Shown here in pieces: positions 1 through 64,000 of a stretch of 64,000 bases of DNA (positions are counted from its first letter, which is position 1; every line of letters starts with the position of its first letter). The stretch lies in assembly GCA_000165345.1 (NCBI GenBank), contig CM000433.1:928001-992000 (forward strand), read 5' to 3'. A program made the position numbers and the translations under genes. A model generated the notes under the pieces. The model saw only the letters and a list, made by a program, of their open reading frames with translations, ran no database searches and was not told the origin of the DNA.

Positions 1-537
1 ATTTTGAAAATTCTACTTTTTACAATGTTTGGTGAAATTTTTACTTCAATTATATCCGCATTTTGTATGATTTTGGTACGATTTATTTTTGGAATTAGAT
101 CTTCAACATATTTCTTATCAGTTATAAGTTTATTAAGTACATTATTGCAATCTGTATTTTATTATTCTTGCTTTGTGGCCAGTGTTATAATTCTTCATTT
201 ATGGTATTTTCAAATTAATACCAATCCTGGTAATTTTCTTTATAATTTTATGATTAATAAAAATACTACTTTGGATTTAAAACATCATTTGTTGATTTAT
301 TTCTTTATTGAAGCTTTTATTTCTCTCATAGAAGTTTTAACCAGCATTCCAATTCTAGTTAGTATTATAAATTATGGTTTAACTAAAGAAATTGAAAAAA
401 TTAAAGGAAAACCTATAGTCGAATTCTATAATGTTAACCGGCCCATTACATACACTAATTACCAAAACTATGAAAAAGCATTTGAAAATTTAAATAATCA
501 ATCTTCTAGACCTGAAGCTCATTATGTGCAGATATAA
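1..537 (+). CDS. C-terminal fragment of a multi-pass membrane protein of unknown family. The ORF frame runs to the window edge, so the 5' end is missing.
   Basis: The open frame extends to position 1, and the track start at 4 is a TTG, not a real start. It encodes several hydrophobic helices followed by a hydrophilic tail. I recognise no domain. Confidence 0.4.
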   Translation: MLKILLFTMFGEIFTSIISAFCMILVRFIFGIRSSTYFLSVISLLSTLLQSVFYYSCFVASVIILHLWYFQINTNPGNFLYNFMINKNTTLDLKHHLLIYFFIEAFISLIEVLTSIPILVSIINYGLTKEIEKIKGKPIVEFYNVNRPITYTNYQNYEKAFENLNNQSSRPEAHYVQI

Positions 538-733
538 TATATCTTTCTCTTCCTTAATTATTATCATTGTTATACAGAATTACAATTCTAAACAAAGTTT
601 GTATAACTAATAGTCTAAATTTTAGCTCATTTATCTAAATTATATATATATTTCTTTTATTCATCCTCGCCATTTTTTTTTTAGAATGGTAATTTTCCAT
701 TCAATCTACTTATCAATTTATTTAATAGTAGCG

Positions 734-745
734 TTTGGCGCCAAA
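734..745. promoter_or_regulatory. E2F-like palindromic site TTTGGCGCCAAA about 70 bp upstream of the U1-C start.
   Basis: Exact 12-bp palindrome. TGGCGCCA / GGCGGGAA motifs are the over-represented E2F-like upstream motif described for Cryptosporidium (established knowledge). Confidence 0.45.
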
Positions 746-815
746 GCTATTTAATTATTTTTATTTCTATGAAAATAAAAGGTAAATTTTGTAAGAACAC
801 TAATTGGTATGAATA

Positions 816-1412
816 ATGCCAAAGTTTTACTGTGATTATTGCGATATTTACTTAACACATAGTTCTACAAATGGAAGAAAACAACATAATTTGGGTCGAA
901 AACATATTAACAATAAAATTGATCATTACAAGAATGTTATAAAAAGTCCAAGTTTCAGCGCACCATTAATGTTTGATTCGGAGTATAATGTTATTGGACA
1001 TTTAGGAAATGTTAGACAATTTCTACTAAATCTAGAAAAGCAACTTTCTGTTGACAAAAAACACACGAATAAACATGAAACAAAAGATAAAGAATCTGCA
1101 AAGCCTACATCTTATAAAAATAATAAAACACCTATAGGTAATAACAATAATCATAGTAATAATATAATTAAAGGAGGAAGCGGTAATGCTAATTATAATA
1201 CAGGAAATCCGTATGTAAATCAAGAAAGATTTCATTATAAAAGTACAAATTCCGGAGGAAATTCAGCTTTCGCAAACTATGGAAGACCGGAACATTCAAG
1301 TTATTCAAATAATTATAGTAATTATTATAGAGGCGGCCAGATTGACGACGGAGATGGTGGATCTCGAAGTTATAAAAAAGGACCTGTTCAAAACTACGGT
1401 GGTAGATATTAA
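816..1412 (+). CDS. SNRPC: U1 small nuclear ribonucleoprotein C (U1-C / Yhc1).
   Basis: The N-terminus [30 protein letters not shown] is the matrin-type C2H2 zinc finger that defines U1-C. The C-terminal tail is low-complexity and rich in N/G/Y. ATG at 816; single exon. Confidence 0.8.
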
Positions 1413-1562
1413 TATATTAACTTTTTTTTTCAAATATGTATTGGAATTTAAACAATTTTCTTATTATTATTTTTCTTATTATTATTTTTTTTTTAATATT
1501 TTATTTATTTATTCTAATTTAATATATAATTCCATATTTAGACTTAAAATTTATTCAGTGAA

Positions 1563-2650
1563 TTAAGTAAAATATTGAGGCATTAAAGACATCATATTTT
1601 TTGAAAATTCACCTCTTCTTGGGGCAGTATCAAAAGTAAGAAATTGTTTGTTTTCATTCTCATCCAATTCCATCAATGCTGCTTGATTTCCACATCTATA
1701 ACAATAATTTGGAGCACTAAAAACAGTAACTACATTATCATCATGCGACCATGTATATCCATCCATAATAAGTTGGTGAGCTCTACAAATTGTTGAAAGC
1801 CCATTGGTATGAATAAATTTTTGACTAACATCTGGACCGAAAATAAACCCTGCTCCTCTTGGAGATGCTGACCATCTAAAAATAATATTGTTAAGTTAAA
1901 TTGATAAAATATTAATGAATTATATTGAACTTACCCTGCTTTCTCATCAGGATCAGACCAAAGTAAATCACACATTGGACCCTCATGTGGTATTTCCTGA
2001 AATCTATTAATAGAATCAATTTCATCAATTGTTAAAGCTCCAGGAGAAAGACCACCATGATCACAAAACATATGGTGTTCAACCAAAGCGCCAAGAGGTA
2101 GGTAATCAAACATATCAGTCAATTCATGCCATATTGACGCATTACCATATTTTCTTAAACATTCATCATAAAATCCGTATATTTGTGAAATATGCCTACA
2201 TTCATGGTTACCTCTTAAAATAGTTACTTTGTCTTTGTATCTTATTTTAAGTGCCATGATTAAACATATACATTCAATACTATGATATCCTCTATCAACA
2301 TAATCACCAAGAAATAAATAATTAACATCAGGAGGCATCCCACCAATTCTGAATAGCTCTAATAAGTCAAAGAATTGTCCATGTATATCTCCTGCAATAG
2401 TTACTGGGCATCTCACCTTTTGTACATTTGATTCATTAATTAGAATCTCTTTAAGTTTTGAACATAATTGTTTAATATTATTGGATGATAAAGGCTTACA
2501 AGAAAGAAGTTTTTCAATACATTTATCCAAATCAAATGGTTCATTTTCATTGGTTTCTAGTATAAATCCATTGATTACCGGTTCTTTGGAAACATTCTCT
2601 TTTTCTATCGAACCCACTTCTTGACTCTGAGATATATTTTCCAAATCCAT
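1563..2650 (-). CDS. PP2A-type (PPP family) Ser/Thr phosphatase catalytic subunit, two exons: join(1935..2650, 1563..1875) on the minus strand, with a 59-nt intron at 1876..1934 (GTAAGT...TTTTAG).
   Basis: Exon 1 carries LDKCIEKL...[18 protein letters not shown]...[10 protein letters not shown]...LRGNHE. The junction reads EKAG|[16 protein letters not shown]. Exon 2 carries [20 protein letters not shown]...FDTAPRRGE, which is closest to the PP2A C-tail. Donor GCAGG|GTAAGT, acceptor TTTTAG|ATGGTC. The phase is consistent and the total is 342 aa. Confidence 0.8.
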
Positions 2651-4174
2651 TATATTTAAAAATTTGCTTATTTAGTAAGCAATCTAAATAGAAGAACGTA
2701 TTATTTAATAATATCAATAATAATAATAGTTCCAAAAATTTCAAGACCTTGGGTATTTTTGAAAATACATAATAATTGGATTACTAATTGTAATTTTTTG
2801 TTTAAAAATGTATTATCACTAGAGTAGATATTTAATTTAACTCCAATTATTTATGTATTTTATTTATTTATTCCTTGTTATTTTTTAATTTTTAAGACTC
2901 GCCTCACAGTTTTTTTTAATGAAATTATATTTCTATAAATTAATATTTTATATTAAATTACAAATTATTAAATTTTTATTTGGATTAACAAAATAACTGA
3001 GTTCCCGCCATTTAATTGTATATAATAAAACAATTGCAAGGAAAAAAAAAAAGAAAATTCAGATATAAAAATTATATTAGGGTAATGATGCATGGAAGGC
3101 TTTACTTAAATATCAAATGAATCAATTTAATAAAATTTGATAGAAAATATCAAAGCTTATAGGAAGCTCACAATAGTGCCTTTTGAAAAACTATATAAGT
3201 TATCAAATACTACTACTCTTTGCTAAGATCCCCAATAAGTTCAAATTTTCAATTGAATGTATTATACATGTATTGAATACAAAAAAGATAATACACACAT
3301 GTATACACTTTACAAACACCATACATTTATTGTTAAAAAAAAAGAAAAAGTCATTTGTGACGCCTTACAAATTTACTTTGTTTTTAGTACAATTATAGAT
3401 AAGTTGGTGGTTTAGAGAAAAAAAAACAATGAACAAACTTATATGAACAAAATATGCAAAATAGAATTCTTGAAATTAATTAAGAAATAAATATTCGAGT
3501 TATGTCTAGAAAGTTTTAAATTATTCAAAAAAAGGATGACTATTTCTACTTTCCTTTAGAAAAATACATATTAAATTATCTCTCTTTTTTTCTTCCCCTC
3601 TAAATTCTTTTCTTTCTCCTCCTCACCTTAATAATAATATAATGTAAATAATTGCACTAAATAAATTATACTGGACATTTGGCGCCGAAATATTATGTGG
3701 CCCAATTTTTAAATAATAAAAAAGTGGGGTGAATGACATTTGGGCGGCAATGTGTAAACAAAAATTGGCATGTAAAACTAGTAAAAGTAAATGTAATTAA
3801 ATAGATTTAGAGTGAATAAATATTAATATTCATATTTATATGCAACTATAAGAAGGTTAAAAGATTAGAAAGAGTATCATTTAACTCTGTTGAGAAAACA
3901 ATATAAATAACGATATATAATTGGTAGAATTAATTAAATCGTTATTTTATTGTAATTATTATTTTTCAACATCTAGTATAAATAATAGTAAAATCAATAT
4001 ATAAATATAAATTTATATTTGTATTTATATATAAATATATATATTTATTTATTTGTTTTGTATGGATAAGTAATAAATTTGTGAAAGAGAGAAATTTGAA
4101 ACAAAATCATTTAGAAAAAAAAAACAAAGAAATAAATACAAATAGAATATATGAATACAAAGTAAGAGTATAAA

Positions 4175-5530
4175 ATGAACTCATGTAATAGTTTGGGCTT
4201 ATGCTCAGCAGAATCTGAATCTCCAATATTGCAACATAATTATGATAGTGTAGATACAAATGGAAATACATCATTTGGAAGAACAAATATGTCAAGAAGA
4301 GATGATTTTTGTTGTATGAGTGATCGAAATGTAGAAGATAATGAAAACGATTCATTTATACCTCAAGATTGTTGTAGTTCAAATCCAAGAATAGTAGAAG
4401 ATAGCAATCAAGATTCGGTTTCATCTCCAGGAGGTAATGCTCAAATAGTAACAGTTCCACTAGTACAAGAAGTGAATGTAAGGGATAGAATAATAGAAGT
4501 TCCTGAAGTACATATAACACAGAAAATTCGTCAAAAAGTCATAGTAAAAGATGTAATTAGAAAGGTTCCAAAACAAGAAATTCAATATGTAGATAAATTT
4601 GTTGAAGTACCAGAAGTAAGAATTGTAGATAAATTTGTATCTAAACCTGTAACAAAATATGTTGAAAGGCATGTACCGAAAGTAGAAGTACGTGAAATAG
4701 TTAAGGAAATACCAAAAATTGAGATACAATATGTTGAGAAGATTGTAGAAGTACCAGAAATAAGAGTTGTAGATAAAATTGTTGAAATACCAACAATTAA
4801 ACATGTAATTAAAGAAGTACCAAAAATTGAAATAAAAGAAATACAAGTCGAAAAAATAGTTAAAGTACCAAAAATTGAGATAAAACAAATAGAAAAAGAA
4901 AGAAAAGTATTGGGCCCAGTAGAATATATTGATATACCTATAGAAAAGATTATATTAAAGCCAAATCCTCAAATTATTGAAAAGATTGTTCAAGTACCAA
5001 TACCAAAAGAAGTTGAAATTGAGGTACCTGTATATAATCCAGATATTAGAGATACTGTTGAAATAGAAGTTGATAATTATTATACTGTTGAAAAAGAAGT
5101 TGAAGTTCCTATACCTGGAAGAATTATTCCTGTACCAGTTGAAGTAGAAGTTGAGAAGATTGTTGAAGTACCTGTACAAGTTCCACAAGAACATATTAGA
5201 ATTGTACAAAAACAAGTACCTCAATATATTGAACACATTAGAACTGTTGAGATTCCTCAATACCAAGATGAGTTTGTTGAGGTTCCACAATATGTTCCAA
5301 TGGTACATCATACTATTATTAAACCTGTTGTATCTCAAGAATATAAAGAACTTCCTCCTGTTGTTGAGCAAGGAGATGTTAGATATGTCAAGGAGCCTCC
5401 ACAGTATTTAGAAACTGAATATATTCATGGAGAGCCTATTGAACTAGACTGCAATACTCCTCTTCCAGCTCCTCCATCTCCTAGATATACTACAATTAAG
5501 GTTAACAGTGCAAATAATAGGGATAGTTAG
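4175..5530 (+). CDS. Alveolin / inner-membrane-complex (IMC) repeat protein.
   Basis: About 280 aa of tandem EKIVEVPE / KFVEVPEVR / VEVPVQVP repeats. This is the diagnostic alveolin repeat of Alveolata. The N-terminus is Cys-rich (CC, CCSS). Confidence 0.75.
   Translation: MNSCNSLGLCSAESESPILQHNYDSVDTNGNTSFGRTNMSRRDDFCCMSDRNVEDNENDSFIPQDCCSSNPRIVEDSNQDSVSSPGGNAQIVTVPLVQEVNVRDRIIEVPEVHITQKIRQKVIVKDVIRKVPKQEIQYVDKFVEVPEVRIVDKFVSKPVTKYVERHVPKVEVREIVKEIPKIEIQYVEKIVEVPEIRVVDKIVEIPTIKHVIKEVPKIEIKEIQVEKIVKVPKIEIKQIEKERKVLGPVEYIDIPIEKIILKPNPQIIEKIVQVPIPKEVEIEVPVYNPDIRDTVEIEVDNYYTVEKEVEVPIPGRIIPVPVEVEVEKIVEVPVQVPQEHIRIVQKQVPQYIEHIRTVEIPQYQDEFVEVPQYVPMVHHTIIKPVVSQEYKELPPVVEQGDVRYVKEPPQYLETEYIHGEPIELDCNTPLPAPPSPRYTTIKVNSANNRDS
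4450..5300 (+). repeat. In-frame coding tandem repeats (alveolin EKIVEVP-type units). They also create spurious antisense ORFs at 4460..4888 and 4955..5371.
   Basis: Repeated GTTGAAGTACCAGAA-like units are visible in the DNA and the protein. Confidence 0.6.
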
Positions 5531-5680
5531 AATTTATTATTATTATTATTGTTATCATCGTCGTAATTACTAATTTAATTGATATTTTAATTAAAAATGT
5601 AACTATCTCATTTCATCTAAATCCATACTTTCTAAATAATATTGAAGACAATTTAGATGTCATGATCAAACTTCATGTAA

Positions 5681-5884
5681 TCCCCCCTCACTAATGCTGA
5701 AGAGGGTCAACAAAATCATGAAGTGACCTCCCCACCCTACATTTGACGACCGGCATAACCCCGGAACCAACACAAAACGCGTGCCCTTGAGCTACGTCTA
5801 GGAGGGGAGGAAGGGTCTCTAACGACCTGGATAAAACTAAAACTACGTTTAAGTGATACATTGGTTTCATTGGTGGGTGGGTTT
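5681..5884. other. Unassigned GC-rich block (about 55% GC against a 30% background), contiguous with the U2 snRNA 3' end. Candidate structured RNA or extended U2 3' domain.
   Basis: On the minus strand it ends with a Sm-like element followed by a terminal hairpin: CAUGAUUUUGUUGA then CCCUC-UUCAGCAUUAGU-GAGGG(GGG). There are internal hairpins: CCGG-GGUUAUG-CCGG and GGUC-GUUAGA-GACC. There is no coding potential; the overlapping ORFs 5691..5978 and 5737..5982 are artefacts. It is not recognisable as U1/U4/U5/U6. Confidence 0.3.
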
Positions 5885-6093
5885 GACCTGGGAAGGTCAG
5901 AGGGTATGCTGCACAAGTCGGTAGTGTAAGGACGAGGCAACAATTTGAACGAGACATGAGCAAGCTCAGAGATCGCATTCACCCAGAAAAAAATTTCTGT
6001 GACTATTAATAGGTCCCGTAGGACCCATATCAGTTGTCACACTGATAAGAACAGATACTACACTTGATCATAGCCAAAAGGCCGAGAAGGTAT
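5880..6093 (-). ncRNA. U2: U2 spliceosomal snRNA.
   Basis: Minus-strand 5' end ATACCTTCTCGGCCTTTTGGCTATGATCAAGTGTAGTATCTGTTCTTATCAG is near-identical to the universal U2 5' region, including the branch-point-binding GUAGUA and stem-loop IIa CUUAUCAG. Further elements follow: stem-loop IIb GGTCCTACGGGACC, Sm site AAATTTTTTTCTGG, and a GAGCTTGCTC stem-loop III loop. The 3' end is approximate, give or take 20 nt. Confidence 0.85.
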
Positions 6094-6842
6094 GCCCGTC
6101 TCCAGATTTTTTTTCTTAATTTGTATGCTCAACACGATTTGATGATGGTTCTGAAAATTCAATTATTTAAATTTAGGCGGGAAATACTATTAACCACAAA
6201 GTAAACTAATTTTTTTTCACATCAATGCTTACTATTTAAATAATTTAATCTAGTAAAGTATTACTTAGAAAAATATAATAAATAATTTATTAATCTTTTT
6301 ACTCAGAAAGAAAAGTGGAAAATGTTTAAACTATGTTCATTTTTTTAAAATATATATTTAATTTAATTGCAAATATTTATATTAATTTTATTGTAATTGT
6401 TTTCCCCAAATTTATTAAAAAAAAAATTGGCGGTAACTAATGCACTTTAAAAATTCTTGACATTTTTGCTGATAACTTTTTGGGCGGGCATTCCAAAAAA
6501 ATTAATTTTCGGTTTAAATTCTTAATTACTAGTTAAATCTTGAAATTTTCGAGTAAAAGGTAAAATTTGACCATAAAATTAACGTGTAAACGGATTAGAA
6601 ATAAAATATTTTGCTTATAACTTTTTACTAACTGGATTAAAGATATTATTTAATTGCTTTCAAGAATTTAATTATTCAAGTTTTTTATAGCAATTTTAAT
6701 GAATGAATATATTTTAATTCTGAATTAGGATGAAATAAGCAAGTAAATTAGAAATTATTATTAATTGTTATTATTATCGTTATTGTTATAACAATTATAC
6801 TAACTAACTAAATACTCTAATTTCTTAACAAATTTAATAAAA

Positions 6843-9800
6843 ATGATACCGGAGAAAATATTGGAAGAAAATCTGTTAGAACATGATTTACAAGGTTCAA
6901 ATGCATTAGTTCTACCAACTTCGAAAATTGAGAGAAAGAGAATACATCAAGAAAATAACTATTCAGAATCTGATCAGAATAGTGGGAGGCCATGTAAAGA
7001 GAAAAAAATGAGTAACAGAAAGAAAAGGAAGTTAAAACAATTAGAAGAGAAAAAAAGACTAAATAAGATACATGAAGATTTGACAAATGATTTAAAGAAG
7101 TATACTTTAAGTGATCAGGAGCTTCAGCTTATGATGGGCATTACAAATACAAGAATGAATAACAGACAAAAGCAAATACTTAGAAGTAGATATTTAGCAG
7201 CAAAGTTGGAATTACCAGATTTTCTTAAATTAAAAGATTGCTCTTCTAAATCAAAGAATTATATTTCCGAATCTGAATCTGAATCTGAATCTGAATCTGA
7301 ATCTGAATCCAAGTATGAATTTAAACCTGAACCTGAACCTGAACCTAAACCTAAACCTGAATATGAACCTGAATTTGAACCTGAAAATTCTAAAGTTGAT
7401 GATTTAGTTCATTCTACTGATCATGATAAAGAATTGAAATCCGAGAATGTAAATTTTGATTCAGAATCAAAATTAGAATTGAAAAAAAATGAGCAATTAA
7501 AAAAAGAAAGTCAGAAGAAAGAAAGTAAAGGTCGTTATATAAGGAAATACACGTCACTTGTAATAAAGAATGATAATGATAGACCAATCATTAATAGAAC
7601 TCCTGAAATAGAGTTTCAACGTTCAGAATTACCTGTTAGAGTTTATGAATTTGAGATTTTGGATGCTATTGAGAATAATGATGTTGTTATTGTAACAGGA
7701 GCAACAGGAAGTGGTAAATCAACTCAAGTACCTCAATTACTATATGAATCAGGATATTGTCCATTAAAGAAAGGAGAAAACAATAATAATGTAAATGAAG
7801 GTCAAAAAAGATATATGATAGGTTTAACACAACCAAGAAGGATTGCAGCAACATCATTAAGTAACAGAATAGGCGAAGAATTGAATGACTCAAAAGTTGT
7901 TGGATATCAAATACGTTATGATAAAAAGAATTGTACAAATGAAACAGTAATTAAAGTAATGACAGATGGTGTTTTATTACAAGAAATACAAAAAGATTTA
8001 TTATGTTCAAAGTATAGTGTTATATTAATAGATGAAGCACATGAAAGAACAGTAAATACCGATATTTTGATTGGATTATTATCTAGAATTGTAATATTTA
8101 GGAGAGAGGAGTATATTAGGAAAACTAAACAAGGATTAGAAGATAAATTACCACCATTAAAACTTATAATAATGTCAGCAACTTTAAGAGTTACTGATTT
8201 TTCAGAAAATCCCAAATTATTTTCAAAACCTCCTCCTGTTATTAATATAGAGACTCCAAACTTTCCTGTTACCCTTCACTTCAGCAAAACTACTCCAAAA
8301 GATTATATATCAGCAGCTTATAAAAAGATTCAACAAATTCATAATAGGCTTCCTCCTGGTTCTATTTTAGTTTTTGTAACAGGTAAGAAGGAAGTTAACC
8401 TATTGGTAAATTTGATCAATAATAAGGGGAAAAATAAAGCCAAAAGAAATTGTCTATTAAACAATACAACAAATTCTAAGATGAATATGCTTTTGGACTT
8501 TACGGAGAATAACCTCGAAGAGGAGGAGTTGGAGGAATTAGAAGAGGAGGAGGAGGAGGAAGAAGAAGAAGAAGAAGAAGAAGATGAAGAAGAAGAAGAA
8601 GAAGAAGAAGATGAAGATGATGATGATGAATTAGAAGAAGAGGAATTAGATGAATTAGAACAAGAGGAATTAGAAGAAGAGGAAAAAGAACAACAAAAAG
8701 AACAAGAAAATGAGGGAAGCAAAAACGTTTGGGAAAGTTTTGGCAAGAAGGATATCAGGAAGCGAAAAATAAGGCTTCACAAAGATGTGGATTCGTCTGT
8801 ATGGAAAGGTGGAGGAGTTATTGAGGAAGATGATAGTATGGAAGAAAAAGATTCAGCGAAAAAAGAAGAAGGAAATAAAGATAAGAAACCAGAAAATATT
8901 AAGATTCAACTTATAGCAATTCCCTTATATGCATCCATGAGCTTTGATGAACAAAAAAAAGCATTCAAATTGCCTGAATCTAATAATATAAGACACGTAA
9001 TCATTTCAACAAATGTTTCTGAAACTTCAATTACTATTCCAAATGTAAGGTATGTAATAGATACAGGTAAAGAAAAAAGAAGAGAATATACTAAAGGATC
9101 AGACTCTTCTCATTTTACTGTAGAATGGATTTCAAAAGCTTCAGCAAGCCAAAGATCTGGAAGAGCTGGAAGAGTTGGACCAGGTCATTGCTATAGACTT
9201 TACTCTTCACCAATCTACGAAAATATATTTCCAAAATTTGCTCCAATTGATATTTTATCAATACCTCTTGATTCTGTATTGTTATACATGCATTCTTTGG
9301 GAATACCAGATATTGTGGATTTCCCATTTCCCACTCCACCTGAAAAGTCACAAATAGATCAAGCTTATCAGCTTCTAACTATTCTTGGATCAGTTGAAAG
9401 CAGGAAATCCAAATATATATTAACTAACCAGGGAATTTCCATCTCGAGTTTTCCATTACCACCAAGATATGCAAAGATATTACTTTTAACAACGGCCTAT
9501 ATAAGAAAGAATTTGATAAGTGATGATTTAAAATCTTCTATAGAACTTTTACAACAAGTTTGTATATTAGTTTCATATTTATCAATAGGAAATTTAAGAG
9601 ATGAAAGTTTTTTATCAGATATTCAAAAAGAACATAATCAAGGAATAAAGAATGTTGATCATCAGAATTTGAATGATGATTTTGAATCATTTCCCTCAAA
9701 TTTAGGAAATGATATTGAAATTAATTTATGGTTTTGTATTAAATATTTGGAATATTATGGCTCAGGAAGAAAACATGAAAGATCTCTTTCTGATAAATTC

Positions 9801-10667
9801 TGTAAGAAATTTGAATTAAATTCAAGAGGATTATCTGAAATCAGATTAATGTCAATTCAACTTTTTAATATAACTAAAAAGAAATATTTGGATAAATTAA
9901 TTAATTCTGAAGCTAATTTAAATATTAAATGGCCTCCAAGTCTTCCAAATTATACTCAAAAGAATCTACTACGTACTTTCTTTATCTCTAGCTTTATTGA
10001 TCATATTGCTGTTAGAAATGATGGTAATTTGGTCTCTAAGGTTTCATATCAAATTCCTAATGAATCACCAAATAGTTATTCCGCTTTTATTCATCCTAGA
10101 AGTGTATTAAAAAGTTCCAAGCCAAAATTACTCATTTATAGCCAAATAATATCATCCACTGATAAAAACAGACATAATTTATGTGATTGCTTATTAATAA
10201 CAGCTGATGATATTTCTAAAGCTACATCTCTTAAACATTCACTTGTGGATTGTTCTAAAATTTTAAGCTTTCCAACTCCTTATTATAATATTGAAAGTGA
10301 TTCTATAATTGGATATTGTACTCCAAAATATAGAAATAATTCAGTTGTTATTGATCTACCTTCATCAGAAATTCAACTTGAAACCAATAATAATATTATT
10401 TTTGAAGTATTTGCTAGAGCTATATTAAATGGCCAAGTTTTTAAAGAATTTAAGAATCAGAGAATTTTAAAGGGTCTTAAATCCAAAAATAATTCTAACC
10501 AATTTAAACTTTTGGTTAATACTCTTGAACAGAATTCAATTTTTAATAAATCTCGATTGATTTCTAAATTCAAAACTAAGAGAGATTTTCTACTAAAGAA
10601 TATTCTACAATTATATGAAATTTCAGTTCACAATGATATTAGGAGCTTTTGGCCTCCAATTAAATAA
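6843..10667 (+). CDS. DHX37: DEAH-box RNA helicase, DHX37/Dhr1(Ecm16)-like, 1274 aa.
   Basis: Motifs in order: GATGSGKSTQVPQ (I), LTQPRRIAA (Ia), DEAHER (II), MSATLRVTDF (III), ISTNVSETSITIPNVRYVIDTG (V), QRSGRAGR (VI). A long acidic insert and a C-terminal OB-like region are present. The N-terminal low-complexity region has SESESE and PEPEPKP repeats. Confidence 0.75.
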   Translation: MIPEKILEENLLEHDLQGSNALVLPTSKIERKRIHQENNYSESDQNSGRPCKEKKMSNRKKRKLKQLEEKKRLNKIHEDLTNDLKKYTLSDQELQLMMGITNTRMNNRQKQILRSRYLAAKLELPDFLKLKDCSSKSKNYISESESESESESESESKYEFKPEPEPEPKPKPEYEPEFEPENSKVDDLVHSTDHDKELKSENVNFDSESKLELKKNEQLKKESQKKESKGRYIRKYTSLVIKNDNDRPIINRTPEIEFQRSELPVRVYEFEILDAIENNDVVIVTGATGSGKSTQVPQLLYESGYCPLKKGENNNNVNEGQKRYMIGLTQPRRIAATSLSNRIGEELNDSKVVGYQIRYDKKNCTNETVIKVMTDGVLLQEIQKDLLCSKYSVILIDEAHERTVNTDILIGLLSRIVIFRREEYIRKTKQGLEDKLPPLKLIIMSATLRVTDFSENPKLFSKPPPVINIETPNFPVTLHFSKTTPKDYISAAYKKIQQIHNRLPPGSILVFVTGKKEVNLLVNLINNKGKNKAKRNCLLNNTTNSKMNMLLDFTENNLEEEELEELEEEEEEEEEEEEEEDEEEEEEEEDEDDDDELEEEELDELEQEELEEEEKEQQKEQENEGSKNVWESFGKKDIRKRKIRLHKDVDSSVWKGGGVIEEDDSMEEKDSAKKEEGNKDKKPENIKIQLIAIPLYASMSFDEQKKAFKLPESNNIRHVIISTNVSETSITIPNVRYVIDTGKEKRREYTKGSDSSHFTVEWISKASASQRSGRAGRVGPGHCYRLYSSPIYENIFPKFAPIDILSIPLDSVLLYMHSLGIPDIVDFPFPTPPEKSQIDQAYQLLTILGSVESRKSKYILTNQGISISSFPLPPRYAKILLLTTAYIRKNLISDDLKSSIELLQQVCILVSYLSIGNLRDESFLSDIQKEHNQGIKNVDHQNLNDDFESFPSNLGNDIEINLWFCIKYLEYYGSGRKHERSLSDKFCKKFELNSRGLSEIRLMSIQLFNITKKKYLDKLINSEANLNIKWPPSLPNYTQKNLLRTFFISSFIDHIAVRNDGNLVSKVSYQIPNESPNSYSAFIHPRSVLKSSKPKLLIYSQIISSTDKNRHNLCDCLLITADDISKATSLKHSLVDCSKILSFPTPYYNIESDSIIGYCTPKYRNNSVVIDLPSSEIQLETNNNIIFEVFARAILNGQVFKEFKNQRILKGLKSKNNSNQFKLLVNTLEQNSIFNKSRLISKFKTKRDFLLKNILQLYEISVHNDIRSFWPPIK
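7269..7390 (+). repeat. Hexanucleotide microsatellites (GAATCT)7 and (CCTGAA/CCTAAA)n. They encode (SE)n and (PE/PK)n inside the helicase N-terminus.
   Basis: Direct perfect repeats are visible at 7269-7310 and 7326-7390. Confidence 0.7.
8504..8700 (+). repeat. (GAA/GAG/GAT)n trinucleotide run encoding a poly-Glu/Asp stretch of about 60 aa. The antisense poly-Ser ORF 8339..8746 is an artefact.
   Basis: Visible as gaagaagaagaagaagatgaagaa... in the sequence. Confidence 0.8.
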
Positions 10668-11088
10668 TTACTATTTCATCTTTGTGAGTATATAAAAAGT
10701 AAGAGGGGGAAAAAAAGAAATAAACTACTACCAAACAATAAGAAATTTATTATAATCATAGTAATTATTTATTTCTACATTATATTAAACTGTGTAAATA
10801 TTTAATTTAATTACATTTTATTTTTTTTATTTCCTTTTTGCATGTATGCATTAAATATTACAATGGTTTTGTGTGGACAAAAAAAAAAAATTCGGCGGGA
10901 AAACTGAAATTTGTATTTAGAGCAAAAATAAATAAATAATATAAATACAAATAATTTATTTTAAAAAAAAAAAAAAAGAAAAGAATTGGTGGAATATTAT
11001 AATTACAAGAATAAGAGATCAAGCTAAGTTTAGATAATATAGTTAAGTTTCCAAAGTCATTGGCTTTTAATATCTTGAATGACAGGAA

Positions 11089-12750
11089 ATGAAAACATTG
11101 ACTAAAAGTGAACAAAAGTGGGATGCTACTTTAACAATGAATAGCAATTCAACAGACATGGTTATATATTCAGAAGAAAAAAAAGACATGGGAGAACTGG
11201 CCCCAAATAAGTTCTGGAACTCTATAAACCAAGGTGTAAATTTGATTGTTGGGCTTTATGAAGGCATTCAATCAGCATGCATGGCTACTGGAGTACATGA
11301 ATCAGAAATGTTAAATGAAATTAGTATATTTGATAATAAGTTAGGAAAAGCTAAAAGAATTGCAAAAAATACTGATTTTGGTAATAGAATGAATTCAAAT
11401 GAAATTTCTACATCTAATTCCACAAGAGTGTCATCCGTGATAAATTTTAGTGATTTACTTACATCACCAAGTGGTATAACATCAAAGACTTCAAGTATTA
11501 ATGATTTAAGCTATTTATATAGTCAATTAGGTATTGGAGGAGGATTTGAATCATCAGGATTACTTCAAAGTCTTAGTAATGATCCAACAATACAACTACC
11601 ACATATGGATGTACCTAATTTATCAGCACATACAAAAATGTATGCATTTCGTTCACATATTTGTCTCTCAATATTATGTTCTCAAAATATTGATAAAATT
11701 ATTGAGACTAACTTAGTTTCTGGTGATTTTAAATTAAAAGGTCCTGGTTTTAAGGTTGAAAATGTATATATACCAATTAGAAATGAAAAACAAAATATCG
11801 AAATTAAGTTAACAACATTTACAAATCTTGGAAAAAGAGTTGATCTTGGAGTTGATATTCCTATTTCTGCTATACATAAAAGTGATGAAAATTTTACTTT
11901 TTGGTTATCACTAACATCTGATAAAGATCAATCTTGTCAAAAATATAATGATATTCTACCTGAAGCTGTTTTTCGTCTTAAATTAGATAATGAAAACTAT
12001 AAAGCAGGAGTTATTCATCCTAGGATACTTGTTAATGTTAAAAGAGTTATGACTGGAATTATTGAAGATTTACAAATTTCATCTTTAAAAGTTTTTGATC
12101 ATAATATTTTACCTTCTTCTGGATATTATTCTTCTAATAACAATCAGAAATCTTCCTCTACATTAATTTATGTTGGATTATATAACGATTCATTAGATAT
12201 GGAAATTTCTCAGATTCTTAATTCTAATCCTTCACTTCTTTCTAATTATATTATTGAAAGAATTAATTCTGCTGGACATTATAAAATTAATGATATTGAT
12301 GTCTTAATTTCTTATGGATCAGGAAAATATTCCCATACATTATTTGTTCAAGATGAAACTTCACGTCAACCTTTAATTGATTATCTTAATAATACTAATG
12401 AAAATATTGAATGGTTAACAAGTGAGCCTAGTAATGCAACAGAAATGGTTCCACCTGGAGTTTTACCTGATTTCTCTGGTACCCCAGCTCCATGGGAAGT
12501 TGAAACTGATCGTAGAAAAGCTATGGAATTAGCTTGTCATAGAGTTGCTTTGAGAGAACATATTGCTATACAGTATTTAATTGATACTGGATGTACTAAT
12601 TTACCAAATCCAAAATTCTCTCAATGGCTGAATCCACCATATTTTAGAATTGGTCCTCAATTTGAGCCTGTTCCTATGAGTTATAATTGGGGCCCAAATT
12701 ATACTAACATTCAATTAATTCCTTTAGAACAGCCTAAAAAGATTAATTAA
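11089..12750 (+). CDS. Hypothetical protein, 553 aa, no recognised domain.
   Basis: Long uninterrupted ORF with an ATG start and the codon usage typical of the window, flanked by E2F-like sites upstream. The product is Ser/Asn-rich and has no obvious TM segments. Confidence 0.55.
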   Translation: MKTLTKSEQKWDATLTMNSNSTDMVIYSEEKKDMGELAPNKFWNSINQGVNLIVGLYEGIQSACMATGVHESEMLNEISIFDNKLGKAKRIAKNTDFGNRMNSNEISTSNSTRVSSVINFSDLLTSPSGITSKTSSINDLSYLYSQLGIGGGFESSGLLQSLSNDPTIQLPHMDVPNLSAHTKMYAFRSHICLSILCSQNIDKIIETNLVSGDFKLKGPGFKVENVYIPIRNEKQNIEIKLTTFTNLGKRVDLGVDIPISAIHKSDENFTFWLSLTSDKDQSCQKYNDILPEAVFRLKLDNENYKAGVIHPRILVNVKRVMTGIIEDLQISSLKVFDHNILPSSGYYSSNNNQKSSSTLIYVGLYNDSLDMEISQILNSNPSLLSNYIIERINSAGHYKINDIDVLISYGSGKYSHTLFVQDETSRQPLIDYLNNTNENIEWLTSEPSNATEMVPPGVLPDFSGTPAPWEVETDRRKAMELACHRVALREHIAIQYLIDTGCTNLPNPKFSQWLNPPYFRIGPQFEPVPMSYNWGPNYTNIQLIPLEQPKKIN

Positions 12751-13692
12751 GGCAGAAAATAATATTTACTTAGCTTTACTTTTCTCTTTTTTTTTCTTCA
12801 ATTCAATTATCATTTTATATAATTTGAATTAAACTTGTTCAATAAAAAAAGTAATTAAAATCAAGTAAACAATTCATATAAAGGATAAATATAAATATTA
12901 ATAATTCCAAATCTTATTATTATACTCTCAGAAGAAATGCAGATTCTAGTAAAGAGAAAATTAAAAGAATAAAACAGGATATCATAATTAGTGGAGCTTC
13001 TATTTTCTTTTTCTTTTTAAGTTTGGAAAACTTATTAATAGTACAAACATGATTGAAATATCTGGTTCCTTTTAATGAACAGCAAATACTTCTCAGCTTA
13101 TTTTTATTATTATTATTCATCTATAATACTTCTTATTAATTATTATTACTCTTGTTTATTAATTTGTGAGCGATTAAGATTTTGTAAAATTCATTTTTTC
13201 AGTTATTCAATTATTAAATAACTCCGTCAAATAAGGTATAAAATAACCTTTATGTTTCATTTATACAAAAAAACAAGATTTTGACTTTTTTCCCGTTTAT
13301 GAAAATACTATGTCTTTAATAATACTTACCACCCCAAGGAACATAATATTATTATAATTTTTGGATGAGAATTTTGACAAATTTATTATGATATATATTT
13401 TATTTAAAGAGAAATATGTATAGAAAAATAAATACTAATAAATCCTTTTTTTTTTTCCTTTAAATAGATATAAATGTAAATATTAGATGCAGTTGTTATA
13501 TATTTCCCACACTAATTATTTGATAAATTAGTATTATGAATAATCCATACAAAATTAATATTAATAATAATTAATAAGAAGATTATATTGAATATCTCTC
13601 AAAAAAAAAAGATAAACCCCCACACATTCCAAGATTTAGAGCAAAAGCTTGATTATTAGATTGGATCTCTTATTATTACAAATAAAGAGTAC

Positions 13693-14241
13693 TTAGTTTA
13701 ATACTTTACTCTTAACAAGTGAGAAGAAGTCATCCCTGCTAATAATGTTTTGCTGCTTTCTAAATACATCTTGAGTTGCAAGATTAAGCATCCCGGTAAG
13801 GGTTTCATCATCAAGCTCTTCACCAAGTTCATTTGATATCTTTCTTAAACTTTCAAGATCAATACAACCCTTATTGTTATGATCAAATATTTTGTAAGCC
13901 TCTAATGTATCAATATTTGCATCCATATCATCTTTTTCAGATGCCTCGGGAAATCCTGTAAGCTGATCTATTAATATATGGAGACTTATATTGCCTTGTG
14001 AATCACATAAGGATTTAAGTGTATCACAAGCTTCAGCAATGTGTTCTCTTGGTATAAAGTTCCATTCCATCATTCTATTTTGAATATCTGTAAATGGAAT
14101 AACATCCTTATATTCTCTATCCAAAAGCTTGACAACATCCGGGAGATCTCTCTCATTATCCCAAACCTTTCTTTGACCAAAAGAGACAGTCTGCCCATCT
14201 GCTCTTAAACTTGCAGAAGAATTCTGAGTTGATGGGTTCAT
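13693..14241 (-). CDS. EF-hand calcium-binding protein. The start is taken at the internal ATG (MNPSTQNS...), because the track start at 14286 is a TTG.
   Basis: The C-terminal half has canonical EF-hand loops: DHNNKGCIDLESL, and DTLEAYKIF ... ELDDETLTGML. A TAA stop lies immediately upstream of the TTG in frame. Confidence 0.55.
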   Translation of the reverse strand: MNPSTQNSSASLRADGQTVSFGQRKVWDNERDLPDVVKLLDREYKDVIPFTDIQNRMMEWNFIPREHIAEACDTLKSLCDSQGNISLHILIDQLTGFPEASEKDDMDANIDTLEAYKIFDHNNKGCIDLESLRKISNELGEELDDETLTGMLNLATQDVFRKQQNIISRDDFFSLVKSKVLN

Positions 14242-15097
14242 ACTTTCGTCACGATCCTTTCTTTTTAATAAGAAAAACTCTTTCAAAAAAACTTCTTATT
14301 ATTATGTACGTTACGAGAGTACTTTATTTAACTTTTTACCTTGCTGTTATTAATAATGTAAATTAGCATTCTCATGCACGCGAATGTTGGCGCCATCTAC
14401 ATCCGTTGCGCACACGTCTAAATTTGTGTGTATTAGCCTCGTAAAATTAAATTTCAAGATTAATGAAATAGTAGGTAAATAATAGAAGAATATAATAATT
14501 TGTTAGAAAATACAGAAAAAAAGAGATAAAGGGAGAGAGGGGAAGAAGATGGTGGGAATATTAGTAAGAGTTGAGATTAAAATGCATGTTTAATTTTAAC
14601 TAAGCATTAAATAATGTGTGCTTCTTTTTTTTCCCTGTTCTCTCAAATATTATATAACTATTGATAATCTAGAATGATTAGTTTTTTATATATAAATTTT
14701 ATCTTTTATATTTGCTTTTTTTTTTTAAGTTTTAGAATTTTAGTGAATACTAATATATTTACTTAAACTGTGATAATTGAGTATTGTTATCTTCATTTAA
14801 CTCTATATTTAGATAATAGTCTGTTATTATTTGAGTTATTTGTTCTTCCAAGTTGTTCATTATTAAAGAATAATATTATTGCACTGCATGCACGCGCCTA
14901 ATATTATTTTGAATATCATATTATTGCATGCAATTCCAGTAATAAATTAAAAAAATTCAAATATATAGTTAACTCTCAAATAATAATACGATTTAAATAA
15001 ATATATTCCTAGAAGATATTTTTATTTAAAGGAATCCGTTTTTTCCTTTTTTTTTGTTTTCAAAATGATGTATAATATTAATAATAAACCTGGTGCA

Positions 15098-15688
15098 CTA
15101 TATAAACTTTGATGAAAATGTCTGAATATAATTCATATTAAAATATAATGAATTTTTGATTAATGCTTTTATTAAATCAGTTAGGGTACAGATAAGACCA
15201 TAACTTAAGAAAGAATTAATATTGTTAGCCTTTTCTTTAGATTGAAAGAACGGAGAATATAACTTTTGATTAAAAGGAATGATTATACTGTGGTTATTAA
15301 CGTATGATTTAACAATATAGAAAGTCAGGAGTTGCCTAATTTTTGGAGGAAGGAAATTAATGATTTTTAGAATTAAGTAAATTCCACCCATTATTTTTTT
15401 GGTAAAATTAAAATTTTTATGATTAGTTTGGTTGATTTCTTTCGTTGAATTATTATTTAAAGTTTGTTTTAATATATTAAGTTGACGACTTTTTTTAACA
15501 TATTCAGTGAAAGTTGAGGGTTTATTAAGTTCTTTTAATTCTTCTTCTAACTGAGAAATTTCTGAATTAATTATTTGGTTTGTTTCACCATTGATTAATT
15601 TGTGAATTTTCAAAAGTTTTATTATATGTTCTAGAAAATATGACAAAAATAATTCAAATAGAATCAAAAATATTATTGTGTAATACAT
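15098..15688 (-). CDS. GET1: Get1/WRB-like receptor subunit for tail-anchored protein insertion.
   Basis: Three TM segments plus a cytosolic coiled coil. EISQLEEELKELNKPSTFTEYVKKSRQLNILKQTL aligns with WRB EIQDMKQELSTVNMMDEFARYARLERKINKMTDKL. Length 196 aa, similar to WRB at 174 aa. Confidence 0.5.
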   Translation of the reverse strand: MYYTIIFLILFELFLSYFLEHIIKLLKIHKLINGETNQIINSEISQLEEELKELNKPSTFTEYVKKSRQLNILKQTLNNNSTKEINQTNHKNFNFTKKIMGGIYLILKIINFLPPKIRQLLTFYIVKSYVNNHSIIIPFNQKLYSPFFQSKEKANNINSFLSYGLICTLTDLIKALIKNSLYFNMNYIQTFSSKFI

Positions 15689-16084
15689 CCTAGTTTGCGT
15701 TTAAATTTAAAGTTAAGTTGATTAGATTTGAATAAATTTCTTCACTTTAATTATTTTTTTGTATATTTATTATCAAAAGAGTGATAATTTATTAAAATGA
15801 ATTTTAATGAATTAATGGAAATTTCATTATTATTATTATTTTCCTCGTTTAATTTATTAAAGAAAATTGTGGAATTTGGCGCCATATTTATGTTAATTTT
15901 GACATTAATAGGTGCACAGGGTAGGAGATCACAAATTATAATAATTAAAAAAATAATCGAAAAAAAAAAAAATATATTTTTTTTTGATATGAAAAAAAAG
16001 TTGCTGGAAGAGTATATTTAGTAATAAATCAATGTATATATATATTTTTTATGGAGATGATTTCAAGAAAAATATCAAAAAAAG

Positions 16085-16858
16085 ATGAAGTTATCACGTA
16101 GTTTTATTATTGCATGCATTTTTGTATACATTTTAAATATTTTGGGTTTGGTCATAATTAACCCAAAACCTGAAATTTGTTTGCTTAGAATTAGGGTTAG
16201 AGAAAAAGGATTTTTGAAAAGAGCAGCAAATGCAGCAGGAAGACTAATTTTTGGAGTTGATACAACTCAAAAAGAACCACCTTTAAATACCGAAAGATTT
16301 CCTGTTGGAATGTTTCCTGATCCAAAAGAATTAGCTCAAGAACTAGATATTCTTGAGAATAGAAAAATAGTACCAGATAGTAATCGTCAAACTGGCGTAC
16401 AATATATTTCAGATATAGCAAATGGTCAAACACCCAATTTGGAATTACTTTCAGATAGTCAAATGGCTCAAGTTAGTAGTGGTGTATTTGATAGAGGATC
16501 TAAAGAGGCCTTGGAGGCTTCTAATAAAACAAAAATAGAAGAATTAAGAGCCAATAAAGAAAGAGAACAGGCTCTGCAATCGCAAGGCCAAATAATTAAA
16601 GATGGTGAAAAGGTTAAAATTGGAAAACAAGGTCCAGTCACATTAGACGATCCTGATGAAAATAATAAAGGCAAAACAATTCCTCCAAAACTTGCATTAG
16701 TTGATAATGAAGAAGAATTTATTAATAAAGACACAAATCAATCCATATTTAGTCATCCTTTAGTGATTATTTTTATCTTCATACTTGTTGTATGCATGTT
16801 TGCAGGAGGAAGCCTTATTTTCTTTAAGAAATTTGGTAAAAAGAAAAGAAAAAAGTAG
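16085..16858 (+). CDS. Type I membrane protein: signal peptide, C-terminal TM and a KKKRKK tail. Unknown family.
   Basis: N-terminal hydrophobic leader, hydrophilic acidic ectodomain, C-terminal hydrophobic helix followed by a basic stop-transfer. Confidence 0.55.
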   Translation: MKLSRSFIIACIFVYILNILGLVIINPKPEICLLRIRVREKGFLKRAANAAGRLIFGVDTTQKEPPLNTERFPVGMFPDPKELAQELDILENRKIVPDSNRQTGVQYISDIANGQTPNLELLSDSQMAQVSSGVFDRGSKEALEASNKTKIEELRANKEREQALQSQGQIIKDGEKVKIGKQGPVTLDDPDENNKGKTIPPKLALVDNEEEFINKDTNQSIFSHPLVIIFIFILVVCMFAGGSLIFFKKFGKKKRKK

Positions 16859-17597
16859 ATTTTTCTGAAATATTCAAATTCTAATCGTCAAAAACATTTA
16901 ATTTACATAACAATTTTAGTTTTTATAATAACTTAATATTAAATTCGCATTTTGGCGCCAACTTATTTTCAAGTGTATAGTAATATTTGTTTAAATTTAA
17001 AGATCTGATCACAAAATTGACCATAAAATTGAGAAAAAATAAGTTAAAAATTTTGGTGATTTAATAAATATAAAATTAGTAAGATTAAATTCATAATCAC
17101 TTCTATAACACAGTTAGTAGTTAGAAACAAGTGATATAAGGAATTTTTCAATTTATTATTTTAATTAAAGTTAATTATTGGGAATATTGTTAGTGTTGGT
17201 CTGCAAATAATAAAAAAGTAAGACATAAATATTAAACTCATGCAACTTTGAGTTGCTAATAAATATTATACTTTATAAATAATAAAGCTTCCAGGATTAG
17301 TCAAGTAAATCTAACTTGAAACATTCTGGCTCAATATTATTAGTGATTTAAAGATCAATATAAAATTCATGGAAGCTTTGAATTTAAGTAATAAAAACAT
17401 ATTTATAAAAAAATAGAAAATAAATTATACAAACTAACAATATTTCGATTACTTTATTAACATACAAATAAACAGAGTAAGTTAATCTCAATAATAATGT
17501 TAAATTGAATTCCTAATTATTAAATAATTACAATACTATATTAAACACTTATTTAAAAAAGAAGTTAATATTTTAATTCATACTTGTAAAAAGAAAA

Positions 17598-18422
17598 ATG
17601 GATTCAGAAAAAAGTGTGGAAAGAGGTCGAAAAATAAATAAAGATAGAGGTTCCGAAAGAGTTGGAGTTATTGGGAGAAAAATGAGCGATATGGACAAAA
17701 TTCTGCCTTCAAAAGAGCATATAGAGGAAGGCTTAGCTCCAAATGAAGGGGAATTAGCTATTATTTATCATGATACAACAGCTGGCTCTACTAAACATAT
17801 TGTTACAAAATCTCCTAATATATCTCCTGCAAAACAGGAAGAATCCAGTCTATTAGGTAATAATTCCTTCCAAAATTATGTCAATCCTCATAGTTTATAC
17901 AGTCCTGTATATACCAGTAACCAAATTGGAGGAGAATACGCATTCCCTAAAGTAAAATTCTCAAGTTTAATTTTTCCATGGTCAGCATTTCTAGCTGTAA
18001 TTATTTCATACGTACTTACAAGTTTTTCATGGTATTATCTCTTTTACAATGATGACTATAGATTGGTTTTGGCGCCTTTTGTTACTTCATCTATTATATG
18101 TTTTTTTGAATCTCCTGTAATGCTTGCAAAATACTTATTTAGAAAGATGAGAAAATCTTTGATATGGAGATTAATTCCCATGGGAAGTATGGTGTTTCAC
18201 TCCCTTCTCTTATTAATTGCATCAGTCCCCATCAACTTATTATATTGCAGTTATATTCTTAATAAGGGAGATCCAAGTCAAATATTTAACTTACCACTAC
18301 ATTATTTAATTTTGGCGGGAATCCAAGCTTTGTATATAATTCCATGCATTTTATTTTTGATAGCGCATTCCAGATTTGAATCACAAATATTAAAAGATAG
18401 AACTGAATATGACCACTGGTAA
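17598..18422 (+). CDS. Multi-pass membrane protein of unknown family, 274 aa.
   Basis: ATG start. A hydrophilic N-terminal region of about 110 aa is followed by 4-5 predicted TM helices. Confidence 0.5.
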   Translation: MDSEKSVERGRKINKDRGSERVGVIGRKMSDMDKILPSKEHIEEGLAPNEGELAIIYHDTTAGSTKHIVTKSPNISPAKQEESSLLGNNSFQNYVNPHSLYSPVYTSNQIGGEYAFPKVKFSSLIFPWSAFLAVIISYVLTSFSWYYLFYNDDYRLVLAPFVTSSIICFFESPVMLAKYLFRKMRKSLIWRLIPMGSMVFHSLLLLIASVPINLLYCSYILNKGDPSQIFNLPLHYLILAGIQALYIIPCILFLIAHSRFESQILKDRTEYDHW

Positions 18423-18704
18423 ATTATTAATATTTTTAAGAATTATAAATTTCAAAGCTAATTCTATTTGATAAAGTGGTTATTTTTGTAACGGCTATCC
18501 ATACGTTCATTGTTTTGGCTTAAAAACAATTGTTTGGATTTTTATAATCCACACAGAATAAGAGTAAAAGTTGAAATAAATTGAAGATATGGCTAATAAG
18601 TTCTATTATTTACATACTAACATTAATCCCATCCAACTCATTCCTTTTACTTATTTAATATTTCCTTTTTTTTGAAATTAATATTTATCTGTCTACATGC
18701 ATGT

Positions 18705-18730
18705 ATGCATGCATGCATACAGTATTTTAA
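18705..18730. repeat. (CATG)n / GCATGCA-type microsatellite in an intergenic region.
   Basis: acatgcatgtatgcatgcatgcatac. Similar runs occur at 36399-36420, 26587-26610, 39070-39118 and 46300-46320. Confidence 0.7.
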
Positions 18731-18863
18731 AAAATGATACTAAAGAATTGTAGCAAGTAGGTAAAATAATAAAAACAACTCATTGCCATCTAAAGATAAA
18801 GAAAGAGTTTAAGAAATAGGCTATTAATATTATGTTACTAATGTAATACTTTTTTTTTATTCT

Positions 18864-21800
18864 TTATGAAAAGATTTTTCCCAATTTCTTTAAAGTGTTT
18901 GAACTGCTTTTCTTCTTCTTGAATGGCTTGTTTGCAAAAGCAATGCCTGCAATTTTTCCATCACTAGTTAGCTCAAAACAAACTCCATAAATTGAATCAC
19001 TAGAAGTGGAAATCTCATTAAATCCTGATACATTTGTCAATGTTGTAGATTTGGTAGAGGCAGATTCTGAAGAATATGGAGGGTTAAGTTTAACCTGCGA
19101 AGGAACTACATTTAGTGGGGAAAAGTCCACAACTAATGTTGATCCAACCTTTGAGAGATCAAAGCTTTGTGAAGTCATTTGATTCAATTCAGAGTCATTT
19201 TCACCAACAGAAACTGAAGTTTTCTCATCTGGACACTGGAAAGACAAAACTTTAATAGGCCCAGCAAAGCCTTTAGAATTTGTATTTGATCTTAAGACTG
19301 TAAGCTTAGAAAATGGAACCTCTCCTTTAATATCATCATCTAAACAAGAAAATGAAATAATCCAATTACTGAGCCTTGTTCTTGCAGATCCACCTTGGAA
19401 TTGACTACAATGTGGATGAATTGAATCCACTTTTTGTGAAATTCTTGGGCCATTTACAATTACGCTTGGAACATTTCCTGTGTACTTATTATCTACTGGA
19501 ATCATATTTGGCTTAACTTCCTCATCAGAACATTTTAAAGGAAGATATTCAAATCCAAAACCAAGTGAAAGTATTCCCTGAGATGGTGAAAGTGAACCAC
19601 AAACTGTTCTCAATACATGCTTTTCGTGTTTTAATTTCTCATCACTTTCCCATGTTATTGTTGGACCAAGAGAAGCATCTTTCATTCTATAATAAAGTAA
19701 TTGTTGAATCTTCCCAGAGCTAGCATACCCATCTATTGAGAAAAATGCAGGACCTGGAATAATACTTTCTTTTTCATAAGATTTTGACTTATTTTCATTC
19801 TTTCTTCCCTTTACACTAAAAGCTAGCTCAATCATTTTTGGCTGAACTTTATTAAATAGCTGAGTTGTCAATTGAGATGGAGATCTTCCACCTAAAGAAA
19901 CTGTCTCAACATTGTTAGTTCCTGTACATTTCCATTCAAGTCCAATAATTGGCCCATCAATTATATGATGTGCTTTAATGTATTCAATTTCTGTACAATT
20001 TGGACAAGTTACTGTAAATGGACTTCCAATCTCAGCCTCTGTAGAGTTCTGCTGATTTAAATTCTTCAAAAAATCCATTAATGGCGTATTATATGCCAAT
20101 TTCTCACATTTATCTTTATTAATCTTGTTTTCTATTATCAATCCATTGTTCTGTTTTCCTAAAACCTCCAATTTTCCACCAAGTAAACCATTATTACCTT
20201 CCTCATTACTTGATGACTTTATTACGCTAACATTCTCATCTAAAGTATCATAAGGTACCGATGACATAGAACCTTCAAAACCAATACCAATTATATTACC
20301 ATTTCTTTGTTCTAATTCAACACAAATTGAATCAGTATAAACTACATTACCATCAACACTTGGGATTTCCCAGTAAGTAATTGTGCTTGGAACCAAAAAG
20401 CTTGAGTATTGCATTAATAAAGTCTTCTTATTTGAATTCAAATCACTCAACCTTGTTGTCAACATTACTGGATTAGTACTCTCTGTATTATATCCTAAAT
20501 AAATAGAATTAAAGGGACTTGATTGAGATGATACAACCATTATATTATTTGAAATTGATTGTCCAAATGCAAATGACAAATCCAAACTATTCTGATATAA
20601 TTCCCCGCCATTTTCTGCATGCATTTGCTTATATGGGGATGCATGCTGTACTCTAAATGGAGATGGCGCCCATTTATTCAACGGCCACTTGTCATGATCA
20701 AACATATTAATCAATTTACTTTGATCTTCTTGTTTAAGTTTACGTTCAATTTCAATATTTACTCTCTCATCACCTTCTGTATTTTCATTTTTATCACTTT
20801 TCTTTGAATTCTTAAGATTATTACTACATATGCCAGCAATACGTTTAAGTTCTTGGGTAAAGCTATCAATGAATAGAATTAGTTTATTAATATATTGTGG
20901 ATTTCCATTAGAGTCATACTTGCACTGAGCATGAACTTGAATAGTGTTTTTGCTTGTAGTTTCTTTTCCAGGAGAGTATGAATAGTTACAACCTGTTGCT
21001 TTACTGGATAAGAAGGAGATTTGCATATCATTTGGGTTATATGATATGGCGGTATTGATTGTTTGATTTCTTTGTAAAGATATTGGGTAAGCAATGATTT
21101 CTGGTTTTACCATCTTCACAGCATCAATAAACAATGGAGTTGGTTCTATCATTTCTTTGTATCCAATACCAAAACTTGTTATTTGACCATCTTTATTAAT
21201 ACCTGTACAAATCATATTTGGATTCTTTCCAACCCAGAGCCTTTCTCTGATAGCATTCTTCCTCTTTAATGATCTTTTAACTCCGAATTGAGTATTTATA
21301 AATGTTGAGAATTCTTTACCCTCTTTATTAAAATATCTCAAGGCAATTGGATTGCATGTATTTGATCCTTTGCAACTTTCCTTTGATGTCGAATTAAAAT
21401 ATGCAATATATAAAGAAGTCAAATCGTCAACTCTTTCGTGTTTAATCCATGGTCCTCCTCTATGTTCACCTAATCTCAAAAGAGAGTTGTGAATAGAATT
21501 TTCCACTTTAATATCATAGTCATTACATTCAACCTAAATTAGTTATTAAATAGAGAAAAAAAAATAAATCCAAAAATTAAACAAAACAAAATAAAATAGT
21601 TAATATTCACAATTCATAATATTAATGATTTTTTTACCTCTTAAACTTACCTCTATAGAAGCTAAATTTGCTGTACCAAAAGAATATTTCTTGTAAGTTC
21701 TGAACTTATTAAAATGGCCATTTGGACATATTATGGAATAATATACAACAGGGTTTTTCTTCTTGTGATTATTTTCAGGACCTTCTAGGGTTTGACATTC

Positions 21801-22562
21801 TGGAAATACTTTCCCAACTGTATATATCATATTCTTTAAATATATACCCTTACTTGAATAAGTTAAGGTACTTNGTGCATTTCCTTTTGGTATAAATCCA
21901 ATACCTGCTATTGAATATATTAAATTTCCAGGTTGAGAAATTGGTAATAATGCAAAACAACCTCCAATAAACTTTTCTCCTGACCACTTTCTAGAATTAG
22001 TTGATTCCAAAGAACTAACTCTTCTTCTAATAGAGAATGAATGGATTTGTGAGAAATAACCTTCCAATAATACAAGAGAGGGGATTCTTGAAGATCCTCC
22101 TGGAGTGAAACCAGCAGTAATAGACGAAGCCACTATTGGGTATCCTGGACTAGTATTATTATAATGACTTAATTTAGATCCTCCAAATGAGATAAAAGAA
22201 TAACCATTTGAACATCCAATCTTAAGATTCTGGATTTCATCAATATAATTAGCACTAGAATGATCTACAACTTGGTTATTGACTCCAATATACGAAATAA
22301 TCTCATCATCTTTACAATAAAATGCTACCTTAATAATTTCTTTCTGGTCAACTCCATAGGGTAATAACATTTTACATTCTGATAGTGCTGTTTCATTATT
22401 AACTGATGAAATTAAACCTTCACTTATCCAACCTGTAAATTTTGTATTTGTCTTATCTCCTTTGATTTGCCCCAAAAGTATAAAAAAACAAATTAATACT
22501 AATTGTATTAGTACCTGGATTTTATAATCTGATGATTTTTTAAACATTTTGAAATTTATCAT
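18864..22562 (-). CDS. Large secreted protein of about 1193 aa, unknown family, two exons: join(21651..22562, 18864..21533), with a 117-nt intron at 21534..21650.
   Basis: N-terminal signal peptide (MFKKSSDYKIQVLIQLVLICFFILLG). Donor ATAGAG|GTAAGT, acceptor AATTTAG|GTTGAATGT, phase 0/0. The track's downstream ORF begins at a GTG, which marks it as a continuation. One N at 21874. Confidence 0.6.
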
Positions 22563-23739
22563 AATTTTATTCTTAAAAATGCTTATTCAAAGATCAAAAG
22601 TTTTAATAGAAACCTTCTTATTACCATATACGCGTCTATTGAATATAATATTCGTTTTTACAACTAAATTGAATAATTTATTTTATAAATTTGTTTTAAA
22701 TCACTTTATTTCCTATCTAAACAAATTTTCTTTTCCTTTCCAATATTAGTAGTAAATGAGTCAAATTAACCAAGTAGTTAATTCTATATTTCAAGCAAGA
22801 TTTATGAAACTTTCTAATTTCCAAGATCCCCAGGATTCCTAATTGTTCAAGTAAAAATTAAACATTTGCACTTTCCCCCTCACTTATTTCTATGACTCAA
22901 AATAGACAAATAGTGCATTTTTGCACTTTTGAGTGATCAGAATAAGATATTTAGAATAACGGATTAGGCGCCACCCCACAGCAATGGCTTAATGTTAATA
23001 TATAAAAAACTTATTGTAATTAATTATTATAAATTTATGTTTAATGATAAATTAATTATTCTTTTTTTTAAATAGCTAGCTTAAAATATTCTCAATATTT
23101 GCTCAATTATACAGCTATATTTGTCTGAGTGTAAACAAATTTTTGTATTGCAGAGAAGAATTATTTGCATTACTCAACTATCATTTATTTTTACCTTCAT
23201 TTCATTCACCGAATCATTCGTTTCAAAGTGCTTTTTATAAGTTTTGTATTCCTCTTGTTAAAGAAAAATTTACAAATCCTTATTTTAATAGCATTTATTT
23301 TTCAATAATCAAATAACTTTTTGTAATGGAATAGTGTTTGCCGCCAAATACATGCATTTTCTCCACATGTAGTTAAAATTGCATTTAAAGAAAATAATAA
23401 TAAAAAAGGAAAAAACTATTTAAATAATACTGATAAATTTAATGGTCAATTAAACTAAGAGATACAACAAATAGAATTCTACTCAGATACTAAAATCAAT
23501 CAATTAATTTTAAGTATCTTGAAATTCTTTTAATAATTTAAGTATTTAATTAAATTTCTAATTCCCAATAATGCAATTTAAAATATGAAAAAAAAAATAA
23601 AACAATCAATGCACATAATTTATATTTTTTGTGAAATTATTTGTTGTCAAAAAAGAAACAATAATAATCCATTTTATTTTCTTAATCTTGCTTATTAATT
23701 TAATCATTACTTTGAGAATAATAATCTCAAAACACTTAT

Positions 23740-25077
23740 TTAAGATTGAAGATAAATAACTTGAACAGTAATATCATCAACAACATTTCCTTCTTCTTGA
23801 ATCCATCTCCTCCAAGCCTCCCTTGCAAGTTTCTCAGCAGAAAGCTGTGCATCTGAAGAACCTCCTTCTGCAACGATATCTACAGCTTCTTGAGAAGAAA
23901 TGAACTCCCAAACACCATCTGAACAAATTAAAATGAAAGCATCCTTTTCTGGTTGTATCTGAAAAGTATTTATATCAGGTTCAGGAATAATGCCAGCTTG
24001 ATATCCAAGAGTATCACCAATAGCTCTGCTCATTGCAAGCCCAGGATACATTTTTCCTTTAATAAATACACGGTAAGGGATATCTCCTTCTATTCTTTTT
24101 ACTTGACCTCCTGCTGCAATAATTCTTCTTTTTTCAGATTCTGAGTTAGGTTTGTGATCATTGGTAAGATCTACAGCTTCTAAAACTCTTCCTGATCTCG
24201 ACCACCTTGCAAGTACGGATCTAGAATCGCCAACATGAGCTGCAATAATTCGATTTTCTAAAGGTAAATGAAGAATGACTGTCGCAGTAGTTCCAGAAAG
24301 GCTACAATCAAATTGATTTGTCTCTAAAACATGTTCTTGCAATCTTTGATTTGCTTTAATAAATGCATAGTGAAGTACATCTTGTGGATGAGTCTTCCAT
24401 TGTTTGTCTTTTAAAATTAATGCCGGCATATCTTTTTGAATAAAGTTACTCACATCATGTCCAAATGGTCCATGTCCATCAAAAACACCAAATAATCCCC
24501 AATTTTCAGTTTTCAATATAAAAAAATCATCTTGATTAGGACTCTCAGGTTTTAGTCCTTTTCTACAAACATACCCAATTCCCCTTTGTAATTCGGAATT
24601 ACCAGAATCGTTACCAATTACTTCTTCAGCTTTTGATTCAAATGTTTCTTGGGCTCTTTGAGAAAGCATTCCTGTTACTGATAATCTTCTTCTGGAATTA
24701 CCAAGCTCAAAGCTATCCGCTTTTTGATTATTGAAGTCATTTAAAATACCATTATGAATCCCGCTTGGTGTCATAAACTCTGAAGGTTTAAACTGAGGAG
24801 AATCTTTGTAAGAAGCATTAAATACTGCTCTTCCTCTGGGTATATCATTAATGTCAGAATCATTGACAGGATCACTCTGGCTCACCGATAACCTCCTTCT
24901 ATCATAATTTACAGCAGAGTAATTAGAAAATCCTTTGTTGCCTCCCTCCATATTTGTATAAGGATTCATTGAAAAATTGGTAACAGTATTAGGTAAATTA
25001 CTTACACAATTATTCTTCTCCTGAGAAAAAACTAAGTTTTCCTTATTTATAGATTTCTTTGAAAAACACCCACCCAT
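23740..25077 (-). CDS. PP2C-family protein phosphatase with an N-terminal MGGCFSKK myristoylation/palmitoylation motif.
   Basis: PP2C motifs: FGVFDGHGPFGH, GTTATVIL, AAHVGDSRSVLAR, LTNDHKPN...EKRRIIAAGG, LAMSRAIGD, ICSDGVWEFIS. Gly2, Cys4 and Ser6 fit the N-myristoyltransferase / dual-acylation consensus. Confidence 0.85.
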   Translation of the reverse strand: MGGCFSKKSINKENLVFSQEKNNCVSNLPNTVTNFSMNPYTNMEGGNKGFSNYSAVNYDRRRLSVSQSDPVNDSDINDIPRGRAVFNASYKDSPQFKPSEFMTPSGIHNGILNDFNNQKADSFELGNSRRRLSVTGMLSQRAQETFESKAEEVIGNDSGNSELQRGIGYVCRKGLKPESPNQDDFFILKTENWGLFGVFDGHGPFGHDVSNFIQKDMPALILKDKQWKTHPQDVLHYAFIKANQRLQEHVLETNQFDCSLSGTTATVILHLPLENRIIAAHVGDSRSVLARWSRSGRVLEAVDLTNDHKPNSESEKRRIIAAGGQVKRIEGDIPYRVFIKGKMYPGLAMSRAIGDTLGYQAGIIPEPDINTFQIQPEKDAFILICSDGVWEFISSQEAVDIVAEGGSSDAQLSAEKLAREAWRRWIQEEGNVVDDITVQVIYLQS

Positions 25078-26143
25078 AAAATTCCAAATTCTAATTTAGA
25101 ATTCCTTCTCTATAAATATATAAAATTTTGTCCTATAACTTTTAAAAAAAATGAATATTAATTTCTCCAAATAAACCACTTTCTTTTCAACAAAGCTGTC
25201 AAACTAAATTTTTGACAATATTTAATCGGCTATGAGTTTCAAAAAGTCATATTAGTCTTAAAAAATCATAAATTGCCTCTTTTTCACATGAAAATTAAAT
25301 AGAAATTTGCAATAATTTAAATGAAATTATCAAATAAAATCAGAAATAAAATCCTCAGAATATTCTTTTAATAATCTTAAATTACTTCTTGGTATTTTTG
25401 TTTTGAATTTATTACTTTAACTTCAAAATTACAAAAATATAAAAACATTTATTTTATGAAATCTGTTAGGGATGCTCAAGTTGGATTGAGAGGAGTACTT
25501 CAATTCTAAATAAAAGAATAGAAATAATAGCCAGGAATTCCTCTCCTAATATCCTCTAATTAATACAAATTACTTGTATTATACATGAATTTTTTTTCTC
25601 ACTAATAATTATTTATTTATTTATTTTGAAATTTCAACTCCCCTCGCCGTTTTGTCTATATAAGATTTCTTTAAAATATGGCAGAAAAAAATTAATTCAA
25701 AATAATATCTATAATTTAATAGTCAAATATGTTAATTTCTGTTCATCATCAATATTACTAAAAAAATAATACACTTTTAAATAACTAAATTACTAAATTA
25801 TCTTTTAAAAAAAATAAATAAATATTTACAATTTTATTTCAACATTTATTAATTGAATTATTACACACAACTAACTGCTATATTAATTAATAATTATTAA
25901 AGTGTGTGCAAAAAAAAAATTAATGTGTGCATGCAAAAATAATTACTTATTTTAATTCTAACAATATATATGTCCACATTGTAATACATTAAATGTATAT
26001 ATTTAATTGATTTGAATAAAGGTTTTTTTTCCTTCTTTTTTATTAGTTAATTTTTATATCAGTTTGTATATAATATTTAAATATATTAAAAATATGAGCG
26101 TTTTAAAGTTTAATATAATTTCAATTATATGATTTGATTAAAT

Positions 26144-26885
26144 TTAACTTTTTTGAATGGGAACAATATCGGAACTATGTCCATGAGTAGCTACTTGCTC
26201 TTTTGTGAAAAATGTAAAAGAACCAGAATTATAGAAAACTTGTTGAGATTTTGTCTTATATTTCCCATTATTAAATTCAATAACATCCTTGGAAAATTGT
26301 TTAGGACTAATAACTTGACAAAAATTGAAATTTCCTTGGATACTTCTTCCAATTTTGTGGTTACATAAATCTGAATCTGGAGTATTATATTTATTGTTTA
26401 TACTTGTGTTATATTCATCAATCAAGCTGCAATATCCATGGAAAAAACTTTCTTCACTTCTTGAAATTTTTGATAGAACTTCATTGCTTAGATGTTTTCC
26501 GTGATTCCATCTATATGATTTTAGCTGATCACATCTTTTTTTGCTTTTTTTTTAAGAAAAAAAAATTAAAATGAATTAAAAAATATGGCATGCATATAAA
26601 TGCATGCATTAATATTATATATAAAACTTACATATAGGCTAACACTCTCATTTTATTTCTTTGCAAGCTTAATAAATGAACCAGTGCTGCAACATCATAT
26701 TGCGATTCATTTGAGGAATTACTTATAAAAGGTTTCAAGTATTGAAGATTTTCGATATAATTTAAATTAATTTTAGCAATATCATCAAATTGGTTTTCAT
26801 TATGTGTTATAATCTGATGATTTCCTGCTAACTTAAGTTCTTTTAAAATATCAATGGACGGATTTTCATGTATAGAGCCACTCAT
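26144..26885 (-). CDS. GINS complex subunit Psf1-like, two exons: join(26632..26885, 26144..26510), with a 121-nt intron at 26511..26631.
   Basis: IDILKELKLAG...THNENQFDDIAKI...LLSLQRNKMRVLAYIWNH matches Psf1 ELIKELKRS...YNEDLI...HCSLLRNRRCTVAYLYDRL. Donor TATAT|GTAAGT, acceptor CATATAG|ATGG, phase 2/1. ATG at 26885, 206 aa. The intron contains GCATGCA repeats. Confidence 0.45.
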
Positions 26886-27241
26886 TTTTTTTTTTTTTTC
26901 CTCAAAATAAAATATCCAAAAACTGAATTTGGAATACAATAAATATAAACTTGCTCTAAACAATCTCTTCAATAACTTTTATTTTTACTTGGATTTGAAA
27001 TTATTAATAATTTTATTAATAAGAAGAATTTATTATTATTTTTTTTTAATTAGGTATCGTTTATTTTAAGTAATTACACACAAAAGGCGGCAAGCTGTAA
27101 TTTATTTAAATATTAAATAGTATTTTAAATTTCTTAATAATTAAAATAAAATTAATAATATTATAATTTATTATTCAGTTATCAATACAACCTTTCATTA
27201 CTAATTGTTAATTATAAAGCTGAATAAGAAATTATCTTGAA

Positions 27242-28520
27242 ATGAGAGTTTTAGAAAAACTGTTAGAAAAGGCAACTTTTCTATATAGAGATGAAAGAGT
27301 GTGGGAATCGCATGTAATAGTACAAAATTTGATTAAAAAGTATGTTTTAATATTAAAATGATTAAAATGAATTAATACCATTAATATTATTATTATTTAT
27401 TTTTAGGTATGGATTTAAAAGTCTATATAATAAAGATCCTATAATATTGGAAATACAGAGAAGAGCAGCAAGTATTAAATATTTTTCAAATAATTTTAAT
27501 GATTTAAATATAAATGAAATTGATATTAATTCTAATTTTTATAATAATCATGAAGATAACGAATTGTTTCACGAGTTCAAAATTAATAATTCTGAGGATA
27601 AAACAAATGAAGAATTCTTTTCAGAAAATGAAACAGAAAGTAACAAGTCATTCAAATCTTCAAACAGTAAATTGGAATCACTAAATAGTGGTAGGGAATT
27701 AGAAATTAATCATGATTGCTATTTTGATGAGAATGGTGATTTATTTGAAAATAAAGAGTACGAAGAATGTAGTGGACTAATAACAAAAACAAAACCAAGA
27801 GAATGGCAATATATTATTCAAAAAGATCCCTTTGATTTATGGTATCGAAGCTATGAGAACTCTTCAATTATTGAGATTTGCTTTCAAGGATTTATTAAAA
27901 CTAATATTTTAAACATTCTTTCTGTATTTTATGAAAGAGATTTATATAAAGATTGGATTCCGTATTATACTTTTCCAATAAAATTTGGGCTTAATTCTAT
28001 TAAAGAAATTCTACATAAAGATAGAATACACTTAGTTACTGCAATTTATATAGATATTCCATGGCCTTTTTCTAATAGAGAAATTATTTTAGAAATTTGG
28101 GCAAGTGATGAAATAATTCCTAATAACAGAATATTCATTCATGCATCTTCAATTGAAGATCATGGTTTTCATCCAAGACTAAAAGTTGAAATTCCATATT
28201 CACTAGGATATTCAAATAGAGCAAATATTTCTGGTGGAGGATTTGTCAGCCCCCATGGTGATAATTTGACCCACTTAATTTTTAAGTGGAAAATTGATTT
28301 ACTTTTTGAACCACCAAAAGTTTTACTTAATTTCTTCTTAAAAAATTTCATTAAAGCTTGTTGGGATAAATTTAACAATGTTTGTCTTCAAGTAGATCAA
28401 CCTAACTCTCTACATAAAGAAAGACTTAATACTAACAAGGATCTATACGATTTTATAAGAGCTAAAATTAAAGAGAAAAACAAACATGAACTTAACAAAG
28501 CCAAAGAGTCAAGCTTATAA
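27242..28520 (+). CDS. START/Bet-v1-like lipid-binding domain protein, two exons: join(27242..27339, 27407..28520), with a 67-nt intron.
   Basis: The track start at 27447 is a TTG. The upstream exon is ATG...ATTAAAAA|GTATGT, the acceptor is TTATTTTTAG|G, and the phase closes 2+1 to give 403 aa. The C-terminal 200 aa have a START-like pattern: IPWPFSNREII...IFIHASS...NISGGGFVSPHG. Confidence 0.5.
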
Positions 28521-29140
28521 TTACTTAATTATATTTATTTTTATCTTTATTTTTCCACATAAATTTTGAATAATTTTTAAAAGAAAATAGAATAAAAAAG
28601 AAACTAGCTAATAATAGCTATTATTCGAAATAAAATTGTATTTAATCAATTTAGATTTATTGCTGAGAATTTCTGTAAATATTTTAATATAAACTTAATC
28701 ATGGTTTTAAAAATTCTGTGTTGTTTTGAATATTTATTTCAAAGCACATTTTTTTCCTAATGCACTAAAAATAAGTAATTTTTGCTCACTGCCCCACATG
28801 CACACAGGCGCCAAATTAAATATACCGGTATATGATAAATAATTTAAAAAAATAGAGGGAAATATTTAAAAAATAATAATAATTTTGAGATAAAGAATGA
28901 GTAATTCTGATAATTTAATGTTGAAATAAATATTAAAGATTTGTCAAAATCTTTTGATTCATTCCTTCGTTTAATAATTTTGCTCTTGATAAAAAAAAAA
29001 AAAAATTTTTAAATACTAGCTAGAATTGTTTCAAAGGATTAATTAATAAGAATCTGGGTGGTTTGATTTAAAAAAAAAAAAAAGAATAAATTAATTAAAT
29101 CATCAGAAATCAAAAATATAATTAAATAGAGCCTGATATC

Positions 29141-31019
29141 ATGACAAACTTGGTGAAAAACGGCCATGAACTTATACATTCTATTTTTAATAGAATTTCT
29201 GGAATCAAAGTAAGTAAAATCCTACTTAATATATTATTTTAATTACAAAAAATATTAATCATTACTACCATTATTATTCATTTGACTTCTATTAAACCTA
29301 AAATAATTAACAATAAAACTTGCTGATTTTAGATTCTAATTTTGGATAGAGAAACTGTTCAACAAATCTCTTTGGTATTTTCTCAATCTGAGTTGTTAAA
29401 AAGGGAAGTATTTCTTACAGAGCTAATAGATGTGACAAATAGGTCAAACCTTCCACATTTCTCTGGAATTTACTTTATTAGACCAAATAAAGAAAATATC
29501 TCAATTTTATGTAATGAACTTAAAAAACCTTTATTCAAAGAATATTATGTATATTTTACTAATAACATATCCCCACAAATACTACAAAAGATTGCTGTTA
29601 GTGATGAAAATGACGTAATTAAAAGAATACAAGAAGTCAAGTTAGATTTTAATGTTATAAGCTGCGACTTATTTTCATTGAGTATGAACTATTTTGGTAA
29701 GTTTAAATTTAATCAAAATTATGTAAAATATAATTAATTCAATTTCGAATATTAAAGCTTCAATGTATAATCTTCCATCAAGTTGGACAACTTATGAAGA
29801 AACATTATTCTCAAGAATGATTGAAGGTATTTACTCAGCAAGTCTTCAACTTGGAGAGATTCCTGTTATACGATATTTAGCAAATTCTCCATTATGTAGA
29901 AATATTGCATTTGCAGTAGAAAGAAGACTATTAGATTCTAATCTAATAGACTTAGTATCGGGAGAATTTGTTAACACTAGATCAGAAAGCTACGACGATA
30001 AGAGAAATGAAAGTACTATTCTATTAATACTTGATAGAAGAGAAGACCCTGTTACTCCTCTTTTAACTCAGTGGACTTATCATGCAATGATACATGAATT
30101 ATTAGAAATTAAGAATAATAGATTATGTTTAGATAATGGAGGGTTTTCTAACAAAGAAAAAGAAGAATATGTTTTATCTGAACAATATGATGATTTTTTT
30201 AGAGATCATAAATACGATAATTTTGGAGATATTGGATTTTCTATCCGAGATTTGGTCAATAATCATCATGAATCTTCTAAAACTAATCATCGTCTAGAAA
30301 CAATTGATGATATTAGTAGATTTGTTCAAATGTATCCAGATTTTAAAAAAGAGTATAATAATATTTATAAACATGTAAATATACTTCATGAACTTTCAAG
30401 AATTGTTCAAGAAAGAGACTTAATGAGAATATCTGCATTAGAACAAGATTTAACAGTTTGTGATAATGTTGATGAACATTCAAGACAAATAGGAAATCTA
30501 TTATCAGATACTAGAATTTCTCAATTTGACAAATTAAGACTAGCTCTTCTTTATTCCTTGAAATATGAAAAGGAAGAAATACAAATCAACAATTTTAAGT
30601 ACCATTTAGGAACTCAGGCAAATTATATTGATAAATTGTTGCAAGTATTTGGAGAAAATTTCAGATCTGGAGACCTCTTTCTGAATAAGACACTATTAAA
30701 TATTGCAAAGAATACAATTAATAAGTCTAATAATAATAATATTTATATTCAACATAAAACTTTATTATACTATATATTAGAAAATTTGGTTAAAGGTAAA
30801 CTAAAAAATAGTAGATTTCCATCAACTACTGATGATTATAATTCTTCAAAAAAACCACTAAAAATTATGGTATTTGTTGTTGGAGGTGTAACTTTGGAAG
30901 AATCTAGAGATGTAAATGTCATTAGAAACTTATATGATGTTGACATAATTCTTGGAGGAACTAATCTACTGAACTCAAAATTGTTTATTAAAGATCTTGA
31001 ACTACTAATAAATAGTTAG
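29141..31019 (+). CDS. VPS45: Vps45 (Sec1/Munc18 family), three exons: join(29141..29209, 29333..29696, 29758..31019), introns of 123 and 61 nt.
   Basis: ILILDRETVQQISLVFSQSELLKREVFL, IYFIRPNKENI, STILLILDRREDPVTPLLTQWTYHAMIHELL and VVGGVTLEESRDV...ILGGTNLLNSKLFIKDL all align to human VPS45. Donors AAA|GTAAGT and TTTG|GTAAGT, acceptors TTTTAG|ATT and TAAAG|CTTC. Total 564 aa, frame consistent. Confidence 0.8.
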
Positions 31020-31592
31020 ATAAGTAATAATAATACTAAATAGTCATTCATTTTATTTTTGTCTTTTTTTTATTGTTATAAATTTTCTATTGCATGCAAT
31101 TGAAAATTAAAATCCCACAGAGCCCGCCAAAATCTCAATAATAATAAAAATGTTCATATGTCTAATATATATCTATAAAAAGAAAGTATAAGAATTAATT
31201 TAAAAAAAAAAATCAAGGTAAAAATTTTCTTTTTCTTCTTAATGGATTAATATTTAGTTACATTTAAAGCTACTAAACCTTTCATTCTGTAAATCATCCA
31301 TAAATATCCTTAACTATTTTATTAACAACATTATTGCCACTTATATTTTTAATTACTAATCAATTTTTTTCTCTCAACTATTTAATAACAAATAAATCAA
31401 AAATCAACTTAATCCAGTAAGAATTAATTGAAAAAGTTAATTTAATTTGCAAAAGCAAAAATTGAAGGTTATAACAAATAAATCAACTATATAGTTCTAT
31501 CATTGGTAATTATACAAAAGGAATTTAATGAATTAATACTAAATAAGCAATAATATATAAACAGTATTGAATTGAGTTGATTCATATTGAAA

Positions 31593-33839
31593 ATGAGAGA
31601 AACTTCTGATTCTGAGTTAAGTGATATCACAGAAATTAATTCCGATGATGAATTACCCCTAGACTCTATTGGAGATTATTCAATTATTTCATTAAAAGGA
31701 GTACTTAAAGAGATTATATCATGTGGAAGTGGATACGAAAAACCAAGTATTGGTGATGAACTTCTTATTGAATTAGAAGGTCCAAATAAAGTAGAATCCA
31801 GTACTAATGGTGGTTGTATTTGTAGTAGTAGTAGTAGTAGTAGTAGTAATACAAATACTACTCAGGAAGAAAATAGCAGATTAAAGCTCATTCTGGGTGA
31901 CTATTCAATGGATAAATATGACTCTACTAGGAAGAGAGAAATACCATGGGGTATTGAAATGGCACTTAGAAAAATGCTTAAAGGAGAGAAATCTAATATA
32001 TTAATCAGAAAAGACTCAGTTTTCTCAAAACCAAGAGATTTAAATGGTAAAATCTGTTCAAATTCAATAATACATGTGGAGGATTATAAGAATTATAATA
32101 ATAGATCCAAAAAGTTGATAAATTTGATAAAAAAGGAAGTAAATGAATTTGATATATATAAAATAACCTTGCATGACTTTTATCATATTGAGATGATTTG
32201 TGATAAAGTTTATAAGAAAATTTGGAAAAGAGGAGTTCATTTAAAATCTCCAAATAAAAAGGACAAAGTGGAATTACTGATTTCTAAATTGCAGCTTGAG
32301 ACTGTTCTGGACAATTTTGCTACGTCTCCAAAACTAAATAACTTGAATTCTGGATTAGAGTGGATAAAGGTTTCTTTAAATCTTGAAAATTTATCAGAAA
32401 GTAATAAAATAATCAAAGAGATCTTTGGAAATGAAATATTCCCTATGAATAACTTTATCTATTGTATATTATCCATGAAACTTGGTGAGATTTCTGAGTT
32501 TAGAATTTATCCTACTAATAATGAAAAGCTTAACATACTAATTCATTTAACAGGATTTCACTGGGAAAAGAATATCCGCATAAAACTCCCATTTAATAAA
32601 GAAATTCAAAATAATAATGTTAAATTATCATCCTTTGAGAACGAGTCACTATATAATGACAATTCCATTCTTAAAGACGGAAAATTATCAGCTAAAAGAA
32701 TTTCTAGCTTAAATTTAGAACATAATACAAGAATTAATATTCTTTTAGAAAACTTTACTTTTGTTGATAATTTTAACCAAGGAAAAAGAATTGAACTTTC
32801 ATTACCATTTAAATCCACTGAAAACATTAAAAAAGCTCTTTTACAAGTTACTCCAGGCTTTTACAATCTTCCAATATGGCTTGAACAATCTATTCTTTAT
32901 TGTTTTCTTGGAGGAAAATATACTATTAAAATTCCTTTATCAATTATCTTCCTTTTCCCCCCATCAGAACTTCAAGTTAAATCAAAAAGTATAATTCAAC
33001 AAAAAACAAATTCTTTATTTATTTCTGAAAGTAATGCAAATAAAAATTCGCATGCAATTTGGGAGGCGGGAAAATTAATCAAAGAACTTGAGAATAAGGG
33101 ATATAAAATTGAAGATAATATTGAAGAAAATTTAGGGTTAGTTTTTGAGTTGGACTTGTCGATTTGTACGAGAGAAGTTGTTGAGAATTATATTCCAGCA
33201 ATTCCAAGTACTGCGAAAATGGAATTTGAATATTACTATAAATTGGGAAGAATTCTTAACAATTATAATGATTTAATATATAATAAAACTTGGAATATTT
33301 TGGCTTTGGAAGTTTTTGATAAATTTTTATATGTAAGTATTTTGCTTCCATTTTACTCAAAGTTGAATAATTGTGAACAATCTAAAAATGGTGTAAAATT
33401 GAAAATTATTGAGAAAGAAAATATTGATAATTCCAAGAATGAATATAATTATCATAATAATAACAAAACTCTCAATGAACAAAATCAGAAATTAATTATT
33501 TTGAAGTATGATAATAATTTTATTGAAAATGTAAATAATGATTCAACAATTAACAAAGAAATGGATTCAATCTCAATTTCTCATAAAATCTTAAACGATT
33601 TAGAATATGAAGAAAAGGAGCATTTAGAAAGCTTTATTAATGTTATTAATATCATACTTAAGATATATTGTGATATGAAACAGTTTGAAAAAGGCTTGAA
33701 TCTACTTAAAAAATATAAATTTCTTAAGGAATTTATATCTACTAATTCTGATATTGTTCAATTATCAGCTCTTAAAAATTATTACTCTAATAATGATACT
33801 TGTAAAATAACAGATTTGAGTTTAAATCAATTTTTTTAA
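31593..33839 (+). CDS. Hypothetical protein, about 748 aa. Contains a poly-Ser run.
   Basis: Long ORF. The track start at 31587 is a TTG; the first ATG is at 31593. An (AGT)9 repeat at about 31822-31848 encodes Ser9. No domain recognised. Confidence 0.5.
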   Translation: MRETSDSELSDITEINSDDELPLDSIGDYSIISLKGVLKEIISCGSGYEKPSIGDELLIELEGPNKVESSTNGGCICSSSSSSSSNTNTTQEENSRLKLILGDYSMDKYDSTRKREIPWGIEMALRKMLKGEKSNILIRKDSVFSKPRDLNGKICSNSIIHVEDYKNYNNRSKKLINLIKKEVNEFDIYKITLHDFYHIEMICDKVYKKIWKRGVHLKSPNKKDKVELLISKLQLETVLDNFATSPKLNNLNSGLEWIKVSLNLENLSESNKIIKEIFGNEIFPMNNFIYCILSMKLGEISEFRIYPTNNEKLNILIHLTGFHWEKNIRIKLPFNKEIQNNNVKLSSFENESLYNDNSILKDGKLSAKRISSLNLEHNTRINILLENFTFVDNFNQGKRIELSLPFKSTENIKKALLQVTPGFYNLPIWLEQSILYCFLGGKYTIKIPLSIIFLFPPSELQVKSKSIIQQKTNSLFISESNANKNSHAIWEAGKLIKELENKGYKIEDNIEENLGLVFELDLSICTREVVENYIPAIPSTAKMEFEYYYKLGRILNNYNDLIYNKTWNILALEVFDKFLYVSILLPFYSKLNNCEQSKNGVKLKIIEKENIDNSKNEYNYHNNNKTLNEQNQKLIILKYDNNFIENVNNDSTINKEMDSISISHKILNDLEYEEKEHLESFINVINIILKIYCDMKQFEKGLNLLKKYKFLKEFISTNSDIVQLSALKNYYSNNDTCKITDLSLNQFF

Positions 33840-34008
33840 ACAATTCAATTGAAAGATAAATTCGGTTTTGGATATTTTTCTTTATATTAATAGTTTTTTA
33901 CTCATTTATTCGTGATGTCTTTAAATAAATAGTTCAATATTATTATTTACATCTAATTTTTTTTACACCAATAATTTATTCATTAATTTGTAATATTTTC
34001 TATTAATT

Positions 34009-34344
34009 TTATAGTATTGTCTTCTTAACTTCTTTACCTGAAACTTTCACATATTTGCTTTTTACTCTTCCTAGAGATTTGCCAAAAATAACTAAATCCT
34101 TGATAACCAAATCCCATTTTCCATCAATACAGTTATAATGACTAATGGCTCCTTCACACTTAAGCTTTCGACCTGATTTTACATGTTTTTTTAAAATTTC
34201 TGAACAAGATTCTATATAATTTTCTATCATTTTTGTACTTTGGCTTGGAGAGATTCTTCTATCATTTACAAATTCATTTAATAAAACAACAAAGCTTTTG
34301 CCAATATTTAGCTCCAACCATTCTGAAAAATCTGCACCTTCCAT
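34009..34344 (-). CDS. TFIIA small (gamma) subunit-like, 111 aa.
   Basis: The length fits. The N-terminal helical part LELNIGKSFVVLLNEFV aligns with LYRNTTLGNSLQESLDELI. The C-terminal beta part ISHYNCIDGKWDLVIKDLVIF aligns with [20 protein letters not shown], and KYVKVSG with KVKIVAC. Confidence 0.5.
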   Translation of the reverse strand: MEGADFSEWLELNIGKSFVVLLNEFVNDRRISPSQSTKMIENYIESCSEILKKHVKSGRKLKCEGAISHYNCIDGKWDLVIKDLVIFGKSLGRVKSKYVKVSGKEVKKTIL

Positions 34345-34887
34345 ATCAACTTTGTTATTAATTATTTTAATATATTTTCTGATAAAATATTTATTAAAAT
34401 TAACAAATTTTCAAGTTTTGTTATTTAATTTCTAACAATAAAACCAAATTGGACTTTTTTTGTATTTGTTTTAATTAATTAATTACATTTTCTTTTATTA
34501 TCCACCATGTATGTAACTTTAATATATATCAAACTAAGATATATATTAATTCCCAACTTTTACCAAATACTAATATATCTCCTTTAGATTATGTTTTTTT
34601 AAAAGAATTAAATACAGATGAAAATTGGTTCAACAACTTTGCATTAAAATTAAAATGTTATATATCCAACACTATTAAAAAATCATTACAATATGAAAAG
34701 TTCAAACTATTTGTCAAATCTATTTTAAGTGAATACTAACAAATATATATTATAAATGTAAAACAATACTGATAAATGTAAAATATTACTGAAAATTCTT
34801 TCTTTTCTTTACAATTTATTATTCATTTATTAGCACAAATAATATAAATATGCTACACACATAAATTAAATATTATATATTTGTTAG

Positions 34888-34914
34888 TTACCGCCCAAAT
34901 GTGGCGGGAGTTTT
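34888..34914. promoter_or_regulatory. Inverted pair of E2F-like sites CCGCCCAAATGTGGCGGGAG, upstream of the proteasome beta5 gene and the divergent TFIIA-gamma gene.
   Basis: Seen in the sequence: ttaccgcccaaatgtggcgggagtttt. Confidence 0.4.
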
Positions 34915-35200
34915 TGGGGGGTGTTTTGGAGAAATGTAATAATAAATTGATATTAATAATAATTGTATAGTAATTAAATAAGTAAAAATTGAGGATATTT
35001 GTTTAATTGTTAAACATTGTGAGTTTGAAGAAAGGTTAAAAGAAAGGGAGGAACAAGTTGTTTTTTTTAAAGAATAACAAAAGAATAGTTTATAACTTAA
35101 TTCAAGCCAATTGTGTTAAAGATTGCAAAATAGTTTGTTATATTGCATTACTTTTCTGTTAATTTTTTTCGTAAATAATCCATACAAGTTTGTAAAAAAA

Positions 35201-36073
35201 ATGACTTTTGATTTTTTGGATTCAGGCATTGAAGCAATCAACCACTATGGAATAAGAAATGAGAATTTGAAAAATTCAGGATTTTTAAGATTGGATTTCT
35301 TTGGAAATGATAAAGATGAAGAAGATTTTGTGGAAAGAATATATGAAGAAACTTTTCAATATGCAAAGATTGAAAATCCATGTAAATTTGTAAGTGAATA
35401 TAATAAAGGAGAGATCAGAAAGATGATGAATAGAGGTACTACAACATTAGGATTCATTTATCAAGGAGGAGTAATATTAGCAGTTGATAGTAGAGCATCA
35501 CAAGGAAGTTATATTGCAAGTCAAGAAGTGAAAAAGATTATTCAGATTAATGATTTCTTATTAGGAACTATGGCAGGAGGTGCAGCAGATTGTTCATATT
35601 GGGAAAGAGTACTTTCAAAGTTATGTAGACTTTATGAACTTAGAAATGGAGAAAGAATTAGTGTAGCGGGAGCTTCGAAGATGATCACCAATATATTCTT
35701 CCATTATAGAGCTTATGATCTTTCTGCAGGAATTATGATTGCAGGATTTGATAAAGATGGTCCTCATCTGTATTATGTAGATAATGAAGGATCTAGAGTA
35801 AAAGATTGTAAATTTTCTGTTGGATCAGGTTCTTTATATGCTTATGGTGTTTTAGACAGTGGGTATAGATATGATTTAACTGATGAAGAAGCTATTGATC
35901 TTGGAAAGAGAGCTATTGTAATTGCAACAAACAGAGATGGTGGTTCAGGAGGTCTTGTTAGAGTTTATCAAATAAATAAAAATGGTGTTATTAAGCATGT
36001 ACCAGGAGAAGATGTTTCTGAACTTCATTATGCATACTCTAAAAAACAAGGCACTGATCCAACAAAAATGTAA
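35201..36073 (+). CDS. PSMB5: 20S proteasome subunit beta5 (PSMB5-type, chymotrypsin-like) with a propeptide.
   Basis: RG|TTTLGFIYQGGVILAVDSRAS, LLGTMAGGAADC, YELRNGERISVAGASK, FSVGSGS.YAYGVLD. The track start at 35123 is a TTG; ATG is at 35201. The propeptide is about 75 aa. Confidence 0.85.
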   Translation: MTFDFLDSGIEAINHYGIRNENLKNSGFLRLDFFGNDKDEEDFVERIYEETFQYAKIENPCKFVSEYNKGEIRKMMNRGTTTLGFIYQGGVILAVDSRASQGSYIASQEVKKIIQINDFLLGTMAGGAADCSYWERVLSKLCRLYELRNGERISVAGASKMITNIFFHYRAYDLSAGIMIAGFDKDGPHLYYVDNEGSRVKDCKFSVGSGSLYAYGVLDSGYRYDLTDEEAIDLGKRAIVIATNRDGGSGGLVRVYQINKNGVIKHVPGEDVSELHYAYSKKQGTDPTKM

Positions 36074-36704
36074 TTTTATCTTTTTTTTCAATATGTGAAA
36101 GTATATATTATTGATTTCAATAACTTAGTAAATATTTCAACTTTTTCTAGCTAAATCAAACAATTAATATTGTTTAATATATTTATTTACATAATTACGT
36201 GTCAGAATTTAGATTTTAACTATAATATCTATTAGATATATATTTATATATCTAATAGACATTTGCATGTATACTAATTAAACTCTGTTCTGATCCTAAT
36301 GTTTGATTTAAAACAATTCTAAATAGTAAATTATTCCATTAGATAACAAATTATTAGTATTTATTTGTTAAGATTTTTTTTTTCCAAGTGTGAGAATGAC
36401 ATGCATGCATGCATGCAAAACTTAAAAATGATTTTAATAAAATACAAATTAAACAAAACTCAATAATAGCTTATCCTAGCATACTGAAATATATGAAACA
36501 ATAATTCAAGGCTGAAAATATTCATTAATCTACAATTTTCTCTGGCATTGATTATTTTGATTTTTTTTTTTTTTTTTTGTTTTTTTCCTAATCTTATTAG
36601 GCCTAAAGTTAACTAAATATAACTGCATTTCCTATAATACCTTCCTTATTAAGAAACCTGCTAATAAATAAACCCATAAATTAAATTAATATCAATAAAA
36701 TGAA

Positions 36705-38152
36705 TTATTCATCTTCGGTAGAATAATCTTCAAATATATTCATTGTCTCAGAATTAAATGGTTGGCCACTTTCAATAATAATAGAAGAAACAGTATTACT
36801 ATAATTAATCCATGAATGTGATGAGTTTCTTTTTCTTTCAATTTCTATTGCATTTGAGATTGCTTGAAGTTGAGTAATAAAAGCTTTTGGAGAAAGTCCT
36901 GAAGAACATCTAATAATTTTTGAATATCTAACAGCTTTATCAACAACAGCTAAATGAACTGCAGCACATTCTTCAAAATCATTATCGCCAATACTAATCA
37001 AATCTAATTTAATATTGTCTATATTTGAAGTCCATCTAGTTACAATCTTCTCAAATTCAAATTTTTTGGCCAACATCCAATAATTAAAGTACTTTTCTCC
37101 ATCTTCAATATCTGGTTCTTGACCAATAGGATTAGTTCGAATGATCTGAATTCCTAATTCGTTTAAAGCATTACTTAGTTCTGGAAACATAGTATCAACA
37201 ACTTTAAGCCATCCAGTAGATCTTGCATTTGTAACAATTGCTACATCTAAGAACATATTTTTAGCATAACTTAAGATTCGAATAATACTTGGTATTAATT
37301 GGTAATTGACTTGCTGATCAATCTGCATCCTTATATATTGATAGACATTATTAGAAGAATTTGAGAATAAATAGCTCAATGCAGGATTTTGTCTAATCTT
37401 AGTATAAGTGTCTCTAATCCAATCTGTTGGAATTAATGTATCATCAAGATCAAATATTGCAATAGTATTTTTTTGATAAGTATTAGTATTCAAATTATTA
37501 TGATTAGCAAAGATATTTAAATTATCATAATTATATCTATATCCATAACTTTGAATATTCTGAGTAATTTTCATTAGATTCAAACCTCCTCTTTGAGTTT
37601 GATTATTAGGTATTTGTTTAACTAAAACTGCACTTTCTTGATTAGTTTTTAAATGACATCCTAATTTTGTTTCACTCTTATTTGATTCATAATTGGAGGA
37701 TGATTCAGATTTTTGCCCTAATCCAGATACTAAACCTAGGCTTGTGCTTGGACCTAGAATTGTTCCAGCTCCTATTCCTGCTCCTGTTCCTATTCCTGCT
37801 CCTGTTCCTATTATTGCTCCTGTTCCTATTACTGCCCCTGTTCCTGCTCCTAACTCAGATCTTGCAGTCTCTAATGATGAAGAATTTGGATTTGAATTAT
37901 ATTCAATATTCCTTCCCGGAATTGAATATTCACCTTTAGTTTTTAAATGAGTAGCATTTAATGTTGCATAATTTGAAATATCGCCTTGAGCTCCTAAAGA
38001 TGAATTACTATTTGAATGAATTCTGCTTTGAGAATTATTTAATGTTTCAAATCCTTGATCTTTGCTTGGAGAATTTTGGTTTTGTGCAAATATTAAACCA
38101 CGTTTAAACGTATGTATTGGTGAACAAAGGCTAGCTAAGTCTATAATAGCCA
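36705..38152 (-). CDS. HAD-superfamily hydrolase-like protein with a (GxG/AGTG)n low-complexity insert.
   Basis: IAIFDLDDTLIPT is the HAD motif I (DxDxT). A Rossmann-like C-terminal half follows. The track start at 38180 is a TTG; the ATG (MAIIDLASL) is at 38152. Confidence 0.5.
37735..37865 (-). repeat. Imperfect tandem repeats of about 18 bp (cctgttcctattcctgct...) encoding AGTGAGIGTG. They create spurious plus-strand ORFs at 37667..37950.
   Basis: Seen in the sequence. Confidence 0.6.
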
Positions 38153-39321
38153 TCTTATTTGAATTATTTCTATCTTTCAAAATTTATTATTATTATTATT
38201 ACCTTATCCAACTGACAATATAGTAGTAATATATTGAATACTTATTGTGAAAAAAAGTTATTTAATTTAATGACTTTTTAATTGATATTGTAATTCTATA
38301 AATTTGTAGAAAATTGTCATTACTTAATTAGACCAAGAAATAAATCTTTAGATTATTGACTTCCCAAACAAATATCTAAACTCAATATTTTTTTTCAGTT
38401 TTAAACTCGCAAATAGATGAATGAAATTTATTTTGCAATGAAATTTATCTATGAAAATATAATATATTATTTAGAATTGGCTTATTTTGACGCTTATCTT
38501 AATAGATCTTATTAGAAATTCTAAATTATATGCTTTTTAATTCTCTATTCTCTTTTCAGACTTTTATATTATTTGATATTTTCATGATATATCTATTGTT
38601 AGTTATTTTACTTATACCTAAATTATCGTCTAATCTTTTTGACATGTTACCACCTGGGTGCACATTGCTGGCGCCAAAATGATTCTCGGAGAACACTGAG
38701 TGTTTTTGCATATATTACACCCTTGATATAAAAAATCGTTTAATTAAATATTTGATTTTATTTAATTATTTTAATTTTAAAGCTACTTTAAAAATTTATA
38801 TTAATATATGATATTTTAGCCAAAAAATGATTGAAAACTATATTAATCTCTGGGGGTGAAACTGGGAGGAAAAAAAAGCACTAATTAAATTTCCTTTTTT
38901 TTAATTTTTGTTTAACAGCTAAATGCTAATTATCACAATAATTACTTAAATTTTCGTCATTATTGTTGTTAGTTGCAATGATATTTACTATTTAATCATT
39001 TGAAGAATATTTATTTACTCATTTCCTGTCAAATAATTAATTTTCTATTTAGAGCTTTATTTTATTTTTCCATGCATTACATGCAAATGCATGCAACCAA
39101 ACACGTCATACATGCAAATTTGTTATTGTTTTTATTGTCCACATTGAATTGAAAGATTTGTGGAAAAAATGATTAAATCAATTAAGAGAAAAATTTGGCA
39201 ATTGATTTATAAACATTTTTTTTATTATAGTATAACAATAATCCTTACTAACAGTAATACACCACTGGATAAATCTATATCAATAACTCCACATATTTAT
39301 TGGATTAATGCTATAATATTA

Positions 39322-42300
39322 CTATTTAAGTTCAACATTAATTACACCATCAGCAAATTCAACAGGCTTCTCTAAGCCGGCTTTATTATTACTGATGTCT
39401 ATTTGACCAATTTTTCGGTTGAAGGCAAAATCATGGCTCTTACTTGGGAATAAATGAATTTTTGGTGGTACACATCCGTGAATAATAAATGTACTTGCAA
39501 GAAATGCCATAATATGCCATATTGAATGGAAAAACCAATAAGTGTCCACAGTTTCAAGAAACCAAGTAATACAACCAATGGTGCCCATAATAAATCCAAT
39601 TAAAATATGTCTAGGTGAGTAATATTCACGATCAAAAATGAAAATAAGTTTCTTATAACCGTTAATAATGGAATATTGTAAGCGAGTAAAAAAATGATTT
39701 GCATTACGAACTGTTGAATTTAAATTCCGAGCAGAATTTGGATTCTGAGCAACATCATCAACTGAAGCAATATCATCAACTTTTGAAATATTAAACTGAG
39801 ATGCAGAAGAATTTTTCTGACAATCTTTACAAGCGCTAATGCAATTTGAAGAATTTTGTGGAGATTTTTTCAATTCTTCGCTATTATTTGAATTATTGTT
39901 ATCTTTTGAAATTAAATTGGTTGGAGTATTTAATGTATTTGTCAACTCAATGGGAATTGTACACGAAATATTTGATGGGATCTTTTCACTATATAATTTT
40001 GTGGTACTATACCAATAAATTATTCTTGAAAGTAGAATTGTAAAACAATTCATTAATGGAATTACTGTTGTTACTAGTCTTGAAGTTAATAAAGTAAGAA
40101 GAACTAAAACAATTATCTGTGCGAATAATAATGAAATCTCAACTTTATAATTAAATCTGCAAAGTAATATAAATACAAAAGAAATAATAAGCTGAGCTGA
40201 AATTAAATCACCTTTTAAAAGCATATCTTCATGATCAACAAGTAAACCAACTTCTGCAGCATGAAATATTGATGATATTAATCCTGCAATAAAAGCTAAA
40301 AAGGCTACTAGCCATTTCTTCTTAAATATGCATACCAGAATTGTTGGAATTGCAACAAAATTCGTTCCCACTAATGTTATTGGATAAGCTAATATTGATT
40401 GACTTGATAAATATGGATATGAACAATAAAATCCACCCCATCCAGGATAGCACGAACAATAAATATTAATATTTCCCGAATATTCTACTAAAGAACAATC
40501 TCCATGTCCTGAACATGTTGATGCTTTACACATTTTTGGTATCATCTGATGCTTCAATCTAATATTTATTGATTTTATTGGAATATTCTCCGTTGGTTTA
40601 ATATCTGTCTTAATATTGATCTTAAAAGCAAATGGAAGATTATTATTAATTGTTGATAGTGGTATTGAAATATTTGCTATCTGTATTATTGAATTATCAA
40701 TTATTTTGGGTTCTGAAGCTGTATTAAAGATTTTCGTCTCTTTTAATTCATAATCTTTTATTAAATTATAATTATTCTCATTATATACTGGAAATCTTCC
40801 AAGTAATCCAATATAATCAATGATCAGTGAGCAATTATATCTATCAAATAAATACAATAATTCATTACTTATATATAAAAACAAATTATTACTTTCAAAA
40901 GAAAGAATATTTGTTTTTGTTTTTGGTATTACAATATAAAATGGTTCATTCAATTTAACATTCATATCCAAATTTTCACTCTCTATCATTCTTGGCATAG
41001 TTTCCAATTTATAATTTGGATCTACTCTTGTTGTTAACCACTTTACTATGAATGGATCTCCTGTTAATTGTGTATAATTCAAATCATAAAAGAATTTCAT
41101 ATTAAAACTATTTATATTACTATTCTCAGATATCCCCATATCTATGTTTGATCTGGTATTATATTGGAAAAGAAATGGATAAATGAAATATTTTGATGGT
41201 TTTATATTATTTAAAATTAAATTTACTTTGATCATCTTTGGATCATTTTTATTATTATTTTCACCACTATCATTTCTTACCAGTTTCATTGATATTGAAT
41301 CAACATTACTTCTAAGTTGTGGAGGAAGATTCTCATTCTTTATTAAATTATCTGATAATTCATTCTTTAAATCAATACATATATTTGGTGAAAATGGTGA
41401 ATTTAAATGATCATTTATTAATGGTATTGATGCTAATGAATCTTTAATGTTCGAATTTGTTTCTTTTTTATCAAATGTTAATTGGTTATTCTTATTTATT
41501 TTATCCAATAATTCATCATTCCAATAATATGGTGATAAGTAAATGCAAAAATTATGTGAAATATTATCAATTAATTCATTATTCATATCTTTTTTATTAT
41601 TATTTATTTCACCAATCTGAATCGAAAATTGTAATACTGCATTACATATTGTAACAAAGTCATTCTCTAATATACAAACTGGAGTTGAAAATATCTTCAA
41701 GTTATTTAATGGTAAATTATTGCTATTAATCATACTTTTACCTGAATCTTTTATATTATCTTTTTTATTATTAATTGGACCAGTTAAGCTATATTCTGAA
41801 GATGGAGAAAGAGTCATAATTTCATTATTATTATATTCCACCAAACATCCAATACTTAAAATTACGTATTGTGAAGAACAAGGACAATAATGTCTTCTTG
41901 TAAATTCTATATCAACATCGCCAATATAAATATCAATATTATAAGCATTATTATCTAATAGTGGGAAATTACATAGAGGAAGTTTTCTACCAAATATTGT
42001 TCCTTTATTAATTCCACTTGGAATATCAATTCTAGTATCATAATTATAAGGTGTTGCCAAATTTCCGCATCTCAAAAAAATCGTAAATCCTTGAGTTAAT
42101 GTACTTTCAATAATTTTTATCTCTAATTCTGGATATATAAATGAATTTGGAGTTGTTACTGAAAAATGGTAATTATCACATAAGTATAACTTTTTTGTAG
42201 GCATCCATGTAATTTTTGGTCCTATTGTATTCTTTTCCTTTATATTATTATTATTACTACTTTTAATTCCACCTCTATTCGTATTTTTCGCTAATTCGTT

Positions 42301-42411
42301 ATATTCTTTTATTGAAATAAAGTCCTCACATGGAATCTCCTTAGATATTAATAATATTATTAAAAATATAAATTCAACCAATAATTTTCTGTGTAATATA
42401 ACTTTATTCAT
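39322..42411 (-). CDS. TMEM8/PGAP6-like protein: signal peptide, large ectodomain, an EGF-like module and a C-terminal 7-TM CREST-type putative hydrolase domain.
   Basis: EGF-like module: CKASTCSGHGDCSLVEYSGNINIYCSCYPGWGGFYC. The multi-TM region carries the conserved CREST motifs SSIFH, DHED and HSIWHIMAF (H-x3-H). Confidence 0.55.
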   Translation of the reverse strand: MNKVILHRKLLVEFIFLIILLISKEIPCEDFISIKEYNELAKNTNRGGIKSSNNNNIKEKNTIGPKITWMPTKKLYLCDNYHFSVTTPNSFIYPELEIKIIESTLTQGFTIFLRCGNLATPYNYDTRIDIPSGINKGTIFGRKLPLCNFPLLDNNAYNIDIYIGDVDIEFTRRHYCPCSSQYVILSIGCLVEYNNNEIMTLSPSSEYSLTGPINNKKDNIKDSGKSMINSNNLPLNNLKIFSTPVCILENDFVTICNAVLQFSIQIGEINNNKKDMNNELIDNISHNFCIYLSPYYWNDELLDKINKNNQLTFDKKETNSNIKDSLASIPLINDHLNSPFSPNICIDLKNELSDNLIKNENLPPQLRSNVDSISMKLVRNDSGENNNKNDPKMIKVNLILNNIKPSKYFIYPFLFQYNTRSNIDMGISENSNINSFNMKFFYDLNYTQLTGDPFIVKWLTTRVDPNYKLETMPRMIESENLDMNVKLNEPFYIVIPKTKTNILSFESNNLFLYISNELLYLFDRYNCSLIIDYIGLLGRFPVYNENNYNLIKDYELKETKIFNTASEPKIIDNSIIQIANISIPLSTINNNLPFAFKINIKTDIKPTENIPIKSINIRLKHQMIPKMCKASTCSGHGDCSLVEYSGNINIYCSCYPGWGGFYCSYPYLSSQSILAYPITLVGTNFVAIPTILVCIFKKKWLVAFLAFIAGLISSIFHAAEVGLLVDHEDMLLKGDLISAQLIISFVFILLCRFNYKVEISLLFAQIIVLVLLTLLTSRLVTTVIPLMNCFTILLSRIIYWYSTTKLYSEKIPSNISCTIPIELTNTLNTPTNLISKDNNNSNNSEELKKSPQNSSNCISACKDCQKNSSASQFNISKVDDIASVDDVAQNPNSARNLNSTVRNANHFFTRLQYSIINGYKKLIFIFDREYYSPRHILIGFIMGTIGCITWFLETVDTYWFFHSIWHIMAFLASTFIIHGCVPPKIHLFPSKSHDFAFNRKIGQIDISNNKAGLEKPVEFADGVINVELK

Positions 42412-43290
42412 TATTTCTTAAGGTTTGCTTACTCAGATTATTTAAAAATATATTTAATATATAGGCATATTTAAATTAAGTATTTGTCAACGCATTACAT
42501 ATATTAATATTTATCAATTTAAAATTAGTTTACCACACACACTCAATTTCTGTATTAGAATATAAAAACCATTTATTCTTCCTGGAAAAATATGAACTGA
42601 AATATTTTAAGTTCTGATGACTTGAGATAACAGTTCCAAAATACAGAGTAAATGTTTACTCCATGAGATTTATTTATGTTGAATAATTTTTTTTATTTCT
42701 TGAAATTTAAAAAAAAAAAAATGCATTTACTTTAACTTTGACANTTATTATGTTATAATAATTTAANATTAACTAATTTATAGTTCCCGCCATATGTTTT
42801 ATTTTTTATTTAAATATTAAAAAAAATAGATGACTAAATTATAATTAATATGGATATTTATAAAAAAAAAAAAAAAATAAATAATAATTCCCCACAATAA
42901 CTAAATTTGTCTAATTTTATTAATTTTGAGTTTTTAATGATTTCTGTATTATAATTCTTTCACACATTTTTAGATCTAAGTTTTTTCACACAAATTTCTA
43001 TTACATGCAATCTTTCAACCAATTAATAAATAAGAATTCCTTCAAAAATTGGTTTTAATGAGATAATTTAGAATATTTTCATTATAATTAATTAAAATTA
43101 TTATAAATTAATGTTTCTACTTATTGAAATGATTACTAATAACTGCCTAAATTATTAAATTGAAATATATAATATATATGTATATTTATTTATCTTTAAT
43201 TTGAAAATCGGAGTTTAAATTAAACCTGTAATTATAAAATATATTTGAGAACAAAATATTTCTATTACTAATAATAGAAATATATTTCTC

Positions 43291-45958
43291 TTAATTCTTC
43301 TTTGCAGCTCTTTCAACCTCCATTTGAACAAGATCACTAAAGCTAACTTTATTTACCTTTTTCTTCCTAGAGACTTTTTTTGTTGATACATTATTAAAAT
43401 TTTCTGAATTATTTATAGATTTTTGAGAATTATCAAGATTTTTTACTTTAACTTGTTCATTATTAAATCCATTATTTATTGGATTATTATTTTCTTTTGA
43501 TTCTATTGAATTTAAAACAATTTCTTTATTAATTTTANCCAGTAGAAGCAGAATTATGTTTCTCACTGTTCTTTTAACANAATNCTGTTTTATTTTCATT
43601 TTGAAGATTACTATTATNGGTTATTATTAATATTACTTTTCNNATATTCATGCTCATTTTTAATTTTTCTAATAATTTATTATTTTCACTGATTGCTGTT
43701 GAAATTTTTTCAATAACACCATCACTTTGTTTTCTTGTAATATCAAATACTTTAGAAGCATAATCATTATCATCGTTTACCATTCCAAGAATTTTTTTTT
43801 GTTGTTCTTCTAAAGCTGTTCTTGAAATTAATGGTTTAACTTTAGTTTGTTGATAACTTTCTTCTTTATTCAATATATCTGAGAACTTTTCTTGAAATTC
43901 TCTGGTGTTACTTGCCATTTTTTCTTGAAATATTTGTGTAATACTTTTATTGTTCTTTTTTTCATTGACATTTTCCGGGTTATTTTCATTCTTTGATGAC
44001 TTTTCAATAAAGTTATTTTCGTCATATATTTTCAAAATCTCAAGTTCTTTTTCTAATCCAGTAAACATTTCATCTATTCCATTTTCTTCCATAGTTTGAT
44101 TTACTTTTTCATTTAAATGATGATAACGATTTTTGTTATAATTGTTTTGACCGTTAGGAGTATTAACATTCTGTTTAGTATTCATTTTTTTTTCACTTGG
44201 ATGATTACGATTATTAAGATCGTAAGTATATCCTATATCGTATTCTGATACTTCTTCAATATTATCTTCATATAAATTATTTACTGTATTATCAGTAACA
44301 ATTTCTTTTTCTTTATCTTGTAAATATTCATACATTGAGCCAACAACATAATCATCATCATCATTATCATCACTATTATTATTATTATTATTAAGATAAC
44401 TTTCATGATGAATGTCATTATTTTCTACCAACTTTTTTTTACTATTAGCATTAATCATATTAGATTCATTGATTATTGCCTCTATTCTTGCCAAATTATC
44501 ACTACTAGATTTTGAAGTATTATTAATATTGACGTTTTTACTTCTGACCATATTTGCATGTAATGATACACCATTTTCATTGTTTTCATAGTCGTAATCA
44601 TCAATTTGTTCTATTTCATGCTCTTCCTCTTGTATTTCGTTGATTAAATCTTCAGAAGGATGAACTTCGCAATTACTCATTGTCCAATTTAATGGATAAT
44701 CATCTTTATACGTTAATTCATCTAATAATTCAAGATTTATTGGTTGATATAAACCATAAACTGCTAATCTATTAGAACTGTACGTTGTAACATCATAATT
44801 ACTATCAATTTGTTGTGTTAATAAATTATATAATATATCAATTTGTAACAATAATACATATGGAGAAAAATTCTCCATATATAAACTTGAAAGTGGTACA
44901 AGTATAAATGGTATTTCAGAATCTGTAATATTAGTCATCACTTCATCATCACCTTCATTTTCATTATTTAAAAAACTATTATCAAATTTTTTATTTGAAG
45001 TATTATGATTGACAATTGATAATTCTTTCTGTATACTCAAATATTTATGAATTGTCTGAAAAGAATAGTAAACAATTTCATGATTCCATTTAAATTCTTG
45101 CAATGTTTTTGGAACGTAATACATTTGACATAAGATTGCAGTATCAATCCATCCCATTTGATATAAAAGTACCATAATTAACATAAATCCATTTGCAGTA
45201 ATATCACATTGTAATGGATTAATATATTTTGGTTCAAAATGTTTGACATGATTATTTATAACATTATTCTTTTGTCCCATTTTAATGTTGTTATAACTAT
45301 TAAAATCAATATACCCTTTTTCTTGCTCTTCTTCTCTTTCATTAAGACGATTACTTTCCACTTTATCTCGATTTTCCATTTCTTCTATATTTAAACTCAA
45401 ATATTGCCCCCAACTTTCTGCTCTTTCCAATAAGTTCTCATCTTCAGTCTGATTAAGATTCTTCTTCATAATCATTTTATAAAAATTCTCTTTTGTTTCA
45501 TTTGACAATGATAAACCATGCAACATCAAATACTTGTTCATGTTTTCTATAATTATTTTTGAATTTACTCGTAAATATGGAATTAAATAATGATGAAATA
45601 CTGTACTAATAAATCTAATTACACTCCCTTTATTCATATCATATATTTCTTCAGCTGCTATTAATTCATTATTTCCATTTAAATATTCAGGTAATGTACT
45701 CTTTTCTGGAGGATTTAATATAAAATTTAGACATAAATTAATATTATTAAGTGCTTGAGATCTGTTTAATGGTCTTTTATAAATCAATAAATCACCTTCA
45801 GTATTATTATACCCATATAAACTTGACCATTGTTTTAATAAGTTCACTAGTAATATTCCATCTCTAAATTCTTCGTAAAAATTCTCACTTGTCAATTCTA
45901 TTGACCATATATTAATATAGTTGATATATCTAGTAATAAATATCTCAAATACCTCCAT
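43291..45958 (-). CDS. Large low-complexity protein with an N-terminal calponin-homology-like region. Split into two ORFs in the track by assembly ambiguities (N at 43538, 43580, 43584, 43618, 43642-43643).
   Basis: The N-terminus SENFYEEFRDGILLVNLLKQWS resembles a CH domain. The two track ORFs overlap by 26 nt exactly at the Ns, so the frameshift is probably an assembly artefact. Confidence 0.4.
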
Positions 45959-47425
45959 TTTTAATATAAATATATTTATATTATTTTATTCTATTTATTT
46001 AACTCGATCTTAAATGAATAACTTGTATTTATAACCAGAATAAATTCATACAAAAAAAATAACAACTGTCAATTTATTTTATATATTTTAATTATTGCAA
46101 CTTTTCCTCTTTATCTCTTAATTTTTTATTTACTTAAACATAACGATTTCTTAAAATCCATTAATTTTTTGTAATGTTATTAATTACTCAAGTATTACAA
46201 TTACTAATCTTTTTTTTTATTTATATTTCTTCTATTTTTATTATTTATTAATGTCAATCATGGATCTATTTTATAATCACTTGCATTTTTTTTGCAAAAC
46301 CGCATGCAGATTGCATGCATACTGACACGTGTCAAATAATAAACAATGTGGACAAAAAAATAAACAAACATAATAATTAATTTCAGAGAAAAAAACAAAT
46401 GAGAAAATAATAGCGCATTAGCATAGAATAGCTAATAAATAAATTTTGCTAGAGCATTTTCATTATTAAAGAAAAATTAAAGAAAAAAAAAATTAACATA
46501 TAAATTTATAAATAATGAAATTAATTTTTCAAAGACTTTCTTTAACCTTCCCCCCCCTCAGCATCCCCCCACCCATCAAATAATTTGTATAATACCACTA
46601 AAAAAAAGGCAAGATACGTAATTTGCCCGCCTAAAATTCCCCACATTTCTTAAATATTTTATATAATTTGGAGTAGTTAATGGAAATAAATATTTAATAA
46701 TAATTTTAATTTATTAACTTATAAATATACTTGAAAATTTACTAAATTATATCTGGGATGAGGGGCAATATCTCCCTACATTCCGTGGAATTTACGTACT
46801 TAGTTGTCTATTTCGCTTTGTAGACGTCTACAAATTAATATATAGGATAAAATAAATAGAAAAATAAATAGAAGTTAATTGCACCTGCTCCACTAGTATT
46901 GCAATCTGCATGTGCACTAGATGAATAATGGGTAACTTGGTGGATATATTAAATTTGCTGCTATTTAATAAATAGGGGGAGTATAATTAATATTAATGAA
47001 ATTTTTTTTTTAAATTTTGCAATAAAATAGTTTGAAAAAAATATTCATATTAAGGCTAATTTTCATTAGAAAAACTACAAAAAAAAAAAAAGAGATTTTC
47101 TTTTCTTCCATATAATTTAGGGATATATAATAGCCAATATTACCTTTGGAAGTTGGTTAATTGACAATTTTAAGTGGTTTTTGTAACAATATTCTCGGCT
47201 TTAATTACATTGTTGTGTTGACGACATTGATCAAAATAACAGAGAAAATTAATTAATTATATTAGACATTAATATAGTAAAACCTATTTATATTACTATA
47301 TTATCTTCAAATTAAGGCTAATTTCTAAAAATTAAACCAAATATTTACACAGAACTTATAACATATATACATGTTATACTAAGAATTACTTTAAGCTTAT
47401 ATATACCAAAGTTAATTTATAATTA

Positions 47426-50023
47426 ATGTATAATCAGCAAAAAATATTAATTTCCCACCCAAATTCTCTGAATGAAAGGAATCAATCGTTTTCTCCTCCA
47501 TCAACAACTCTAACTCCTTCATCCACGCCTTCTAGCACTCCTACACCATCTTCATCATCTGTTCCTACTCCAAATATTGCACAGATCGCATCTTTAGCTG
47601 CATCTCATATGACAAGTCAACAAATGGTATCTCCTTTTATGTTCCAACAGGGGATAAACCAATCATTCAACAACGGAATGATGAATACTGCTTTATATAA
47701 TGATCCAGCATTATTACAGCTTTACTTTACAAACTTATTCCAAGGAAACCATGGATTTATGCCTCCAATGTATCCATACGGTTCTAGTTACGCTCCTTAT
47801 ATTCCAGGAGCTAAAAATGGAATCCCTGTTACAGAAAATACATCAACTCCACAAATAGTATTCAAAGATAATTTGGAGAATATGAAGAATTTAGCAACAA
47901 ACTCTATAGTTTCTCCAAAATCTAACGATTTGGAAAAGTTAGTCAAAAATAATGGTAATGATAACTTAGTACAAGTAATTTTGTCAACTCCTGAAAGAAC
48001 TAAACAAGAAAATATTATATCGACAGACAAAATAGAAATCGCAGTAAGCACTGAAAATGGAAATGTTTATGACACATCAATGAAAAAAAGACGAAAAGAA
48101 TGCTCAATAGACTCAGTAAACAGTGCTGTTGAGACAGTAGCAACAGAAACTAACTCAAATATGGATGAATGCAGTGCAAAAAAGAAGTCCATAAATGAAG
48201 TAGTGGAAACCAGGTCCTTTGAAAATTCACCAGAGGATGAAGCAGATAATGCAGGAGAAGAGGATGATAACTCAGAAAACGTAGAAACTTTAGGAGAGAA
48301 TCGTATAGAAAGTTTACAAAGCTCTCCACAATATTTAAACTTGAAATCAGAGGAAAATAAATCAAGCTCAAATAACTTCAATTCCTCAATCGGAGGAGGA
48401 AATTCCATTTCAACAAATTCTCATGAAGACGAGCTTTTTCTGTCTAATGATAGAAAAACCTCTTTTGATAAGATTATGAGAATTCACTCCAGCTTGATTG
48501 GATCGCTTTCTTGGACAGTACCAACAGACAAAGATGACATCATTCTAAAATCTGCCAAAGAAAACAATGGAAATTCTACTAGTGAAACATCCAACAATAA
48601 TAATGCAACAAGTATCAATAATAACAGCTCATCTTCTACTAACAAACATGATGAGTCCAACAAGTCTATCAACCAAAATGGACAAGACGAGTACAATCCA
48701 TTTATCCAAAGGGACTATAATTCAGCAAATGTGACATGTTTCTCACCCAGAATGCTTCCAGATTGGCAACTTAACTGGCTTAGAGATGTGACTAGATCCC
48801 TCTCTAGTGTACCAAAAAGTCCAATGACAGGAATTCACTTTGACAGAACAAAGCCCGCATGGGCAGTCTCCTATTATGAATGTGAAACCAGAAAATACTA
48901 CTTCTTCTTCATCCCTGATCTCTCAGAATATACCATTGAGATAACTTTAGCAGCTGCTATTGGTTGCAGGCAAAATGTTGTCGCAAGAGGTGCGCATAAG
49001 AGAAAAAAGCCTGGAGTCCTTACATTTAACCTTTACAGTGGACAGTTTGAAAAATCTAACCCAGAAGCCCCTACTGTAATTGAAGGTGGCTCAGAACACG
49101 CAGGAATGTGCAATCAAAGATTCAGGAAGTCTGCAGTACTTGGAAACAGCAACGGATGTAATAATTTAAAGAATCAGTGTAGTAACTTCCCCATATCACA
49201 CACAAACACAGGGGCTGTTTCATCCGTTATTAACAATCCCATTGCTCCTGATTTCTCCTCCAATAACATCCAAGTCCACCCAAACAACCACCATTTCCTT
49301 AATATCTTTGCACCCAACAGAAATCATATTAACCTAATCGACCCTTCAATGTCTGCACTCAATAACTTTCAAGTTACAAGTCAAATGCATGCTCATCCAC
49401 ATGCAGGGCCCGCTCAAATATTGTTCCCGCACATGGCAATAAATGGCCAGCATTCTGCACATCCAGCTACAATGGCTTCGCTAATGCATGGAAATCCTCA
49501 TGCTATGATGATGGATGCTTTTCAACAAAATGCATTGAGAAATGCATCTTTGCTTTATGCAGCAGCGTTATCATCTTCTACTGGCTCAACTCATAATCCT
49601 ATTCCTTCTGTTGCAATTCCTTCAAATGTTAGCTCTGCCATTGGAGTAGCTACACATTCGGCGGGAAATATAGAGGCAAATATTACAAATGGTGGAAACC
49701 CAGTAATTTTGCCTTCGCCATTAACCACAGCTTCTACTGCTCCTACAGCGCCTAGCACCCCAACTGCTACACCTACATCCAATACAACTCATATGGAGAC
49801 AACAAATAAACTTTCTGTGGCTGGTGTTTGTAGCAATAATATTGAAAATACAAATGCTAATGATACAGAAAATATTGCATGCAAGACTTCTATGGAATTT
49901 ACGTGTGCTCCAACAACTCAAAAAGTTGCGCAAGTTTTATCTTCTACCAATGAAAATACTGGTAATGGCAGTATAATGCTAGATACAGTGGCTTTAGATA
50001 AGTCGATTCAGGGAGAAAAGTAG
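47426..50023 (+). CDS. ApiAP2 transcription factor: one AP2 domain embedded in an S/T/P/N-rich low-complexity protein.
   Basis: MTGIHFDRTKPAWAVSYYECETRKYYFFFIPDLSEYTIEITLAAAIGCRQN fits the AP2 fold pattern G(V/I)xFD...W.A.W...G.R..F......EA...A. A basic stretch, KRKKPG, follows. Confidence 0.55.
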   Translation: MYNQQKILISHPNSLNERNQSFSPPSTTLTPSSTPSSTPTPSSSSVPTPNIAQIASLAASHMTSQQMVSPFMFQQGINQSFNNGMMNTALYNDPALLQLYFTNLFQGNHGFMPPMYPYGSSYAPYIPGAKNGIPVTENTSTPQIVFKDNLENMKNLATNSIVSPKSNDLEKLVKNNGNDNLVQVILSTPERTKQENIISTDKIEIAVSTENGNVYDTSMKKRRKECSIDSVNSAVETVATETNSNMDECSAKKKSINEVVETRSFENSPEDEADNAGEEDDNSENVETLGENRIESLQSSPQYLNLKSEENKSSSNNFNSSIGGGNSISTNSHEDELFLSNDRKTSFDKIMRIHSSLIGSLSWTVPTDKDDIILKSAKENNGNSTSETSNNNNATSINNNSSSSTNKHDESNKSINQNGQDEYNPFIQRDYNSANVTCFSPRMLPDWQLNWLRDVTRSLSSVPKSPMTGIHFDRTKPAWAVSYYECETRKYYFFFIPDLSEYTIEITLAAAIGCRQNVVARGAHKRKKPGVLTFNLYSGQFEKSNPEAPTVIEGGSEHAGMCNQRFRKSAVLGNSNGCNNLKNQCSNFPISHTNTGAVSSVINNPIAPDFSSNNIQVHPNNHHFLNIFAPNRNHINLIDPSMSALNNFQVTSQMHAHPHAGPAQILFPHMAINGQHSAHPATMASLMHGNPHAMMMDAFQQNALRNASLLYAAALSSSTGSTHNPIPSVAIPSNVSSAIGVATHSAGNIEANITNGGNPVILPSPLTTASTAPTAPSTPTATPTSNTTHMETTNKLSVAGVCSNNIENTNANDTENIACKTSMEFTCAPTTQKVAQVLSSTNENTGNGSIMLDTVALDKSIQGEK

Positions 50024-50259
50024 TAAATTCACTTTTAATACTGAAAGAATTAATACTTGAATGATTTAGAGTTCAACAAAAAAAACAAATAAATAGTAGC
50101 TTTGATATATTATAGTTAAGTTTATTATAAATCTAGAGTGACTAAGGTATAATAACTATTGCAAACTTCAAGAATGTGCTTAATATTATTTACTTGATTT
50201 TATAAGTAGAAAAAAGTGGTATTGAAACATTTCTATTTTCATTAATTACTATATGGTGT

Positions 50260-51735
50260 TTAAATATAGTCATTAATTCTATATAGTAATACATCACCTT
50301 TATCGTTACCAGTTGCTAAATACCCACCATATTCTGAAAAATCCATTGAAGTTACGTATTTTAAAGGAGTTCTTGCTGTAGGCCAATTGCTGTATACATG
50401 TCCAGTGTATAAGTTAATCAACTTTAAAGAATCCTTTGTCCATTTTGATGAGATTGCAGCAATTTCATTTCTGGGATGTATTGCCATACTAGTAATGCTA
50501 GTACATATGTTATCAATAGTAAACCTCGGAGTCTTAAATATAGAATTAATATTTGGATTTTCAGATTTATCTTGAGTTTTTTGAATATTATCATCCAATG
50601 AATAAATATTCACGAATCCAGTTGTAGATCCTGTCATAATATAGGAAGAAGAAATAGCTCTTCTTTGAACCTTACTTTTATAAGATGAAACAATACTAGT
50701 TATACATAAAGAACCATAATCTACAATTCTTTCTCTGCATCTTCCAGTATTAATATCCCAAATATAAATTTCACCAGTGTTACTAGTCGATATAATCTTG
50801 TCATTTTCTAATGGATGAAAGGCCAAGCCAGTAACACTATCATTCATTTTAAAAGAACGAACAAGTTGTTTAGTTTGTTCATCCAAAACTAAAATTGTAC
50901 CATTAGATGTAGATAATCCAATATAAGATTTATCAAGTCCTTCGCTTTTTTGAATGGTTAGATTCCAATATCTTTTATCTTTTCTTCCTGCGATTCCAGG
51001 TAAAAAGTTGATCTTTCCTTCTAATAAATCAAATACTCCAATTCTTGCACGCGGACCTAAAAACATCATTTCTTCAGTGGAACTTGTGAATCTTGACTCG
51101 TATATTGGAAAATCATCAAAAAATAAAGAAGAAATTAATTTATTTTCAATTCCATCAACATTAAACAACTTAATCTTCTTGTCCCAGCCACTAACTGATA
51201 ACAATGATACATTATTTCCATTTTCAATATGTTGTCCTTTATGGAACTCAAGTGATTTAACAACACATCCACTAGGAGATTGTATATTAGCATTAGTTAA
51301 TCTTTTAATATCAATCTTTGATTGGCTAATAATACTTTTTCCACTTTTAATTAATTTATCATTCTTTCTACTTTTGTAATCTTGAATATATTTGTAAATC
51401 TTACCAGTTTTTACTTTATTAAATGTTTCTAAATTACTTAAAGAATCAGATTTGATATTATTTACACTTTCTTGATCTAAATGATCAGTATCAACTGATT
51501 CAAATATTTCTTTTCTTGCTTTGTAAATCCATTCATTACCTTTTGTCTTAAAAACTTTATTTTGGTGAAACTCTCTTAATCTTTTCGAGTATTCTTTTCC
51601 ATCTATTGACTTTTCTCCATCCACTTTTCTTAATTTCCTTAACTTTAAATTATCAGAAATATCAATTTCAACATTTTCATCATCGGAATCACACCAAACT
51701 CTAGAGCTCTTTTGAACCTTCTGTACCTCCTCCAT
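50260..51735 (-). CDS. WD40-repeat protein, UTP18-like (SSU processome).
   Basis: The N-terminus SRVWCDSDDENVEI is the UTP18-type WxDxDDE motif. At least 5 WD repeats follow (GEIYIWD, GDVLLYR). Confidence 0.5.
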   Translation of the reverse strand: MEEVQKVQKSSRVWCDSDDENVEIDISDNLKLRKLRKVDGEKSIDGKEYSKRLREFHQNKVFKTKGNEWIYKARKEIFESVDTDHLDQESVNNIKSDSLSNLETFNKVKTGKIYKYIQDYKSRKNDKLIKSGKSIISQSKIDIKRLTNANIQSPSGCVVKSLEFHKGQHIENGNNVSLLSVSGWDKKIKLFNVDGIENKLISSLFFDDFPIYESRFTSSTEEMMFLGPRARIGVFDLLEGKINFLPGIAGRKDKRYWNLTIQKSEGLDKSYIGLSTSNGTILVLDEQTKQLVRSFKMNDSVTGLAFHPLENDKIISTSNTGEIYIWDINTGRCRERIVDYGSLCITSIVSSYKSKVQRRAISSSYIMTGSTTGFVNIYSLDDNIQKTQDKSENPNINSIFKTPRFTIDNICTSITSMAIHPRNEIAAISSKWTKDSLKLINLYTGHVYSNWPTARTPLKYVTSMDFSEYGGYLATGNDKGDVLLYRINDYI

Positions 51736-52066
51736 TTTGAAAGATTGTGTTATTTTGCCTCTTTCTTCTTTTTAATGTTTTATACGTAATTTCCTACTCA
51801 CTTCAACAAGAATTCTGACACTTAACCTTCTAAAATCTGTTCCTCCTTTATTTAAAACTTATGTTTAAAAAAAAAAAAAAGAGAAAGGAAAAAACCTGCC
51901 TTAATATTCCCTTTTTCCCTCTAAACACTAAATTTATCAAATTAAATATTCTCTGAAAAATATCAACTAAATCACTTTTAAACTTATTTTCTTATATACT
52001 CGCTTAATATCAAATTAAGCCTTGTATTAGTACTAATCACTTTCTGACTAATTTAATATTTACCAG

Positions 52067-52086
52067 GGCGCCAAAATCTTGGCGCC
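52067..52086. promoter_or_regulatory. Two E2F-like half-palindromes in inverted orientation, GGCGCCAAAATCTTGGCGCC, about 330 bp upstream of the UTP18-like gene.
   Basis: Seen in the sequence: 8-bp arms around a 4-nt spacer. Confidence 0.4.
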
Positions 52087-52144
52087 TATTGAAATTAAAA
52101 TTGGCTGAAAATGGAAATGCATGTGCAAAGAGTAATAATGTGAA

Positions 52145-53737
52145 TTATTCAAATTTCATACTGGAATGTCTAATAATTCTGAACATAGAAATTATAATTA
52201 AAAATGCAATGGGAATGGCTATGGGGGAATATACTGCCATGATAAGATCTGTGTTGAAGGTTTTTTTATTATGAAACTCGGGATTAAAAAGTAAATTATT
52301 AGAATTTTGTAGAATAGTAGGTAAATAGTTGTGGCTGATAGTGTGAATATTAGAGATCATTTTATTCATATATTTAATAGCATATAAAATATGATTTGGA
52401 AGCTTGAACTTATTGTATAAGTTTAGAGTTAAGAAAAACCTATCAATATTGAAAATAATATGATTGATTAGATAATTGGAATGAATAAGTTGAATAGCTG
52501 ATATCTGCCAATCAGAAAGAAAAAGGTTTTGATTTTCTTCTCTAATGTGATTTTGAAATGTCACATTATTAATTCTGCTTTTGAAATTGAGTTTATAATC
52601 TTTTGGAAGAATAAATGATCTGATTACATTTATCCAAATCATGGTCGGGAATAAGAGAGTGTTTGTATCATTAGTTATAATAGAATGAGTGAATAAAAAG
52701 TCACTGTTTTTACTAGTAAAACTGTAATGATCAGTATCGTTAAATTTTGAAAAATGGTTGAAAATAGATAATTTAAATGTATTTTGGTCAAAGTGATAAT
52801 AATTGTTTTCATTAAGGTTTTGAATCAATCTATTATAGGTCTTCTGATTATCTTGAAAGTCTATACTATCTTTGGTGATATATTTGTTCTGGTTTTTAAT
52901 GTCTATATATAATAATTGATTAATTTGTGAAAGAAAGTTATTAAATATTAAAAATGATTGGCTTTTATTAAAATCTGGTAAATTTTCATAATTAATTTCC
53001 AAGTCAAATAAATTATACATGTAAATCTGAAGAGAAGTATATTTAGTCATTTCAGGTTCATTTTCAGTAAATTTTAAAAACCAAATATCATAAAGATCGT
53101 TTAAAATGATAAAAAAATCACTCTTGGTAATTTCATTATTCAAACAAAATAGTGATACTTTACTATTATACAAATTTATTGTATTTTTAGAACTGCTTTT
53201 ACCACAATTTTTAAAAGAAACAAATATTGAATATGAATACTGAGTATTTTGCTCCTTAATATTCTGAGATTCCAAGTATGTTTCAAAGTTGCTTTCTATA
53301 GGATTTTGAATCTCATCTAAATCACTATTTAAATATTTATCATTTAGAGTAGCTTTAAGAAGAATACGGTTATTTTCATTAACAAATTTAGGTTTCTTAT
53401 GGTTATATACTATTTCTCTAGAATATTCATCACTTTTTGAAAATATACGTCCTTTAAGAATTTCAAGATCATACTCATTTAAACCTTTAATATTAATTAA
53501 AACATTATTTATATGATTTTCTTTTTTTAGTTTCAAAAAGTTCGACTTAAAACTGTAAAATAAGTAGTTAATTTCTATAATTCCAAGAATTGAATTTTTA
53601 AATATATATAAATAATCTGCTGAAAAGTATATTATGAAGACCAAAAACGAGTATACTATCCAAAAAAACCATGTTTTAATATTAATTTGAATTAGTAAAT
53701 TATTAACAAAAGCTTTCTTTTCATTTTCTTCTGTCAT
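52145..53737 (-). CDS. Hypothetical membrane protein, 530 aa, with N-terminal and C-terminal TM segments.
   Basis: ATG start. The N-terminal TM is WFFWIVYSFLVFIIYF and the C-terminal TM is MAVYSPIAIPIAFLIIISMF. No domain recognised. Confidence 0.5.
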   Translation of the reverse strand: MTEENEKKAFVNNLLIQINIKTWFFWIVYSFLVFIIYFSADYLYIFKNSILGIIEINYLFYSFKSNFLKLKKENHINNVLINIKGLNEYDLEILKGRIFSKSDEYSREIVYNHKKPKFVNENNRILLKATLNDKYLNSDLDEIQNPIESNFETYLESQNIKEQNTQYSYSIFVSFKNCGKSSSKNTINLYNSKVSLFCLNNEITKSDFFIILNDLYDIWFLKFTENEPEMTKYTSLQIYMYNLFDLEINYENLPDFNKSQSFLIFNNFLSQINQLLYIDIKNQNKYITKDSIDFQDNQKTYNRLIQNLNENNYYHFDQNTFKLSIFNHFSKFNDTDHYSFTSKNSDFLFTHSIITNDTNTLLFPTMIWINVIRSFILPKDYKLNFKSRINNVTFQNHIREENQNLFLSDWQISAIQLIHSNYLINHIIFNIDRFFLTLNLYNKFKLPNHILYAIKYMNKMISNIHTISHNYLPTILQNSNNLLFNPEFHNKKTFNTDLIMAVYSPIAIPIAFLIIISMFRIIRHSSMKFE

Positions 53738-53931
53738 TTAGGGAAAAAAAAAATTTATTTTTTTCTTGGTAAATTTATTTCATATACCGGTACTAAGGTA
53801 CCGGTGCATGGCGCCATTCCCCACATCCCAATGCACACGGGGAAAAATGACAATTTTTTTTTTTTAATGAATAAAAATTAATTAATTAACTATTATTCAA
53901 TAAAGGCAGATAACTGAGTAATAATGGACAA
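53738..53931. promoter_or_regulatory. A 194-bp bidirectional promoter between divergent genes. It contains the hairpin-forming palindrome ACCGGTAC-taag-GTACCGGT (53786-53805) immediately followed by the E2F-like palindrome ATGGCGCCAT (53808-53817).
   Basis: Seen in the sequence. The divergent ATGs are at 53737 (minus) and 53932 (plus). Confidence 0.45.
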
Positions 53932-55416
53932 ATGGATAGAGAATTCTTTGTTTTATTGGTAATAGCCATACTGATGAGTTTGAGAATAAGTTGTTATAAA
54001 TGCGATAATCAAGCTGTGAAAAATGTAAAACCAATAATAAGTGAATTATTTGATATGTTACTGGAAAATATTGAAGCTAAAAGAAAAGAAGAAATTCAAT
54101 TTAATGAAACTTTTCTTGAGAATGGAAAGGACTTGAATCATTATATAGATAATAATAAGCCAACAAAATTAACTAAAATTACAAATACAATATATGAAGC
54201 AAATCAAGACAAAGTCGAAATTATTGATAGAGAAATATCAATCTTAGATGGTCAAATGAGCTTGAGACTAGGAATTGTTGTTAATTTGCTCTATGGAAAC
54301 CAATCAGTTTTGGTACTTAAACTATGGAATGAAAGTTACTCTAAGATTAGTAAAAATTACAGTCTATTGTGTTCTTCATCCAACATAAATAGTAACTTTA
54401 TAACGAATCCTTCAGAATATAGAGAAATTCATAATACCAATAAGAATTATTTATTATTTGAGATGAAACAAGAAATATCAAATATAAACGAAAAGACATT
54501 TTTGTTATGCCTTTCAGATAGTATCACCAGTAATCATTCAATATATATTACAAAACTTTCATTTTCTTCTAATAATGAACTAAAGGAAACTAATCATTAT
54601 AAAGAAAAGAACCTAAATCAATTTGAGGAATTCGAATCTAAAAGTGATCTAGTAGGAAAACATGAAATTCTTGAATTAAATCAGCAAGAAAATGATGATC
54701 AGATTCTGGTCAGAACAAAAGTACCAAGTGGTCAGAATTGCTCAGATTTCAAGCTTATATTACTAAGTAATCAGAAAAACTCAATTACAAATGGCGAGCT
54801 ACTTCCTGAAACAAAAACTACAAACAACTATGAGAATATTTGCTTTTGGAGTTTAAAACTCGAAAATACTCAATTCAAAGATTCAAATCTACTGGAAATT
54901 GTGCAAAGACACAAAAACAGTGGGGCTACATTTACTATAGCCAAAGTGAATCCAACCCCTATAAACTATAAATATGGTAAAAGGAGTCAATTCATGCTTT
55001 CTAAGTCATTCTTATTTAAAATACTCCTTTTGGTTCTAAACCTGATTCCTGTTACACTGCTTACACTAGGAGTCTATTTAATTATTGCCGAAATTTGGAC
55101 AATCATATCCTCAAAAGTCTTAGAAAATAAGAAATGTCTTAGTAACGCTATATTCAAATCTAGTAAATGTCAACAAAGAACTAATGTTTCTAAAAAAACT
55201 ATAAGCAATAGAGAAAATGATACCAATAATAACTGGATTGACAAAAGAAAAGAAACAAAACCAATTCAATTCTCCAGCTTTAACATTGTTACCAGCAAAA
55301 ATCTTAATTCCGAAGAATCTGGATTCTCATCAGGAGAAAATGAGCCAGTTGTCAAAGGTGACCCCTACAGATATTTTGACTCTGATTGCTCAATTAGCAC
55401 TCACACAGGTATTTAG
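53932..55416 (+). CDS. Type I membrane protein (signal peptide, ectodomain, one TM) of unknown family.
   Basis: Signal peptide MDREFFVLLVIAILMSLRISC. TM segment LFKILLLVLNLIPVTLLTLGVYLIIAEIW. Confidence 0.5.
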   Translation: MDREFFVLLVIAILMSLRISCYKCDNQAVKNVKPIISELFDMLLENIEAKRKEEIQFNETFLENGKDLNHYIDNNKPTKLTKITNTIYEANQDKVEIIDREISILDGQMSLRLGIVVNLLYGNQSVLVLKLWNESYSKISKNYSLLCSSSNINSNFITNPSEYREIHNTNKNYLLFEMKQEISNINEKTFLLCLSDSITSNHSIYITKLSFSSNNELKETNHYKEKNLNQFEEFESKSDLVGKHEILELNQQENDDQILVRTKVPSGQNCSDFKLILLSNQKNSITNGELLPETKTTNNYENICFWSLKLENTQFKDSNLLEIVQRHKNSGATFTIAKVNPTPINYKYGKRSQFMLSKSFLFKILLLVLNLIPVTLLTLGVYLIIAEIWTIISSKVLENKKCLSNAIFKSSKCQQRTNVSKKTISNRENDTNNNWIDKRKETKPIQFSSFNIVTSKNLNSEESGFSSGENEPVVKGDPYRYFDSDCSISTHTGI

Positions 55417-55446
55417 AACATTTAAATGAAAGATACCTTCATATAA

Positions 55447-58400
55447 TTATCCCCTCTTCTTCAAAACCCAATAGTTCTCCTTACTAGTCACGTTATTTGA
55501 CTTATTTAATGTGCAAATCTGTTTTAAGATCTTCCTAAATAAGCCATGATTTGAATCAGGTATTAACTCCCCAAAACTACTCAATAAATCATCTGTACTT
55601 GTCCTTATCCCCAATCTCTCCCTCTTCATAAAATACTCCGTCAACCTTCTTCTTATCGTCTCCTCGTCCCATCCACCTGTATTATATCTATTACCATCCT
55701 CACTACCTTCCAAGGAATTGAACCCGCCTCCTCCCTGTATAACTCGTTGGCGCTTCAAATTACGCAAAATAAAGGAACTTGGCGCGCCCGCCTGACCGGA
55801 TTTACCGGTCCATGTGGGAACACTATAATCATAATTGCTTCTTTCAATTTCTGATTGTTTTATCAACTCAACCGAAGTTTTAATAATTTCATTTGTGGCT
55901 TCTGCCAGATCATCACTTAAATAACCACTGTACAAGTGTGTGCTTCTTTCAGTATGAGAATTTGCCGAGCAACTACTATTGTTTGAACTACCAATACTAT
56001 TAGAAACCAAGTTATCGTCATTATTGTCACCTAAAATACTCATTATAGCGTTATGCTCAGATTTAGCATCAAAAGTTATCTCTCCAAAAAGATTTAGTTC
56101 ATCATTTATTACTTCTTTCTTGCCTGAATTTTTTGATCTACGATTGTCAAAATCATCATATCCTCCCTTATCGTACATATCAAAGTCATCAAAATAGCTA
56201 GAGTGTGTATTTCCGTCTTTTCTTTGTCTTGTTTTTCCTCCCCAAATATTTTTAATATTTCTTATGTAATTAGAAACTAACTTTGGATCAGAAACGTAGT
56301 TCTTTGGTTTTCTGGGTTTCTTAACTAACTCGTTAAAATTTGTCCAATTTAAGCTTGATTGGCTTTTTGGATCTTTAAGTATTTGTTTTGCAATAAACTC
56401 TTTAAAAAGTTGTCTTTGGAAAATCTTCTCTTCTATTGTGTCTCTAGTGATTAGTCTATAAACTATTACTTCTTTCTTTTGTCCTATTCTCCAACATCTT
56501 TCTTTAGCTTGAACATCTGTCATAGGGTTCCACCAAGGATCATATAAAATTACTCTATTTGCTCCAGTAATATTTAAACCAACTCCTCCAACTCTAGATG
56601 TTAAAATAAATAAGAAAATAGATTGATTTTGATTAAATCTTTTTACTAATGAAAATCTTGTACTTAAAGGAGTCGAGCCATCTAAAGTTAAAACATCTTT
56701 ATTTGGTATCAACCCAAGATCTTTCTCTAAAAGAGCAGAAAGAAGCTTTAAAGTTCTTACTCCTTGAGTAAAAATAAGTACCCTGTGTTCTTTCTTATCT
56801 CTCCAAAGTTTCAATATTGACATTAATGCCTGATATTTTCCACTATCTCTTCCATTAACATTAATATTTCTTAAATATAAACTATTCTCATCTGAATTAT
56901 CATCAGATCTTCTATTTCTTAAAGTTCTATTCCAACTTAATTCAGTATTTAAGCCATTTTCGTCTTCTTGATCTTCATAAAAATCAAAATCTGAATCAAT
57001 TTCTCCATTTTTGTTTTGTCTTCTAACTAATTTTAATAGTTCTGGATGATTACATGCTTCTCTTAAAATATTTAATAAAGCAAAATACTTTGAAATCCCA
57101 TACATCTTGTTCTTAACTAATTGTTTAGCTTGTAGAAGATCCAAACAATTACAATAAACATCATATTGTACAGGAGTTAAATTACAAAACAATACATGTT
57201 CTGCTTGAGATGGTAACTTTAATATATCTTGTAGTTCATGTTTTCTCCTTCTTAATATGCATGCTTTAATAAGTTCTTGTAGAATTCGAGTGCAATTTAA
57301 AGCTCTCATAGTTTGAACTTTTGCAGCATTCCTCAATTCTGCTTGTTTAATAGGAAGTACAAATTGTTGTTCAAAAACAGGTAATGTCCCAAGTTTTCCT
57401 GGATAAACAAAATCAATAAGGCTCCATAACTCCTTTAAATCATTTTGTATTGGTGATCCAGATAATAAAAGCCTATTACAAGTACCTAATGATTTTACTG
57501 CTAAAGTAATTCCAGAATCAGGATTTCTAATTTTATGTCCTTCATCTAAAATTACATAAAACCAACTAATTTGTCTCAAAGTTTGTAAATTACGTCTTAA
57601 AGTTTCATAAGTTGTAATAACCAAAAGCTCAGTACTTACTTTCTCCACCTCTCTAAGTTGATCAAACATTGTTCTTCTTTCACTTTCACCTTTTCCATGA
57701 AACAAAATAATTCTTATTGGATAGTACCATTTATTAAATACTTCAATCCAATGAGAAATTAATGTAGCAGGAAGTACCAAAAGTACCATTTTACAGTTAT
57801 TTGTATCAAAACTGGATTCTTCGTATTCAACAGTACTTGATGTATTTAAGGATGATAAAGATTCATCTGGTAACTTTTTAATAAATTCTGTCTCAATTTT
57901 AATATTCGGTACCATATTCATACTAGAAAAATTTGATCTAGAAACTATTTCTGAATTTGGATTTAATTCTGATTTTAATTGAGATTTAATAAAGTTTGCT
58001 TCATCATCTAGAAAAGCTTCTTGGTTACGTTTAAATGTGATAAATAATGCTGCAATAAATGAAGTCACAGTAATAGACTTTCCTAATCCCATTTCATCTG
58101 CAAGTATTCCTCCATGGTTATTGCAATATAATCCCCACATCCAAAGTACTCCCTCTTTCTGATGTGGATATAAGGCATTCCAGATTTTGTCCCAAATGAA
58201 TAGCTGACTATTTTCTGACTCTCTTGAAATCTTAATGATCTTTAAACTATCTCTTTCACAATTTGTATGATAAGTGCTATCACTATTGGTATTACTACCT
58301 TCAAGACTTTCATTAATTTGGTTAATTCTGTTTCTGCTTTTCAAAACTCTAGATTTGTATCTTTCTAAGTCTAAGTCATCTTTTACTTCGAGACATTCAT

Positions 58401-58992
58401 CTACAAAGGTATCCATTTCAATAACATGTTCAGAAACAGGTTCAAGTTCAGATTCAGGTCTAGATTCTGAGATAGATTCAAGTCTAGATTCAGGCCTAGA
58501 GTCGTTTCCAAGATCATTTGCAGATGTATGAATTGATTCACCTTGATTGCTTGAAATATTCCCGTTACCTAATTCAGTTTTAGTAAGTTTGGATATAGAA
58601 GTTTCTTCTTCAAGTCCAGATAAAGTATCTTTATCTAGGAAAGAGCTTCCAAGCCTTTTGGAAGCTCTTTTCCTCTTTGATGGCTTATTTGATGTATTAA
58701 AATGGGATTTCATTTGTTCAAAAATATTGTTACTTACTTCGTTCGCATCTACCAAAGAAACTCCAAGATCTCTGAGTTCCTGAGCCTCTGAGTTATCAAA
58801 GTAAGTATCTAAAATATTTTGGTTTTCATAGAATGAGACAATTCCGTCATCTTGGATCCCCTCATCTTCCTTTTCCTGTTCTTTCTCATATCCTCCTTCC
58901 TCTTCTTCAAAATTACCCAATTCTGTTGAATTATTTCCATTTGTCGGGCTCTGATCAGCCTCTTTCTTAATATAAACTATAGATTCATCCAT
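55447..58992 (-). CDS. SNF2-family ATPase, ERCC6/Rad26 (CSB)-like.
   Basis: HQKEGVLWMWGLYCNNHGGILADEMGLGKS aligns with CSB [30 protein letters not shown]. Also present: DEGHKIRN, LLSGSPIQNDLKELWSLIDFVYPGKLGTLPVFEQQF, and helicase-C LTSRVGGVGLNITGANRVILYDPWWNP...QAKERCWRIGQ. Confidence 0.75.
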   Translation of the reverse strand: MDESIVYIKKEADQSPTNGNNSTELGNFEEEEGGYEKEQEKEDEGIQDDGIVSFYENQNILDTYFDNSEAQELRDLGVSLVDANEVSNNIFEQMKSHFNTSNKPSKRKRASKRLGSSFLDKDTLSGLEEETSISKLTKTELGNGNISSNQGESIHTSANDLGNDSRPESRLESISESRPESELEPVSEHVIEMDTFVDECLEVKDDLDLERYKSRVLKSRNRINQINESLEGSNTNSDSTYHTNCERDSLKIIKISRESENSQLFIWDKIWNALYPHQKEGVLWMWGLYCNNHGGILADEMGLGKSITVTSFIAALFITFKRNQEAFLDDEANFIKSQLKSELNPNSEIVSRSNFSSMNMVPNIKIETEFIKKLPDESLSSLNTSSTVEYEESSFDTNNCKMVLLVLPATLISHWIEVFNKWYYPIRIILFHGKGESERRTMFDQLREVEKVSTELLVITTYETLRRNLQTLRQISWFYVILDEGHKIRNPDSGITLAVKSLGTCNRLLLSGSPIQNDLKELWSLIDFVYPGKLGTLPVFEQQFVLPIKQAELRNAAKVQTMRALNCTRILQELIKACILRRRKHELQDILKLPSQAEHVLFCNLTPVQYDVYCNCLDLLQAKQLVKNKMYGISKYFALLNILREACNHPELLKLVRRQNKNGEIDSDFDFYEDQEDENGLNTELSWNRTLRNRRSDDNSDENSLYLRNINVNGRDSGKYQALMSILKLWRDKKEHRVLIFTQGVRTLKLLSALLEKDLGLIPNKDVLTLDGSTPLSTRFSLVKRFNQNQSIFLFILTSRVGGVGLNITGANRVILYDPWWNPMTDVQAKERCWRIGQKKEVIVYRLITRDTIEEKIFQRQLFKEFIAKQILKDPKSQSSLNWTNFNELVKKPRKPKNYVSDPKLVSNYIRNIKNIWGGKTRQRKDGNTHSSYFDDFDMYDKGGYDDFDNRRSKNSGKKEVINDELNLFGEITFDAKSEHNAIMSILGDNNDDNLVSNSIGSSNNSSCSANSHTERSTHLYSGYLSDDLAEATNEIIKTSVELIKQSEIERSNYDYSVPTWTGKSGQAGAPSSFILRNLKRQRVIQGGGGFNSLEGSEDGNRYNTGGWDEETIRRRLTEYFMKRERLGIRTSTDDLLSSFGELIPDSNHGLFRKILKQICTLNKSNNVTSKENYWVLKKRG

Positions 58993-59857
58993 AAAATATA
59001 AAAGAATTAAGTAAACCTAGAACTATATTAGAAATTATGACGCTTATATTGCATATATTAGCTTTAATTGTCCTAAACTCTCGGAAATTCTTCTCTTTCT
59101 TCCACCAAGAATCAACTCAAATATCTCTTATATACCTTAAATTAGTTCATTAATTAGTAAAGTTATTTAATTCTCTACTCGTAATAGATACCTTAATAGA
59201 TTTCTGACAACTCCTGCAATTCAACACACCTATAATATTTATCTTGTTTTACCGCCTAAATGGAAAAGTCAATCAAATAAATCATTACATGCAGGCAGAG
59301 AAAAAAAGAAAATCTATTCTAAAAAAACCTACCAGTTGGATTTGTACAAAATAACAATTTAATGAAATTGGTTATATTAGCTTAAATTTGTTTTTGGCCT
59401 TTTTTTCTCTCTATTTTTAACATTCAATTTATAAATAATCCAAATTTCCCGCCAAAACACTAGTGGCAATTAAATATTTTATAAGGCATGAATAAATAAT
59501 AGCAATTAAAAATATATTTGTATATTTATTGCATATAAAAAGATTTAAAAAAAAATCTGATTTAAAAATAATTTCAGATAGGAAAATTATATTAGTAAGA
59601 AAAGTTAAAGGTATAAATTGCAAGATTGAAGTTAAGTTTTTATGTAAATTCAACGATAGAGAAAAAATTAAGTGCACATAGAAACCAATAGTTGGATTGT
59701 GGGAGTCTCTAATGATTAAATATATATATCAAAAAGGGCCCAGAAAAAGTAATATTTGCACGTGTGTGCTCCATAAATTCTTCCTCAATATAAAGCAGAA
59801 TTAATTACTACACGGATTAGACTTAAGAAAACGATTTTTAAATTTGAATCTTAAAAC

Positions 59858-61942
59858 ATGCCAATAGGACATTACAATAGTAATAAAATAGTAGATAAAG
59901 TACTAGAGTCAGAACTAACTAATCCAAGATTACTAGCTTGGTCTGTAATAATTAAAGATGGGCAACCAGTTTATAATAATGATATTTTAAGGGTTAGCGA
60001 TAAAATAACAGCTCTTGAACAGAATTCTCTAAACTCAAATAGTTCTTTAGAGAATTCAAAACATTTTCTTTCTCCAAGAAGTAAGGAAATACGGTCTAAA
60101 AAGGAGGAAAGCAACTTTTCTAAGACTGATGTTGGTAATTTTTTATGTAAAACAGTGAATGAAGAAAGTGGAGTAAATGAAATAAATTGCAATATAGTTA
60201 AAAAAGATTTCAGTATATGGAGATGTTTATATTGGCCACAAATTGCAATAAATCCAATATATTCTGGTGGATATGGTAAGATGAGAATAGCTCTATGCTT
60301 GAATAAGATAATAACATCATTACAAGAAAAAAATCAGAATCGTGGATCGTTTGGAAGAGTAAATCAAGAAAAAGAAGAGCATATCGAATTATTGCCATAT
60401 GTAAGAATTTTATATAATAAAGAACTTTTATTTCAGTCTTGTATTGTGAAAAAGAACATTTGTATAATTCTTGAGATAGAAGTCCACCATCCACTAAGCA
60501 GAATTATTATTGAAATCTACGACTTAGATGATTCAGATCCATCTTTAATCAACAATAATGATGATATGATCGGTTATATAATAATACCAGTAGGAGCACA
60601 TTCAAATAGAAAACCACTTGAGAGCAGATTAATAATAGCTTCGGATGATGATGCTAGGATATTATATATTAGAAAGTCCCAACAAAAAAAAGTTCATAAT
60701 GAAAATTTAATGGCTCAGAAATTACTTAGATTTCCAATAAAAAGCTGTGAAAGGCAATTGAATAAGAATGAACCAGAACAAGATAGATTTAGTGAATTTA
60801 AGGATGAAGAGGATATGTTAGGAGATGATCCAGTAAGAAATTTTAGTAAAGAAAGTCTGGATGGGCATATTATGAATGAATTACCAAATAGTATATATTT
60901 TGAGCTGGCAAATCAGATGGTCAAAGATGCTATCGAATTTAGCCATAGTGCTGAAATAAAGTATAAATCAATTGGAATACTTCAAGAGCCTCATTGTAGC
61001 TTTGTAATTCAGGTTTTCTCAGAAATTAAATGGTCAAGACTTTCGATTATTCCACGCGAGATTATTGCTCTTTATCTTCCGGAACCTGAAGCTGGGCAAA
61101 ACTTTAAATATAATAACAATAGTAAGAATTATAGCTTATACGATAAAAAAATGAATGATATTAATCTTGAAATTAATATAAAGGCGATAATTAACTCAAT
61201 GATATTATTAAAAGAAATATATGATTCTGAATGTGTCTTTCCATACAAAGAATATATTTGGAAGCTTTTGAATTGGGAATCACAATTGCACTCTTTGTTT
61301 GCTTTAAGTATTATATGGTATTTATCATTTAATCCCAAATATATTTTCTCGTTTGTATTTTTACTTGGACTAATAATATTATTCATAAGTTTTGATAAAA
61401 GGAATCTTGCTTTAAATTTAGAAAGTTCAGTTTCCAAAAATTTAAAAACTTTAAATTCTTTAGGAAATGATGATGAATTATTAGAAGATAATGTTTTATG
61501 CTCTCCAATTAAAAATAATAACCACATAAAACTTCAATCTTTAAGTCCCAATTCAATAATTATTGACAGCTATGAAGCAAAGAAGTCAGTAGAAAGTGTT
61601 GACTTTATAATTTTGGAGAATCTTTTAAAATCACAAATTTTTTCACCAAAAACTATTAAATATATCAACAAATTGTCTTATATACTTGAGAAATCAGCGA
61701 TATTTATTCATGAAATGATTAAACTCCACTTTTGGAATAATTCTTTTAAAAGTTTAGTATTAACTTGCGTATATTCAGTACTTCTTCTTATATCATTAAC
61801 ATACTCGAATGAATTCTGCAAATATATGCAGTATTTTTTTCTGATAATAATTCTTCTTCCATCAACATATTTCCTTCCTCAAATTAAAGGAATAATAAGA
61901 ATTATCAAATCATATAAGAAATTTAAGAGATTGAAAAGATGA
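59858..61942 (+). CDS. Membrane protein with a possible C2-like domain and two C-terminal TM segments (MCTP-like topology). Unknown.
   Basis: IILEIEVHHPLSRIIIEIYDLDDSDPSLINNNDDMIGYIIIPVG is C2-like. The C-terminal hydrophobic pair resembles a PRT_C-type anchor. Low-confidence family call. Confidence 0.45.
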   Translation: MPIGHYNSNKIVDKVLESELTNPRLLAWSVIIKDGQPVYNNDILRVSDKITALEQNSLNSNSSLENSKHFLSPRSKEIRSKKEESNFSKTDVGNFLCKTVNEESGVNEINCNIVKKDFSIWRCLYWPQIAINPIYSGGYGKMRIALCLNKIITSLQEKNQNRGSFGRVNQEKEEHIELLPYVRILYNKELLFQSCIVKKNICIILEIEVHHPLSRIIIEIYDLDDSDPSLINNNDDMIGYIIIPVGAHSNRKPLESRLIIASDDDARILYIRKSQQKKVHNENLMAQKLLRFPIKSCERQLNKNEPEQDRFSEFKDEEDMLGDDPVRNFSKESLDGHIMNELPNSIYFELANQMVKDAIEFSHSAEIKYKSIGILQEPHCSFVIQVFSEIKWSRLSIIPREIIALYLPEPEAGQNFKYNNNSKNYSLYDKKMNDINLEINIKAIINSMILLKEIYDSECVFPYKEYIWKLLNWESQLHSLFALSIIWYLSFNPKYIFSFVFLLGLIILFISFDKRNLALNLESSVSKNLKTLNSLGNDDELLEDNVLCSPIKNNNHIKLQSLSPNSIIIDSYEAKKSVESVDFIILENLLKSQIFSPKTIKYINKLSYILEKSAIFIHEMIKLHFWNNSFKSLVLTCVYSVLLLISLTYSNEFCKYMQYFFLIIILLPSTYFLPQIKGIIRIIKSYKKFKRLKR

Positions 61943-61983
61943 TTTAGGAAGGAAAAACTTTCCACCCCCCCTAAGCTTAAGTT

Positions 61984-63848
61984 CTATATGAATCTGAAGT
62001 ATGGTATATATTCAATAGAGTTTGCCATTTCAATCCTTTCACTGCTAGGATTTTCTGATAAATATTCACCTTGAGTTGATTTTGGAGTCGTTATAATCTT
62101 TTGTACTAAAAATAATAACATTTCGTGAATAAAAAAAATTGCAATAATTATCCAAAAAAATTGATCAATATTTATCTCACTTTTTTCTCCATTTATATTT
62201 GATACTATATTTTTTGCCACGTCATTTTTCCAAACATAATTTTTTATTGCATGCAAATATGTGGGCACATTAAAATTACCGGTATTTGCATGCAACCATT
62301 GCATATCATCACTATTTGCGTTGAAAGGAATAATGATAATAATAAGTATAGAAATAAGAAATTCCATAGATCTAAGTGAAAGCAAGGAGCATGTAATACA
62401 AACGTTATGTTTAATTCTGTTTTGAGACGTTAATAATAAGGGAAGAACTCCAAATATGTTAATAAAAAGTCCAATAATTAAATTAGTTATTGGAGAATTG
62501 TGGAATGAAAAACACATACCCATAAAAATTAATTGTAAAGTTGTTGTAATTAAAAAATTCCATGGCCAAAAAGACATTTGAATTAGTAAATATATTATTG
62601 AAAATTTTAAGAGAATGTCTAGAAATTGATACATTATCAATAAAAATGAATATATAAATACTAGTCTATATATTGACCATTTTGATTTTTCTGATAATTT
62701 TATTGGTATTACTCTTGGAGCTATAACATACTTATTGTAATATATATCTGAGTTATTCACTGAAAAAAATAATTCGTTTCTGAGATTTAATTCATTTAAA
62801 TCTTCATTATTTGTTAAATTAACAAATTGAAGATTTTTTAATAAAGAAGTACTTGATACAAAGTACTTCAACCAGGAAATACTTAAAGGATTAATTGCAT
62901 TCTCAAGTAATAACTGTTCATCTCTAATTAAATCATTCAATATTTGAGAATTATTACCAATATCTTGTCTACTTTCTCTAATTAATGATGTAATATTAAG
63001 GTTTCTTCCATTCATAAAGGATTCATCCTGGATATGTGGCCCTATTTCTTCATTAGATACTACCCTTTTAAGCTCATGGCAATAAAATATATCCATTATA
63101 ACATCAAATATTGATAAATAAGTTAAATGAACCATTGAAATTACAAATCCTGTAAAACATAACTTGACTAAATCTTCAAAATACCATTTTTCTAAATCAT
63201 TGGGACCAACGTTTATACTACCCATACTTAAGCCTATTAAATTAGTAAATGCAAAACTTTCATATCCCATTATCATTATATCTAAAAATACAAATATTAA
63301 AGGTACAGTTTTTAATATAGAAGTAGCTAATCTTTTTTCATTAAATAAATTTTCATATTGATTTAATTCTGAACAATTGAAATAATTATTAAGGATTTTG
63401 TAGAATTGTCTCATGCCTTTTATTACATTTCCAAATCCTATGTCAATAAAAACTAACAAGCCGTTAATAACATTCTTTTCATAAAATCTTGAAATTGAAT
63501 TATAGATAGATGGTGAATAAATAATAAAGATTACAACCACAAAAAGAGACCAATAATTACTAAAATTTATTCATTTTGAGGTCATTAATAGTCAATTAAA
63601 AGATGAAGTTCCAACTTACTATAAGTATAATTTGGTTAATAAAAAAATTTCAAAAATGAAAGAAATCAAGGTTAATAAAACAGAAGTTGTTTCTCTAAAA
63701 GAGTTTCAAATATAAAAAGTTGACTGATTGTCCATTATTTTGGGCAATTTCTTTTTTTTATTTCCCCACAGTTTGCTTACCTTATTAATAGTAAAAAATT
63801 CCTATTTTCAGAAATTTCTGGATATATACAAATCTGATTGTAGTTCAT
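61984..63848 (-). CDS. Multi-pass membrane protein of unknown family. Proposed model: join(63781..63848, 61984..63559) with a 221-nt intron at 63560..63780. The main exon 61984..63559 is robust.
   Basis: The track ORF starts at a GTG with an in-frame TGA just upstream. An upstream exon ATGAACTAC...TTAATAAG|GTAAGC plus the acceptor AATTTTAG|T restores the frame (phase 2+1) and gives an ATG start (MNYNQICIYPEISENRNFLLLIS|NYWSLF...). The intron is unusually long for this genome. Confidence 0.45.
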
Positions 63849-64000
63849 GATTTCAAGTTTATTTCATGTTCTATATCGCCATATTATCTTTAATTCAAGC
63901 AAATAATTTGAAAAAAAAAATTATATTTTATATTCAGAAATTGCATTTCTGCATACATGAATTTTTATTATTAGTGCAACGTTGATAAAATTAAAAAAAA

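Follow-up and report, generated by a model that had tools for sequence, protein, structure and literature searches.

Does the G+C-rich island at this locus carry a spliceosomal RNA gene, or do its open reading frames (ORFs) encode small proteins? The initial annotation of the window (the whole 64-kb stretch of DNA analyzed here) had proposed a U2 snRNA gene on the minus strand at 5880-6093, overlapped by artefactual ORFs. An Rfam 15 scan of the 64 kb returned a match to RF00004 (U2) at 6093..5899 on the minus strand, scoring 157.2 bits against a gathering score of 46 (E = 1.2e-32); the covariance-model check with RF00004 proposed in that annotation was thus positive, and the locus belongs to the U2 family. 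The match was complete, covering model positions 1-192 of 192 without truncation, and was the sole Rfam match in the 64 kb at gathering thresholds. U12, a member of the same Rfam clan (CL00006) as U2, was outscored by RF00004 at the locus, and a tRNA scan of the 64 kb yielded no tRNA genes. Following the Rfam extent, the gene comprises 195 nt (5899..6093, minus strand), with U2 position 1 at 6093. The 5' end of the annotated span was therefore retained, whereas the end at 5880 lies beyond the Rfam match, which stops at 5899, and includes a conserved hairpin outside the Rfam model.

The elements of U2 were located along the minus strand from its first nucleotide, where ATACCTTCTCGGCCTTTTGGCTATGATCAAGTGTAGTATCTGTTCTTATCAG begins and where the conserved 5' domain, ATACCTTCTCGGCC...CTTATCAG, was found to start as had been claimed. 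Stem-loop I (positions 7-26, 6068..6087) was assigned from the Rfam structure and falls within positions 1-66, which were 98-100% identical in the orthologues; its column 9 with 24 was unpaired in all five sequences covering that part. The branch-point recognition sequence GUAGUA (positions 33-38, 6056..6061) is single-stranded between stem-loops I and IIa and was invariant in six sequences. Stem-loop IIa (positions 47-66, 6028..6047) has six pairs, 100% paired and invariant, and stem-loop IIb (positions 68-83, 6011..6026; GGUCC-UACG-GGACC) has seven, also 100% paired, with one compensatory change. Between IIb and III, the single-stranded Sm-site region AAAUUUUUUUCUGG (positions 98-111, 5983..5996) contains AAAUUUUU, invariant in six sequences; the Sm site named earlier, AAATTTTTTTCTGG, was present at 5996..5983 on the minus strand, and the Sm-binding site itself, AAAUUUUUUUC, occupies 5996..5986, which the model shows as single-stranded. 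Compared with the textbook Sm site AUUUUUG, the window has an A-U7-C variant, with C after the U run, and the C. bovis orthologue has a canonical site, AAUUUUUGG, at the same place. Stem-loop III (positions 113-148, 5946..5981) showed two-sided changes in five of the eight pairs of its lower stem and five invariant apical pairs. The string GAGCTTGCTC, previously described as its loop, does occur at 5967..5958 (positions 127-136), but GAGCUUGCUC at these coordinates is the apical stem plus loop, not the loop alone. Stem-loop IV (positions 151-188, 5906..5943) has twelve pairs, three of them compensatory, and its loop CUUACACUACCG at 5930..5919 agrees with the Rfam consensus aUUgCAcUaccg and would be the one bound by U2A'/U2B'' (consensus AUUGCAGUACC). 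The U6-pairing side of U2 (helices Ia, Ib, and II) was identical or near-identical to the consensus; no U6 gene was found in the window or in the fetched orthologue loci. The RNA is expected to function like U2 in general: GUAGUA (6061..6056) would pair with the intron branch site, U6 would be bound by the U2 5' end and the stretch beside stem-loop I, the Sm ring would be nucleated at the U-rich Sm site (5996..5983), and stem-loops III and IV would bear U2-specific proteins.

The neighboring genes placed the locus phylogenetically and provided the means for finding its orthologues. ORF 4175..5530 on the plus strand encodes an alveolin/IMC protein (Pfam PF12314 in homologues), which was 88% identical to its counterpart in C. 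canis, 86% to a Logan-assembly protein, 76% to C. bovis, and 61% to both C. muris and C. serpentis, in agreement with the apicomplexan origin assumed in the initial annotation. On the other side, ORF 6843..10667 encodes a 1274-aa DHX37-like helicase, whose orthologues carry Helicase_C, OB_NTP_bind, and DHX37_C. Because these neighboring proteins match that genus, the window is assigned to Cryptosporidium, with C. canis as the nearest sampled relative. Neither flanking protein had an exact copy in a set of 15 billion proteins, which indicates that the source is a Cryptosporidium species or isolate missing from that set. The U2 and alveolin genes are convergent, and the U2 and helicase genes are divergent. 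Orthologue loci were taken as the DNA around five alveolin orthologues, and in each a U2 match lay on the opposite strand just downstream of alveolin: in C. canis (L001 4334..4140, 151.9 bits), C. bovis (L002 7727..7532, 154 bits), C. muris (L003 7601..7406, 152.8 bits), C. serpentis (L004 1882..1687, 154.6 bits), and a Logan contig (L005 3811..3641, 127.1 bits), where the match ends at the contig edge. Gene order is conserved, as U2 occupies the same slot between the alveolin and DHX37-like helicase genes in these five other Cryptosporidium loci, and the orthologues were 83-93% identical to the window U2 overall. The G+C content of the window was 27% overall and 21.6% in non-coding DNA. Nine isolated N bases were present (21874, 42744, 42767, 43538, 43580, 43584, 43618, and 43642-43643), several of them in the 3' end of ORF 43574..45958, where they are read as X in its translation, which suggests that the consensus in that region is of draft quality.

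The U2 secondary structure is conserved among these sequences. When the Rfam consensus structure was mapped on the six-sequence Cryptosporidium alignment and pairs were counted, standard pairs occupied 92.3% of pair cells, compared with 25-41% in the control, in which the 3' partners were slid by 1-3 columns. Eleven pairs changed on both sides: five in the lower stem of stem-loop III, three in IV, one in IIb, and two in the hairpin that follows the Rfam model. The observed covariation score was reached by none of 500 shuffles. Folded as a single sequence, U2 with its tail gave z = -2.73, and the predicted fold recovered the stems. The claim of a minus-strand U2 gene was thus borne out by the RF00004 score, by syntenic orthologues scoring 127-155 bits, and by the 11 covarying pairs.

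The two ORFs at this locus were nevertheless a reason to consider a protein-coding function. Both lie on the minus strand, as had been stated for a joint extent of 5691..5982, and their individual coordinates were corrected to 5691..5978 (95 aa, ATG start) and 5737..5982 (81 aa, GTG start). Two ORFs of 81-95 aa in a genome whose non-coding DNA is rich in stop codons might suggest that the island encodes a small protein of 95 or 81 aa and that its resemblance to U2 is secondary. However, neither ORF had a Pfam match at E <= 1, and the composition of the island predicts an open run of this kind: the longest stop-free run in the 421-nt island was 99 codons, compared with 78 +/- 19 in dinucleotide shuffles, 14% of which reached 99. 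In the adjoining A+T-rich intergenic stretch the longest stop-free run was 36. The frames and their starts were also unconserved: the 95-aa frame closed in C. canis (after 40 codons), C. bovis (0), C. muris (35), and C. serpentis (33) and had lost its ATG, and the 81-aa frame ended at 2 codons in both C. muris and C. serpentis. Where the latter frame was open in other species, its translation past the U2 part was unrelated, and within the shared part the substitutions tracked RNA pairing, so that a protein-coding origin of the island is effectively refuted. The overlapping ORFs are non-coding, and the evidence supports their interpretation as chance products of G+C-rich sequence. They exist because the island is G+C-rich, in keeping with the earlier description of both the ORFs and the island; G+C was 0.45-0.49, compared with 0.216 in the remaining non-coding DNA, and this richness extends about 200 nt beyond the span first noted, to about 5680. 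Whether the U2 sequence could itself be a pseudogene, or a decaying extra copy, was also considered, since snRNA pseudogenes are frequent in some eukaryotes and the copy search here covered 64 kb of the genome. Against such decay, the match to RF00004 was full-length and untruncated, the functional motifs were invariant, the substitutions over six species were compensatory, and both the synteny and the flanking signals were conserved. U2 is, moreover, reported as single-copy in C. parvum, where it was one of the 55 Rfam/Infernal benchmark genes and was recovered by small-RNA sequencing (PMC9465071); that recovery would lend indirect support to the expression of U2 here as a stable capped RNA of about 190-215 nt. 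A relic at this position is accordingly most improbable, if marginally less so than a coding island, and the U2 gene here is almost certainly a working gene, the orthologue, in a related species, of the published C. parvum U2 (PMC9465071). We conclude with near certainty that the locus is a functional, probably single-copy U2 snRNA gene of a Cryptosporidium species, read from 6093 on the minus strand.

Conservation at the 3' end of the gene continued past the Rfam model. Directly after the last model position, and outside RF00004, lies an extra hairpin of 6 bp, U-GACCU-UCCC-AGGUC-A (5884..5899, minus strand), which was present in all six sequences, with variants such as GACCC/GGGUC in C. canis, CGACC/GGUCG in C. 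bovis, and CGACCC/GGGUCG in C. muris. For this hairpin alone, 97.2% of cells were paired, compared with 11-47% when the partners were slid; two of its six pairs swap U:A <-> C:G, and it also appeared in the minimum-free-energy fold of the single sequence. Its covariation is modest evidence, drawn from six sequences and probably two or three independent events. A conserved downstream box of 21 nt, AAACCAATGTATCACTTAAAC (5847..5867, minus strand; motif AAACCAATNTATC), was 71-95% identical across the genus within a spacer that was otherwise unalignable. In every species the box was located 7-16 nt past the extra hairpin, conservation ended right after it, and its copies elsewhere in the window showed no excess over chance. 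From their position and conservation in six sequences of one gene, the hairpin (5899..5884) and the downstream box (5867..5847) are probably 3'-end signals, which would together direct 3'-end formation. The mature U2 would then measure about 195-198 nt if the hairpin belongs to the precursor only, or about 211-214 nt if it is retained. Literature searches for the 3'-end formation of apicomplexan snRNAs and for the structure of Plasmodium U2 yielded no usable results.

Beyond the downstream box, the G+C richness continued while sequence conservation did not. The island as a whole spans about 5640 to 6131, the sole non-coding G+C island in the 64 kb; the part past the box is a tract of about 165 nt (5680..5846, assigned to neither strand), with a G+C content of 0.51 compared with 0.216 in other non-coding DNA. 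Equivalent spacers were G+C-rich relative to their backgrounds in C. bovis (L002 7306..7488, 0.63 vs 0.255), the Logan contig (L005 3337..3591, 0.56 vs 0.28), C. canis (L001 3965..4094, 0.48 vs 0.30), and C. muris (about 76 nt, 0.38 vs 0.225), and in C. serpentis the spacer was almost absent. In the intestinal species, where the tract measured 130-250 nt with G+C 0.48-0.63, composition was thus kept and sequence was not. Homology between species, as searched by blastn-short, amounted to one 11-mer common to C. canis (E = 0.007) and nothing more. No conserved ORF was found in 5680..5846 and its equivalents in C. bovis, the Logan contig, and C. canis. A derivation of the tract from a longer alveolin C-terminus was considered and rejected, as the orthologues stop at the same homologous residues and tblastn returned nothing; a second RNA family in the distal part of the island was likewise rejected, as an Rfam scan of 4500..7500 at E <= 10 gave chance-level matches only. 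Our guesses for the tract are a zone in which U2 transcription pauses or terminates, or a bias in repair at this site.

Two other assignments of these 3' sequences would lead to a different picture of the gene. In every species the downstream box is found past the stop codon of the alveolin gene, on the strand opposite to that gene, and it might be an element of this convergent neighbor, acting for instance in its 3' UTR or in polyadenylation. The box keeps a nearly constant spacing of 7-16 nt from the hairpin, whereas the alveolin stop codon can be as close as about 15 nt (C. serpentis) or as far away as 316 nt (the window), which indicates that the box belongs to U2 and makes an alveolin element unlikely. 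The tract at 5680..5846, in turn, could be another non-coding RNA gene, one that evolves fast, or the U2 of intestinal species could reach about 400 nt by including it. Such an RNA would account for a G+C content of 0.48-0.63 in four species against backgrounds of 0.22-0.30, at the only non-coding G+C island of the window, as neutral A+T-biased drift would not keep such a content once the sequence had diverged beyond alignment. Yet nothing of the tract sequence was conserved between species whose U2 is 89-93% identical, and its folding was no more stable than that of shuffles on either strand (z = -1.08 and -0.54 for the two strands of the window, +0.60 for L005, and -0.42 for C. bovis). The absence of an Rfam match at E <= 10, the shrinkage of the tract to about 76 nt in C. 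muris and nearly to nothing in C. serpentis, and the placement of the conserved box upstream of it, which suggests processing before the tract is reached, also weigh against an additional or extended RNA, and we regard it as slightly less likely still than an alveolin element. A broader arrangement can be put forward tentatively, as a possibility less likely than not: a genus-wide, two-part U2 3' signal, composed of the hairpin and the 21-nt box, and followed in the intestinal species by a tract whose G+C content is kept, possibly as a buffer in which the polymerase pauses or terminates ahead of the convergent alveolin gene. If true, this two-part signal would set how the 3' ends of Sm-class snRNAs form in a lineage where this is undescribed.

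The 5' flank of the gene also contained conserved elements. An upstream box, AGAACCATCATCAAATCGTGTT, was located at -59..-38 (6131..6152, minus strand); its core, AGARCCATCA, was equally spaced from the gene in each of the five sequences that extend into the 5' flank, and no other exact copy of the box was found in the window. Judging from this placement, the box is probably a proximal promoter element of the snRNA type. Further upstream, at -91..-83 (6176..6184, minus strand), the E2F-like sequence TTTCCCGCC was conserved in C. canis and corresponded to GCCCGCC in C. bovis; it may belong to U2 or to the divergently oriented helicase gene. The more general pattern TTTSCCGCC was found six times in the window (6176-6184, 10894-10902, 23337-23345, 33065-33073, 49660-49668, and 59445-59453), compared with 0.09 expected from shuffles, and four of these sites fall in the intervals between long ORFs. 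TTTSCCGCC probably acts as a promoter element throughout this genome. Separately, the region 46300..46660, upstream of the long ORF 47426..50023, had the highest G+C content (0.42) in non-coding DNA outside the U2 locus and contained two GCATGCA palindromes (46303-46320), a C-rich run (about 46549-46575), and TTTGCCCGCCTAAAA (about 46632). It had no Rfam match and looks like a promoter.

The U2 gene itself is ordinary and canonical, of an already-known kind that any standard RNA annotation would find; it adds nothing new about U2, and its value lies chiefly in annotation. Gene calling from ORFs alone would put one or two false proteins of 81-95 aa at this locus and miss an essential splicing RNA, and masking based on an Rfam scan cures both errors. 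If the upstream box, the extra hairpin, and the downstream box are common to other snRNA genes, they may offer an entry point into how snRNAs of Cryptosporidium are transcribed and their 3' ends formed, and might aid the design of small-RNA expression cassettes, such as those for guide RNAs.

A search of metagenomes for U2 of the Cryptosporidium type, using an exact 26-mer of stem-loop IIa, returned one contig, a marine sequence of the JGI collection (Ga0163180_10121085, L006 1..1699). This contig carries a head-to-tail array of snRNA and 5S genes on one strand, comprising U4 (12-147), U5 (224-333), U2 (650-843), U1 (917-1077), and 5S rRNA (1289-1410), all above the Rfam gathering scores. Its U2 shares the 26-mer of stem-loop IIa but is without the extra hairpin and the downstream box, and was rejected as being of the Cryptosporidium type; the clustered arrangement presumably recalls the snRNA/5S arrays of dinoflagellates.

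Compared with RF00004 and with the U2 of C. parvum, the window gene has the same order of stem-loop I, branch-point recognition sequence, IIa, IIb, Sm site, III, and IV, and its first 66 nt are almost identical to the RF00004 consensus. The differences from RF00004 are minor: the loop of IIa is GUGUGACAAC, the Sm site is A-U7-C, and a sixth hairpin follows stem-loop IV. The candidate upstream box, known here from the U2 gene alone, is similar to the proximal sequence element (PSE) of animal and plant snRNA promoters in being a conserved block centered near -50 of an snRNA start, but has no sequence similarity to it. At the 3' end, metazoan snRNA genes have an Integrator-dependent 3' box 9-19 nt past the mature end, with the consensus GTTTN0-3AAARNNAGA, and plant snRNA genes have a 3' box with the consensus CA-N3-10-AGTNNAA. 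The candidate box described here is likewise a short conserved element a few nucleotides past the terminal stem-loop of an Sm-class snRNA gene, located 7-16 nt after the hairpin; its sequence does not match the metazoan consensus and resembles that of plants loosely. In yeast, the 3' end of U2 is formed via a hairpin in the 3' extension that is recognized by the RNase III Rnt1. The Cryptosporidium hairpin similarly lies just past the conserved U2 body and may be a processing site, but in place of the AGNN tetraloop of Rnt1 substrates it has loops of UCCC, UCCG, GACACA, or CCU on a stem of 5-7 pairs.
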